Origin: Zootoca vivipara
Lineage: Eukaryota
NCBI RefSeq assembly: GCF_963506605.1
Contig: NC_083276.1
Location: 50,344,001-50,408,000 of the forward strand
DNA: 64,000 nucleotides
Reading direction: 5' to 3'
Shown here: positions 1-64,000 of the stretch, piece by piece
Layout: the number at the start of each line of letters is the position of its first letter
Numbering within the stretch: the stretch's first letter is position 1
Notes under the pieces: generated by a model
What the model was told of the DNA's origin: nothing
Databases searched by the model: none
What the model saw: the letters and a program-made list of their open reading frames with translations, nothing else
Made by a program: the position numbers and the translations under genes

Positions 1-30
1 TTATATAGCTGCTCCATAAGTATTCTCAGA

Positions 31-230
31 AGCCAGTGTGATGTACTGGAGTGTTGGACTAGTGCCTGGGAGATCAGGCTTCAAATCCCCACTCAGTTAT
101 GAAACTCCCTGGGTGACCTTGAGCCAGCTGCAGCCTCTTAACCTACTTCACAGGGTCGTTGTAGGGATTTACTGAGGACGGGGTGAACCGCATACTCCTT
201 GGAGAAGAAGGTGGGATATAAATCAATAAA
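31..230 (+). mobile_element. old tRNA-derived CORE-type (MIR/Squam3-like) SINE
   Basis: agccagtgtgatgta..ttcaaatcccc..gggtgaccttgagccag..cacagggtcgttgt, A-rich tail. Confidence 0.7.
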
Positions 231-3200
231 TCAACTCTTCGGCTTACTTGCTTAAGAAAGCTGGAGGAGTTAGCCAGATGGAGATGTCAGTTGCTGACCT
301 GGCATCCAGAGATCTCCACATGGTCGGAATTGGACCTGCACCAGTCACAAAACACGCCTGGCACCTGGGGGGGTTTGAATGCTGCCTCTGACTGAACTTC
401 AGCTTTCCTGGAGTATACTGATTCGCTTAAGCCACTGTCTCTTCTGAGTTTGTACTTTTGTAAAGCTCAGGGCATCCCTCAACCCAAATGCAGTTTAGTG
501 CTTTTTCAGAACACTTGCCCTAGACAAGAAATAAGTTAATTACTTTTTAGTTGCCTCAAAAGGCCTGTTCTCTCTCCCCTCTCCCAGGAATTATGCTTTA
601 AAGGAAACTTCTTGATCCTAGTATTTAAGAGATATATTACATTGGTAAAAGGGGATGCAGTTTTTAGTAATACACATCAACTTTTTCGGAAGAAAAAAGG
701 AAGAATTGACTAGTGTGATAGCTTGCACACTAAGGGCCAAACTAGATGTGATGTAGTTGCATGAATTGCAACGTGCACCTTTTTAATGATGTGAATAGGA
801 GAAACCCGAGCAGACATTGGAGGCTTTTCTTGAAAAGCAAACAACATCTTTAGAGAAGCATGTTTCTAGTCAGGAACAGGCAGGGGGGAAAGAGTTAAAA
901 CTCCCCTTCCCACTCCTCATAGTCCCATGCTGATGTCTTAAAAGAAACATACCCTGCAACATACCCTGCCTGTATGCCCTTAGAGCAGACTCACATATAA
1001 GAGGCAAGAGGCAATGAATATAGTCAGGGAAGGCAGGTTCACTGGGGCATAGCCTTCCCAGGGAAAATGTAAAGCTTTTTTTTATCCTCCTCAAAATTTC
1101 AAAGCCACACACTCTTTCCTGTCCCAAACACATTTTTTGCTCCCTTTAGTATATGGAGGCATTTCTGTCAATCAACTCTCTATCCAGCACAGGAGTCAGA
1201 ATTAGCCTAACAGAATCATAAATTGGTTCTAAGTATGCTCAGAGCTGTTTTCTTGAAGGCCCAATAATTAGCAGGGGGTGCTTCTTACTCTGAGGGCCTT
1301 TGTTTTCATTTAGTCCAGTATTTGTTTTGTGACCTTGCTAGAAAGAGAGAACAAGCAAGCAACAGTGGGTCTCTTTCTGTTATAAATACCCACTTTTTTT
1401 CTTTTTTATCTTGCTTTTTCAAAAATTGGGAAATTGGAAGTAGAAATGGTGGGATGGCTTGTGTATGTGTTGCAACAAACTCTGTATTAACCATTTCCCC
1501 AAATTCACTTATTAAAAGCTGCAGCAGCTGTTGCAGGTGAGACAGGGCAGGTACTGGGGAGGCCCGACCAGATGGGTGGGGTAGTGGGGTATAAGTAATA
1601 AATTGTTGTTGTTATTATTATTATTATGGTAGATCTGGGCCATGCCCAGTTCCAGAGTATTTTCAGAAAAAGCGGTGGGAACCCCTAGCAAGGGGTTGAA
1701 TGCAAAGGAATGGAGGTAAATCCTGTTCTTTTGTGAGTTTGTCAGTGAATTTCTAAAAGAAAACTTTTGGGCTCTGATACTGTCTGGACATGACTCCACA
1801 TCCTTCCCTACACCTGGAAGATACTCTCCTAAATCTTAGACATAATGGAGGTTGAGTATAATTAGTCTGGTGTGATGAACTCTGCACATGAGTAGGACTG
1901 AGCCATGCATGCAGATATGTTCTGGTGTGCTCTGGCTCAAATGAGACATGATTTCAAAACCTTATGTCATGTGGTATGGCTTAATTTCAAAACAAGAGGT
2001 ATAGAGTCAGTCTTGCCTGAGAATCATACTTGGGCCTTCTTACATGGAAGCTCATTCCCTTTCCTTAAATGTGCAGAGAATAATGGATGTGTATGTTTGT
2101 TTTTAGAGAGGAGGCAGCAGTGGCACTCTGCACATGTGTAATTGCAAGTCAAAATGTTACCAGTTGCCACTGGGTAGAGTCCCCCTCTGTTCTGGAATTC
2201 TTTGCAAGGGAGTGCTGTTAGCCACTGACGTGCAAGACACTCGTGGCAAGGTTTCTCTCTTGAATTCTGCTTGGCATTTTTACTGCTTGTATTGGCCACA
2301 TTTGAGAAAAAACAGCACCCTTGTTGTGCACATCTACCTGCATTGTTCTTTTTCTGTTTGTGCTGTACCTATTACATATTCTAATTATTTTTAAAGATTT
2401 GTACACAACAAAAATGCATACACACATCTCACCTCTTTAATAATAATTCAGAGCAGCATACATAGGTTTCCCAGGTCTCTGTCATCTTTGTGCACTAAAC
2501 AGACCTGCTTAGCTTCAGAAAGGTTGCTGCACCACATGCATTAGGACCATTGCCTTGGCCCTTGTAGGGAAGAACAGTAGCTGCCAGATGTAGCAACATT
2601 TTTTGCCATGGGTGATCATGTTAAGATAATTATGAGATACAGAAACATATTCACATGACTTGCACAGCAGGAACAAGCATTTCTCTTTCAATATGCTTTC
2701 AGCTGTAGTTGTTGCTGTCTTTGCGCTTTAAATCAGCAAAAGTCATCTTAGTATGCTGTGTTTATGTTTGGTCTGATGGTGTTTGTCTGTTTTGCCAGTG
2801 GAGACTATGACTAGGGAGAAAATAATACAGATTTTGCCTGGGTAAGTTTTGTCTGTCTGAATTGTAAATATTTGCTTGTTACTTGTACCCGCAGTGTTGC
2901 AATAAATGTTAGTACTAAAAGCCTCCCAAAGTTTCCACGAATGTAAATAGAAACATTGCATTGGATCCAAAGGGTGCCTTTGCAAATGCCATGTGTGCAA
3001 CCTAATTTTCCCTCTCCCTCTGAATGTGTTGCCTGTCACAAGCACCTTCTGTGAGAGGGGAGAATTACCCAGATTTGGGTGGAAAGTATATGGGCTGTTT
3101 GAACACTGGCAGGGTAGATTCTTTGAGACTCCATTACGGTATTTCTTCTTGATTAAAAATGTTCTATGCAAGAAAATTCATAGTTTTAGATTTGCAGTGA

Positions 3201-6200
3201 TCTCATTTTCTAATGCCCATCTTTTAAGGTTTGCTTATCTGGGCAAGATGTGTTAGACCATCACTATTAATCATGATGGTATTTAGTGACTCTAATCAGG
3301 TATTGCGAAATTCATTAACAGGTCATTTTTCCTGCAGAAGAAATGGGAAAAGCAAATGAAGAAACAGGCTACTCCCTCACTGGAAACATTTGGGACTTTC
3401 TGGTCTCAAAAGCAGAATCATAATAAAGAAAATTCTGACCTTGAAAAAAGGAAAAGTAGCACATAACAAGCTATTGCAATGGAAAGGCTGAGAGAGACCA
3501 CAGCAGTTATTGGAACTGAGTGGGCTACTTTCTTGCTTTTTTCTTTGAAAGCATGAAGCCTGTAGAAAAGCCATATGTTCCAATGCTTTCTGACATTCTG
3601 CCCCCTAAGAGAAGTTTTCTGATGGAAAGCACTTTGAACAGTGTTGCTTGTATTTAACATTGTTGGAATTATATACTGTTGCCCTGGTTTCCATCAACCA
3701 GGTAGGGCTGGTGGGGCCCATAGCTACAGTTAGCTTTAGGAAGAGTCATAAGGTCTCTAAAGCTTTCACTTCACTGGTCAAAGATCAAGGTCAGAATAGT
3801 ATTTAGTTCTGAGTCTCATCCTCCCTTCTGTAAGAAATATGGGTCAGATAAGACTCATGAAGGAGCATAAAGTGTCTTCATAGCTGATGACAGAATAACC
3901 AGGATCTGACTGAGGCACTAGATTGAAGTAACATATGCTTTTGTAAATCTATCCAAATATATATTATAGCAATCAGGGGGGTTTGCTGTCGTCTTTTAGA
4001 GAGGAGGCTATTCTATTTTTTATATTTCTAAGTTCTCATGTGTGTGTCTCTGAAGAGTTCCGTGCCAGTAAGTTGACTGCATGTTGTTTGACAACATTCA
4101 AATACTGTTGAATATTCCATGATGCCAAGAATGCCAGTGTGTCTCAATGGCAACTTACTTTTTACATTTCATTATGGTATCATTTATCAGCAAGTGAGGG
4201 CTGCTTACACCCTACTCTGCAGTGGTCAGGCAAACTTATCACCAGAGAAAACTTCTCTTATTGGCCAACATCTATAACTACAGGCATGTTCAAATAGGAA
4301 CAGTCACCTGTTACATGCCTCACTATTTAGGAGCACCTGTGATTCCACCTGGCTTGCAGTGGGAAGCAGGAAGTGCTCTATTTATGCATTTAATGGAGAA
4401 AGTGGATAGAGATTTTAATTTTTGTAATCTATTTCATAGTTTTCAAAGTAGTTTTCTACTGTTGTTTCTTGGCAGGGTGTGTGTGCCTGTCCACTTTGGG
4501 CCCTACTCCTGTGGACCACTGGCATATGGTCACTCAGTATGTTATCTCTGAGGAATTTCAGCCTTTGACAGAAAAAAGATTTCCTATCCTGGCTTAAGGG
4601 AAGTGGCCCTGCGCTATCCTTGGGTTACATCAGTTTTGGGAAATGAGGGCAATAGAGGTGTTGCTTTTACGCCCCCCCATGTTCTATTTATCTTTGATAG
4701 AAACCCTTTCCTGCACTGGGTGACTTAATCTCCATGATTTTCTGGATGTAGACAGACCACAATGCTATGTTGTCAAGATCATTTGGGAAATCATTATCTC
4801 CATTTCCTCTTTAGAATGCTACTTTCTGAAATGTACTGTGCTGGACCAGAATGTTACCTTTTGAAGGCTTTTCTTCAGCATCTGTAAACATTATTAATGC
4901 AGTTCAGTTGACCTAAAGTATCTACATCTATTATTTTTTTTGTATCTACAAAAGAAGGCTCTGTATCTTTTCTTGTGACATTTGGATTTTTTAAATTAGT
5001 TCCTAAATAGGTTTTGTACATTGGGCCCCAAACATATGTAAGCAACATAAATTCTTTGAAATTATTGAGATTGCATGTACTGTATTTAAATCTTGAAATA
5101 AGTGATGTTATATACATAAATTGATGGGCTAAGACGAACCAAAGGAACTTCTTTCAGCTTTTGATATATTAAGAATTGGTACAATGAATCACACCTTTTC
5201 TTTAGCATAATATAATAGCATGGCTGATATTTGAAGTAAACTACATAAAAGTTAACTTGACATATTTATTCTGGCGACACCACGAGTGTAGATCTATACA
5301 GAATTCATTTACACGAATCAGTGACCTGTATGACATTTGGCAAGTGAAAAATAAATTTCTCCTTACAGCTTCTATTTGCAGTTTAAAGGAGTATTATCAT
5401 TTTTATTAGATTTTTGTACCATATACTTCAACAGAAGTAATGAATGAACTGTAGCACTATGCAGAAAGCACTTACTTTCTGGCCAGGATCTCATGTGTGC
5501 AAGAAGGGGGTGAAATATTTTCAATGAGGAGTAAATATTACAATTTTAGTTTTCGAAAACTCTTTATCTGGTCAAGAACTCTAACTGGTCAAGTGTTTCA
5601 AACGTCATCTCAACCTTTTGGTGCTTAATTTGGCTTCCCTGTGAGCAGAACATTACAGCAAGAACATATTGAGGACTCATTTCATCAAATTATAGTATGT
5701 TGGAAGTGAATGTGTGTGACTATTAAAAGAATCTCTTTCTGAAAATGAAATAATCTCAAAGTGATGCATTGACTTGCGTAAAATGTTAGTAATCAAGCTC
5801 TTCATGGGAGCTCATAGTGAATTCTTCTGAAGAAAACCTGACCTGAACATCCTAGCTAATGCTGCTCTTGAGTTCATAGGAACATAACGTTTTGTAAAAG
5901 CTGTTTTTTCCCTTTAGGATTAAATTGAATTTCGAGTAGATTGCTGCAAAAGAAAGTATATTTGGCAGAACTTTCATTGTTCTCTGCGGAGCAGTTATTG
6001 ACGTAACAAATGGACAGAATTTGTCTCTGCATGGGAACGTGTTATATACATGGACTTGTTGACTGAGCCACAAGTCAAGGCTCTCTTTTTGAACTGTGTT
6101 TTCAGGAAGGAATTACATTTTTAAAACCTGACTTTTCACTAAAGTAATTGTGGGAAATGGATTTAAACAGGTAGTTCATTATTCGGGCCCATCTATTCCG

Positions 6201-8254
6201 TAGTTAGTTTTCCAGTCTGGAACTTTACCTCTGTATTTTAGACAGTACGTATTGTAATTTGGCACTTGCCATTATCACCTGTGACCACTTTCAGTTTACT
6301 GCTTAGAGTGCTGCTCCTGACTTTTTCAGCTGGTCCAGTTGCTACTATAATTGCCTGATACTGACTCATTAATACCTGCTGGGAAGTGGCAGCAGGAATA
6401 GAGCACCACACATAGCCACCCTGTTCAGCACAGAGCAAGCACTATGGCGGCAGCATGTGTGGATGCTTTTTAGCTTTAGTGCTTTCAGCTATTTTAAGGC
6501 TAGAAAAGGGGTAGAAAGGAAGAGGAGAGTGAGTGTGTGTGAGCATCTCAAGTTGCACATTCAGCTTTGTCCCTGTTTCTATGGGAGAGGACAACTTATA
6601 GTAGCAGCATTGGCGAAGAGAGGCGGAGAGGGGCAAATGCAGCAGCAGGGATTCTGTCACTGTTCCTGGAGTAGTTATTCATAATGCTGACTTTAGAGAT
6701 GAAGGACATGACCAAACTACACTACAGTTCAATCAAGGAGGCTGTATAGCTCAGCTTTGCAGTAACTGGGAGGATGGTTCCATCAGAGGAAGGCCAAGGA
6801 ATCCAACAGTAAGGCAGGCACAGTCCAGAGCTGGTGTGAAGACATTGTTCTAGACATTGTTTAGTGATGGCTGGGCACTTCATAATAAATTTTAACTTTC
6901 TGAACCACCTTGGAGCATGGTGGGACTCTTTCTAAGCACTTTCCATAATAACTCCAAAGCAAAACTTTGAGAAACTTACCCCAGCATCTAGCCAGCCCTC
7001 TATCCCACAACCTACCTTAGCGAAGAGGGGTAATAGAATTGCTGTGATGGCTTCTGCAGCTACAGAAGCCTCATTTCTTTGAAGGCATAGGCATTCCTGG
7101 ATCCTACTGAGTGTGCTCAAATGATCCATTCTGCTTGGGAACTCAGGAAATAGTTCCCAATGCCTCTCTGCTTAACACACTGGGTGATGATGGATTAGGA
7201 ACTCATTTATCATCTACCTAGCAGTAGTGGAACTCATTCGAGCACTGATCAGGGTCAGATGCAGCCAAGGAAGTAGCCGATTGGGAGCCAAGCCTGACCT
7301 TCAGGAAGCATTTGAACATAATGGCTCGATTCCAAATTTTGGTGCCATTGCTGCTTTGATTTGTTCTATACTTCCAGGAGACATTTTATAATCAGTACAT
7401 TTAGGTAAACTATTTCATAGCACTAGGTTGTGGGAATTCTGCATACAGAAGGGTCTCAGTGCTGAAGACTTAGAAAATGGTGGTTTCATGACCTGATAAT
7501 AACTGGTGTGAGGTGCGGCATGTTCTTAATAGGACAACAGAGTACCATATACAAACAGAAACTTAATCAATATAAAATGTTTCAAGCATGTTATACTCTG
7601 GTTCATTATTTTCCGTTTAGTTTCTTGAATATTGTCAGCTGAAAGAAAATTGTTTGACCACCTAGGGACTACCTTCTCCCATGTCAACTTTTCCCTAAGA
7701 TCAAGTGGAAAGATGTTGCTTCTCTCTATTTGTGCAGGGTGGAGAGACAATTGATGACATTCTTGCTGCAATCTGTCATCCTTGCTTTTTTACCAACATA
7801 ACTCCTGTCTCCCCATTTGTAGACTGAGAATAGGTTACATTATTAGTACTGTATACTGTCCTCTGAGACTCCTAAGTGAAACATTAATGTCAGGGCTGTT
7901 GTATGGCAGTGCAATCTTTCCAGATCAGCAGTACATGAGCAATATAATATGCAGACTGGATTTTCTGAAGTCATCATTTTGATTTAAATATTCATACTTC
8001 AACAAAAGGGGAAAGCTGCTGCTGACTTATGAAAGTGGGTCAAGGTTTTGTTTGTTTTAAAATGGCCCTGTTTGGTCGTTTGTGATACGTGACTGCTATT
8101 CCAGGCCTGGGAAATGGTTTGGCAGAATTTATATCTACTTGTGCCTATATTAACTTTAAGTCAATTTAAATATATATCTAATACTGAACTTCTTTGTAAG
8201 TGTGAAATAAGTTGTAAATACTGTTTTATCCATTCTTCTTAGAGAATACGAGGT

Positions 8255-8364
8255 TTGTTAGTCTGTTCCAGGAAACGAAAACCAAAGAATTTTGTGGCAC
8301 TTTCAACAAATGCATTGTGGCATAAAGTGGGCCAAAGGGGTCATAAGACTGTTGGTTGATTTTG
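8255..8364 (-). mobile_element. highly degraded Penelope-like remnant
   Basis: gttagtctgtt...ttgtggcacttt...tgtggcataa resembles the reverse complement of the 48028 family. Confidence 0.4.
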
Positions 8365-8817
8365 AATGAGAGGCAACACTAACCAATAATTTGCATCATA
8401 TATTTATGTGCAGAAAAGATACAGTGTTGGAAGTCATATTTCTTTGACAAAACAGGTAAAAAGAAAATTGCAAGTGCTTGCAGTTACTTTCATTAGGCAC
8501 TTTGGATTTTTTGACTCACTAAACCGACTTTGTTTGGAATGTGTTTTTGCATTCATTCGTTTACTGAAAAAGCTGTATCCCACTGCTTCTGCTCCAAAGA
8601 GTTGAGATTTCCAATGTTCCACCTAGCTTTTCTTTGTAGCGTTGGTTTCAGTTTTTGCAAGCTGGTGACTCTGACAAGGGGCATGTCAGAATGTGCTTTC
8701 AAAACCTTTGCATTTCATGGCTGATTAAAGCTAGCTTTGGGTTCTATTGAGCTTGCACTTTTTGGTACTGTACATAAGAATCTACATTTGCTGAATAAGT
8801 TTTCCATTAGTATACAG

Positions 8818-9393
8818 CAGGGATGAGGAACATCCAGCCCATGTGCAAAACCTGACTTACTAGGGGGCCCGGTTTGGCCCATAATGCAGTTTCCCTCAAA
8901 TCATGCCTGTGAGGGACAAGGGATACAGGGAAGTCCCTCCCATCTTAAGTTCCAGCCCATCCCCAAGCGCTGGAGAGAGTAGGGAGAGCTCTGCCTCCAG
9001 CGGAGAGTCAGGAAGTGGTGTCCGAGGCTCAGGCAAGGTTGCGGAGCCCATACCCCAGGTGGGACAGGAAGATGGGAAGGCCAATCCCCCCAACTCCGGA
9101 ATTGCGACGCAAACGTAGGGGGAAGAGGTTGGGTCTCCCAAAGCTTCTTTGCTGGAAGAAAACGCGCCAATCGCCATTCGGAGGTTCTGACACCTCACCT
9201 TAAGCATGTATATAGATCGTTCTGACCACTGTAAATAATCAGCACTTAATAAAAGCCTAAAAAGACTATGCCGGAGTCGTTACTCTAGAGTAGCCACATC
9301 AGGCCCTCTGACAATGCCCATCTGTCAAAATGGCCCGTCACAGTCGGGAAGATAAGGATCTGACCCACCAGCCAGAAGAGGTTCCCTACCCTG
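8818..9393. mobile_element. old hAT MITE hosting the solo LTR
   Basis: termini cagggatgaggaac / gttccctaccctg; degenerate 8-bp TSD gtatacag / gcatatag. Confidence 0.6.
8908..9313 (+). mobile_element. solo LTR (406 bp)
   Basis: TGT...ACA termini, 5-bp TSD atgcc (8903-8907 / 9314-9318), TATA-like tgtatatag near 9207, AATAAA at 9248, CpG retained. Confidence 0.88.
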
Positions 9394-12039
9394 GCATATA
9401 GGATGTTCTTTATATTTAAAAGTGTCTAATGTTTGTAATGATTTTAAAAACACAGTCACTTTGCAATATGATAGACACAGTACAAAAGGAAAAAGAGGGA
9501 AGAGAAAACAAGCAAATTCAGGTACTAATTCTTCATAAAGGCACATTGGTCTTTGTGAGCAAATTTCATCCCAGAAATGTTATATACCAGATTGTCTGAA
9601 AACTTTCTTACAGCAGTTCAAGTAGTACTTTGTTTCCATTTATCTATGACTATTAAGTGATTTGGTATACCTATTACTCATGTGGCTGCCTTTCTCCTGG
9701 GGCCATTATTGTAAAATTGCTGTCAAAACAAATTAAAGTAAAATACTTAAGCTCAAGGGGCCAAAGATTTTTCTTATTAGTAGAAATAGAGGTAGATATC
9801 TTCCTTTCAAGTATGTATTATAGGTGTGGTTACTTGGAATGATGCTAGGTAGGAAGTCTGGGATTCCAAGATGGAGCATGTTGGGAGTTGAGTTGTTGAG
9901 TCCCATGAATTGCCTAAGAACACCACACAGTGAAGCTATGTGTGTTTTTTTTTCCCCCAGTGAGAGAACAACATGGGGAAAGGGATTAGATTTTATTTCC
10001 TCGCCTGCCCTATCCTGTAGTTCTGATTGGGATTAGGAGCCCTATGGGTGATTTTTATGAAGAATACAACAAGAAAGTCCCAAGTATGTAGTTCAGATAT
10101 GTCTTGTTTAAAGTAACATGTAGTTTGAGCCTTTGTTACTGTTCTAAAAAGTTTCTGCTTTCAATAATTGACTGGTCTAGTGCCAACCCTGTACTGTACA
10201 TGATTAATTTGGCATGATCTATCTTTAGTGAGTCCATGCTGCTTTGCATTGTCTTTGCTATTTTCTTATATAACTTTTTGTTCTAAGACTTCATCTGACA
10301 CTGAAGTTAAATCTAACAGAGCCTGTAGTTACCTGGATAGAGTTTATTCTCTTCCTTGAATATAGGTAAAACATTGGCTGTAATCCAGCCACTGGGTTCC
10401 TTACCCCCTCCAGAGTTAATTGACGTGTTACAAATTGTTTTTGGATCTGCTACTGCACATGCAGGCTCCTCTCACTATTTTTGGATAGTGATTGCGCAGC
10501 ACTTGAAATTTGAATACATTTGGAACTAAGCTTCTCAGAACCTGGTTTCGTTGTGTGTTTTATTTTATAACCGGTTTTTTCCACAAAAGTTCAGACTATC
10601 CTGTGGTAGCAATGTAAAACGTACCTGTTTGGATGAATCTTTCTAGTAGCTTGTGATGAGATGGTGCCTTTAAATGTCAGGTGCAATTTTTAGTATAGCT
10701 TTCATTTTGTTTTTAAAAAAATCTCAGTTACACTTTCAGAAATGATGCATATTAAAAACTTGCAAAACCTGCTGCTTATCTGTTCATAGTCTCATCTTGA
10801 CATCCTCATTTTCTTAGTTGAGATAAAATAAACACTAACGAATTGAAGCATATCCGTATGTGTATTTGCCATCATTTGCATTAAACTGTGGTCCCACTCA
10901 CTAAAATAAACTCCTGGAAAATTATATTTGCTACGTAAGTAATTTTCAGTAAGGATAATATTGGAGTCTATTGAATGAAACTTACTGAGAATTTAAAATC
11001 CTTCCATGATGAAAGTTGTCATTAAAAACTGACACATATACAATATTTTGTTAGATTTGTTACTACACTAGGTTTGCTATGGCCAGAAAAAGGGGGGAAA
11101 TGAGGGGAAGCAACCATTACAGGAAGTGAAATTCTAGAACAGGCCGAGTAATGACATTTAATATGCAGCAAACAAGAAAATAAAATATGAGCCACTTTAC
11201 TTATTAAGCATTTTCATGGAATGAATTATATGCTGAAGCTACGAAAAAAGACAGGAATAATTCTTTAAAATGGATATTCTTTGAATGCTAATTATGGTAG
11301 GTGGTGTTTATTGCATTTCAACATACACAGGGCTGCAAGAACCAATGCTTAATCATAGACTTTTAGTGATGAAAATATAAAATGACAAACGCTTCACACT
11401 TGGCTTCATTTTACTGTTTGCAAATTCTTACGCAAATCAGTTCACCTCATTGGTTTGTGCTACTGTTAAATAAAGAACATGAATTTTAAAAGAAAATCCT
11501 GGTGTTTATGGTTTAAATGCTTTTCACATGATAGAAAAGGAACAGTTGCTCAGGTGCGTTTAGAAAGGCGAGTTTCGTGGTTGGCTGTGTGTGAGTGCTG
11601 AATTATAATGTAGACTGCTTAATTCATAACTCATGATGCAATTTTGCAGGCCTGTAAAGCTGTGTGTACACAAACAACACAAAGAGTGGCAGATTGGTAT
11701 GGAATTTGATTTGAATAATCATAAAAACAAATGTAATTGTGCCTGTTGTGGATATCGTATCTTTTATAACACGAGGAAAAAATATATACAGAAATCTCTA
11801 TCATGTAAGAAATCAGAGAAAGCGTGAAAAGTGAAGTAGTGGGAGACAGCTGCTACTGCTGCCTGGATTGGCAGCCTATTTATAATCATGCAGGCTGGTA
11901 GCTGAATTTCTGTGCTGTAACATTTTAGATAGAAATGACTGTATTTCAGTATATCAGTATTCTAGTTTTGAAGGAAAAGATACACTTTAGCAGCAAATAG
12001 ATTGCAATAAGAAAAGAAGTTTCTGAATTTAAGATGGAG

Positions 12040-12116
12040 GAATAGAACAGAATCAAATTGTAGAGTTGGAAGGGGTCCTGAGGGTCATATAGTCCAACCC
12101 CTTGCAATGCAGGAAG
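12040..12116 (-). mobile_element. CR1 3' end remnant
   Basis: tagagttggaaggggtcctgagggtcatatagtccaacccc. Confidence 0.65.
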
Positions 12117-12773
12117 CATTTAATATGCTTTCCTTTTTCTGGACTATGACATTTAATAGTGCTGCACATGTAACGGTGTTGAACCGTAAAATAATGTATG
12201 CCCTTGTTTGATATAAGTGATTTTGATTGTGCATGAAAGACTGTCTGTTGTTCATATTTTTCAAAGTTGCATTTTTCCGTTGTTTTATATAAATACCAAA
12301 TTCTAAAAGCATGCAGAATTATAAACACCAATTAGCATGCAACATAATTTGAGGTAGTTAAGTTTCACTTCACAAGTAGAATTGTGGAAGGCAGTTGGAA
12401 CAGATAGTTGGCTGGGGGTCTCTCAAGAGTGTCTTGTTAGATATATAATATGATATGGTCTCAGACATACTGTATTGGCTCTTTGCCATATGAGAATGGA
12501 TCTGTAGAAATAAAAAGAGAATGTGTTCCATTACTGGCCTAACCTGCTCCTAACCTTCAGTTTTGCACAAAAAATATTTTATTAACTAGCTAGAACATAT
12601 TGTGTGCATAGAGAATATGATATCCAAATTGACTATTCACAAGTAGAGAGATGAAAGTGAAGTGCTAAATAGGAAGGAAAGGTCTTGTTGTGGTGGCTTA
12701 TGAAGAATCTCAGCCAAGATTGCACAATGGCATCTCATCTGTAGCTTTGATGCATAGCGTTGTTGGTTTGGAG

Positions 12774-13420
12774 CAGTGGTTCCCAACAGGTGGTCCGGGG
12801 ACCCCCAGGGGTCCGCGAGCTATGCCAGAGGGGTCCGCAAGATGCTATTAGAATAAAAAATATATTAAATATATTTCGTATGATAACAGATTTTTTGTTT
12901 TGGCCGCTTCCTGCATGAGCAGAGTCTAGCGCAAAACTAGAATTAGATAGAGGCAGTAGTTCTGCTGTATGCCGTTAGGTGGCGCTTTACAAACACTACT
13001 GTTTTGCAAAGAGGCAGCGCGCGCATTCTACTAACGCTCACCTCCCCAAGATGCTTTGCGCACGTCGGCTTCATTTGTGCGCTACTGCGCAGGTACCCTG
13101 TCTTCTCCATTCCCCTCCCTCCTCCCTGGCACGCGCTGCCTCTTTGCAAAACAGTAGTGTTTGTAAACAAAGTGTTGTTTTTCACGGAAGCTACAGTTCG
13201 CGTAGTTAAAAATGGACCGTTGATTAAAAAGTGGTTCGTTAAAACGACAAAGGCCTACAGATGAAGAGGAAGAACTGTAAAAAACGTATAAATATAAAAT
13301 ATAAAAAGACTCTTAATTTGGCTCTCACTTTTTAATTTTAGGATTAGGAATTAATGGGGGTCCTTGTCACAATAGCGGCTCGATGAGGGGTCCTCGATAA
13401 AATTTTGTTGGGAACCCCTG
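12774..13420 (+). mobile_element. non-autonomous hAT (Charlie/Buster-like) transposon, copy 1
   Basis: 15-bp TIR cagtggttcccaaca / tgttgggaacccctg, 8-bp TSD gtttggag. Confidence 0.93.
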
Positions 13421-13565
13421 GTTTGGAGCATTATAAAGTTTTCTCTTTCTTCTGTTTTCTTGTTGAAAAATCCAACTTGTGTTACACCAGTCTTACGTAT
13501 TTGAAATCTGGTCAATGATCTTGTTTTGGAAAATATATGAAAGAATGTTGTTTAAGTATCTAAGG

Positions 13566-13701
13566 CAGGCATCCCCAAACTGCGGCCCTCCAGACGTTTT
13601 GGCCTACAACTCCCATGATCTCTAGCTAACAGGACCAGTGGTCTGGGAAGATGGGAATTGTAGTCCAAAACATCTGGAGGGCTGAAGTTTGGGGATGCCT
13701 G
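13566..13701. mobile_element. 136-bp hAT MITE
   Basis: TIR caggcatccccaaact, TSD atctaagg. Confidence 0.92.
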
Positions 13702-14248
13702 ATCTAAGGTGTCTAGTGACTAGAATTGTAGGTACAGTATTTAAACTGTTTATTGTATCATCATCATCATTATTTCCATGCAATGTGTTGTTGTTGTAGT
13801 TGTTGTTGTTGTTGTTGTTTGGTGTATGAAAGTGTTTGCTCTACTTTGTTTTGCTATGTTTTATCAACCATGCAAAAATGTTTCATGGAACCGTTAGAAC
13901 ATTGGCCTTAGCTCAGTGTGTGGAAGGCTGGAGAGCTATGACCTGCTTTTCATTAATATTTGCCGCATCAAGTTTCCTTTTTGAGATGGTGCCTGACCTT
14001 CAGCAGATTCTAGCAGGCTAAAACATACCTTGAACAAAAGGTATCTTCTGATGACTCTTCCATTTCCAAACAATGTTTAGATGGCAGCTAGAAGCCAGAT
14101 TTTCTAGATTACTGCCTTGACTGCTGCCACAGAGTAGTTAGTTAGTTGGTTAGGTTTAGTTAGTATACCTCCCTTTATACTTAGATCACAGGGTGGTTCA
14201 CAACAAATTATAAAATGAGAACTTGTGCCTGGTTTTCAGAGTCCATGC

Positions 14249-14537
14249 CATAGCTGCCAAGTCTCCTGTTGAAAAATCCAGGATCAGCAGCTGCGCGGCA
14301 CCGGAAGTTGCTTCTACGCATGTCTGGACATGCATAGAAGCAACTTCCGGTGCCGGCGCTGCCCGATTTCCGGTGCCCAGACACGGGCAGAGCGGCACCT
14401 GAAAATGTGCAGAAGGAGCCTCCCTGGCAGGTAGGAAATCGGGGGATTTACGGGATTTTTTTCTATTCGGAATAACAGTGGGAAACGGATTAAAATCCGG
14501 GGGTTTCCCGCGAAAAACAGGAGACTTGGCAGCTATG
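14249..14537. mobile_element. hAT MITE (CATAGCTGCCAAGT TIR family)
   Basis: 22-bp perfect TIR catagctgccaagtctcctgtt, 8-bp TSD gtccatgc, CpG-rich. Confidence 0.9.
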
Positions 14538-14742
14538 GTCCATGCTAAAGAGGGTTTAGCATTAGATTCAGCTGTTCAAGAATCCTTTTAGAGGAGGCAT
14601 TAGCATGAATAAGCATTGGTGTTGCATTATAAAAACTTCAGTAATTCAAAAGTAATGTTGTGATCACTTTCCCACATTTTAAAAATCAATAATTCATACA
14701 AACTCCAAGTAGCACTTATACACACATGGTCACAGTTTCTTG

Positions 14743-14979
14743 AAAATAAAAAAAGTCCTTCCAGTAGCACCTTAGAGACCAACTAAGTTTGTTCTGGGTA
14801 TAAGCTTTCGTGTGCATGCACACTTCTTCAGATACACTTCTTCAGATCATGTACACTTCTTCATGCACACAAAAGCTCATACCAATGACAAACTTAGTTG
14901 GTCTCTAAGGTGCTACTGGAAGGACTTTTTTTATTTTGTTTCGACTACGGCAGACCAACACTGCTACTTACCTGTAATT
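14743..14979 (+). mobile_element. palindromic Penelope-like (pseudo-LTR) insert, copy A
   Basis: about 75 bp inverted arms (gtagcaccttagagaccaactaagtttg / caaacttagttggtctctaaggtgctac) plus unpaired 3' tail ...cagaccaacac..cctgtaa. Confidence 0.8.
14798..14835 (-). ncRNA. minimal type I hammerhead ribozyme motif of a Penelope-like element
   Basis: minus strand reads GUAU-CUGAAGA-A-GUGUGCAUGCACAC-GAAA-GC-UU-AUAC: stem I GUAU/AUAC, complete core, palindromic stem II, minimal stem III. Confidence 0.75.
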
Positions 14980-16369
14980 TTAGCTTTTGTGAGGGTAGTT
15001 ATGCAGTACTTTCTTTGAAAATGATATTTCAAAAGGTGGGGTTAAAAAAAAGAGAGCTGGGGAAGCCATATTCAAGAAACTATTCATTCACCTTTAAAAA
15101 AACAATACCCTAGAAGGTCCCAAAGCTAATATTTTAGAAGAAAGCTGTCCATTCATCAAATAGCAAGGCATTGTTGCAGATGAAGTGGTATGTCCTTGCT
15201 GATGTCTGCCACATTTTTAAAGGAGTTTTATACTGCAGTTGTACAGTGTGTGAGCAGCTTGACTTGGTACAAAAAATTAAGCAATTTTCAAAGGTCACAA
15301 AACAAGGCAGTCATGGGGGAGGAGGAGGTGCTGTTTACCTAGTGGTGTCACAGGTACTCCCAGACAACTGCCTACATTTTTCTCACAATTGCTATGTTCT
15401 ATCTAAAATGCACATTCAGTCTGAGCAGCCCCCCCCCCCCGGGTGGAATGAGATGTGCCTAGTATGCAGTAGTGGTGAGGCTGTGACAAATCATGCCCCT
15501 GTTTTACTGCTGGCAGACTGTTAACACAAGATTTGCATGTCAGCATGTCTGCTATTCATATTGCCAATAAGTGTTTACTTACTTCAATGGCCACTTACTT
15601 GTTAAAAGCTGAATCTAAAATAAGTGGCCATTTATACTGGAGAGCGATTTAGTCAGTTCAGTACATGCTAAATCATTTCCTTTCTTCAATGGCAGGGATT
15701 ACAATTCAGTTTGCTTTTTGAAATGCTGTATAAATTATAAGTGTTGCCTATTTTACATATTTACTTACCTGATTTAATCACACATGTTCTTGAATAACTA
15801 ACAGCTGATTTGAATTTCCTGTAACTTATTTAGCTGAAATGACAAGCTTATCAAAAAGTGCATGCAAACAGACATCTCTGCTCCATAAGCCATTTAAGTG
15901 ATCTCTTTCTGTATTCAGCAAAGTTACAATAAAAATCTATTCCTTGTCCCAACTTTTGCAGTTCCTAACTTTCAATGCATTGTGTATTTTAGAGAGCCTT
16001 CAGCAATGAACATGTCCTATTAAAGTTTTAATCTCAGCCATTAAAGACATGCTGATTCTGCAAGGGAAACTTTAACTGTGCTACCACTCAGACCCACTTA
16101 AGGTTACATCAACAGTTTTCTTTAAAGTAGGAAGTGATTTGTAACTAGGGAACTGTATAGAATAGAATTGAAGGAAAGCAGTTTTATATGATGAATGCTG
16201 AAGAAAGCATCAGTTTCTTGTGCATATTCCTAAAGTTGTGGCCTTTTGTTGCCTGGCTTAATGAGTTTTGTTCAAGAACTAGTTTAACGTATGTTTTAGA
16301 ACCATCACCCAACCCACTGAGATAAGAGAATGAATCACAGCAATGATATATAAAAAGTATAAATACAGA

Positions 16370-16590
16370 TACTGCATTTTAAACCTGCACATCGCCAAGA
16401 TGCTCAAAACAGCTTGCAAGTTCTCCTTACTTCTCACTTTAGCCTAATAACCACCCTGGGAGATAGGTTAGGCCCAGAGAGTGGATGGTCCAAGGTCACA
16501 CAGTGAGCTGAATGGTTGAGTGGGAATTTGAACCTGGATTTCCCCAGCCACAGTCCAACACTATTAATGTAACTGCTGCACTAGCCTGGC
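16370..16590 (-). mobile_element. old CORE-type SINE, antisense
   Basis: ccaaggtcacacagtgagct..gggaatttgaacctgg is the reverse complement of the same family. Confidence 0.65.
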
Positions 16591-17004
16591 TTTCCTTATT
16601 ACTGTAGTTGTGGCTTTACAGTATTTTCCAGTGCATTCCTATTGACATTTTCTTATTTATACTTTACTCCTGCTTCTATTGCAATGTTGATTGTTGCAAT
16701 CCCCCCCCCTCAATTTTTTATTCTTGCCCAAGCATTGCATTTTTCTGCAGCTGACCTCTGTGCCAGCTCCTAAAAACAGCTTGTCGCAATACAATGTTGA
16801 AGAACATGGCCTACCCACCCACCCACACTTTCTGTTTCACTTTCTTCAAGTGGGGTACTGCCTTCATGAAATAGATTGGGAATAGGCTTACAGGCCTCAC
16901 ATTGGGCGGGGTATAAATAATAAATTATTATTATTATTATTATTTTGTGAAGTTGGTATTGGGAGAAGGAACACATCATTTGCCAGCCTCATGTGGTTCC
17001 TCTA

Positions 17005-17125
17005 TTTAGGGATGCTTTTAATGTTTAATCGATTATTTTATTTTATCTTTCTGTTGGAAGCCGCCCAGAGTGGCTGGGGAAACCCAGCCAGATGGGCGGG
17101 GTATAAATAATAAATTATTATTATT
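17005..17125 (+). mobile_element. L2 3' UTR fragment
   Basis: same 3' UTR as the 51605 copy, (tta)n tail; shorter tail pieces also near 1553-1627 and 16900-16945. Confidence 0.82.
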
Positions 17126-17275
17126 TCTATAGATGTTTGTTGGATCACTGTGGTGTGTGCTTGGCTATAGAGAAGCAGGTCCCATATTGCTCTATTAATG
17201 CATGAATTAGAATGAACTCTGCCTGCATCATGTATTATATGCCTTTTCAAAGGAGCTACATTAGGGTTGCAACTA

Positions 17276-17463
17276 CAGTGGAACCTCGGTTTATGAACAC
17301 CTCGGTTTACGAATTTTCGGTTTACGAATGCCGCGGAACCATCTGGAACAGATTAATTCACTTTCCATTACTTTCAATGGGAAAGTTCGCTTCAGTTTAT
17401 GAACGTTTCAGTTTATGAACAGACTTCTGGAACCAATTGTGTTCATAAACCGAGGTACCACTG
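17276..17463. mobile_element. Tc1/mariner (Tigger-like) MITE
   Basis: TA|cagtggaacctcggtttatgaaca ... tgttcataaaccgaggtaccactg|TA. Confidence 0.88.
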
Positions 17464-17750
17464 TATAGAAATGGCACCTAGTGTTATCTTTTTAAATTTA
17501 TAAAACAATTCTTTACAATTCTTTATAAATTACTGTTGTTTTTATATCTGCTTTTTCATCAGCATGTTTAGTATTTCTAATGATGTTGGTGTGTATGCTT
17601 CCACATGGGCGCTCACACATAATTATGCACATCTTTCACATTCTCAGTCTTCTGAACTTTAAGTATTTAATAAAATGTAATTACTGCTACAGCTGGGAGT
17701 TATTTAAACATGGTCAAATTTTAAAGGATGGTAGTTAAAACCAATGGTAG

Positions 17751-18271
17751 AGAAAAGCAATGACAAACCTAGACAGCATCCTAAAAAGCAGAGACATCAC
17801 CTTGCCGACAAAGGTCCGTATAGTTAAAGCTATGGTTTTCCCAGTAGTGATGTATGGAAGTGAGAGCTGGACCATAAAGAAGGCTGATTGCCGAAGAATT
17901 GATGCTTTTGAATTATGGTGCTGGAGGAGACTCTTGAGAGTCCCATGGACTGCAAGAAGATCAAACCTATCCATTCTGAAGGAAATCAGCCCTGAGTGCT
18001 CCCTGGAAGGACAGATCGTGAAGCTGAGACTCCAATACTTTGGCCACCTCATGAGAAGAGAAGAATCCTTGGAAAAGACCCTGATGTTGGGAAAGATTGA
18101 GGGCACTAGGAGAAGGGGACGACAGAGGACGAGATGGTTGGACAGTGTTCTCGAAGCTACCAACATGAGTCTGACCAAACTGCGGGAGGCGGTGCAAGAC
18201 AGGAGTGCCTGGCGTGCTATGGTCCATGGGATCACGAAGAGTCGGACACGACTAAACGACTAAACAACAAC
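17751..18271 (+). mobile_element. RTE-clade BovB LINE, 5'-truncated 3' end
   Basis: ORF 17760..18263 MTNLDSILKSRDITLPTKVRIVKAMVFPVVMYG...SRTRLND is BovB ORF C-terminus; (caa)n tail; TSD agttaaaac (17733-17741 / 18272-18280). Confidence 0.95.
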
Positions 18272-18646
18272 AGTTAAAACTAGCTTTAGTATGATCAGCT
18301 AAAACTAAATGTTGTTTGAAAGGTGTAATGTGTGTGTTCATTTTTCTTCTCTCTCTCCATCCATAAATACACACAAGTGTACAAGTCACCTTTACTACAA
18401 AATATACTGTTTGTAAAAGTGCCTGATTTGCTGCTGCTAATCTTTGCAGTCCATATGTCACAGATAAATATGATTATACTAACCTTTTATTGAAATGTGT
18501 TTTTTTAATGAAGTATTTCTTTATTTTTAATGACCATGTTGAGTAATTCTCAGTGGTGTATATGATAAGAGGTATTTGATTTTATCAAATGTTTTCATTC
18601 AGGTGGTTCAGAAATAAACCTGATTTAATTGAAAACCTTAAGAGCC

Positions 18647-18659
18647 CCACTAGATGGCA
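18647..18659 (+). promoter_or_regulatory. candidate CTCF site CCACTAGATGGCA
   Basis: matches core consensus CCASYAGRKGGCR; motif match only. Confidence 0.45.
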
Positions 18660-20206
18660 ATCTCGGCAATTGATGCTGCAATGCTTTCTGCTTAGGTTGA
18701 CAACAATTTATGGAAATTAATCTTGAATTCATTTTGAGGTCACAGATCCAAGAAAAGCATTCCATATATCTACAGTATCACAGAACCTATGAAAGAAGTG
18801 TTTAAATCTGCCCAGATTGTGAATCTGGTAGTATTTTGCTCGTTCACTAATAGATACTTATATTTTAAAGCAGAATATAAAATGGTCCTTCTAACCTGAT
18901 TTTTACTGATAGAAATAAAGCTGACTGGTGGCAGTGACTTCAAAAAGTGGTTCTATTATTTCCTCTGTTTAACCCTACTGGGTGACCACTTGGCTACAGT
19001 GCAAAAAAGTTGAATCATAATTTTTAAAATCTATAACTTCACCTTTTATCACCCAAATACATATAAGCAGTCTCCATAAGTATTCATTCTTTTCCCAAGG
19101 AGAGGTGAAGAGTGGTCTTTCAATTATAAAAATTCTTATTCATCCATATACATTGAAATATTATTCATGGAAAAGCCCAGTAAGAAGAACTTTAAGTCGT
19201 TTCTTTTTACTTGAATTCACCAAACCAAACTATAATGTAGTTAATGGAAGTGGGCTTCTTTCCAGGCTGATCAAACTGAGCTGGTAAACATTTGCCAAGT
19301 TAAAATTATTTCTAGCCTGAAAATTAAGTTTGCTGTGTTTGGTATAGTATTGCATGGAAGAGCTGATTCGTGCTGTTGATATTTTTAATTATCTAGCTAT
19401 CTGTAGTTTGGGACATTTTTGTTACAAAGATGGATTTCCATTCATTGATAAAGGGCAGAATGTCAGAGAGGGATTTTGGAGGTGTGAGGGAAGGTTGAGC
19501 TTAATTTTGAACGAAGTATTTGATTATTTCTGTCCTGGTGCTTTTCAGGGTAGCAACTTCAGGATTGATTTGCTGGGCAGCCTGATCACAAGGGACTGCT
19601 TCAGTTGCAGCAGTTCACACAGGCTTGTGCTGCTGCAGTTAAAAGTACCATTCAGTTGACTTGACACACATTCAGCTCTGCTCCACTTGTCATTGAAAAG
19701 CCCTGAAACTCCCCTTACTCCAGCTACTTCCTGAGTGCAGCTACATGCTTATTCGGCAGGTCCAAGGCTGCCCATGCCCTCAAACATCTGTTGTGTCAAG
19801 TGGGGTGGTTGTGTCAGGGTGGCGTGGATTTTTCCAAATGCTGTCAGAGGCAGAACCGAGAGATTTTAGAAGCTGTTTCAGCAAAGCAGCTCATCGTGCT
19901 ATTAAACACATTAACACACTGTACATGCCCTTACTTGAAAATGCACCCAAGTCATTTCAGTAAAAGTTGTGGCTGGGTTTGCTTTCGTACACAAAAACTG
20001 TTTTACACGGCTGATAGCTCCCAGCTCTGTGGAACCTGGATATACTTTTATATTGCTATTACTACAAGATAGTGTTGCAGATAAATCAGGAACCTTGCTA
20101 GCTACACTTCAGTATCCCATCACAACAGCAGCTTGAGCAAGCTGGCACTTGCCCAGAAGAAATGGCTATTCATCCTGGATGAGCATTTTGCTGCAAGCCT
20201 CCAAAG

Positions 20207-20526
20207 CAGGGGTGGGGAACCAGTGCCTCATATTCCTGATTGGACCCACTAGGTCTCCTCGAATGATATTAGGTGTGTGGCATGTAAAGGTAGGGTTTGA
20301 ATGAAAGGCGCTTTGCAGGCACCACAAGAGCTGTCCAGGCACTGACTATCAGCGCTTGTGAACCACTGCATGCATTCCCACCCACTTTTGGCTTGATTTC
20401 AAACTGTGGGCAAACATGTATCACCTGGCAATTGATAAGGGGGTGGGCCAGCTGTCACACTTTGCCTGTGGGTGTATGTGGAGATAAGGACCTGACCCTC
20501 CTGCCATGTCCAGTTCCCCACTCCTG
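20207..20526. mobile_element. older hAT MITE
   Basis: termini caggggtggggaac / gttccccactcctg, TSD ctccaaag / cttcaaag. Confidence 0.7.
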
Positions 20527-22215
20527 CTTCAAAGGAATGTATTCAGGGTTGTTCTAGACATGTGAATGTCAGTAATGAAAAACTTCAGATAATATGAAAT
20601 TTAGTAAATATTGTGGGAAATACACTGGCACATGAACACATTAAACTTATGATTTTCAGCCCTTCTGTTGTCAGTGAACATATTTTATTAATTGAGGGTT
20701 ACATAAAAAGCATATCTTTGCCATCTTCCCTTTAAATATTTTTTCTGCCTTAACCCATAAGATACTCAAACTTCAGCAGTCATATTTTTCTGTGATCCTT
20801 GATACTGCTACTAGCAAAATGGTGCTCTTTTTTGTATATTTTGGTCCTAAAATATCACAGCACTTTATCTCCTGCTTGTTGAATAATACAGATTATTATT
20901 TATAGATTTAATATTATATACTAGGAAATCAAGGCATATCCAGTGAGGTACAATTTTGCATTTCAAACTATTTGATGGTGTCCCTTGAATTTTCTATTCC
21001 TGCGTTCTTTGTGAGTCAGAAGTAAATTATTTGCTGTCTTTGAAGTAGATCCTAGAAATAGTTTTTACAAGTATCTTTTACAGCTGAAATTTAGCATATC
21101 AAAGCATTTTTTCTTATGGTGTACACATTTATATAATGATTCTCTTGTAAGATTGAAACAGTAGTGAGAGTTGAAAAGTAGTATGGGAGTTTGCATAGTT
21201 GTAAATGGCAATACTCAAAAAAGGAATTATTTATGAAGGGCAAGTATCTGCAAGTTTTAATGAAACATTTGTCCAGGATCTTAATGCTCTTTCTTGCAAT
21301 TTAAAATTTTACAATATCTGCAATTGAAGATTATTACTTTTTCCCTAGGCTCAGCTATATTTTTTTGCTGCCATCACAATGAAGCTAAGCCCTTCCGTAG
21401 CTACCTATTGCCCGAACTTGTAATAGAATATCCTAGGTAGCTATGGATGTTACAGACTGTTTCTGGTTTGTCCTTAATTGGGAAAAGAAAATGTTTAAGT
21501 TTAACTGATGTAAAAATTGTGGAGAAATGGTATACATACAACTAGGCATAGGCATTATAACCTGAAAACTTGCAAACCACATTCCTCATATAAAATAGTT
21601 TTAAAGTGACAGATTAAGGAGCATTTTATTTAACTTTTGATGGCTGAGTAATGGCTGTGAAAACTCTCAAACTATCTGATTCAGAAAGTAGCAGCAAAAT
21701 GGCTGTTTATATATATGTATTATATATTAATATATTTAAATAGTTACTTCTTTCTGAAAGTACTGTGCATTCTTTTGGCATTGCACATGGACAGCAAATA
21801 TATAAGGGCCAATTCGTATATTCATGTTCCTCACATGTAAGTTATCTTCAATCAGTATAAATGAAACACCACTGAACTTTCTCATTGACCAATATCATCT
21901 TAAGCACAGTGCTCATCAGTTGAGTCAGTTCACATATTCAGCTGTCGGTCATTGATTGATGAGAAATCAAGTAATTGTATATGCATATGTGAACTGAACC
22001 TTAGTTTGCATGTGGCCTCAGTGTAGTCCCACATATTGGTTCTGAGTCTGTACAGAGCAACATAGGGAACCTTCTAGCACTAACCCAGTAATGTTTGTTT
22101 TTTGGCATGGGAGCCCACCTAGCAGCCGCGTGTTCATTGGGATATGGTCTGTGCCTTTGAACTTGGTTCCTCTCAGGGAAGCTTGCATGGTACCAACTTC
22201 GTCATTCTTCTGGTA

Positions 22216-22511
22216 CAGTGGTGCCTCGACTTATGAATTTAATCCGTTCCGAAGGCACCTTCGGAGGTCGAAAAATTTGTAAGTTAAAAAGCGCCATTGG
22301 AAACACGATTTCCCATAGGAATGCATTGGAAACGGAAAAATTTGTAAGTCGAAGCAACCCCAGCTAAAAATTCGTAAGTAAAAAAAACGCTATCTAAAAC
22401 TGCCACGGTTTTCGTTTGGATGTTGAGAAATTCGTAAGCGTGTGGCCATTTGCCCCATCCGTAAGTCGAAAAATTCGGTTGTCGAGTCGATCGTAAGTCG
22501 AGGTACCACTG
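22216..22511. mobile_element. Tc1/mariner (Tigger-like) MITE
   Basis: TA|cagtggtgcctcgactta ... taagtcgaggtaccactg|TA. Confidence 0.88.
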
Positions 22512-22605
22512 TATTTTTATTCTCCTGGACGTTTGGTCAGCACTAATGATCTGGGTTTCAGTCACTTATTTTTTGGTGTTTGTGCTTAAGTGCGTGAAGT
22601 GGTTG

Positions 22606-22628
22606 TGTGTGTGTGTGTGTGTGTGTGT
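22606..22628. repeat. (GT)n microsatellite
   Basis: direct reading. Confidence 0.9.
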
Positions 22629-23081
22629 ATTATTTAAAGGATTTTCAGTTGTATTTCATGTCTTTGCATGTAAATCACTATGGGATTTCCTTTGGCTGTG
22701 TTAAGCAGTGCATACATTGAATAAACTAACATAGAACATAATATATAGGTGAGATACATTCTGGAATAATGATTTAAGTTCCACCAAAGGACTATGAATT
22801 CAACAAACAAGCAGTGGTGTATTTTTGGGGGAAACAAGCTTTTTGAAATAGAGACAGGAAGGAGTTACTTGGACAAGGAAGAAAGGAAGCTATAATGGCA
22901 ACAACAGGAAGCCAACCCATGATCTGCCTGAGAGACAGCAGATTGAATGCTGCCCTGGGACATGGAAATGTAACATCCACAAAGATAAAACATAAAAATG
23001 GAGAAGCAACAGGAATAGACTCCATACCTCTCACTCCAATGGGCATCAACCACTCTAACCACAGAAGGGCAGAAGGACAGA

Positions 23082-23271
23082 AGAATCATAGAGTTGGAAG
23101 AGACCACAAGGGCCATCCAGTCCAACCCCCGGCCAAGCAGGAAACACCATCAAAGCATTCTTGACATATGCCTGTCAAGCCTCTGCTTAAAGACCTCCAA
23201 AGAAGGAGACTCCACCACACTCCTTGGTAGCAAATTCCACTGCTGAACAGCTCTTACTGTCAGGAAGTTCT
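23082..23271 (-). mobile_element. CR1 LINE 3' fragment
   Basis: agaatcatagagttggaagagaccacaagggccatccagtccaacccc is the reverse complement of a CR1 3' end. Confidence 0.8.
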
Positions 23272-24609
23272 ATCTAGAAGAAGAATCCCTTCTAGATCAG
23301 ACCCAAAGACCTTATCTAGTCCAGCATTCTGTTTTCTTCAGAGACACACCAGATGCTTCCAGGAAGCCCTTAATAAGGATATAACAGCAAACATTGCTCT
23401 CCTACTGTTGTTTCCCAGGATCTGGTAGTTGGAGAAATGCTGTGTCTGATTTGGGAGTGCAGCTTATAACCACTGTAGCTTATAGCCATTGATAACCTTG
23501 TCTTCCAAAATATGGCAACTCCAGAGCGGGCACCTGGCTTACACGTTGGATACTTGCTGTAGAGCTCATTTATGAGCTGCATTAAACTGGGAGTGGGGAA
23601 AATCCTTGTCTCACTGCCCATTGAAAGGAGGCCAGAGGAACATGGTGATGGTAATAAGTCGTGAGCTGCTGCCACTCATGTTTGTTCATTTATTTTCTTA
23701 CATTTTTATAGGCACTCCATAGCAGGAGTTATTTGGGCAAGCTCACAAATGAAAACAAACATTAAAATGCAGTATAAAACAGTAATAACCAAAGCAAATT
23801 AATTAAACTGAAACACAATTGAAAAAAACTTTAGTCACAACACTTTGTCACAGGCATTCATTAGGTGTTGGTGGGTACATTCTTGAGAGAAGATACTGCA
23901 ATTTTCATTCTCTGTATCTCAGTATCTGTATCTCAGGCTAGCTCCTCACTGTTTCCTCTTGTGGCTGTGTTCAGAGCTTCCCCTATTGTGACAATACTCT
24001 CCTATCTAATGTAGGGAGTTGCACTGGAATTCTATCTGGTTTCTTCCTCCCCTGCTTTCCATGTGCCCTGGTATAGATTACCTGGAATGGCTGGGATTCA
24101 CCAATAAAATATATCTTGTGCTTCCCCATTGCCTGCACTGTTACATAGTTGGAACTTACTGTATGTTGTGGTTCATGGCCATCAGGACCCTCTTACAGAA
24201 GTTGCATGTATGCACTGTGAATGGGACGCTATTCCTACCCAATGTGTAAGGGAGGATTATTGCCCAATGCCCATACAGTTTCCCTCTCACAGGTAGGAAC
24301 AAGAAAGACACATCTCCAGCTATAGGCATTTGAGTGTTCTCTGTTGACCCATCCATACACGCTCTTAGTTGTATGGGCATTCCTTGTCCTTGAAGCCCAG
24401 TTATAGCAGTGGAGTTGGGTTTCTGTTTGAGTTTGCTGAGGTTTGCATTTGCAGGTTGGAAAGGAGTTCTGAGAAGACAAGTGGGTGATGTTAGTGCTGG
24501 CAGAGTTCTCATCCGACAAATTTTCCTTGACTCTCAAGTTCTTTAGACATAAGGACTGAATGATGTAGCCCTCTGTCATGTGCAGGCAAAGTTAAACTGT
24601 ATAGTAGTA

Positions 24610-24846
24610 CAGCCATACCTCGGGTTGTGAACGTGATTCGTGCGGGAGGCGCATTCTCAACGTGCAACCCGCAGAGCCGCGTGTGACGTGATTCGGCACT
24701 ACTGCTCATGCACATGATGCCATTTTGTGTTTCTGCGCATGCACGAGCGCCAAAATATGGAAGTAACCCATTCTAGTACCGGGTTCGGCGCAGTCCACAA
24801 CCCGAAAACACGCAACCCGCAGTGTTCGCAACTCAAGGTATGACTG
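24610..24846. mobile_element. Tc1/mariner (Tigger-like) MITE
   Basis: TA|cagccatacctcgggttg ... caactcaaggtatgactg|TA. Confidence 0.82.
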
Positions 24847-27800
24847 TATAACACAAATGTAATGTTAGCACATACTGTATATAGTATATGAAATGACTGA
24901 ATGGATAATAATAATGGGATTTTGTAGCACTCCTATCCACATCTAGCAGGAGTAATTTGAGAATAGGATTAAACTATAAGTAAGAAATATTTTTTTCTAA
25001 GTTTTTCCAAGTTTAAAGGAAACATCTATTCATATTTATTTGCTTTATTAAGAAATACGGGATATTCATAGTACTGCTTTTAATTTCAGTGTTCTAGCTT
25101 CAACAAAGTATGCGAACTCTTGCTTAATTTGATTTTGCATTTCAGCATTTGAACATTTGGAAGGCTCTTGTATTGTGGCCCATCTGAGTTACCATAGAAA
25201 CCGGAGACCTTCATCCTTGTTATTAGAAATGGAATGCAAACAGGGCATCAAAGCAATGTTTTTCATGTATGAATGGCAGCCCTAGACAATCCAAACTTGA
25301 ACGATTTTTATTGGTTCTTCTCTGTCATGGAATGTAATATTTAAGGCTCCAGGCAGCCCCCCTTCCTCAAAAGAGTAAGTGCAGAAAGCAAATTTGTGGT
25401 ATCAATAGCAGTTCCTTTTTGGTGTGTGAATGTAACTTGTGGACTGGTCTATTTGCCTAGCACAGAGGGTTTGTTTTATTATCAGCTTAAGGTGTTCTAA
25501 GAAAGCTGCTCTGCAAAAAAAATGTGGGAGCAAGTGCTGCTGCTGCAAGTTTGCGTAAAAAATATCCAGTGCAGTGCCTAGTGTATTCTTTTACATAAAA
25601 AAGCCTGTTCACTACTTCTCTTTAAGAACGAGATGTAATTTTTTAAAAATGTAATCATTCAGGAGACTATCCATCTGACAGATGTGTTTACAAGATTTTA
25701 TACAACTTTCCATCCTCTGTATATGACTGTGCATTCAGCAGTATTTCAGGGAATATTAATGCCTGGTCTCCATGACAAAGAACCTCTGAAATGCACCACT
25801 AAATGCTGACTGACTCAGCTGCCTTTGTGCCTCAAAATGAATTTCTAATATAGGCTAAGAATGTCTTTCTAAACAACTTGCTCATCAACAAAAAACCAAG
25901 CTCAGTCAGCACCGTTTGTGAGGATAGGGACATTTTAATGGTGTGTTTATTTGGCGGTTGTGAGTGGAGTAGAGAATAATAATAATCTAGGGACACTTTG
26001 TGTATCATGCTTTTTTAAAAACCAGTGTCACTTATGCATGGGACATGCGCTCAGAACAGAAATCACACCCATGGCAACTTCTACATTTATTTTCATGAGG
26101 TGACAACTTGCTGTTTTCCCTAACATGTCTGTCCATTCTTTATTAACTCAGGGTGGTCCTTTAGACACCCATGTGGGTAGACAGAGGTGTTAATTCAAAT
26201 TCCTATGCAAATATAGGATCTCTAACCTTGTCTTGGGCAAGTCACTGTGAAACCTTATTTTCCCTCCAGTCCATCCATGCCTTCAAAAACACACGTTTGC
26301 TTAGTACATTCTTCAAATTTCATTCTTTGGAAACATTTTCCATGTTGATGGATAAATATCTGTACCTAGTGATGATAGTGAGGAAGGTGTTCTTCTGCGC
26401 TTTAAAGTTTCGTGGCTAGAGCTTCCTTTGAAGCTACTGTTTATTTCCTCTGCTTTTCCCTCATGGATTTCAGAATTCACAATTCCAGTGGTTGGCTCTG
26501 TGTTTTATGAAACTCTTAAATACTTGATATTTTTGTTAGGCATTTGGAGTTCTAATCCCCCTCATGTTTTTGTAGTAGTTCATTTCCTTTACAATAAATA
26601 ATACTCTGATATCTCTGAAGTCATGTTTGTGATGAAAAGGTATGTGTTCGTGTATACACAATAGTTATTTTAATTTGTTAAAGTGAACATTTGGGGTCCT
26701 CGGTGTTCTATTTGGGTTTTAGACACTGGATAACCAATTTAAAAAACAACAACACAGGGCAGTGATCTTTTAAAAAACATTAGCTAGTGTGAACACAGAT
26801 CTGGGGAAAGTGTAATATAAATATAAATGCATTAATTAACTGGCTGATAAAACTAGCACAAAGACAATTAGCTCTGAGCTAACTTTTTAAAATCTGATGG
26901 AACAGAATAAACTCTGCTCCAGTAAGGAAGAAAAAAAAAAGGCCTGTGATTGAAAATCAACAACCCTGCAGTAATGCATAAATGAATAGGTAAAACCAAT
27001 ATCTTCACTTGCTGCAAGCACACGACCTCCCCCAAGAAATTTGGAAGCTCTATTGTTAAGGGTTATGGGAATTGTAGTTCTGTGTGGGGTAAACTATGGT
27101 TCCCAGAATTCTTGAGGGGAAGTCATGTACTTTAAATGTATGGTATGTACTCAACCCAAGAATGAGCCAATCACTAGTGGTTGAGCACAGCAACCACAGA
27201 ATATTACAAAACCAGTTATGGTCATTTGTGTTGTTGCAGTTCACACATTTAAGAAGTGGAGAATTTGTCCACGTTTTCCCTGTGGCAAATTGGTTGGCTG
27301 TATTTATCCAGAGTGTGCAACACTTAAAAAAAACCTCTGATCATATTATTGACTGCTTCAGTTCTGTGTTCCTCGGGGTTTTTTTCTTTTCCATTTTTGT
27401 GTAAGGGGGGACCAGCAGCACCTCATCATTATAAAGAAGCATAAGGAAAAATAGCATTCTTGACACAGAGGTTAAACCTCAAGAGGCTATATTATTAATA
27501 GACCCAACTTTAAGAATATGCTGTCATTTATGTGCTCAGTGTTGAAAAGTATAGATAGATTTAATGTTTGCTAACTAGTTTTTATTTAGACATTTTTACT
27601 AGAAAGGGAAGGGAAATTACTTTTTTTTTTAAAAAAAGTTTCATTTTATATTCTCATTGGACAGTTATTCTGTAATGCCATGCTTGATTTGCTGAACACT
27701 CTTCAGTTGGGAAGATTCCACAATGAGGGAGAGCACCTCAACGTGCATTTTGATATGATGAATCATTTCTCAGTTGTTAAACCTGTATTTTTGGTAGTTG

Positions 27801-27903
27801 TTTTCATTTGCTTGAGCTTTATGGAAAGGCAGGAAGAGCTAGACATTGGCCATTACCAAGATCTGGGTGGATGAGACCCATCTTAGCTCTACTCGCTTAG
27901 GTA

Positions 27904-28068
27904 CAGTCATACCTCGGTTTAAGTATGCCTCGGTTGAGTATTTTCAGTTTAAGTACTCCGCAAACCTGTCTGGACCGGATTAATCCACTTTCCATTACTT
28001 TCAATGGGAAAGTTCGCTTCAGGTTAAGTACGGACTTCCGGAACCAATTACACTCTAAGGTACTACTG
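27904..28068. mobile_element. Tc1/mariner (Tigger-like) MITE, damaged right end
   Basis: TA|cagtcatacctcggtttaagta; body shared with the 17276 copy (ttccattactttcaatgggaaagttcgcttc). Confidence 0.8.
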
Positions 28069-28324
28069 GAAAATTTTATTTATTTATTTCGTCTGCGTCA
28101 GACCAACACAGCTGCCTACCTGAATTAGGAGACCAGTGTGCCCAGGAGCTGGATTTGAGACTTTGAACTTGGTGTTGAGCATTACAGACGGAACAGGGAT
28201 TCTGTTGGTTTCCCTCTTCCCAGTAAGCTCTCTGACTTGAGAGTGAGAGTGGTCTGTTGTGTGGCCTTGGAGAACTCCAGGACAATGGTTCTGGGGGACT
28301 CTTAACATTCATGCTGGGCTTGCC

Positions 28325-28349
28325 TAATAATAATAATAATAATAATAAT
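28325..28349. repeat. (TAA)n microsatellite
   Basis: direct reading. Confidence 0.9.
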
Positions 28350-29348
28350 AGCAGCAACAACAACAAATAATTACCAATATATTTATTGTTAAGTAAAAGA
28401 ACTTTGTCTGGCTTGTGCTTAAGTCTGAAATATTAAAGTGCTTTTGTTTTTGTTGTTACACATACTGGTCTTGTAGACTCCATAAAGACTTATCAGATGT
28501 GGACAGTTGGTGTTGATGGTATGAAAGCACAGGGGAACTCTCATGTAGAAGGTTAATGGAGTGTAATTATAAAGAAAAATGGACTGTTTGCCCACTCTGT
28601 CTCACTATACCTGCTCTGAGAGTGACAAGTACTTGATCTTGTGTAAACCCTGGAGCAGAGGTTCGACTGTCTAAAATTACGACAGTGTAGCTGTCAGACG
28701 ACCACACTATGAGATATGTGTGAACTTGATAGGAAAGTTTTCATTCCATTTTGTAGGGCCTCCTTTTACAAAAGGCATTCTTAGAAAGCTCCTGTAAAAT
28801 ACAGCAGTTCTTCTAATTTCTTCTCATTCTCTCCCCTCCCCTCCCAAAAAGGTTCTGCTTATCCCATATTATACTCGTTTCTTTTACACTGTAAAAGTTT
28901 GTGATAGTGTGTACCTAGTCAGTCATTCTCATATTTAAAAAAATCATTTTTGAATTTGGGATTCCTTGAACTGTACTAGAAGGTTGAGGAATCATTGGGG
29001 TGTGTATTCACTCCTCTAGAACACTGCCAGTATTTTTTTTTTAACTCTGTACGTTTCTTTTATTCTTATTCTTTCATTCTTATAACTATTCTAGAATTTT
29101 ATCTCTCCAACTATTTAGCCTTCAATTATTTGTTAGTCCTTATACCGATAGCTTTCCTTAACCTGAATTCACCTTACCCAAATTAGTTTTTAGCAGAATG
29201 TCATGTTTTAGTCATATATCTGGCAACATTTTTCCACCCTAAAACAAACAGCCAAATCATTTCAGCCTGCTGATAAGATAGGTTCTTTCTGCCTGTGACT
29301 TTTTTTTTTAAAAAAAGTTTTACTTCAGCGTTCTCAAACACAGATGAA

Positions 29349-29554
29349 CAGTGGCAGAGCGTTCCCTGCTGGAGCCCAGGGCTGGCGGCATGGCACACCA
29401 TGGGGGCGGGTGGGGCCATGGGCAAAAGCAGCGCTGGGCGGCACTGAGAATGACACAGCAGCTCACGATGGGGCAGGGCACCTTGATGCCCCCCCCCCAA
29501 AAAACCTGTGCTTGGGGCAATGGCCTCCCTCAATCCTCCCACGCTACACCCCTG
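29349..29554. mobile_element. GC-rich hAT-like MITE
   Basis: termini cagtggcagagcgt / acgctacacccctg, TSD cagatgaa / cagatgac. Confidence 0.65.
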
Positions 29555-30180
29555 CAGATGACCATAACTGGACAGAGTATTTCAGAAGATACCTTATTAG
29601 ATCATGTTTGGGTGATGGTTTTAATTTTTGTCCAACTTCCTGGAGGTGCTCTCTGTAGTAGAACAAATTGGTTGGAGTTTTGGGTAATCAGTATGTGAGT
29701 CAGAAAGAGACTATGTGTACAAGTTTTGGCCACTCTTGAAATTGAGATTTCAAGTGACCATGACTGCCAACCAATTTGTTTTGCTAAGTCTATTCTAAAC
29801 ATTCTGTGGTGATAAGTATTATTGCCATCTCATCAGCTAAATAGCATAATGTTAAATAGCCAGATCAATTTCTTCTCAAGAAAATAAACATGTGGGGCTG
29901 ATTTCAAGAGATTTTGTGTGGAATTTACCCAGTATTTGTTTCCTGTTTGCACTAGGAGTTAATAATTGCAATGCTACTTAGTTCTTTGCGGGCCCAGGCA
30001 TGGTGAGCCCAGGTTCACCGGGGACTGGTGGTGTGAGAGTACCAAAAAGGACATGACAACAGCTTGGGATTAAAAATGGCCTCAACTTTATTGATTACAG
30101 TAGGCTTTGGCTTAGACATTGGGTATGTATCCTGAATCGGTCGATCCTAATTGCTGACTGATTGCCTCATTAGGGTTGAT

Positions 30181-30316
30181 CAGGCATCCCCAAACTGCGG
30201 CCCTCCAGATGTTTTGGCCTACAACTCCCATGATCCCTAGCTAACAGGACCAGTGGTCAGGGATGATGGGAATTGTAGTCCAAAACATCTGGAGGGCCAA
30301 AGTTTGGGGATGCCTG
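30181..30316. mobile_element. 136-bp hAT MITE
   Basis: same TIR, TSD gggttgat. Confidence 0.92.
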
Positions 30317-33300
30317 GGGTTGATCCTGTGTTAAAGCCCCCCGCTCCTATGACACAGATCAAATAGGGTAGACCCACCTGGCCACCACTGGGGAAATTTT
30401 ATGGCCTGTTAGCTCCCGTCTGGGCTTTCAAACAATTCCCCCCCCCATGAGCCCATATACCAGGATACCCTCAGGTCCATCTCCCAAACCACACCCACCA
30501 GACTGACTGCGATTGGCAGATTTGAAATTTAATTTTTGGTGGGATGTCCCAGACGCCCCCACGACCAGCCGAGGCTGTAAGTGTTGCTGCCGGTTGTGCA
30601 GGAGAGAACCCCCATATGCCCAAGTAATGTTTATTTGAAATGTGGGCTTTCTGAGCCCACAGTGCTTTCACAAAGTGAAGAAATGAATAACTGGCTTGTG
30701 GAGTGCCTATAAATAGATAAACCTGGTATTTGGGCAGTTCAGGTAGGGTTGGAACATTAGGCCAGCCTTCCACAACTTGGTGCCCTCTAAATGTGTTGAA
30801 CTACAATTGCCATCATCTCTGACCATGGGCAAGGCTGGCTGCGGTTTATGGGATATGGAGTCCAACAACATCTGGAGGGGCAGCAGGCTGGGGAAGGTTA
30901 TATTTCTGTGTCTTCAGTTGTGTTTGCCAAGGGACAGTTGCTGCTCACCATTAGCAGTCAGGTATGTTTCATATTTATACTGTAGTATTTTGCAGTTAGC
31001 ATCATGACTTTTGTACACAAAGGAAAAATTAAATGATGCACTTAACTATACTGTTTTTTGCTTACAGGGTGTTTCAAAAGAGTTGCCTGGACTTTAGATA
31101 TTTAAAATATGTAGACTTTAGAAAAGTGTGTGTGCAATTATGCATAGACCAGGAGCTGTTGATTTTGATCTTGAATCTCCTGTACATTTAACAGCACAAA
31201 GTGTGTTCACAAAGCAGATACAGTCCTGGCAGCTTTATCTTCAAGAATGTTATTGAACAAAATGTACTTTTAGCTTGATTTAAGGTAGCTTTGTCAATGA
31301 AACGAAGCAAGTGACATATGTCCGAGGACATGAGGTTTTCTAATATTCATGTAGTTAGGAAACAGGTGTGGTAAAAATGAAGCAGAAGAATGTGCAAGCA
31401 GTACAATGTATGTGGAGAAAATGAACATAATGATTATTACTGATTCAAGGAGCATGGTCAGTCACAAGGCCCCCAAAATGCATAACCAATTTGTGCCAAC
31501 AAAATATCCTTCAGAAGTGTATAATATCATATGTTTTAATAAAAGTTGCTTAATTGTGTTACTTGTCCATAATTGCACTCCACTCCCTAGCCTGGTCTCA
31601 TGTCACAGGTGGTCTGGACTTTGACCTTACTATGGATGCCATTGGCTTAGCTGCTTTGATGGCACAATGGCAATTGAAGATGGATAGTGGTGTTGGGCTC
31701 TGATGTAATGATGGCCATAGTGCATGACAGTAGCAGCTGGTGCCTCCACACAGCAGAGTACTACAGGTACACCAGTCATAACAAGCCAACATGGCACAAT
31801 GGGTCAATGGAAAAGGTCCGATGCATCAAAGAGCGGAGCCCACATAAAATGTTAAGCTCATTTCAGGTGTGCTGTTATTCTGTGTGTTCATAAGTTCTCA
31901 GCCGGCAAGCAATGCGACCTGTATGTGGTATCACAGGTCAACACAAAGTAGACTGCAACTGTGGCACTATCAGAAGCATGAAGTAACCTAAGCACAGTGC
32001 AGGCATCTCAAGAAAGGGAGTTAAGTTACATATGATATGCATTGTGTGGTGGAGGAAATAAATAGATTGAATAATATTTTCCTCGAAAGCATTTCCCCAT
32101 GTTATACAAAGATCAAACCCATGAGAAAGCAGACCACACAACCTTCTCTCATTTATACAGACAGAAGGGATTGCACAGCCATTCTTGCTCCTTCTGTCTC
32201 TTTCTCTGAGTATCAGGTACCCTGTTTTTAAGCTTTGAAGGGTATTTGGCTGGCTACCAGTACATGTTTGCTTATAAAATACATACCACTTCATATTAGT
32301 GTTTAGTTTTGCAATTCTAAAACATAAACCGCAGGTAGTCCCTTTAAGCCACTGGCCACCAGTGTAGTGGGGTGTGGCCTGATCCAAGGTAGGCCCCCAA
32401 ATGCATGTTTGGGTTAAAAGTGAGTCCTGGGTCTGAAAAGGCTGGAGATGCCTGCTTTAAACAAAGGGCCAAGGAACTGTCTTGTAATAAATTAGGGGAG
32501 GGGACAAAAAGTTAGGCAAGTCTTTAGTTCTGTAAAACTAATGAAAGTTTTCAGGTGTTTCATTCCTATTTTCCTCCACAGCTTTCCTGGGCTTTGTTTC
32601 AGGGCCTGGGGGAGGAAGAGTTGTGAATGTGATATGACTCACTTGACTCCTACTCAACCAAATTCCTGTTCTGATTGGTTCTCACTTATGATTGCAGCTT
32701 GGCGCATGAGTTATGTGAGCTTAGCTTCCCCTTCTTTCCCTGCTGTTTTTGTTTTGTGATAAAGGACACAGAGCAAATGAATGCTAGCTCTCTGCTGCTG
32801 GCTTCCTTGAACTATGAAACTGGTAGAAAATCACCCTTATCCCCGAACTTCATAAATATAGCTATAGAAAATAAAAAGAGGCTGTCTGATCTTGTTCGAC
32901 ACAGTAATGTAGTCTCCGTGATGTTAATAGGTGGAGGAGTCATTGTTTGGCGGGTGTAACTGGTTTCTGTTCTATTACTTCCTCTACATTTCTCTGCTTT
33001 CTGGAAATGTTCCTTTTGTTCCTGTCTCTGCTTGCTGACAAAGCATTTTAAATAGCTTGATAACAGACTTGATGTTTCAGAAAGCAACCTTAAATGACTG
33101 ATCAATGGTTGAATGCACATATAAACTCAGATATGGAGCAGATCTCTTTGCTTGATGTCAGCTGCCTATATTTCATTTTCATGTGTAGGTTTTCAGGTAA
33201 AATAGTCTAATAAATTCAGATACAGTAGTGCAACATGGTTCGATAAACTACAAACCAGTCTTTTAAATAGCCACTTGCTTGGTTGCCTGATAAGAATCAC

Positions 33301-34863
33301 ATATAGGTAGCCAGACAAGGCATTGACACCCGCCTGTCTTGGGCGACAATGGAGGAGTGCGCCTTTTGCGGGCGAAGACCAACTGTTGGGAGGTTGCAGC
33401 ACCTAAGAATCGTCTATAGGTAGCCAGGCAAGGAAAATAACATACAGTACGTATTTTCTGGCCACCACTGAGCCACAAATGGTCAGCATAGGTAAATGTG
33501 GGTTGGTGGGGTGCTAAAGTTAGCTAGTGACTGAATTTCCTTATTTGCAAGTCTGAGATAAGCAGTCATTTCAGAGGACCCAAGTGCCTAGAAATGTCAC
33601 CTAGACAGGTCAGGAGCCATAGAGTTCTAGAATGACAGAAGTCTGGATTATACACCACTGTAAAGTGGTGGGGGTGGGGTGGGGTGGGGTGGGGTGGAGA
33701 ACTTGATAAAAGAATGTCTGAATGGATTGAGTAGGCAATGGCTGAGCAGTTTTAAGAGTTGGCCAATGACCACCAAAGGGGGTGGGGGAGGAGAAATCCA
33801 AAGAACCTGAAATAGATTCTGCTGTAGCTGAAAAGGTACGGAGTTAAAATTTGTAGGGAATTGGGTACTCTTAAGAGTTCAGGGTTATTGCTGTATGAAA
33901 CACTGAACTACTTTTAAGACAAGAGTGTGGAAACTTTTTTTTTTTGCTTGAGGGTGCTCCATTCTCTTCCATATAATCTTTCAGGGACCTCATGCCAGCA
34001 GTGGGTGGGGATGAAGCCAAATGTGGGTAGGACACACTCACTCCTTTCTCTGCCCTATCTCTCATTTCCCCCTCCTTACCGCCTGCATGAAATTAGCCTG
34101 ATAGGTTTGTGCAGGATTGAAAACCGGGCAGGTTGTTTGAACTGTGAATGTCCTGGCTGCACCACAGATTCTAGGATGAACTGTGTAGGAACAATAGTGC
34201 ATGGGGGAGGGGGTTTCAATTTAAGTGCATGTAACTTCTGGTTTGAGGGCTGTATTATTATTGCTTATCATATTTGATGGTTTCTGCTTCTGCATTCAGC
34301 CATTTGGGGAAAAATGAGTTCTCTAATTGATGTGTGCAGTGTTTAGTTTTTTTAAAAGATTTTTTAAAGTTGCCAATATTTGTTAATCCATCTTGATATG
34401 CCTTCTGTAAGTGGGGGCAAAGTATTTGGTAGCACTTTGGCTTAATGAGCCAGTATATTTTTTTCATTTATTTCCTTGATCCGAAACATGACCATACTTT
34501 TAGGATCCCTCTTGAATACTCTGAATGAACTGAGGAGTTCATTAAGTAGTACCCAGTAGGTTGAGAGAGCTCAGTGATCCTACAGATATGTGTAGCTGTG
34601 GTGCCATAATTAATTGCTAAATGACATCTTGTTTGAAGGACATGTCTATTCTGCCACTGCTGCCTGTCAGTTACACTCTCATTGTAACAGCTACTGTATC
34701 ACACATAAGGGACAGTGCCGACGCAGTTGGCTTGGGCCACCTAGATTAATCCTTTGAAAGTCAGACAGTAAATGGATTTATAAACTATAAATTATAAACA
34801 AGTGTATATAGTGTTTGGCGAGTTAAATAATGCCTTGTATTTTTGTGTCTGTTTTCATGATAG

Positions 34864-35037
34864 AAAAGAGTGGTTGAACAGTTGCGGAAGAATTTGATGG
34901 TAAAGCAGGAACAGCCGGACAGTAAGTTTCAAATACAACCATTGGCACAGTCAGAAAATAAAATACAAACTCCACAGCCACTACAGCTACAGCAGCAGCA
35001 AACTACTGCAGCCTCTGCAAACCTGCTTGGATCACAG
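34864..35037 (+). CDS. PHF21A: PHF21A coding exon ([17 protein letters not shown]...NLLGSQ), 174 nt, phase 0-0
   Basis: tgatag|AAA acceptor, CAG|gtaaag donor; translation matches recalled vertebrate PHF21A N-terminal coiled-coil/Q-rich region. Confidence 0.96.
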
Positions 35038-35147
35038 GTAAAGTGGTTAAAGGTGTTACATTAATTTTCAAAATGTATTCCTGTATAAATGTATCACTGT
35101 ATAAAGAAGAGAACATAAAATCAGAGTTAACCTATCATAATCCAGTG

Positions 35148-35855
35148 CAGTGGTTCCCAACAGGTGGTCCGCGAGCTATGCCAGAGGGGTCCGCAAGATG
35201 CTATTAGAATAAAAATATATATTAAATATATTTCGTATGATAACAGATTTTTTGTTTTGGCCGCTTCCTGCATGAGCAGAGTCTAGCGCAAAACTAGAAT
35301 TAGATAGAGGCAGTAGTTCTGCTGTATGCCGTTAGGTGGCGCTTTACAAACACTACTGTTTTGCAAAGAGGCAGCGCACGCATTCTACTAACGCTCACCT
35401 CCCCAAGATGCTTTGCGCGTGTCGGCTTCATTTGTGCGCTACTGCGCAGGTACCCTGTCTTCTCCATTCCCCTCCCTCCTCCCTGGCGCACGCTGCCTCT
35501 TTGCAAAACAGAAGTGTTTGTAAACAAAGCGTTGTTTTTCGCAGAAGCTACAGTTCGCATAGTTAAAAATGGACCGTTGGTTAAAAAGTGGTTCGTTAAA
35601 ACGACAATGGCCTACAGATGAAGAGGAAGATAATGCATTTGATGTTCAAGCAAGTAAGTCAGTGACTCCCGAACCGATCTTGTCAGTGTCCATTGAACCT
35701 AAATCGTAACTGTAAAAAACGTATAAATATAAAATATAAAAAGACTCTTAATTTGGCTCTCACTTTTTAATTTTAGGATTAGGAATTAATGGGGGTCCTT
35801 GTCACAATAGCGGCTCGATGAGGGGTCCTCGAGAAAATTTTGTTGGGAACCCCTG
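35148..35855 (+). mobile_element. non-autonomous hAT (Charlie/Buster-like) transposon, copy 2
   Basis: same TIRs, 8-bp TSD atccagtg; near-identical to copy 1 apart from an 18-bp and a 78-bp indel. Confidence 0.93.
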
Positions 35856-35960
35856 ATCCAGTGCACACTTGCTAGAAAGTAAGTCATATTGAATTCAGTA
35901 AGACTCAATTCTGAATCAACATGTGTAGGATTGTGCTACAAAGCTATCAGTAGCATTTAA

Positions 35961-36166
35961 AACAAAATAAAAAATTCCTTCTAGTTGCACCTTAGAGACC
36001 AACTAAGTTTGTCATTGGTATGAGCTTTCGTGTGCATGTACACTTCTTCATGCACACAAAAGCTCATACCAATGACAAACTTAGTTGGTCTCTATGGTGC
36101 TACTGGAAGGATTTTGTTTATTTTGTTTCGACTACGTCAGACCAACACGGCTACCTACCTGTAACT
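35961..36166 (+). mobile_element. palindromic Penelope-like insert, copy B
   Basis: same arms and tail; 12-bp TSD agtagcatttaa (35949-35960 / 36167-36178). Confidence 0.85.
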
Positions 36167-37673
36167 AGTAGCATTTAAGTGAAACAAGAGCACTTTATGA
36201 TCTTGAGTCTAAGCATGGATCACTCCCCGCTTCCCCAGAAAGCTGTCAATTGCTGGATTTTGAAGTAACAGTATTATATGAATCTTGCATGCTTTAGTTT
36301 TTTTAATGTTTATTTAGGACCCTCATGATGAACTGATGTGCAACACTGCACATCAGGTTAACCAGGTTGTCTTTAACAGTTAAGGCACAGCTAATCTGTG
36401 TTAAGTGCTTTGAGTATACACTCTTGCTTTAAGAACTGGATCAGAATACAGTGCACCTAGTCCAGCATTTCCTGCAAGGATAGGTGTCCTTCATTGAAAA
36501 ATAATCTGGAATTGTCTTGAGTTTTCTCTTTTTGTGGAAATGATTGCCTTCAGTAGTTAACTAGGGAACTACAAGTGTCCAGAGATCTTGGTTCAGTATG
36601 TTTTAGCAACATGAAACAGAATATCAGAAATAATAATATAAAACCAATCAGGCTATAAACAAAGAAATACATAGAAAGGATCCACATAAACTGCCCCCCA
36701 CTGTCTTCTCCCCACAAATACAATAACAGAGATTAATGTAGTTGCTTCTATAATTGCTGAGGGCATTTGCTGAAATTTCAGTAAGTACTGTGTTATTTGT
36801 GTGTAGACATTTGACAGTCTAGCTTCTGATATATGGCTTATAATGAGGCAGAAGAGAGTAAACTCTCATCTCAACAGGGAACAACTATTCCTCTTTCTGT
36901 TCTCAGCTTGATAGAGACTATACTCTAGAGACTGGGAGATCTTGGGGGAAAATAAGGTATTTAGAAAGGTTCTAAGAAACAGAAATGGTGTTGGTTTGAT
37001 ACTCTCTCTTTTGAGAGCCACTTGACTGCCTCCTCCCTACAACTTCGGCCAGGGAGTGCCCCGAGTTTGGAGAAAGGTAAGCTTAGATGTTTTCTATTGC
37101 TCCTTCTCACTAGCTTCTAGAGTACTGGAAGTGCTTAAAGGAAAATTGCTGTTCTTTTAAGCAGCATTGGGGCAGCCAAGAATGTGAGCCTTTTCCTTGT
37201 GAGCAGTTATTTGCTCCCGCTGGCTCTTTGAGACCCTGTGGGCAGAACTAACACAATGGCTGGCTGTTACTGAAAATGGTGGCCCCTTGTTAAAAAAAAA
37301 AACCCTCTTCCATCAGTAACATGCCATGACACTATGTTTCCCTATCAGCAGCAAAATATATGGAGCAGAAGCAAGGAAGTGCACAGGGTGATGGCATCTG
37401 GACACATGCACAAGATGTTACAAATGAGGAGCTTGACATGAGGCATTTGTTTTTTGGCATTTATTTCATTTAGTTCTATTCTTGGAAACTTCATCTGGGG
37501 AGCAACAGCTCAGTGGCAGTGATGCTTTACATTCACAAGCTCCCAGAGTCAACCTGTGGCATTTCCAAGTTAGGGTTAGGAAAGACTTCTGCCTGAAATC
37601 TCTAGCATCTCCAAGTTAGGATCAGGAGAGACTACTAACTGGATTGCTTGAAAAAATCACTGCTAGTTAGTGC

Positions 37674-37763
37674 CATAGCTGCCAAGTTATCCCTTTTTTT
37701 AAGGGAAATTCCCTTATGCTGAATAGGGTTCCTCGTGAGAAAAGGGAAAACTTGGCAGTTATG
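37674..37763. mobile_element. 90-bp hAT MITE (CATAGCTGCCAAGT TIR family)
   Basis: TIR catagctgccaagtt / aacttggcagttatg, TSD gttagtgc. Confidence 0.88.
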
Positions 37764-39920
37764 GTTAGTGCAAGTGCTAAGCTAAGTGCGCTAGTGGTCT
37801 GACTTCATGTAAGGCAGTGTTGGCCCTTTTGGACGGCAGCGTATCAGGGCATCATTGCTATTAATATATACAATTTTATCTCATTTTTCAACTGAAGAAA
37901 GGGTCCCAAAAAGGCTTACAGAGATCAATCTTTGCCCTCGGGCTTACAACCTAAACTAAGTGACACTAAAGAGAATGGGAATTGGTGGGAAGGCGAAGCA
38001 GAAAGCCAACTCAGTCATTAGTATGTTGTTACAAAGTTCTTATAACAACCAACTGGAATGGAAATAGTTCAAGGGCAGCAAGCAAGCAAAAATTGCTGCC
38101 CCTCCTTTCCTTCTCCCCCTTGGTTTCATTCAGCATAATGGAATTGGCATTGCTAGATCATAGCTGGAGAGAGAGAAAGCCGTCAATTCATGTCTATACA
38201 GAGAATTGCAGAACAGTTGGTGGAATACTTACTCTTTCATTCGCAAGGCTTTGCTTTGTATGGGAATTATTCACCTGGAAGTTGATATATATTACTGAAT
38301 AGGACCACTTCAGATATTGCTCAGAATTGTCGGACTCTCATCTGACTTTTCCACTCGATGTGCTTTTAAAGTAACTGAAGCAAAATAATGTTTAAAATGT
38401 GAGAGAGCAAAGTATGCATTAACAAGTATATCTTTCAGGTAGATTGTGAGTCATTTTTAAATTATTGGTGTCTGCTTTTATCTAGAGTTTTGACTGTAAA
38501 GGGACACTCATGTTCTTCTCTGTATTCTGTGCTGTGCACTTTGAGATTAACTTCCAGGTCATTTCTGCATTTGTACAAAGTTATGTTCAATGCTAAAGAG
38601 CCCTCTAGCGACACTGTATTGAAATTGCTTCTACTCTTTCCTTGCCAGTGTCCAATTAGGGTGTTTCTTAGAAAGCACTGAATCTGCAACCCATTCCTTT
38701 AATGTGTATAGAGAAAACCAAGTTATAACTTACGTTACACACACATGCATCTCTGAATTGTCTACTCAGAAATCTGCAACGCTTTCCAAATTAGTCTTCT
38801 TTAAAACTAGCTAAATATGTGCTTTCTCATTTGAAATAATTATAAACAAAGCATTTTCCACATTGTGCAACAACCACAATAAGCTCTTCAATAAGGGATT
38901 TTAGCAGACCTGATTATTTTTAGTTGTGGAATGTGTTGTGTAAATCATAAGAACTAGTGAAAACACTGTCAAAATAGTGATGCTAAAATGTAGTTGTGAC
39001 GTGCTTTTACTGATTATGCTGAAAGCCTCTTATTTTAGCCTTGATACTTTTGTGATTTAAAAATAGATATATCACAGGAAATTGAAGGTGTTTCAACAAT
39101 ATAAAATTACATAAAATACCAATTCAATTAAATCTGATAATGAAAAAGGAACATTAGAGCAACAGCAAAAACAATAAAAAACTCAATTCAATATCAAATA
39201 CTTGGAAAATTCTGCTAAGTACACATTGCATCTACTTTGTACCTCAGTGTTCCTGGTTCCATGTTTGCTGAGTGCAAGCACACACACACACACTGCTGAT
39301 CCTCCCCAGTACATTGTGCCCACTATTACAACTGTTGGTGGCCAAGGTTCTCAGACTCCTGTCTGCTACTGAACAGTTAGTTCAGTGCTCTGTCAAGGAC
39401 ATTTCTAGGCAAATTCTCCTAAATTCCCTAGCAACCAAATGTCCATCTTGCCTGGATTCAGTATTCGCCTGTTAACTCTCATCCATTTGACCACAGCCTA
39501 CAAACACTGGTTCAAAACAAATCCATTTGACACTGCCTATAGCATCGTATAGATACACTAATATTTGGGGGACATGGAATTGACAAGAGACATGGGGACA
39601 TTATGTGCACCAAAGCATGTACTATCAAGACTTGATTGATTTCACACACAGTTCACCAATGGATTAAGCAAGCCTTGGCATGGTGTTTCCTATGTGGTTG
39701 CACGTCTATATGTGGAAGGTTTATTGAAAGTATTTGTAAAGGAGTGGGCTGATTCCACACAGCTTTGACAGGTAAGAAATCAGTGTTTAAAATCTTCCCA
39801 GTTGCATTTTCCTTGCATTTCAGCTTCTGCTTTCTCACTTGTGAATTTCTAGAGCAAACTCTGTCCAGTTTGCGATGAATAGGTTCCAAAGTGTTTTTGT
39901 TTTTGTTTTTATTCTCTTAG

Positions 39921-40175
39921 AAGACGGTAACTACAGCTTCTATGATCACCACTAAGACACTACCTCTTGTCCTGAAAGCAGCAACAGCAACCATGCCTGC
40001 CTCTGTTGTGGGTCCAAGACCTACAATTGCCATGGTGACTGCCATCAATAGCAACCAGAAAACTGTCCTTAGCACTGATGCACAGAACACGCCAGTCAAC
40101 CTCCAGACAACAAATAAAGTCACTGGTCCAGGAACAGAGGCAGTTCAAATAGTGGCAAAAAATACAGTCACATTG
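39921..40175 (+). CDS. PHF21A: PHF21A coding exon ([19 protein letters not shown]...KNTVTL), 255 nt
   Basis: polypyrimidine tract + tag acceptor, TTG|gtaagc donor; overlaps ORF 39942..40205. Confidence 0.97.
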
Positions 40176-41405
40176 GTAAGCCGTCTTTGTTGCCTAGTGT
40201 TCTAAGGATGTGAGCCATTTTTTTAAATTTCCCTTGTTGAAACAGAGATGCGTGCCCTTTGGGGCATAAACAGGTATTGAGAAACTTTGTTTAATGTGGA
40301 TACTTTTGCTCTAATGGCTTTCAATTTTTAAAATAATTTACTACTTTGACAAATGATTATTATCATATCATATTTTCCCTTGGTGTGCTGAAAGATAATT
40401 GACAACGCACCTTCACTCCAACTTTTTACAATGCTCTGCTTGCCAATGAAGGCATGTAGGACCATGCATGGACTTCACTTATTTCGGTTATGGTTTTAAA
40501 TGTAGGTTCCTTTCACTGCTTAAATTAAAATTATTTCAATGAGGCTCACCAACGTTGTCTATTTTTTTGCTGCTGCTGGACCCACAGACACATCAACCTG
40601 CATGATGGGATCTAGTCAACATCTTCCTCAACCTGCGCACCACTCTTTCTCAGGGGCGCTTTGTGACTTAACTAGTAACACTGATAATCAGTTTCACAAA
40701 GTACTAAACAGTTGAAACCTGCAGAAATGTAAAAAGTAACTTGAGTGGAAAATATATCCTTGTGAGGAAGGCCAGGCATTTAAACGGAGCTTTGCGTTTT
40801 AAATAAGAATTGATCCAGAGCTGCAGCTGTAATGAAATCCATTTATACCCTAAAGTATTTAATTCCCAAAGCAAATTACTGTATATGAAAACAGTGTTCT
40901 ACACATTTAAGAGAGAACCAGAATCCATTTTACTAAATAATTTATCTAGTACCTAACACTTATCCTTCCAGCAATTTTGAATATTATTGTTTATGCCTTC
41001 TTATCAATCAAATATTTCAAAACACCCCCCAAGTTATGTAGCCTTGGCACAATTAAGCACCATGTGCAGCTCCTTTTGAATGAGCAGCCAAACCTGATTA
41101 TTCTTTGTGGTTATTTATAGCGCTTTGACTTGTAAAACAAAGAGGAGAATTGAAAAATGTCAAGGATAACGGCATATTTTTTTGAAATAGTAGAGGTCTT
41201 GGGTTTTACATCCTGGTGAAACAAAAGGATACTTAGCTTCATTGTGCCCATGAAATGCCATTTTATTTCAGAATGGCTTTAAGAGCAAGAATCTATTTAC
41301 TGTGAGGAAGGTAGTGCCCGAATAGCTTTGAAGTTGCTCATCACACCTGTTCCCTTTGCTTAAATTTGTCTTCCTTCTCACCCGCCCCACTCTTATTGTT
41401 AGCAG

Positions 41406-41492
41406 GTTCAAGCTACACCTCCTCAGCCCATCAAAGTGCCACAGTTCATCCCTCCTCCCAGACTCACACCTCGCCCAAATTTTCTTCCACAG
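41406..41492 (+). CDS. PHF21A: PHF21A coding exon ([29 protein letters not shown]); alternative start 41403 adds Q
   Basis: ttagcag| tandem acceptor, CAG|gtgagt donor; 87 nt in frame. Confidence 0.96.
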
Positions 41493-42503
41493 GTGAGTTT
41501 GTCCAAAACAGGAAAAGGGGTAGGAGTGGGGAGTTTGTCCTAAAAGCTGTAAAATGAAGCAGCTGCATATATAAAGGGGAAAATAGATTATGTCCAACTC
41601 TAAAGTGTGACTTTGAAGAAGTACAACACCATACTTGCTAATAATTGAACACTACCTAATTTGCTTTCCAGATTAAATCTCCAGCTTTGCTATCATATTT
41701 TTGTTTCCCTGTCAGCTCTCTACCTTTCACTAGTTCTGTAAGAACTGAATTAAAGACGAGATGATGAAGAAATGCCTTGCTTGTTATAAGGTTATTGAGT
41801 GCTGAATATTTTTCATAGTTTCTTTGATTAAAGAGCCCCTATTTAATGTGAATCCTTAGCCTTTTTGCTAAGCAAAACGTAACTGTGTAATCTAATTAAT
41901 GTAGTTTCTAGCTTCCTGCTCCTTTCTTCCAAAGAGGAGCAGATTTTATCTAGAAATAACTTGAGCTGCAACTTTTTTTAAAAAAAACTGATCTTTTACC
42001 CAAAGATGAAGGCATTATATAATAGATTGTTTGCTGTATTTTAAATTACTAGAATCAATTTAGTTGCTATCTCAGAGGATGCCATCTGCATCTCATTGAA
42101 GCTACATCTCTTCTCCTACCCCACTGTTTATTTTTAATGTAGTTGTTATTCAGATTCCTAGTTGTAATGTCAACAATCTTTACCCAGTTATGAAAGAGAG
42201 GAAAGCGTAAAAATATTAACTGCTGCTCTATAGATATGCCCATCCAATGCTCTAGGCACCTGCATTTAACCCAAAGAAAGTTAGATGAGGTCAAAAAGGT
42301 AATGCCTGATTGGAGGAGAGGGCTGTGCAATTCAGAAACTAGCTACTCTTGCCAACACAGTTGATCTAATAATAAATTAGAATATATAACAATTTATACA
42401 CCCTGGATTTTAGAAATACTATGATTAACATTGAATATGTGAACATACACAATTAACATACAAAATGTAGCATACAAAATGATGGCAGTATTGTAGAAAT
42501 GTA

Positions 42504-42722
42504 CAGTCATACCTCGGGTTAAGTCCGCTGTGGTTTGAGTACTTTCGGTTTGAGTACTCTGCGGACCCGGAAGTGTTTACTTCCGGGTTCCAGGGTGCGC
42601 GCATACACAGAAGCGCTCTATCGGCGCTTCACACATGCACGCTATTGCTGCTCCGTTTAAGTACTTTTCAGGGAGCGAACGGCTCCCCGGAACCAATTGT
42701 GTACTTAAACTGAGTACTACTG
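42504..42722. mobile_element. Tc1/mariner (Tigger-like) MITE
   Basis: TA|cagtcatacctcgggttaagt ... acttaaactgagtactactg|TA. Confidence 0.82.
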
Positions 42723-43548
42723 TACAAGAATGTGTAGTTAACATTTGCGCACTAGCAGTTAATGTATAGTGCAGCCATCACCAACCTGGCAGCTTTCAAG
42801 TGTTTTGGACCATAATTCCCTTCAGCCACAAACAATCACAATGGGATATTGTGAAGGAGAATGAAAATCGTAGTTCAAAACCTCCGGAGGGCAGTAGGTT
42901 GTGGAAGGTGAACACAGTGCAACAGTCATAGCTGGAATTAAACAAGATTTGGGCCGGTTTTAAAAGTGTGGTAGGCCTGAAATGTACGTGAGAGTTACAT
43001 TCCAAGGGGTCTACATGCAAAGACAAAATCATTCAAAGTCAGGAAACCACACACCCAACCTGGATTTGCCTTCCTCTGCAAACAATTCCTACCCATCTTG
43101 ATATCGGCGCACTGAGTGGGCAAGAGCTTGGGAGCCTCCAGGGCCTTCCTGGACCCTCATGCAACCTTCTGAGAGTCCTATAAGTAAGGCAGAGGGCTTA
43201 AAAACTCTTTCCATGGCAGGAAAACTGGACGCTGAAAGAGCCTTGTTTTCTGGGATTGGAAGGTCACATGAGGGCTCTGGAGGCTTTTGTGAAAGATTGC
43301 GTGGCCCCTTCTGACGGTTTTTTCCAGTCTCCCACCCGCTTTCTATTTTGGCGAAGTATGCAAGGCTGCAATTGTGTGCAAGTTTTGGGCCTACTGTAGT
43401 TCTTTCCAGTGCAGATGTGTAGCACTATATAATACAAACACTATTGTAATCTGCGTCATATCTGTTGGCACAGTCATAAGTTATGTGTTAAGTACTATAT
43501 CTTACTTATCCATGTGTTCTGATATGGGTTTCTCTCTCTCTTATGTAG

Positions 43549-43848
43549 GTTCGACCTAAACCTGTTGCCCAGAACAACATTCCTATCGCCCCAGCCCCAC
43601 CTCCTCCTATGCTCGCCGCTCCTCAGCTTATTCAGAGGCCTGTGATGCTGACAACAAAATTCACACCCACCTCCTTACCTTCCTCTCAGAATTCCATACA
43701 CCCAGTCCGTGTAGTGAATGGGCAAACAGCAACCATAGCCAAAACTTTTCCAATGGCACAACTCACCAGCATTGTTATAGCAGCCCCAGGTACCAGGCTT
43801 GCTGGACCTCAGACTCTACAAATCAGCAAACCAAATGTTGAGAAACAG
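43549..43848 (+). CDS. PHF21A: PHF21A coding exon ([25 protein letters not shown]...KPNVEKQ), 300 nt
   Basis: tgtag|GTT acceptor, CAG|gtacag donor; overlaps ORF 43609..44001. Confidence 0.96.
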
Positions 43849-46530
43849 GTACAGATGGAGAAATGCATTAGTAGTTTAAACTGTGAATCGTTTCCTTCTC
43901 CTAAAGTCAATAGAATTAATGGAGATACAAATGCAGTTAACCATAACATAAGACCTGTCCTCTCATTGCCTCTCCTGTGGTTAGCAATCTCGTGTAACTG
44001 AGAACAGGGCTGTGCCCACTAGGCCTTCCATACCAGCCATCCCATCCCCTTCCACCGCCACTTAAACTGTCCATATGTTGGAGAAACCTGGGCAGGCTCC
44101 CTGCACACGTTGGAATGTGGATGGGTGGATCAGTCCATTTCCAGGCTGTGTCCATTTCCTGTGTGTGCTCATAGGTGCATTCCATCCTGTTTCCATATTA
44201 AGCTGAGCAGTTTTTAAAAGACTGTCCAAAACTCTGTTTTTAAGCACATACATATGTATTTTAATATCAAAATATGTATTTGTGTATTTTCCAAACTGGC
44301 GTTTGAAAAGCCTATTTTATCCTAAAGCAATTTTCACATTTTTAATGCATTTTGATACTTTTTTGAGCCAAGAACTATATTGAAAAAATTGGGGAAGTGC
44401 AAATTCCAAAGTATAATTATGTTTCAATCTGTTTATTTAGTCTGGGTAGGTGCATTTGCTTAAAAATGCAGGCCAAGTGAAATTTTCCTCCATCCCAAAT
44501 TTATAATCCTGATTTCACTGGGTTCTATATCACAGGGGTGGATATGCATATAGGGTAGGCTCTCCTGTTCAGAGGTTTCTTGCAATGTATGGATGGGGCA
44601 GGGTTGGCAGGAGAGGACGCTGGTGGACAGGCCAGCAAGTCACAGCACTGTTCTCTGTCTCATGCCAATCATGAGATACAATGTGTGAATAGGGATGCCT
44701 TGTTCCTCAGACAGGGATTGGGAATGTACCAATAATTCATAATGAGTGAGCAGATTTTATATATAGTACATCAGAATAATTAAAATTTACTCGTTTTGTG
44801 CTTTTTCTGCTGCTTCAGCATGAAACATTAACCATCAAATAATATTTATCCATAATCTTGTTGACATTTATGATGAAGCAGACACGCAGATGACTTAATT
44901 ACCATCAGTTTCAGCTAACCTTTTGTAAGTAGTTTATAACTGGACATTTGAAAATTTCCTCTAATTCCATATATCAAATGTAGGCCTTTTTGTGCAAATG
45001 CACTTTAAACTGACCTTTGAGTCTACTGATCTGTATTTCAATTTGTTTTCAATTCAGTTTAACACCTTTATTGGCATATATAATCTGTATTTCAAAAGCT
45101 TGCTTGGTTTCAGTCTTTTAAGCTTGACAAATTTGCCATGAGCGGTTATTTTTTAAATAGACATAAGTGTGTCAAATCACCTTTCCCCCCAAAACTTACA
45201 TTATCGTCCTCTCTTCAAAACACTCTGAAGCAGATGCAAGGTGATTTGGCACTGCAACAGGTGGCAATGTGCCAAGACTGGCCACAACTCTAGGTTTCAT
45301 AGAAACCAGGACCTTCAGCAAAAACCCTAGTGCTTAAATGTGGAAGAAAAGCCTGCACGTAGTACCAGTGCAAAGAAGCTGCCTTTCAGCCCTTATGTAC
45401 TGAGGAAGGCTGGTTCCAGTCTGGTCATGGCTTTTTTTGTCGTAAATAGGCAGAAAGTTTTCTCAAGTGTGAACAGAGCCAGACCTCTCTTTTCCACTTG
45501 ACAGTCTTAGGAATACACACACACACACACAAACACGTATTTGTTTATAATAAAAGTTATACCCTCCTACTTTTATTTTCTAAGGGAGATGTCCAAAGTG
45601 GCTACCATCAGTTCAAATAAAACAATTAAGAAACAAGGTTTCATCCTCACTTGTCAAACCATTGGTCTAGTTTGCACAAGCCACAAACCATAGTTTAGTG
45701 TTAGGTTCTCCCCCTCTGCTCTTCCAGCACAACTGCACTTATAGTGTTAGTTGTGGTTCATCTAAACAAGCAAGTGGGATGACACAGTCTAGTAAATGGA
45801 ACTGAGAAGTAATGCAAAATAATTCACAATTTCAAACAATATGGTTCAGGTTATTTTTTTATGTTTCTCTTATTTCTGAGTAAACACATTGAAAACATAT
45901 TTGTCATCTTGGAACAGATGGATCTAATTTTGTGACGTCACAGCTATGTCATAAAGTAGGAGTCACTGGGCAGGCACTTATGATGCAACATGCAGGGGAT
46001 TATGACATCACTAAGTGAATGAGTTTCAGGAAAACCCTGCACTTGGGAATTCTGGAGAACTTTTATTCAGGCAAATTCTTGTTATAGTGAATAATGAATG
46101 AGAGAGATGCAAGGTGCATCTCTCAGACAGATTGTTGTCTGGACAAGCTTTTCATGGAATGTTATTCCACAAAACATCATCCCATCTGTAGTTATTCTGC
46201 TTACCAGGTCTCTCTCATACGTATCCCCTCTTATCCACAGCTTAGATGCAAAGTTATTGTTATTACATGATCTAGTTGCTGAATTGGGCTACTTAAGTGT
46301 TGCAGTTGTACACTTGATGTTCTAAATAGTAATTTTTATTTGGGATTGTGTTTTCACTACTTAAAATGTACCACACTTTTTAAAGGACCTCTTGGGGAAA
46401 ACATTTAGTGTATTGTTTGGATCCTTTTCCATCCTTTTCTTCATTTTGGTAAAGAAAAACACTGGCCGCAGTTTCTGTTTGTTTAGGAATTTAAGAAACC
46501 TGTGTTCACTTGCTGCTGTTTCTCTTTCAG

Positions 46531-46629
46531 ACTATCAAACCCCAAGCGGAAACAGAGGAGAAGCCAACAGAGATTCATACAGTTGCTCCTCCTGCACCAC
46601 CCAAACCAAAACGAGAAGAAAACCCACAG
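46531..46629 (+). CDS. PHF21A: PHF21A coding exon ([33 protein letters not shown]), 99 nt
   Basis: tctctttcag| acceptor, CAG|gtacta donor; conserved KPKREENPQ end. Confidence 0.95.
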
Positions 46630-47223
46630 GTACTAGTACAAATATCTACAATATCCTTTTGTGGGGTTGGGCAGATATTTTTTTAAAAAATCTCTCTTTA
46701 GAAATGCTTATTTTCATCTACATTTTAATGCCGCTTTTCCTCTCAAAAGAGATTCACATTCTTCACAGTGTTATTGCTGCAATGAAGAGGTCTATATGTC
46801 TGAGGAATGCTAAATCTAGCCACAAATTCCTGTTCACCAAATATTTTCAGGGCTGGAAGAAAGAATGCAAGAGCTCCTGACCTTATGATAATGATGCATG
46901 TATGTAGCACTTAAGGGTGTTCAAAGTGCTTCATGTTTTCTTAGCAATTTTTGCAATAACCCTGTAATGGAGGCCAGTATTAACACCCCATATTCCAGAA
47001 AGGAGGCCGAAAGAATCTAGTCTTGCTTTAAGTTCTTGTCTAAGATAAGGCTTGAACAGTGGCTTTTCCGGCTCGCTCTACTGTGCTACATACATAGATA
47101 TCTCAAATTATCCTTAGTTCTTTTGAGTGTTCAGATTGCATCACGCACGGCAACTTCTCCAATCCCACAGCCACATTTTAAACATGTTTCAGTTGGCCTT
47201 GTTTGACTAAGGAAAAGTTGTAT

Positions 47224-47327
47224 TCATAGAATCATAGAATCACAGAGTTGGAAGAGACCACAAAGGCCATCCAGTCCAACCCCCTGCCAAGCAGGAAACA
47301 CCATCAAAGCATTCTTGACATATGGCC
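47224..47327 (-). mobile_element. CR1 LINE 3' fragment
   Basis: (catagaat)n terminal repeat; near-identical to the 23082 copy. Confidence 0.8.
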
Positions 47328-47425
47328 TTGACTGCCCCTCCCCTTGCAAAGGTAGCATGGGGGCTAGGATGGCTCTGCTTAAGGATGTCCCAAGAGACTT
47401 TGTGCAGGGATGTCCAATACAATCA

Positions 47426-47429
<4 letters not shown>

Positions 47430-47475
<46 letters not shown>
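47430..47475. repeat. (CA)n microsatellite
   Basis: direct reading. Confidence 0.95.
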
Positions 47476-47477
<2 letters not shown>

Positions 47478-48027
47478 GCCTTTCCTGAAAGCTGAGAGTG
47501 TCCTGACACCTTGGCTTGAAGGTCCTCCAAGTGTCTCTAGCCCTCCCTTCCCAGGCCTTTCATGATGGTGCCCCTTTTCATAACCTTTCCTGTTATGAAA
47601 CACCAAAGATGAAAATACACCCTGTGAAAAATCTCATAATTATGGTTTGTATAACAAATAATAAGACCCAAATTATATTCACATAGTAGCTATATTGTAC
47701 TGGTGCATGTTTTAATACCCATACAAATTTAACGATAAATCTACAGCTCGCTGGTAACCATCCATTTCAACAAACAGGGTTTTTGTTTAAGCAATCTCCT
47801 GAACATTTGCATCATGTAAGTTTGAAAATGACACATTATAAATAACATAAATGCCTGTGGATTTTTTTCCTGTGGGACAATGACACATTTAAGTGAGTGT
47901 GTGAAGGTTCCCTCAGCTGTTTAAAAGAGAGATTGGGTGAGTTTATTCTTTCCTTGGGTGAGTGGAGTTATAATAGCATTTCAGACAGCTTGTTTTCTAT
48001 GAATACCTGCAACTCAGAAAAACACTT

Positions 48028-48100
48028 CTGATGAAATGGACTGTAGTCCATGGAAGCTTCTACCATAATAGATTTGTGAGTCTTCAATGTGCCACAATTC
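48028..48100 (+). mobile_element. older Penelope-like pseudo-LTR remnant with degenerate hammerhead
   Basis: ctgatga-a-atggac-tgta-gtccat-ggaa-gctt...gtcttcaatgtgccacaa. Confidence 0.6.
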
Positions 48101-49658
48101 TTTCTTTTTTTCCTTTTCTTGCCGCAAGAGGCTAACATAGCTATCACCCTGCAAACCTTTCAGAAAGCGCAAGCTAAGAAACCTGGATTCTGGCAGCTTG
48201 AGCAACACACAAAATCAACTGGAACTAGAGAATCTCCCTCGGGGCCCATTTAGACAATATTCTACCATCAAAATTCTGATATTTTTTTTAAAGGGGGAGA
48301 TCTTGGTTTCCCCCTCTGCGAAGGGGAAGATATTAAATGAGCCAAGAGAGTTCACTTTTTACCAATTTACTTAATATGTAAGAACCTGAAATACTTTTTT
48401 GCTTCACTGTGGCTGTCCTTTTGCAGTCTGTGTGATTCATGCCAAACATTGTCTCATAGGTCTAGTGTCTCTTGAAATATAAAACACGGTTCATGGAGGT
48501 AAGAAATAATAAACTGCAAATACTTGACCTGAACAGTTGTGCTAGATGAGATGAAAGTGAACTACTGCTTTTTGAATCTCACGCTTCTCATGCCCTAAAA
48601 CTTTTTATAGCAGTCTAAGAATAGCATAACTTGGCTGTCTCTTTAAAATAGATGCATACAGCTGTGATGTTCTGAGCAAACAGCTTATGCAGCAATCATC
48701 TGGACAGTTCAGAAATCCTTGCTTGTGCTGGAAGGCTTCCGTGTTTTCAGGTTTCAAGTAATCTGCAGTTAGATAACTATGGCTTTCATAATTCAAATCA
48801 CACTATGTTCTATTTTCACTTTCATAAAGTGTAATGTTATTTTTTTAAAAAAAATATTCATTTATACATTGCTTGATTGTAAAAACAAACCAACCTCAAA
48901 GCAATTTACAAAAAGATAAACCGTAAAATCATGAGAATTTTACAAATATCTGATACACATGCAAATTTATACAGGGTTTTTAAAAATGTATTTTTCAAAT
49001 TAATTAGTTTTGAATGGACAACAAAGGCCTAGGGTGAAGCTGAACTGTTAGGTGTGGAGTTGGGGGCTATTTGTAAACAGTGGTCAGAGGAAGCTGAAAT
49101 GTGGAGTAGTACAGCCAATGTATCTAATTAGCAGTGGTAATTCACAAAGCAGTTGTTGATCATACAGACATCCTAGCATAGTTATGCCAATTATCTTATT
49201 CAGTATGCTAACAAATATTTTGTCTTAGGTCAGTCCACAAGTGATAGCAATGTACTTGATGTATTGTAATTCAGCAGTTACAGGTGCAGCTGGTTTTAAA
49301 TTGGTGGTTCTCTGAAGCAACACTTGTGTCTGCATCTTTTAACTCCCAAGTCCATGCTTCTGGGAACCCTGGCCTAGTCAGGCTTTAGGAATCACCTATA
49401 TGCATTTATGTTGTCCAGCCTTTATGCGGTTGCTGTAGAAAACACTAGTGTACCTGCTGCGTAAAGACCTCTAGGAGACTGACGGCAGTGTGTCATTTTA
49501 TGAAGTGCCATTTAAGATAGTACATAGGTGGTGCATGTTTTTGAAGAATTGCTCAGTGAAAATTGTATTATTTTTTTAAAGCTACTATTTCACCTTAATA
49601 GAAGTTTAGTTCATCTTTTAATTTGAGTGAATTGTTTTCTTCTTCTTTTCTGATACAG

Positions 49659-49710
49659 AAACTTGCCTTCATGGTGTCTCTTGGACTGGTTACACATGAC
49701 CATCTAGAAG
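49659..49710 (+). CDS. PHF21A: PHF21A coding exon (KLAFMVSLGLVTHDHLE+E), 52 nt, phase 0-1
   Basis: tacag| acceptor, AAG|gtaaga donor. Confidence 0.96.
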
Positions 49711-50035
49711 GTAAGAAAAATGACTATGGCTTCAGTCTTTGCACACTATCAAGGAAAAAGTTTATTTAACTTAATAGGGCTTACTTCCAAGTAACTAAGT
49801 TTAGGATTGAGTTGCATAAATTATTCCAGAGCTCTGGAATTAATGTAAAAGTTTCAAATATTTCTGCTTAGAGTGCATACTTTCCCATGTATCAAAGTTT
49901 AAAATATCAGTTTAAAAATGAAATATTTTCTGTTCAAGGTTATGGATTGTTTCCTGGACTTGAAAAAATGACCAATTAGGATGATGATCCTAAATGCTAG
50001 TCTGATTTTTAGGTTTCTGACTAGGAGATCTAAGG

Positions 50036-50171
50036 CAGGCATCCCCAAACTGCGGCCCTCCAGATGTTTTGGCCTACAACTCCCATGATCCCTAGCTAAC
50101 AGGACCAGAGGTCGGGGAAGATGGGAATTGTAGTCCAAAACATCTGGAGGGCCGAAGTTTGGGGATGCCTG
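50036..50171. mobile_element. 136-bp hAT MITE
   Basis: same TIR, TSD atctaagg. Confidence 0.92.
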
Positions 50172-50492
50172 ATCTAAGGCCACAAATATGCCTGATCTAA
50201 GGCCACAAATATGGTTTCTTCAATATGAGAACCACCACAGTACTATTTTTCAAATAACTTAATTTCCTTTATCAATTAATTAGCACATTGTTTAAATTGA
50301 GGGAAATTAATCTGACTGGCAGGCTGGATCCTGGGTTCCCTCAACCCTGGCAGCGATTCTGCCAATCAGCTGATCTCACTATGAAGTCAGATGACTGATT
50401 TTTCATTTCTGTGCGACAAAGTGTGCTGCAAAAGAAAACATGAGGCTTGAAGTTTTCGCCCATCAGCTGAAATTCAGTGACTCCAAGCCTAC

Positions 50493-50600
50493 TTTTAGGG
50501 AAGCTTTTATTGTTTAATAAATTATTGTATTTTAAAATTTCTGTTGGAAGCCGCCCAGAGTGGCTGGGGAGGCCCGGCCAGATGGGTGGGGTATAAATAA

Positions 50601-50648
<48 letters not shown>

Positions 50649-50650
50649 AT
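50493..50650 (+). mobile_element. L2 3' UTR fragment with (gtt)n tail
   Basis: ctgttggaagccgcccagagtggctgggg...gtataaataaa(ttg)n. Confidence 0.82.
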
Positions 50651-51232
50651 CACTTTCTGCACAGCGGATCCATCAGTCCACTGCAGTTCCATCTGCTCCA
50701 CTTTGAACAACAGGGAGCATGCTTTAAGCTCTCAATTGTGCTTTGGCAGCCACATCTCTACCTGCCCTACACCTGTTGTCACATATGAAGTCAGGTGTGC
50801 GGCACATGGGTGTGGTTTGGAGAAAGTTTGCAATATTTTGATATGAAGTTGCTGTAATCCACCTTTGGCTCATTGCATTGAGAAATACTGGGATATAAGT
50901 AAAACAAATAAATCAGTCTTCAAATACCTCCCTGCTTCTGTCAGAAATAAGTTGCCAGCAACAATTTTTTTTGTGGCATAGAATGTGGAAGATAAAAATA
51001 TCAGCTGAGAGCTTTTGGAACAGCAGGAAATGCTTTCTCAAGCTAATTTACTTTCTATTACTTCACTTTCCTCTTTACTTTCAACCCATTTATATAATAT
51101 GGATGTTTCTTCAGAATTAGGTTTGCATAGAACGTTTCAGAAACCATAGTTCCTGACGCCTAACTTGCTCATACTAGATATTGAGGTCTTTGTGCCCTTT
51201 ACAAATGCTTTTATTTCTACCCTTTCCCCAAG

Positions 51233-51312
51233 AAATACAAAGTAAGCGACAAGAAAGGAAACGAAGGACAACAGCAAATCCAGTGTACAGCGGAGCTGTC
51301 TTTGAGCCTGAG
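51233..51312 (+). CDS. PHF21A: PHF21A coding exon ([27 protein letters not shown]), 80 nt, phase 1-0
   Basis: ccccaag| acceptor, GAG|gtaaaa donor; phase complements previous exon. Confidence 0.96.
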
Positions 51313-51604
51313 GTAAAAAAATTTGCTTATAAAATAAGTAAATGACTTGCTGAAAAGCATTTTGCTCATTGCTTCAGCATTCTAGGTGTATGAAAGCAAG
51401 CACATTCCAAGCTAGACAGTGGGACTGTCATCACTTAAGAGAGCATGAAGGACAATTATAAATGGAAAGAAGTTTCCTACTTTATACTTTCTTTCTCTTA
51501 TATCTTTCCTCCTCCTCCTTCTTCTCTGGCATGATTGCAGACTTGGCATTGAATTATTTCTCTCATCACAAATGGGATCAGCATTGCCCGTAATTGTGTG
51601 AAAG

Positions 51605-51962
51605 GCTAGCCCTAAATGGCCTCGGTCCAGTATACCTGAAGGAGCGTCTCCACTCCCATTGTTCTGCCCGGACACTGAGGTCCAGCACCGAGGGCCTTCT
51701 GGCAGTTCCCTCGTTGCGAGAAGCCAAGTTGCAGGGAACCAGGCAGAGGGCCTTCTTGGTAGTGGCGCCTGCCCTGTGGAACGGAACGCCCTCCCAACAG
51801 ATGTCAAAGAGAAAAAACAGCTACCAGATTTTTAGAAGACATCTGACTCCCTGTTTAGGGAGTATTTTAATGTTTAATAGATTACTGTATTTTATTTTCT
51901 GTTGGAAGCCGCCCAGAGTGGCTGGGGAAACCCAGCCAGATGGGAGGGGTATAAATAATGTA

Positions 51963-52001
<39 letters not shown>

Positions 52002-52020
52002 ATATTATTATTATTATTTA
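51605..52020 (+). mobile_element. L2 LINE 3' fragment with (taaa)n/(tta)n tail
   Basis: ALNGLGPVYLKERL...RAFLVVAPALWN is L2 ORF2 C-terminus; 3' UTR gaagccgcccagagtggctgggg. Confidence 0.88.
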
Positions 52021-52287
52021 TAGCCTTTCTACAGGGTTGTATCCAAACGCTGAAACGATAATGGACATAATCTGAAGAAAGTTAAACCTACATTTGATTC
52101 TTACTGAAATTTATGGATTTAAGTGCAAAAGCTTGTTTGCTTCAATGGGTCTCAACACTTGTGTTCTTCCAGATTTTTTATATAGTCACTCTGTGTGTGT
52201 GTCTGTGTGTGTGTGTGTGTGTGTGTAGATGTAGCTGTCACTCGCCAAAACAGTTGACTAACTACTTTGTTCCTTTCTTCTGTAAAG

Positions 52288-52348
52288 CGCAAGAAGAGCG
52301 CAGTCACATACCTGAACAGCACAATGCATCCTGGGACACGTAAACGAG
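52288..52348 (+). CDS. PHF21A: PHF21A coding exon ([20 protein letters not shown]+1 nt), 61 nt, phase 0-1
   Basis: tgtaaag| acceptor, GAG|gtaggt donor; first half of AT-hook. Confidence 0.96.
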
Positions 52349-55041
52349 GTAGGTGTCTCATAATAGCACCTCCCTGTATGTTTATTTCCCTTTCTTTTGG
52401 ATTGAAATAAAACAATATAGAAAATAGTTTTGTGGTACTGAATACACATAGTAGGTATGATGTAACCCTGGTAGGCAGCTGCTCTACAGAAGCATCCTTT
52501 GTTGGTAGGCTTTGAGGGTAATCTGGAATGAATAAAGATATAAATGGGAGAATTGCCTGTATGTAAACTGTCTCTGGCCAGTAAAGATTCCCAACCCAGA
52601 TTAGTAAATGTAACCCGTCATGCAGACTAGAAGGGAGATGCCAAGGTGGTAACTGAGCTCCCATTCTGAGACTCTTCCTGTGTAGTGGCTAAGTGCGTTT
52701 GGTCCTATGTTAGGACTCACTGTTTATGAAATTATTCCTTGTGCTGTTAAGAACATGTTCAGGTTTCTTTGAAAGGCGAGTTACTTGATATTTGATGAAA
52801 TCGTGTGGCAACCATGGTACTCTTAAAATTATTACAGGGATGCTTGCAAAATTCTTCCCACACGAATTTTCTCCTTAGATTTCAAAGTTCTGAATTCTTG
52901 ATCTTGCTGGTGGAATGGCACCAGTAATTTGCCATTTTCCCTTTTTTAACGTACAGACTTTGTTTAGGCTGCCACACATGCAATTCACTAGTTTTCCATT
53001 TGCATACTCTCCCCCCCCCCAACTTTACAGTTGATTAAAATACTAACAAAAAAGGCAGTAGTAACATGGTCATATCTATTCATGTGCCCTAGTGATCTGT
53101 AAACTGTTAAGGGTTAGGAGTCATGTTGCAAATGGAAAACTCTGGCAAACTGCATATAAGGCAATTCTGAAATGTATTTTAGAAATTATCCATGTAAAAC
53201 TATAAGGCAGGTAAAGCAGAGCATGGGGCAGTCAATCCATGGAACAAGAATAGAACTTGGGATATCTATTTTTATCCCTTGATCTAAACTGTGCTGCTTC
53301 CACTGTGAACAATATATCTAGTATTAAAGGAAAGAGAGCCCAGTTGAAACTGAGATGGTGTGAACTGTGGAAGGTTTGCACTTCTTGAGGAGGGAAGGTT
53401 TCTGCATTCTCCCTGCATCTTGAACCTTTAAGTGTTGTTTGGTCTTCAAGAAGCAGATGATGCAGTTTTTGAAGTTTTGAGATGAAGCCCTCTGCTTCAG
53501 TAGTTTGTGACGGCTATCGACATGGTTGAGTTCAAAAGAGGTTAAGTTAATTCCTAATGCTTTAGGTGACCCTAAAATCACCAGAGAATGTATGTTGATG
53601 GCCAGGAATCAGAAAGGTACTATATCATCAATGCTTGTTGCCAATACACTACCAAGCATGTCTGTTTTGTGTTTGAGACAAGTTACTACTGATCTGCTCT
53701 CGTGTGCTGCCATATCGTGTGCTAAATGTCATGGGTGAGCACTGAGTGCCCTTTCTGTAATGCTTTCTAATGTTTCCTCTGCTCCTGGGCTTATTGTTCA
53801 AAAACAAATGGCCAGGTCAGAGGACATAAGTTGTATAATACTTGATATTTCAAATGTTAAAAGGTAAAATCACTATGTACCTAGTAGGATGGTGTGTTCA
53901 TGCACATGAGTGTTTGGGTGAGTTATTAGGTAGCTCAGCAGTTTCAATAGAGTGTATTTGTCTCTTTCTGCTTAGCCCACTGATTTGAATTTCCTTGAAG
54001 TGATAGTGCCTGGTTTTTGTTTACGTTTTAGCCTTTGGCAGCTTTTGGCATCTTAAAAATAAGATGGTGGTCTCATTGCAGTTTACATGGAGCAGGCTTT
54101 ACTTTCCCCCAAAATTGCCGCCATAACTGCTCAGTTCAGCTGTTAGTGCATTTCCCCAGGAGATCAGATGTTCCTTTCCTTGCATAATTTGTTTCTCACC
54201 TGAAGCAAAATTGGATGTACTGGTTTTTTTTTGCACTGATGTTGGCTTTCTGTCCCTCAACACACAGAGGGCATTGGCCTTCAGTGCCACTTTCCATCAG
54301 AGTTGTTAGGTGTCATTTACTGAAGATGATGATTACTATGCATGTTTAATTTGAACTTCCTGCCTCTTTTCTCAGTCTCTAGCTTCACTTATTGACTGCT
54401 TAAATATCTTAAATATCCTCTCTGAGTGTATGCCTCTCATCAATCATCAGAGTAGTGGTAATGCAAAAGACAAATATTGGTGTCTCCTACAGTGTTGTGA
54501 TTTCACTTGGAATAATAGCACACTTTATCGTGAGTTATATCTTCCTACAGTCAGCAGGATAGGATTTTATCTGAACTCTTCATACTTGCAGATTTGCTTT
54601 GTTGAGGCTTTCTCCCACCTAGGCTACCGTACAGCTCCTTTTGCTGAGAGAGATCTCATGGGGTTGCAGGCCGTGATTTTCTCTGGCATTTGTGGAATGT
54701 TGTGAATTTTTCTTAGCACAAAGGTGGTATTTAGATTTAGGTTTCACCTTAGGCTCATTGAGGGTGATTTACCAACAGTCATAACAATGTGATGGAGATA
54801 CCATGATAAACTAGAGTGGTAGAAATCATGGCAGCTTTCCTTTGCCAGTGGAATTTGGGGGTGGTAAGTTAAAAGTTAAAGACATTAGTGTGGTTATATA
54901 GATATATTGGGAGTAGCGCTCTTTCTGGACGCATGTGTTTTCTCTCTTGTGATACCATCCTTCCTTACACAATTCTCCTTTAAGTGTCTTAAAAAATAAC
55001 TTTACAGTCCTTACTTGGCTTTCTTTCACTCGTGACTATAA

Positions 55042-55048
55042 TACTAAC
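55042..55048 (+). promoter_or_regulatory. consensus branch point TACTAAC for the neuronal microexon
   Basis: perfect consensus about 41 nt upstream of the 3' splice site, followed by an AG-free pyrimidine tract. Confidence 0.75.
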
Positions 55049-55088
55049 TTCTTCTCTGTACTACATCACTTCCTTTTTTCCATGCTAG

Positions 55089-55111
55089 CCAATGAGGAGC
55101 ACTGGCCAAAG
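55089..55111 (+). CDS. PHF21A: PHF21A neuronal microexon (ANEEHWPK), 23 nt, phase 1-0, alternative to the AT-hook exon
   Basis: catgctag|CC AAT GAG GAG CAC TGG CCA AAG|gtatgt; peptide matches recalled mammalian neuronal isoform. Confidence 0.95.
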
Positions 55112-55163
55112 GTATGTAAGATTATTTCCCCTCCCCTTTTTGTTCCCTTTTGTTAATGTGTAG

Positions 55164-55327
55164 GTCGTCCACCTAAATACAACACGGTGCTGGGGTTTGG
55201 GGCTCTGACCCCCACATCCCCTCTGTCCAGTCATCCTGACTCCCCTGAAAATGAAAAGACAGAGACCACATTTTCTTTCCCCGCAACTGTTCATCCTGTG
55301 TCCCTGCCCAGCCCCAGCTCCACAGAC
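55164..55327 (+). CDS. PHF21A: PHF21A AT-hook exon ([20 protein letters not shown]...PSPSSTD), 164 nt, phase 1-0
   Basis: tgtgtag| acceptor, GAC|gtaagt donor; completes RKRGRPPK AT-hook. Confidence 0.96.
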
Positions 55328-55729
55328 GTAAGTAATTCTTCCTGAGAGGTTTGCTGTTCAAAGGGACCGTGGAGACTTCAGAATTTGGTTCTTTAGATGC
55401 ACTGGTATTATGGTAAACTGCAATAATATGACCCCCTTCTTCAGGCCCCTACACTTCTTCTTGTACCTTCCCACCTCCACCCCCCAAAACTCTGGAGTAG
55501 TATATATGTAGTATATGATATCCACAGGACATGCCAGAATGTTCATATCATAGAATTGTAGAGTTAGAAGGGCAAATATTTCAAAGTTCCATAAACCCTT
55601 TGCAGATGCACAGCGATGCAGTGAATTAAAGACAGTGCATATGTGATGTATTTCAGCAATCTAGTGGCAGAAGGGGAACGGATCCTGTCACACAGAAGCC
55701 TTAGGAACAATTACGTATTATTACTGAAT

Positions 55730-55856
55730 AAAAAAATTCCTCATGCACACGAAAGCTCATACCAAAATAAAAACTTAGTTGGTCTTTAAGGTGCTACTGA
55801 AGGAATTTTTTAATTTTGTTTCGACTCAGACCAACACGGCTACCTACCTGTAACTT
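55730..55856 (+). mobile_element. Penelope-like insert, copy C (short inverted arm)
   Basis: catgcacacgaaagctcatacc...cctgtaact; 15-bp TSD gtattattactgaat (55715-55729 / 55857-55871). Confidence 0.85.
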
Positions 55857-56659
55857 GTATTATTACTGAATCAATAAAGTAAGGAGGAATTCTTGCTCAA
55901 GATAGTTGGACACAGCGTTAAGAGGAGTCAGAGTGAGTGCCTTCACTGACACCTGGCAGTTGCTTCTCGTTTATGGATTCTGCATACCTATATGGGGGAA
56001 AGTTTTCTTTTCTGTGAAAGTATCCTTCTGGTATGTGAGCCCAGTTGCCTATTCTGCCAGTTTAGCACAGGCTGTTGCTGAATTAAAGTTGATCTAACCC
56101 GTAGCTGATCTGCAGCACTGTCTGTTTTTGGAGAGTGGGGGAGTAATTTTTTATTACTCAGAAGGGAGGTAAATCCATCCTTCTCATGACAGCTGGGTTG
56201 GAATTGGAAGTTCTGGACTCACGACCTTGGTCAAGTCTCATCACTTCTCTGTACCTTCGTTTCCTCATAATAAATAGCTCCATGGTTGTAAGACCCAACT
56301 AATGAACACATTTTACACACAATCAGACTTGTATAACTTCTATGTTCTAGTGGGCTGCACTAGATGTTCCTCCAATGTGTTTTTTATGCTGCTGAGCTAA
56401 AGAGCCTCTGCATCTCATTCATGAAATATGCAGCTTGAGGATTGCTCTAACTTACATAACTGTATCTGTAGCCTCATTGTTGAAGCAGTCAAGAATAGCC
56501 AAATCAGGAACACCATCAGTATCTTTTCTGCACTGCTGGGTATTGCAAAAGATAAAATCAACAGGCAGCATTCCTACAGGATGCAAGTTCTGTGTTAAGA
56601 GCCATAGTCATTCATTCTCTAGGTATTGTATTATTCATGAAATCTCCGAACTATCAGAA

Positions 56660-57183
56660 CAAAATAAAAATAAAATAGAAAAATTTCTTCCGGTAGCACC
56701 TTAGAGACCTTAGAGTTTGCGCTGTGGTTAAATCACTGAGCCTAGGGCTTGCTGATCAGAAGGTCGGCGGTTCGAATCCCTGTGATGGGGTGAGCTCCCG
56801 TTGCTTGGTCCCAGCTCCTGCCAACCTAGCAGTTCGAAAGCACGTCAAAATGCAAGTAGATAAATAGGAACCGCTACAGCGGGAAGGTAAACAGCGTTTC
56901 CATGTGCTGCTCTGGTTTGCCAGAAGCGGCTTTGTCATGCTGGCCACATGACCTGGAAGCTATACGCCGGCTCCCTCGGCCAATAATGCGAGATGAGCGC
57001 GCAACCCCAGAGTCGGTCACAACTGGACCTAATGGTCAGGGGTCCCTTTACCTTTAAGTTTGTCATTGGTATGAGCTTTCGTGTGCATGCACACTTCTTA
57101 GAGGTGCTACCGGAAGGAATTTTTCTATTTTATTTTTATTTTGTTTCGACGGCAGACCAACACAGCTACCTACCTGTAACTAA
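56660..57183 (+). mobile_element. Penelope-like insert, copy D, interrupted by a Sauria SINE
   Basis: arms at 56660-56713 and 57057-57183; 11-bp TSD aactatcagaa (56649-56659 / 57184-57194). Confidence 0.82.
56720..57056 (+). mobile_element. Sauria SINE (slightly 5'-truncated)
   Basis: tRNA-like head with B box ggttcgaatcc, CpG-rich body, (accttt)n tail; flanking agtttg duplication. Confidence 0.9.
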
Positions 57184-60100
57184 AACTATCAGAAGGCAGT
57201 AGTAAAAATTGATCCAAACAAAGAGGACTTTCCTGCTGATTTAGCATGGTGTCACACATACACACGAACACATTCTACTTCCTAAGAATTATAACAGGTT
57301 TGACAAAGGTTGCTAGATTCTTGAGCACATTTGTTTTATAAAAAAAGCACTAGGACACTGAGCTCATTGCCATTCCAGTTGATGTCCGTTGCACATTTTT
57401 ACATAACGTTCTGAGCTTTTGATAATGATGTAATTCTGATTAGCCGTCAGCCTTCAAGCCTAGAGTGTTTTGTTAAATATCCATCCACCAAACATGTACA
57501 CACATCACATGAATGTATCGCTTCCTCCAGAAATTCACTTCCTATTTCACTTCGGTGGTGTGGTTTTTTGGGGAGAATTTATGGTAAATAGGTTTGTTTT
57601 CAGTTGTGGCCCTCTACTCACCAAAGACTTTAATCCAACATAGGATTCCATTAATGGAATGGGGGCAGGCATTGTTTGCTGGTTTCCCCCCATCTCTCTG
57701 CAGTCCCTAGACCTTCCCTAGTCTGCTCCAAAGGATTGTGGAGATTGAAGAGGCAGGTGGCCCCCAGAAGATTATGAAAACTGCTTCCCTTCCATTCATG
57801 GAAACCTCTGCTGGTGCAGAGGACTGCCCAGTAATGGAGAAAGACAACTGAGTACAACCTTCTGATCTTGTTAGCTTCTGAATATCTTTAACTGCCATAA
57901 TTAGTTACTCAGATTGAGATGCTCAGTAGGTTTGAGCTCTACTTCAACAGGCGCTCTAGGGGAAGGATGTGGGTTCTGTGGCCTTCCAGATGTTGCTGTA
58001 CTCAAACTTTCATTGGTCCTGGCTAGCACAGCTAGAGGTCAGGGGATTTTGTAAATTAGTTCAGCATCATTTGGAGAGCTACATGCTCCCCACCCTGTTC
58101 TAGGGAAACCTCATTGTGTTTGTCCTCCATGCAATCACAAAATACAAGGGGGAAAAAGTAGGCCTTTTGAGTTTGGGCAGTCATAAGTGTTCAAGAGATA
58201 CATGAAAGATTAACTCTGTTGAGTGGACAATATGAAACTGGTTGTATTATTATAGGTTGAACTACTTTAGAACCCAACAACGCTCAAGTCACAGGGGATC
58301 CAACCCCCTTATATTTTGTGAAACTCAGCTGCTACTACTACTACAACACTGTAGAAAGCTACAGAGAGGAGTATGACTGACTTAAAAGCTGGGTGGGGGA
58401 TTGAGGGATAAAATGTGAGGTTTTCATTAAGCCCCCCCTTCCCCCCATAATTCGAACATTGGAATCCAGCACTCATTTGATATGTAGAACTTGCAAAATC
58501 AAAGCATCTTTACATGCCAAAGTCAGGATAGCACACTAAGTTTAGGAATTAAGAGAGGTTTCCATCAAAGTGTGAAGGCTTGGTTTTCAGTGTCAAAGTT
58601 TAAGCCTCAGCTAATGTTTGTGGGTAATATCCCCCCACCCACCCGTGGTTGGTATTCTGGCATCATTTAATATGTATTCTTAATAAAGTTAGGCACATTA
58701 GCATGCTATGTAAGGCAGTAGAAAACATCTGGCATAATTCAAATCCTACCACTGCTCAGTTTGATATGGAAGATTGAATGACATATTTTAAGGAGGCTGT
58801 GGCACTTTTATTTCTTTCAAATTTTATCCCTGTATTCTGAATTTGAAGAAAGCTTTAGAGATTGGGATTTGGATGTAGCAATTTGCCAGAGCAGCCCTCG
58901 GTTGATTGAAATTCATGTATTAAGCCATTTTCTGTTACCTTATTTCTGTTCTTTTTAGCTCTTTCTCTTTCTGCATTTCTGTACAGTGATCTACAAATAA
59001 AAATTGTAACTATGAGATGGTAAAGGCAGAAGGAAAGAGAGAAAAGGAAACTAAATGGCTTTGCTACGAATTTTGCATCATATGGATTCTCCTAAAGGGA
59101 AGAGATAAGGAAGGGAAAGTAATGCAAAGAGTCATGCAAAACTGAAATGTTCTTGCTATTAAAACTAGTACTGGGGCCTTTGTTCATGTTTTGCAGCTGG
59201 GGGTGGTGTTTTGGTCAAGGTTTTCTGTTTCTTCTATCGAATGGCCAAGTTTACGGAAGATAAATCAGAAAAAGTATACCTATTACTGGATACTGCAGTG
59301 ATGCACCAAGGTTAAAGTTATATTAGGCATTAAAGTGGTGCATTAACTTAATTTTGCAACCAGTGCCTTCTACTTCCAAAATAGTGAAAAGATGATGGCA
59401 CATGAAACCTAAGTATTTAAAATGCTTAAAGTTGAATACTGCACATTTCTTAGGAAAGACTGTAGCGAGGTAGCACCCAGGTGAAATTATGCTTATGCTC
59501 ATGCTAAGCATGCCCAAGCATTCCATAGCCTTTTGCAAACAATAATTTTATTGCACGGTAAATATGCAGATCTTACTCATATTTGCAGAGAATCCAGGCA
59601 GCCTTTCTTCTCAGTGCTGTTCCCCATATATCGCACCTTGCCAATGTGTAGGCCACAGTTATTTTGCCAATAGAAAGCATTAATTTTATATTTTATCTCT
59701 GGCCCCCACCTGCCTAACCCATCCCCTTGCTTTCCTGTTGTGATTTGGCATGCTGCGTGGAATGAGGCTGTACAAATGTCACAGGCACCTAGAAATGACC
59801 ATGACTTCACTGGTCACAATTGGTAAAATTTTCTGCTCCTATAGCTGGGCAGATTTTGCTTATTTGCTTAGAGGCTTATCAATCCAGTGTGGTCATATAG
59901 CCGTTGGAAATAAAGAAATACAATAGCAGCAACAACACCACAGCAAATCTCTCTCATCCATCATGGTTAATGAAATCACCTTTTATTTCTTGTATATGTG
60001 TTGGTTTCACTCCTCTCCAGCACTGGAATATTCATATTCCCTATTTGATTTATGTACTCTGTCCCCAAACAAAATAAGCACCTCAGTATAGTGGGCTCCT

Positions 60101-60744
60101 AGTGTTGCATCGGGCTACTATTGTTGGATTTTAAATTATTAGTTGCTTACTACAAAAGTCGAATAGAGCAATCCTAACTATAGAAAGGTAGCATCAATAA
60201 TGCTGGCATGTTACACCGGCAAAAGTTACCCCTATTCCAAACTCAGTTCAGAAGGAATAGGACACTCTTTGCCAGCTACGTTGGCTGGCCTGCTGGGTCA
60301 CTTGACTGAACTGGAAGGTGTTTGGAAGAGGTGTAAGTAAGTCTCTCCTTGCTCTGCCACATCTCCAGAATGCCCCCTTCTGGGGGGAACTTGTGCTAGT
60401 GTAAGTTATACCATCTTAAGATCCACCAGCTGAGCACCCATTGAGATCTGCCATATCCAAATTCTTTCATCCCAGTGGATCCTAGGTTTCGATTGCACTG
60501 CAAGTGACTTGCAGTCTTTTGGTTTTTAACTTTTTTTGTAACAAAAAACAGAAGCTAAAGCTTATTGGAGGCATTCTGCGCTACCAGGTCCACCTGTCCC
60601 TTAACTGACAGCAGTGGATCCAGGAAGACACTCAGACTATGGACCTTTCAGAATAAGTCTCACCCTGGTGAGAGCAGATTGCATGCCATTCACCTGGTCA
60701 GAAGATCCACCTGCTAATCCTTCTTTGCTGGATTAAGACTCATG

Positions 60745-60930
60745 TCATTGGTTGGTCCTCATCCAGTCCATTATCATGACCAGGCACCAATCAGCACATC
60801 CACTGCCTACCTGCAGAAGATGACATAAGAGCTGTGTGTCATCAGCATGGTGATGACAGCACACACTCAAACGCTGACTAATCCCACCCAGCAGTTTCAT
60901 GCAGACATTGAGTAGAATGTGGGTGACAAG
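60745..60930 (-). mobile_element. degraded L2 reverse-transcriptase fragment
   Basis: NVCMKLLGGISQRLSVCCHHHADDTQL resembles NIYMKPLG..HQYADDTQLY; MDWMRTN downstream. Confidence 0.75.
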
Positions 60931-61331
60931 TTCTGCACCTCCTGGAGAACTGAACCTATTGCGGCACTTTAAAAATGTTTTCCATACATTTTCCCCACTG
61001 GGACTTTCAACCCACATTTAATTTCACTTACTTGGAAATGAGATTAGTGTGATCCTTAACTATATAAATGAGTGATCTGTGCCTTATAGTTTGAAATTGT
61101 ATTAGGGTAGACATGGTGGCATTTGAAGAAGCTGTGGCCCTAGACGTTCCTTGTGGTTCTTTTTTGACTGAAGAAAGCGGATCTAATCATCAGGCACCCT
61201 TTGGTAGTTTTCTTTCTGTGTTTCTTGAAAAGGATATTATTTTGGGGGTTTCATTCACTTAGGACTTTACTTTGAACTGGAATTTAGTTTTCAAAGTTTG
61301 TAAGTTCCCTCTCCCCCCTCTAATTTTATAG

Positions 61332-61487
61332 GGTGATATCCATGAAGATTTTTGCAGTGTTTGCAGGAAAAGTGGGCAGTTGCTGATGTGTGACACGTGC
61401 TCACGTGTGTATCACTTGGACTGTCTGGACCCACCTCTGAAAACTATTCCCAAGGGCATGTGGATCTGTCCCAAATGTCAAGACCAG
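61332..61487 (+). CDS. PHF21A: PHF21A PHD-finger exon ([52 protein letters not shown])
   Basis: C4HC3 spacing; tatag| acceptor, CAG|gtattg donor; 156 nt. Confidence 0.98.
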
Positions 61488-63203
61488 GTATTGTTTGACA
61501 CAAAAGGGGAAGCCTCTTACAATGGTTCTCTGCTTTGGTCAAAATGGGTGGGGCACATGGCTTAGACTTTGAGAGGGTGACAATACCTGAAATGGCCTCA
61601 CAAATTCAAAGCCATCAAACATTTGCCTTTCTGTTCCACATCTCAGGGTACTAAAGAGCCATTTATTTGCCGTAGCACAGCTCGAAGACTTACAGGGAAG
61701 ATTTCCTTTGATCCATAGGCACTCGCTTGCATCTTTATTTCTCCTTCCACAAAATAAATACAATCTTAGCTTCATTCTACAATACATGTGTTGGAGAGTC
61801 CAGTATTTTAAGGTCTAGGGCAAAGCTACATGCTGGAAAACCAATGTTTGCGTGATAATGCAGGGACACATTTCACAGGTGAGAGTTAGCAGGCATGAGA
61901 TAGATGCTAAATCTTTCCCCATAGCTGGCTCTGAGAGCAAAAATAAGCCCAGCTGGGGAGGAATGTTTTGTGATGAATAACCACATGATTAAACACCCGT
62001 CTCCCACCCACCAGTTCTCTTCTGGAAATGCCCCCCTACTCCTGCATCACTGTTAACCAACAAAACACATTTGTGGGAAATGCACGTTTGCCAAAGTAAC
62101 GTGTAGTTTTCTCCACAGAGACTGCTCTTTGCTATCAGAGTGTTTTTCCTTTAGCTAATTAGATCAGCAGTTTGTGAATCATGAAGTCACAATCCTCTCT
62201 ACTGGCGAGTTTTAAGATCAGATATGTTGTCTCTTCATTCCTGTTCAGCTAGTTAAAATTTCATCAGCAGACAATGTTTGTAGATGCAAGGGAATGTACA
62301 AAATTGCTGACACGGTGATTAAACAGGCTTCCCTTGTGGGAGGTTTAGCACAGATGTGTGAGTATTTCATGCTATTAAATCTTGAGGGTCTTCCCAAACT
62401 ATTGTGGAGGTTTTTGTGTGTGCAGTAAATACAATCTTTACTTGCTTGAGGTGTGTGTTGAGTTGTGGATCAGGCATCTTTTCTGGATAATGTTTCTGTT
62501 GAAGAATTTCCCCAGTACTCAAACCTCAGTATTCATTTGCTTGGAATTTCCTTCCCCGCTCCCCATTTCGGCATACTATTGTGAGTGCTGTGTATAAGCT
62601 AGTTGTGAATATCACAGGCACATATGTTTTAGTGATTAGTAACACAACCCCCCTTCTTCCTACAAGTGCCTCACTATTTTGTTATCCATTTAGGGATTTA
62701 TTTTTTAATTAATTCTTTAGGGGCTGAATGCTTGCCTGCTGAAACAACCAAGCATAGAAATGATCATTTAATTGCCTTCATCTTGTTTTTTAATGTAGAC
62801 TTTAAAGCAGCATGGCTACCCTTCCTTGCCATTTTATGAAATGTATGTTTTTTGTTTAGTTCTTGAAAGGTTATGTGTTATCCCCATGCAAGTGATAGCA
62901 CTGCAGCACAGTCTTCCTCTCCCTCCTTTTGATATGTGGACATAGTCTGGTTCATTTCTCTATCCCATTGGCCTCCCACATCCATCACATGTCAACAAAG
63001 CATCAGGCTTCTTGTCCCGGACCAGAACTAGCAGCAACCCAAGAGTAGAACAAAGGGGGATTTTAAGTTGTTTTGTTGCCTGGGGAGGGCCGGAAAAAAA
63101 GAATGGCATTGATTTTAATAGTTGTGAAAGAAACCCTTTAGCGTGTGTCATCTTTCCTAGAGGTAGAATGTGTCAGCCAAGTGTTCCTTCTCCTTTCTTT
63201 CAG

Positions 63204-63279
63204 ATGCTAAAGAAAGAAGAAGCAATCCCGTGGCCAGGAACTTTAGCAATTGTTCATTCATATATTGCATACAAAGCAG
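63204..63279 (+). CDS. PHF21A: PHF21A coding exon ([25 protein letters not shown]+1), 76 nt
   Basis: ttctttcag| acceptor, CAG|gtaaga donor. Confidence 0.97.
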
Positions 63280-63555
63280 GTAAGAAAACGGTGCAGGGCT
63301 TGGCTTGGTTTTCTTTTCTTTGGAAAATGTTACTTTGAGGAAGGGAGTAGGATGTTTGTTTTCAGAAGGAAATTAAGAGCTGACTGCATGATAACCCCAC
63401 TAATGAAATGGATATGACAGCTTCACCTGACTCTCTTTATGTCTGTACCTGCAGCTTCAGGTATGGTCCAGTACTGGCTTTCCATTGTGCAAAAGCAGCT
63501 GAGAGATCCCATCTGCAGGGCATAATTGATACAATTGATGTATTCTCTTCCACAG

Positions 63556-63659
63556 CAAAAGAAGAGGAAAAACAGAAATTACTGAAATGGAGTTCAGATT
63601 TAAAACAGGAAAGGGAGCAACTAGAACAGAAAGTCAAACAGCTCAGCAATTCTATAACA
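63556..63659 (+). CDS. PHF21A: PHF21A coiled-coil exon ([35 protein letters not shown]), 104 nt
   Basis: ccacag| acceptor, ACA|gtaagt donor; last exon lies beyond the window. Confidence 0.97.
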
Positions 63660-64000
63660 GTAAGTATTGCTGTGCTAAATGATGGTTTGTTTATCCTCTG
63701 TGTTCCGCTAGAAGCTACAGCCGTGAATCTTAGAAAATGACTGTTTACTGTGACCAATCACAGTATCAGTTCTGAGCCGTGCTTCACCACAGCTTTGTTG
63801 TGGTGGTGTTTTTTTAAAAGTCTCAGCGGCTTCTTATGTTTGTTAGAGCTTCTTTATCTCCGCCAAGTCATAGTTGTAATCTATATGCTGTAGTTGTGGC
63901 TGTGAAATAGCATTTGCTTTTTTTGAAATCTTTCGTTTGCTATGTCGGCCATATTTGGTATGGGAACCATGTTGTATCCACCAGGTGCTTTGACAAAGAA

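What the first reader, a model, noticed from the sequence alone, without database searches (positions are those of the whole stretch)
14798..14835. Complete minimal hammerhead ribozyme motif antisense to PHF21A
Seen: the minus strand reads GUAU CUGAAGA A GUGUGCAUGCACAC GAAA GC UU AUAC. All core nucleotides are present, with an extra A between A9 and stem II, a palindromic stem II and a stem III reduced to the self-complementary AGCU. Known: Penelope-like retroelements carry minimal type I hammerheads of this shape in their pseudo-LTRs, thought to cleave as dimers. Inference: this is the only copy in the window with an intact core and could self-cleave antisense transcripts.
Basis: partly seen in the sequence, partly recalled or inferred. 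Interest (0 to 1): 0.7.

Follow-up and report, generated by a model that had tools for sequence, protein, structure and literature searches.

The report
Hairpin-locked Penelope hammerhead in lizard intron
This self-cutting RNA motif is one of about 18,000 identical cores spread through a lizard genome by a Penelope-type jumping gene; here it faces against the PHF21A message and follows its own mirror image, so it is predicted to be locked in a long hairpin and is likely an ordinary, inactive insertion scar.

Summary
It is not special. Its 30-nt core occurs 17,982 times in the genome, follows an RT + GIY-YIG ORF in 31 of 40 ORF-bearing copies, and is the lizard counterpart of a published turtle motif, with compensatory changes in both stems. 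Here it lies in one arm of a 235-bp head-to-head pLTR stub that two related organisms lack. An antisense RNA running through the stub makes the mirror arm first and is predicted to bury the ribozyme (26 kcal/mol penalty), so self-cleavage at this locus is unlikely; nothing was assayed and the RNA run was uninformative. One oddity: the stub is a mosaic. Its arms come from different subfamilies (1 of 22 pairs), and a 60-nt tract with a junction found only twice in the genome is shared with a stub 21 kb away. Two other stub pairs share junctions (40 kb, 1.55 Mb apart), hinting that dead stubs are re-copied. The scan has noted such hairpin-locked hammerheads before in other lizard genomes.

The parts
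14798..14835 (-). Minimal type I hammerhead motif (stem I 4 bp, CUGAAGA, extra A, palindromic stem II, GAAA, AGCU, U17); predicted cut site between 14802 and 14801
   Evidence: matches consensus and turtle motif in PMC4209133 Fig. S3
14743..14847 (-). Left arm: 5'-truncated pLTR end without tail; inner part of subfamily B type (U17, CCCAGAAC), outer part A type and identical to the right arm
14820..14847 (.). 14-nt tandem duplication that repeats CUGAAGA; likely RT slippage at an AGTGT microhomology (inferred); also seen in many other copies
14848..14907 (+). 60-nt tract, including the inversion junction, identical to 36035-36094; the 23-mer over the junction occurs only at these two places in the genome
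14862..14937 (+). Right arm: pLTR end in PHF21A sense, cut inside stem II, no CUGANGA, GAAA changed to AAAA; pairs with the left arm (71 of 76)
14938..14977 (+). 40-nt one-sided tail typical of PLE insertions
   Evidence: tail described in PMC8557442, PMC11167929
14743..14977 (.). Whole head-to-head PLE stub, 235 bp, no target-site duplication; absent from contigs of organisms B and C, which hold about 32-34 other letters at the site
   Evidence: table 8 (X12 record 3, X14 record 9)
35949..36178 (.). Neighbouring head-to-head stub of the same family with a 12-bp target-site duplication and no intact core; shares the 60-nt tract; absent from organisms B and C
34864..35037 (+). PHF21A coding exon (aa 52-109) closing the 44-kb intron that holds the motif

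Best explanation
The motif is the pLTR hammerhead of a very abundant Penelope-like retrotransposon, left in a PHF21A intron as one arm of a short head-to-head insertion, where it is predicted to be buried in a long hairpin and is likely inactive. Steps. (1) Shown: the family has a full-length form, pLTR-ORF-pLTR with RT and GIY-YIG domains, with this hammerhead in each pLTR. (2) Shown: the 38-nt motif is 37-38 of 38 identical between four subfamilies whose flanks differ, and covaries with a turtle motif; inferred: it is kept by selection in active elements, where it would work as a dimer or with the element's protein. (3) Inferred: the element's protein nicked both target strands and copied the RNA end twice, once from the tail and once from the inner start site; both copies stopped early and were joined head to head, with loss of about 32 bp of target. 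(4) Shown: the centre of this stub is a mosaic; inferred: it was patched by template switches or later conversion, involving the stub 21 kb away and a subfamily-B copy that supplied the intact core. (5) Predicted: RNA crossing the stub in either direction folds into the arm-arm hairpin; the sense RNA has no catalytic core (shown).
For: 17,982 exact cores genome-wide, control 0. Core behind the ORF in 31 of 40 loci fetched through the RT thumb. L088 has hammerheads 3007 bp apart around a 2.7-kb ORF with one stop, an inverted pLTR and an 11-bp TSD. RVT_1 E 1.2e-11 and GIY-YIG E 3.5e-5, both above cut-off, in the 812-aa frame of L089. Nearest named protein relatives are turtle, 60-73% identical. 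Turtle motif GCAU CUGAAGAA GUGGG..CCCAC GAAA GCUU AUGC in PMC4209133 Fig. S3. Subfamily identity: upstream 53-67%, motif 97-100%, downstream 71-92%. Stub folds at -136.7 kcal/mol, z -18; cleavage-ready fold costs 26.4 kcal/mol here against 1.3-8.5 in eight native pLTR contexts. Empty site in two related organisms. Substitutions in copies 4/341 at core and 13/837 elsewhere in the motif, so no clear excess conservation after insertion (low power). 24 of 58 intact cores in 1.064 Mb have an inverted arm within 400 nt upstream.
Against: No cleavage assay was run. The folding model ignores tertiary contacts and proteins and also scores native pLTRs low (1e-1 to 1e-6). An antisense RNA starting inside the stub, between the arms, would escape the hairpin (0.06 for the left arm alone). 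The RNA run could not test expression: unique flanks and the PHF21A exon itself had depth 0. No listed contig spans the stub centre, so the mosaic rests on the assembly alone.
Confidence: 0.9

Rival explanations
1. The copy is a working ribozyme that cuts an antisense PHF21A transcript, with a partner hammerhead supplied in trans or with help from the element's protein.
For: All core bases are present; family RNA is abundant in one RNA run (5,398 of 7.5 million records laid, nearly all from other copies); the anole PLE hammerhead cuts when its protein is bound.
Against: Hairpin lock of 17-26 kcal/mol, already during transcription; insertion absent in two relatives; no tandem partner; CUU is not one of the fastest triplets GUC and GUA and U17 marks only 467 of 17,982 cores; no locus-specific RNA seen, though that test failed its own control.
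Confidence: 0.04
2. The insertion is a DNA MITE whose palindromic centre only resembles a hammerhead.
For: Short, with long inverted arms; Rfam reports only sub-threshold miRNA-like hairpins.
Against: The arms are 5'-truncated ends of an RT + GIY-YIG element; junctions and lengths differ between copies; one-sided tail and 11-15 bp TSDs in sister copies.
Confidence: 0.01
3. For the mosaic centre only: the 60-nt tract shared with the stub 21 kb away is an assembly or polishing artefact, not a biological transfer.
For: No listed contig spans the centre, and all contigs laid at 14852 in three DNA runs carry C, not the window's T (table 3); palindromes are hard to assemble.
Against: Those contigs come from other family copies and the tool warns that a hole proves nothing; two further pairs share junctions with unrelated flanks; an error would not obviously pick the neighbour among thousands of copies.
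Confidence: 0.2

Closest known systems
Minimal hammerheads (min-HHR) in pLTRs of metazoan Penelope-like elements, in particular the Chrysemys picta bellii motif (Cervera and de la Pena 2014, PMC4209133, Fig. S3)
   Same: CUGAAGA core, extra A before stem II, G10.1-C11.1 pair, GAAA, palindromic AGCU with no loop III, U17, 4-bp stem I; one compensatory pair change in stem I and one in stem II relative to the turtle motif.
   Different: Lizard sequence with a fully palindromic stem II; in this copy the motif lies in a truncated inverted stub, not a working pLTR. I found no lizard motif of this family in the parts of that paper I read.
EN+ PLE insertions with inverted, 5'-truncated pLTR and one-sided tail (PMC8557442 Fig. 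2; Pen2a_Av in PMC3846280)
   Same: Head-to-head arms, 40-nt tail on one side, TSDs in sister copies, occasional absence of a TSD.
   Different: No ORF left; arms of different subfamily; centre shared with a neighbouring stub.
PAc / Poseidon_Ac of Anolis carolinensis (Frangieh et al. 2024, PMC11167929)
   Same: Lizard PLE with pLTR hammerhead, two RT start sites defining the tail, both target strands cut and extended; hammerhead cuts only with protein and is not needed for insertion in vitro.
   Different: PAc is Poseidon clade with its start codon inside stem II; this family has a CX4CX2C linker (Neptune/Nematis mark) and its first ATG 133 nt after C3.
Non-LTR retrozymes (bioRxiv 10.64898/2026.07.22.740005)
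   Same: Non-autonomous, PLE-derived, type I hammerhead.
   Different: Retrozymes are head-to-tail tandems with a hammerhead in each unit; this is a single head-to-head stub.

Membership tests
PLE minimal hammerhead (min-HHR) | Core CUGANGA, GAAA, NUH | tested here: met
PLE minimal hammerhead (min-HHR) | Unpaired nucleotide between 9 and 10.1, G10.1-C11.1, short helix I, palindromic 15.2-16.2 without loop III | tested here: met
   features from PMC4209133
PLE minimal hammerhead (min-HHR) | Lies in the pLTRs of a PLE | tested here: met
   L088 both pLTRs; 31 of 40 ORF-selected loci
PLE minimal hammerhead (min-HHR) | Covariation in stems across families | tested here: met
   two compensatory pair changes against the turtle motif; one comparison only, by eye
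PLE minimal hammerhead (min-HHR) | Self-cleavage as dimer or with protein | not testable with these tools
   no assay; modelled as locked in this context
EN+ Penelope-like element | Single ORF with RT then C-terminal GIY-YIG endonuclease | tested here: met
   in parent copies L089, L095, L088; not in the stub itself
EN+ Penelope-like element | pLTRs, inverted 5'-truncated copy, 30-40 bp one-sided tail | tested here: met
   features
EN+ Penelope-like element | Target-site duplication | tested here: not met
   none at this stub, about 32-34 target letters lost; present in sister copies; absence is also described for PLEs
Neptune clade | CX2-5CXXC Zn-finger-like linker before GIY-YIG (shared with Nematis) | tested here: met
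   CNKPRCQLC at aa 672 of L089; definition
Neptune clade | RT phylogeny with named references | not tested
   no clade-labelled reference sequences were at hand
Non-LTR retrozyme | At least two consecutive tandem units each with a complete hammerhead | tested here: not met
   single core, inverted layout; definition
Rfam hammerhead families | Covariance-model match | tested here: not met
   no hammerhead family among 21 matches at E <= 10

The most novel reading that the evidence does not exclude
Dead head-to-head Penelope stubs are not end points: they are re-copied as templates, whole or in patches, often into or onto a copy tens of kb away, most simply because the element's protein grabs the tail in a host pre-mRNA still tethered at its gene and reverse-transcribes it nearby. 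The window pair (21 kb, same gene, same strand), a pair on contig C3 (40 kb, same strand) and a pair 1.55 Mb apart would be footprints of this, and an intact hammerhead core at a locus could arrive by patching rather than be kept by selection.
Probability: 0.3. Interest if true: 0.5.

Novelty: new member of a known kind. Interest (0 to 1): 0.2.

Why it matters
As a ribozyme it matters little: it is one more copy of a described class, probably inert. It is a caution that an intact hammerhead core inside a gene says nothing about function when the genome holds about 18,000 of them and many sit behind their own mirror image. The family is a good test bed for the open question of what PLE hammerheads do: near-intact elements (L088, L089), a natural four-unit tandem (L061) and subfamilies with C17 or U17 are at hand. 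If the shared junctions are real, they would expose steps of PLE insertion (template switching, re-use of stubs) that in vitro work has not yet reached.

Tried and rejected
Rfam scan: no hammerhead model matches; sub-threshold mir-559 hits are just the hairpin. PDB sequence search with the ORF: 0 hits. Expression: no RNA holder listed; about 6% of RNA run X21 was laid, giving no reads on unique flanks and none on the PHF21A exon, so no verdict; no pile-up of read ends at the cut site, which such libraries need not show. High-copy palindromic subfamily: rejected, the junction occurs twice only. Segmental duplication as source of shared junctions: rejected, flanks do not align. Arms usually copied from two different RNAs: rejected for this family, 21 of 22 classifiable pairs are concordant against 33% expected (20 of 42 pairs were unclassifiable). 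General local bias of junction sharing: not shown. Among 18 inverted stubs outside the window, 0 of 10 pairs within 50 kb share a composite junction (one pair 523 bp apart shares a few 22-mers and looks like one compound event) and 1 of 143 farther pairs does; one search also listed hits from an unrelated MITE that had entered a reference, which I dropped. Dimer model: the classical double hammerhead scores -10.9 against -31.2 kcal/mol for a stem II duplex; not used as evidence, since the model lacks core contacts. Literature on local re-copying of PLE stubs: searches listed nothing on point (listings only).

Full report
Observation. It is the only match in the window at up to 3 mismatches, with 0 of 100 shuffles matching, and the only site a generic type I descriptor finds. 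Rfam has no hammerhead match. A window exon is 96-100% identical to PHF21A proteins of reptiles and birds, best hits lizards. Exons map on the + strand, the coding exon for aa 29-51 ending about 9.6 kb before the window and the next starting at 34864. The motif is thus antisense within a 44-kb intron.

What it belongs to. The 30-nt core occurs 8,945 + 9,037 = 17,982 times in G000, the reversed control 0 times. Walking upstream from sister copies led to an ORF with an RT thumb and a GIY-YIG domain. Of 40 loci fetched through that ORF, 31 carry the core just behind it. L088 is near full length: inverted pLTR, pLTR with hammerhead, ORF with one stop, pLTR with hammerhead 3,007 bp later, 11-bp TSD. 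L089 has an open 812-aa frame with RVT_1 and GIY-YIG above Pfam cut-offs and a CX4CX2C linker, the mark of the Neptune and Nematis clades (PMC8557442, passages); I built no tree. The closest named proteins are from turtles, 60-73% identical. Cervera and de la Pena (PMC4209133; main text parts 1-2 of 4, supplement file 2 parts 1-2 of 3, file 1 not searchable) define this minimal hammerhead and list a turtle motif with the same core, AGCU and U17 that differs by one compensatory pair in each stem. Between four subfamily representatives the motif is 37-38 of 38 identical, while 150 nt upstream are 53-67% and 60 nt downstream 71-92% identical: inferred selection on the motif in active lineages. 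Among inserted copies, substitutions are 4/341 at core positions and 13/837 at other motif positions, and 28 of 31 have an intact core (34 of 40 loci had the ORF end, 31 an ungapped motif). An intact core is therefore the default.

The locus. The motif lies in the left arm (14743-14847) of a head-to-head stub whose right arm (14862-14937) is 71 of 76 identical and carries a 40-nt tail. This layout is described for PLEs (passages of PMC8557442 and PMC3846280). Contigs of organisms B and C bridge the site without the stub and hold about 32-34 other letters there; there is no TSD. A run of organism A has contigs entering both ends. The stub folds at -136.7 kcal/mol, z -18. The cleavage-ready fold has modelled probability 0.10 for the motif alone, 0.06 for the left arm alone, 5e-13 when a nascent antisense RNA has just finished the motif, and 2e-19 for the whole stub; eight native pLTR contexts give 1e-1 to 1e-6. 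The + strand, which PHF21A transcribes, has no CUGANGA in the stub. The lock is common: 24 of 58 intact cores in 1.064 Mb have an inverted arm within 400 nt upstream. Published activity is weak: none as monomer, low as dimer; the anole PLE hammerhead cuts only with protein and is dispensable for insertion in vitro (PMC11167929, parts 1-2 of 4). U17 is a minority state, 467 cores, typical of subfamily B; GUC and GUA are the fastest triplets (PMC3138052, passages), and that U17 is slower than C17 is recalled, not from a call. RNA data gave no verdict: unique flanks and the PHF21A exon both had depth 0 in the 6% of run X21 read, and reads on the stub came from other copies.

Mechanism. Shown: parent element, stub anatomy, empty sites, hairpin potential. 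Inferred: both target strands were primed from the element's RNA end, at the two start sites that define the tail, and the two short cDNAs were joined. In this family both arms usually come from one subfamily, 21 of 22 classifiable pairs against 33% expected, out of 42 pairs found, which fits a single RNA source.

The oddity. The query is that one discordant pair: the inner left arm is B type, the inner right arm A type, while the outer 51 nt are identical and share a variant found 36 times in the genome, two of them here. The 23-mer over its junction occurs exactly twice in 1.44 Gb, here and at 36035, same strand, 21 kb away, within a 60-nt identical tract. The unmutated junction occurs 47 times and the point variant 98 times, so 0.26 such copies are expected by independent origin and a second one this close has odds near 3e-5. 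The 36-kb stub is simple, has a TSD and is also absent from B and C, so the order is not settled; it is the more parsimonious donor. Among the 47 hits I checked the closest pair, 40 kb apart on C3: they share 147 nt at 98.6% with two junctions and unrelated flanks. A scan of 1.064 Mb found one more pair, 202 nt at 98%, 1.55 Mb apart, and no excess among near pairs (0 of 10 against 1 of 143). So re-copying of stubs is suggested by three cases, a local bias by two, and an assembly artefact is not excluded for the query. Three literature searches listed nothing on this (listings only). Supplements of the retrozyme preprint (part 1 of 5 and passages read) are closed and may list lizard families.

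Verdict. A real, known kind of motif in an ordinary and probably inert insertion. Earlier notes of this scan reached the same reading on other lizard genomes; they are not independent evidence. Interest 0.2, carried mostly by the mosaic centre.

Noticed in passing
window 14848-14907 and 36035-36094: Two PLE stubs in neighbouring PHF21A introns share a 60-nt identical tract with a junction unique to them in the genome.
   Followed up: yes
L202:883-1028 and L203:913-1059 (G000:C3, 40 kb apart): Two stubs share 147 nt with a double junction but not their flanks; L203 continues into a different template.
   Followed up: partly
L244:6028-6237 and L280:6216-6425 (G000:C1, 1.55 Mb apart): Whole 202-nt palindromic stub repeated at 98% with unrelated flanks, as if re-copied as a unit. 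L244 also shares a private core variant with a stub 23 kb away in L246.
   Followed up: partly
L255:6026-6800: Two inverted stubs 523 bp apart with subfamily marks swapped between arms and an inverted copy of the upstream flank: likely one compound event using two RNAs.
   Followed up: no
L061:3300-5750 (G000:C1 about 2.778 Mb): Four head-to-tail units of 598 bp, each with endonuclease end, pLTR, intact hammerhead and ORF start: a natural tandem that meets the retrozyme definition and could form the dimer.
   Followed up: no
L088:1430-5170; L089:799-3234 (-): Near full-length element with one in-frame stop, and a 5'-truncated copy with an open 812-aa RT-EN frame; copies 97-99% alike suggest recent activity.
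   Followed up: partly
L041:1600-1645 and other native pLTRs: Sequence just upstream of the motif can pair with CUGAAGAAGU in subfamily A, a possible built-in off switch; it is missing from the query copy.
   Followed up: no
window 14743-14937 (+) and 35960-36125 (+): Both stubs would form long double-stranded hairpins in PHF21A pre-mRNA, possible A-to-I editing substrates (inferred).
   Followed up: no
window 56658-57181: A third stub of the family split by a roughly 340-bp unrelated insertion.
   Followed up: no
window 14241-14537 and 35140-35855: Other repeats absent from contigs of organism C (both) and B (the second): lineage-specific insertions in the same introns.
   Followed up: no
window 13592-13675, 30207-30290, 50062-50145: Palindromic MITE-like repeat giving sub-threshold mir-5408 matches.
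   Followed up: no
window 17751-18263 (+): 170-aa frame resembling the end of an RTE/BovB-type LINE ORF (family name recalled, not tested).
   Followed up: no
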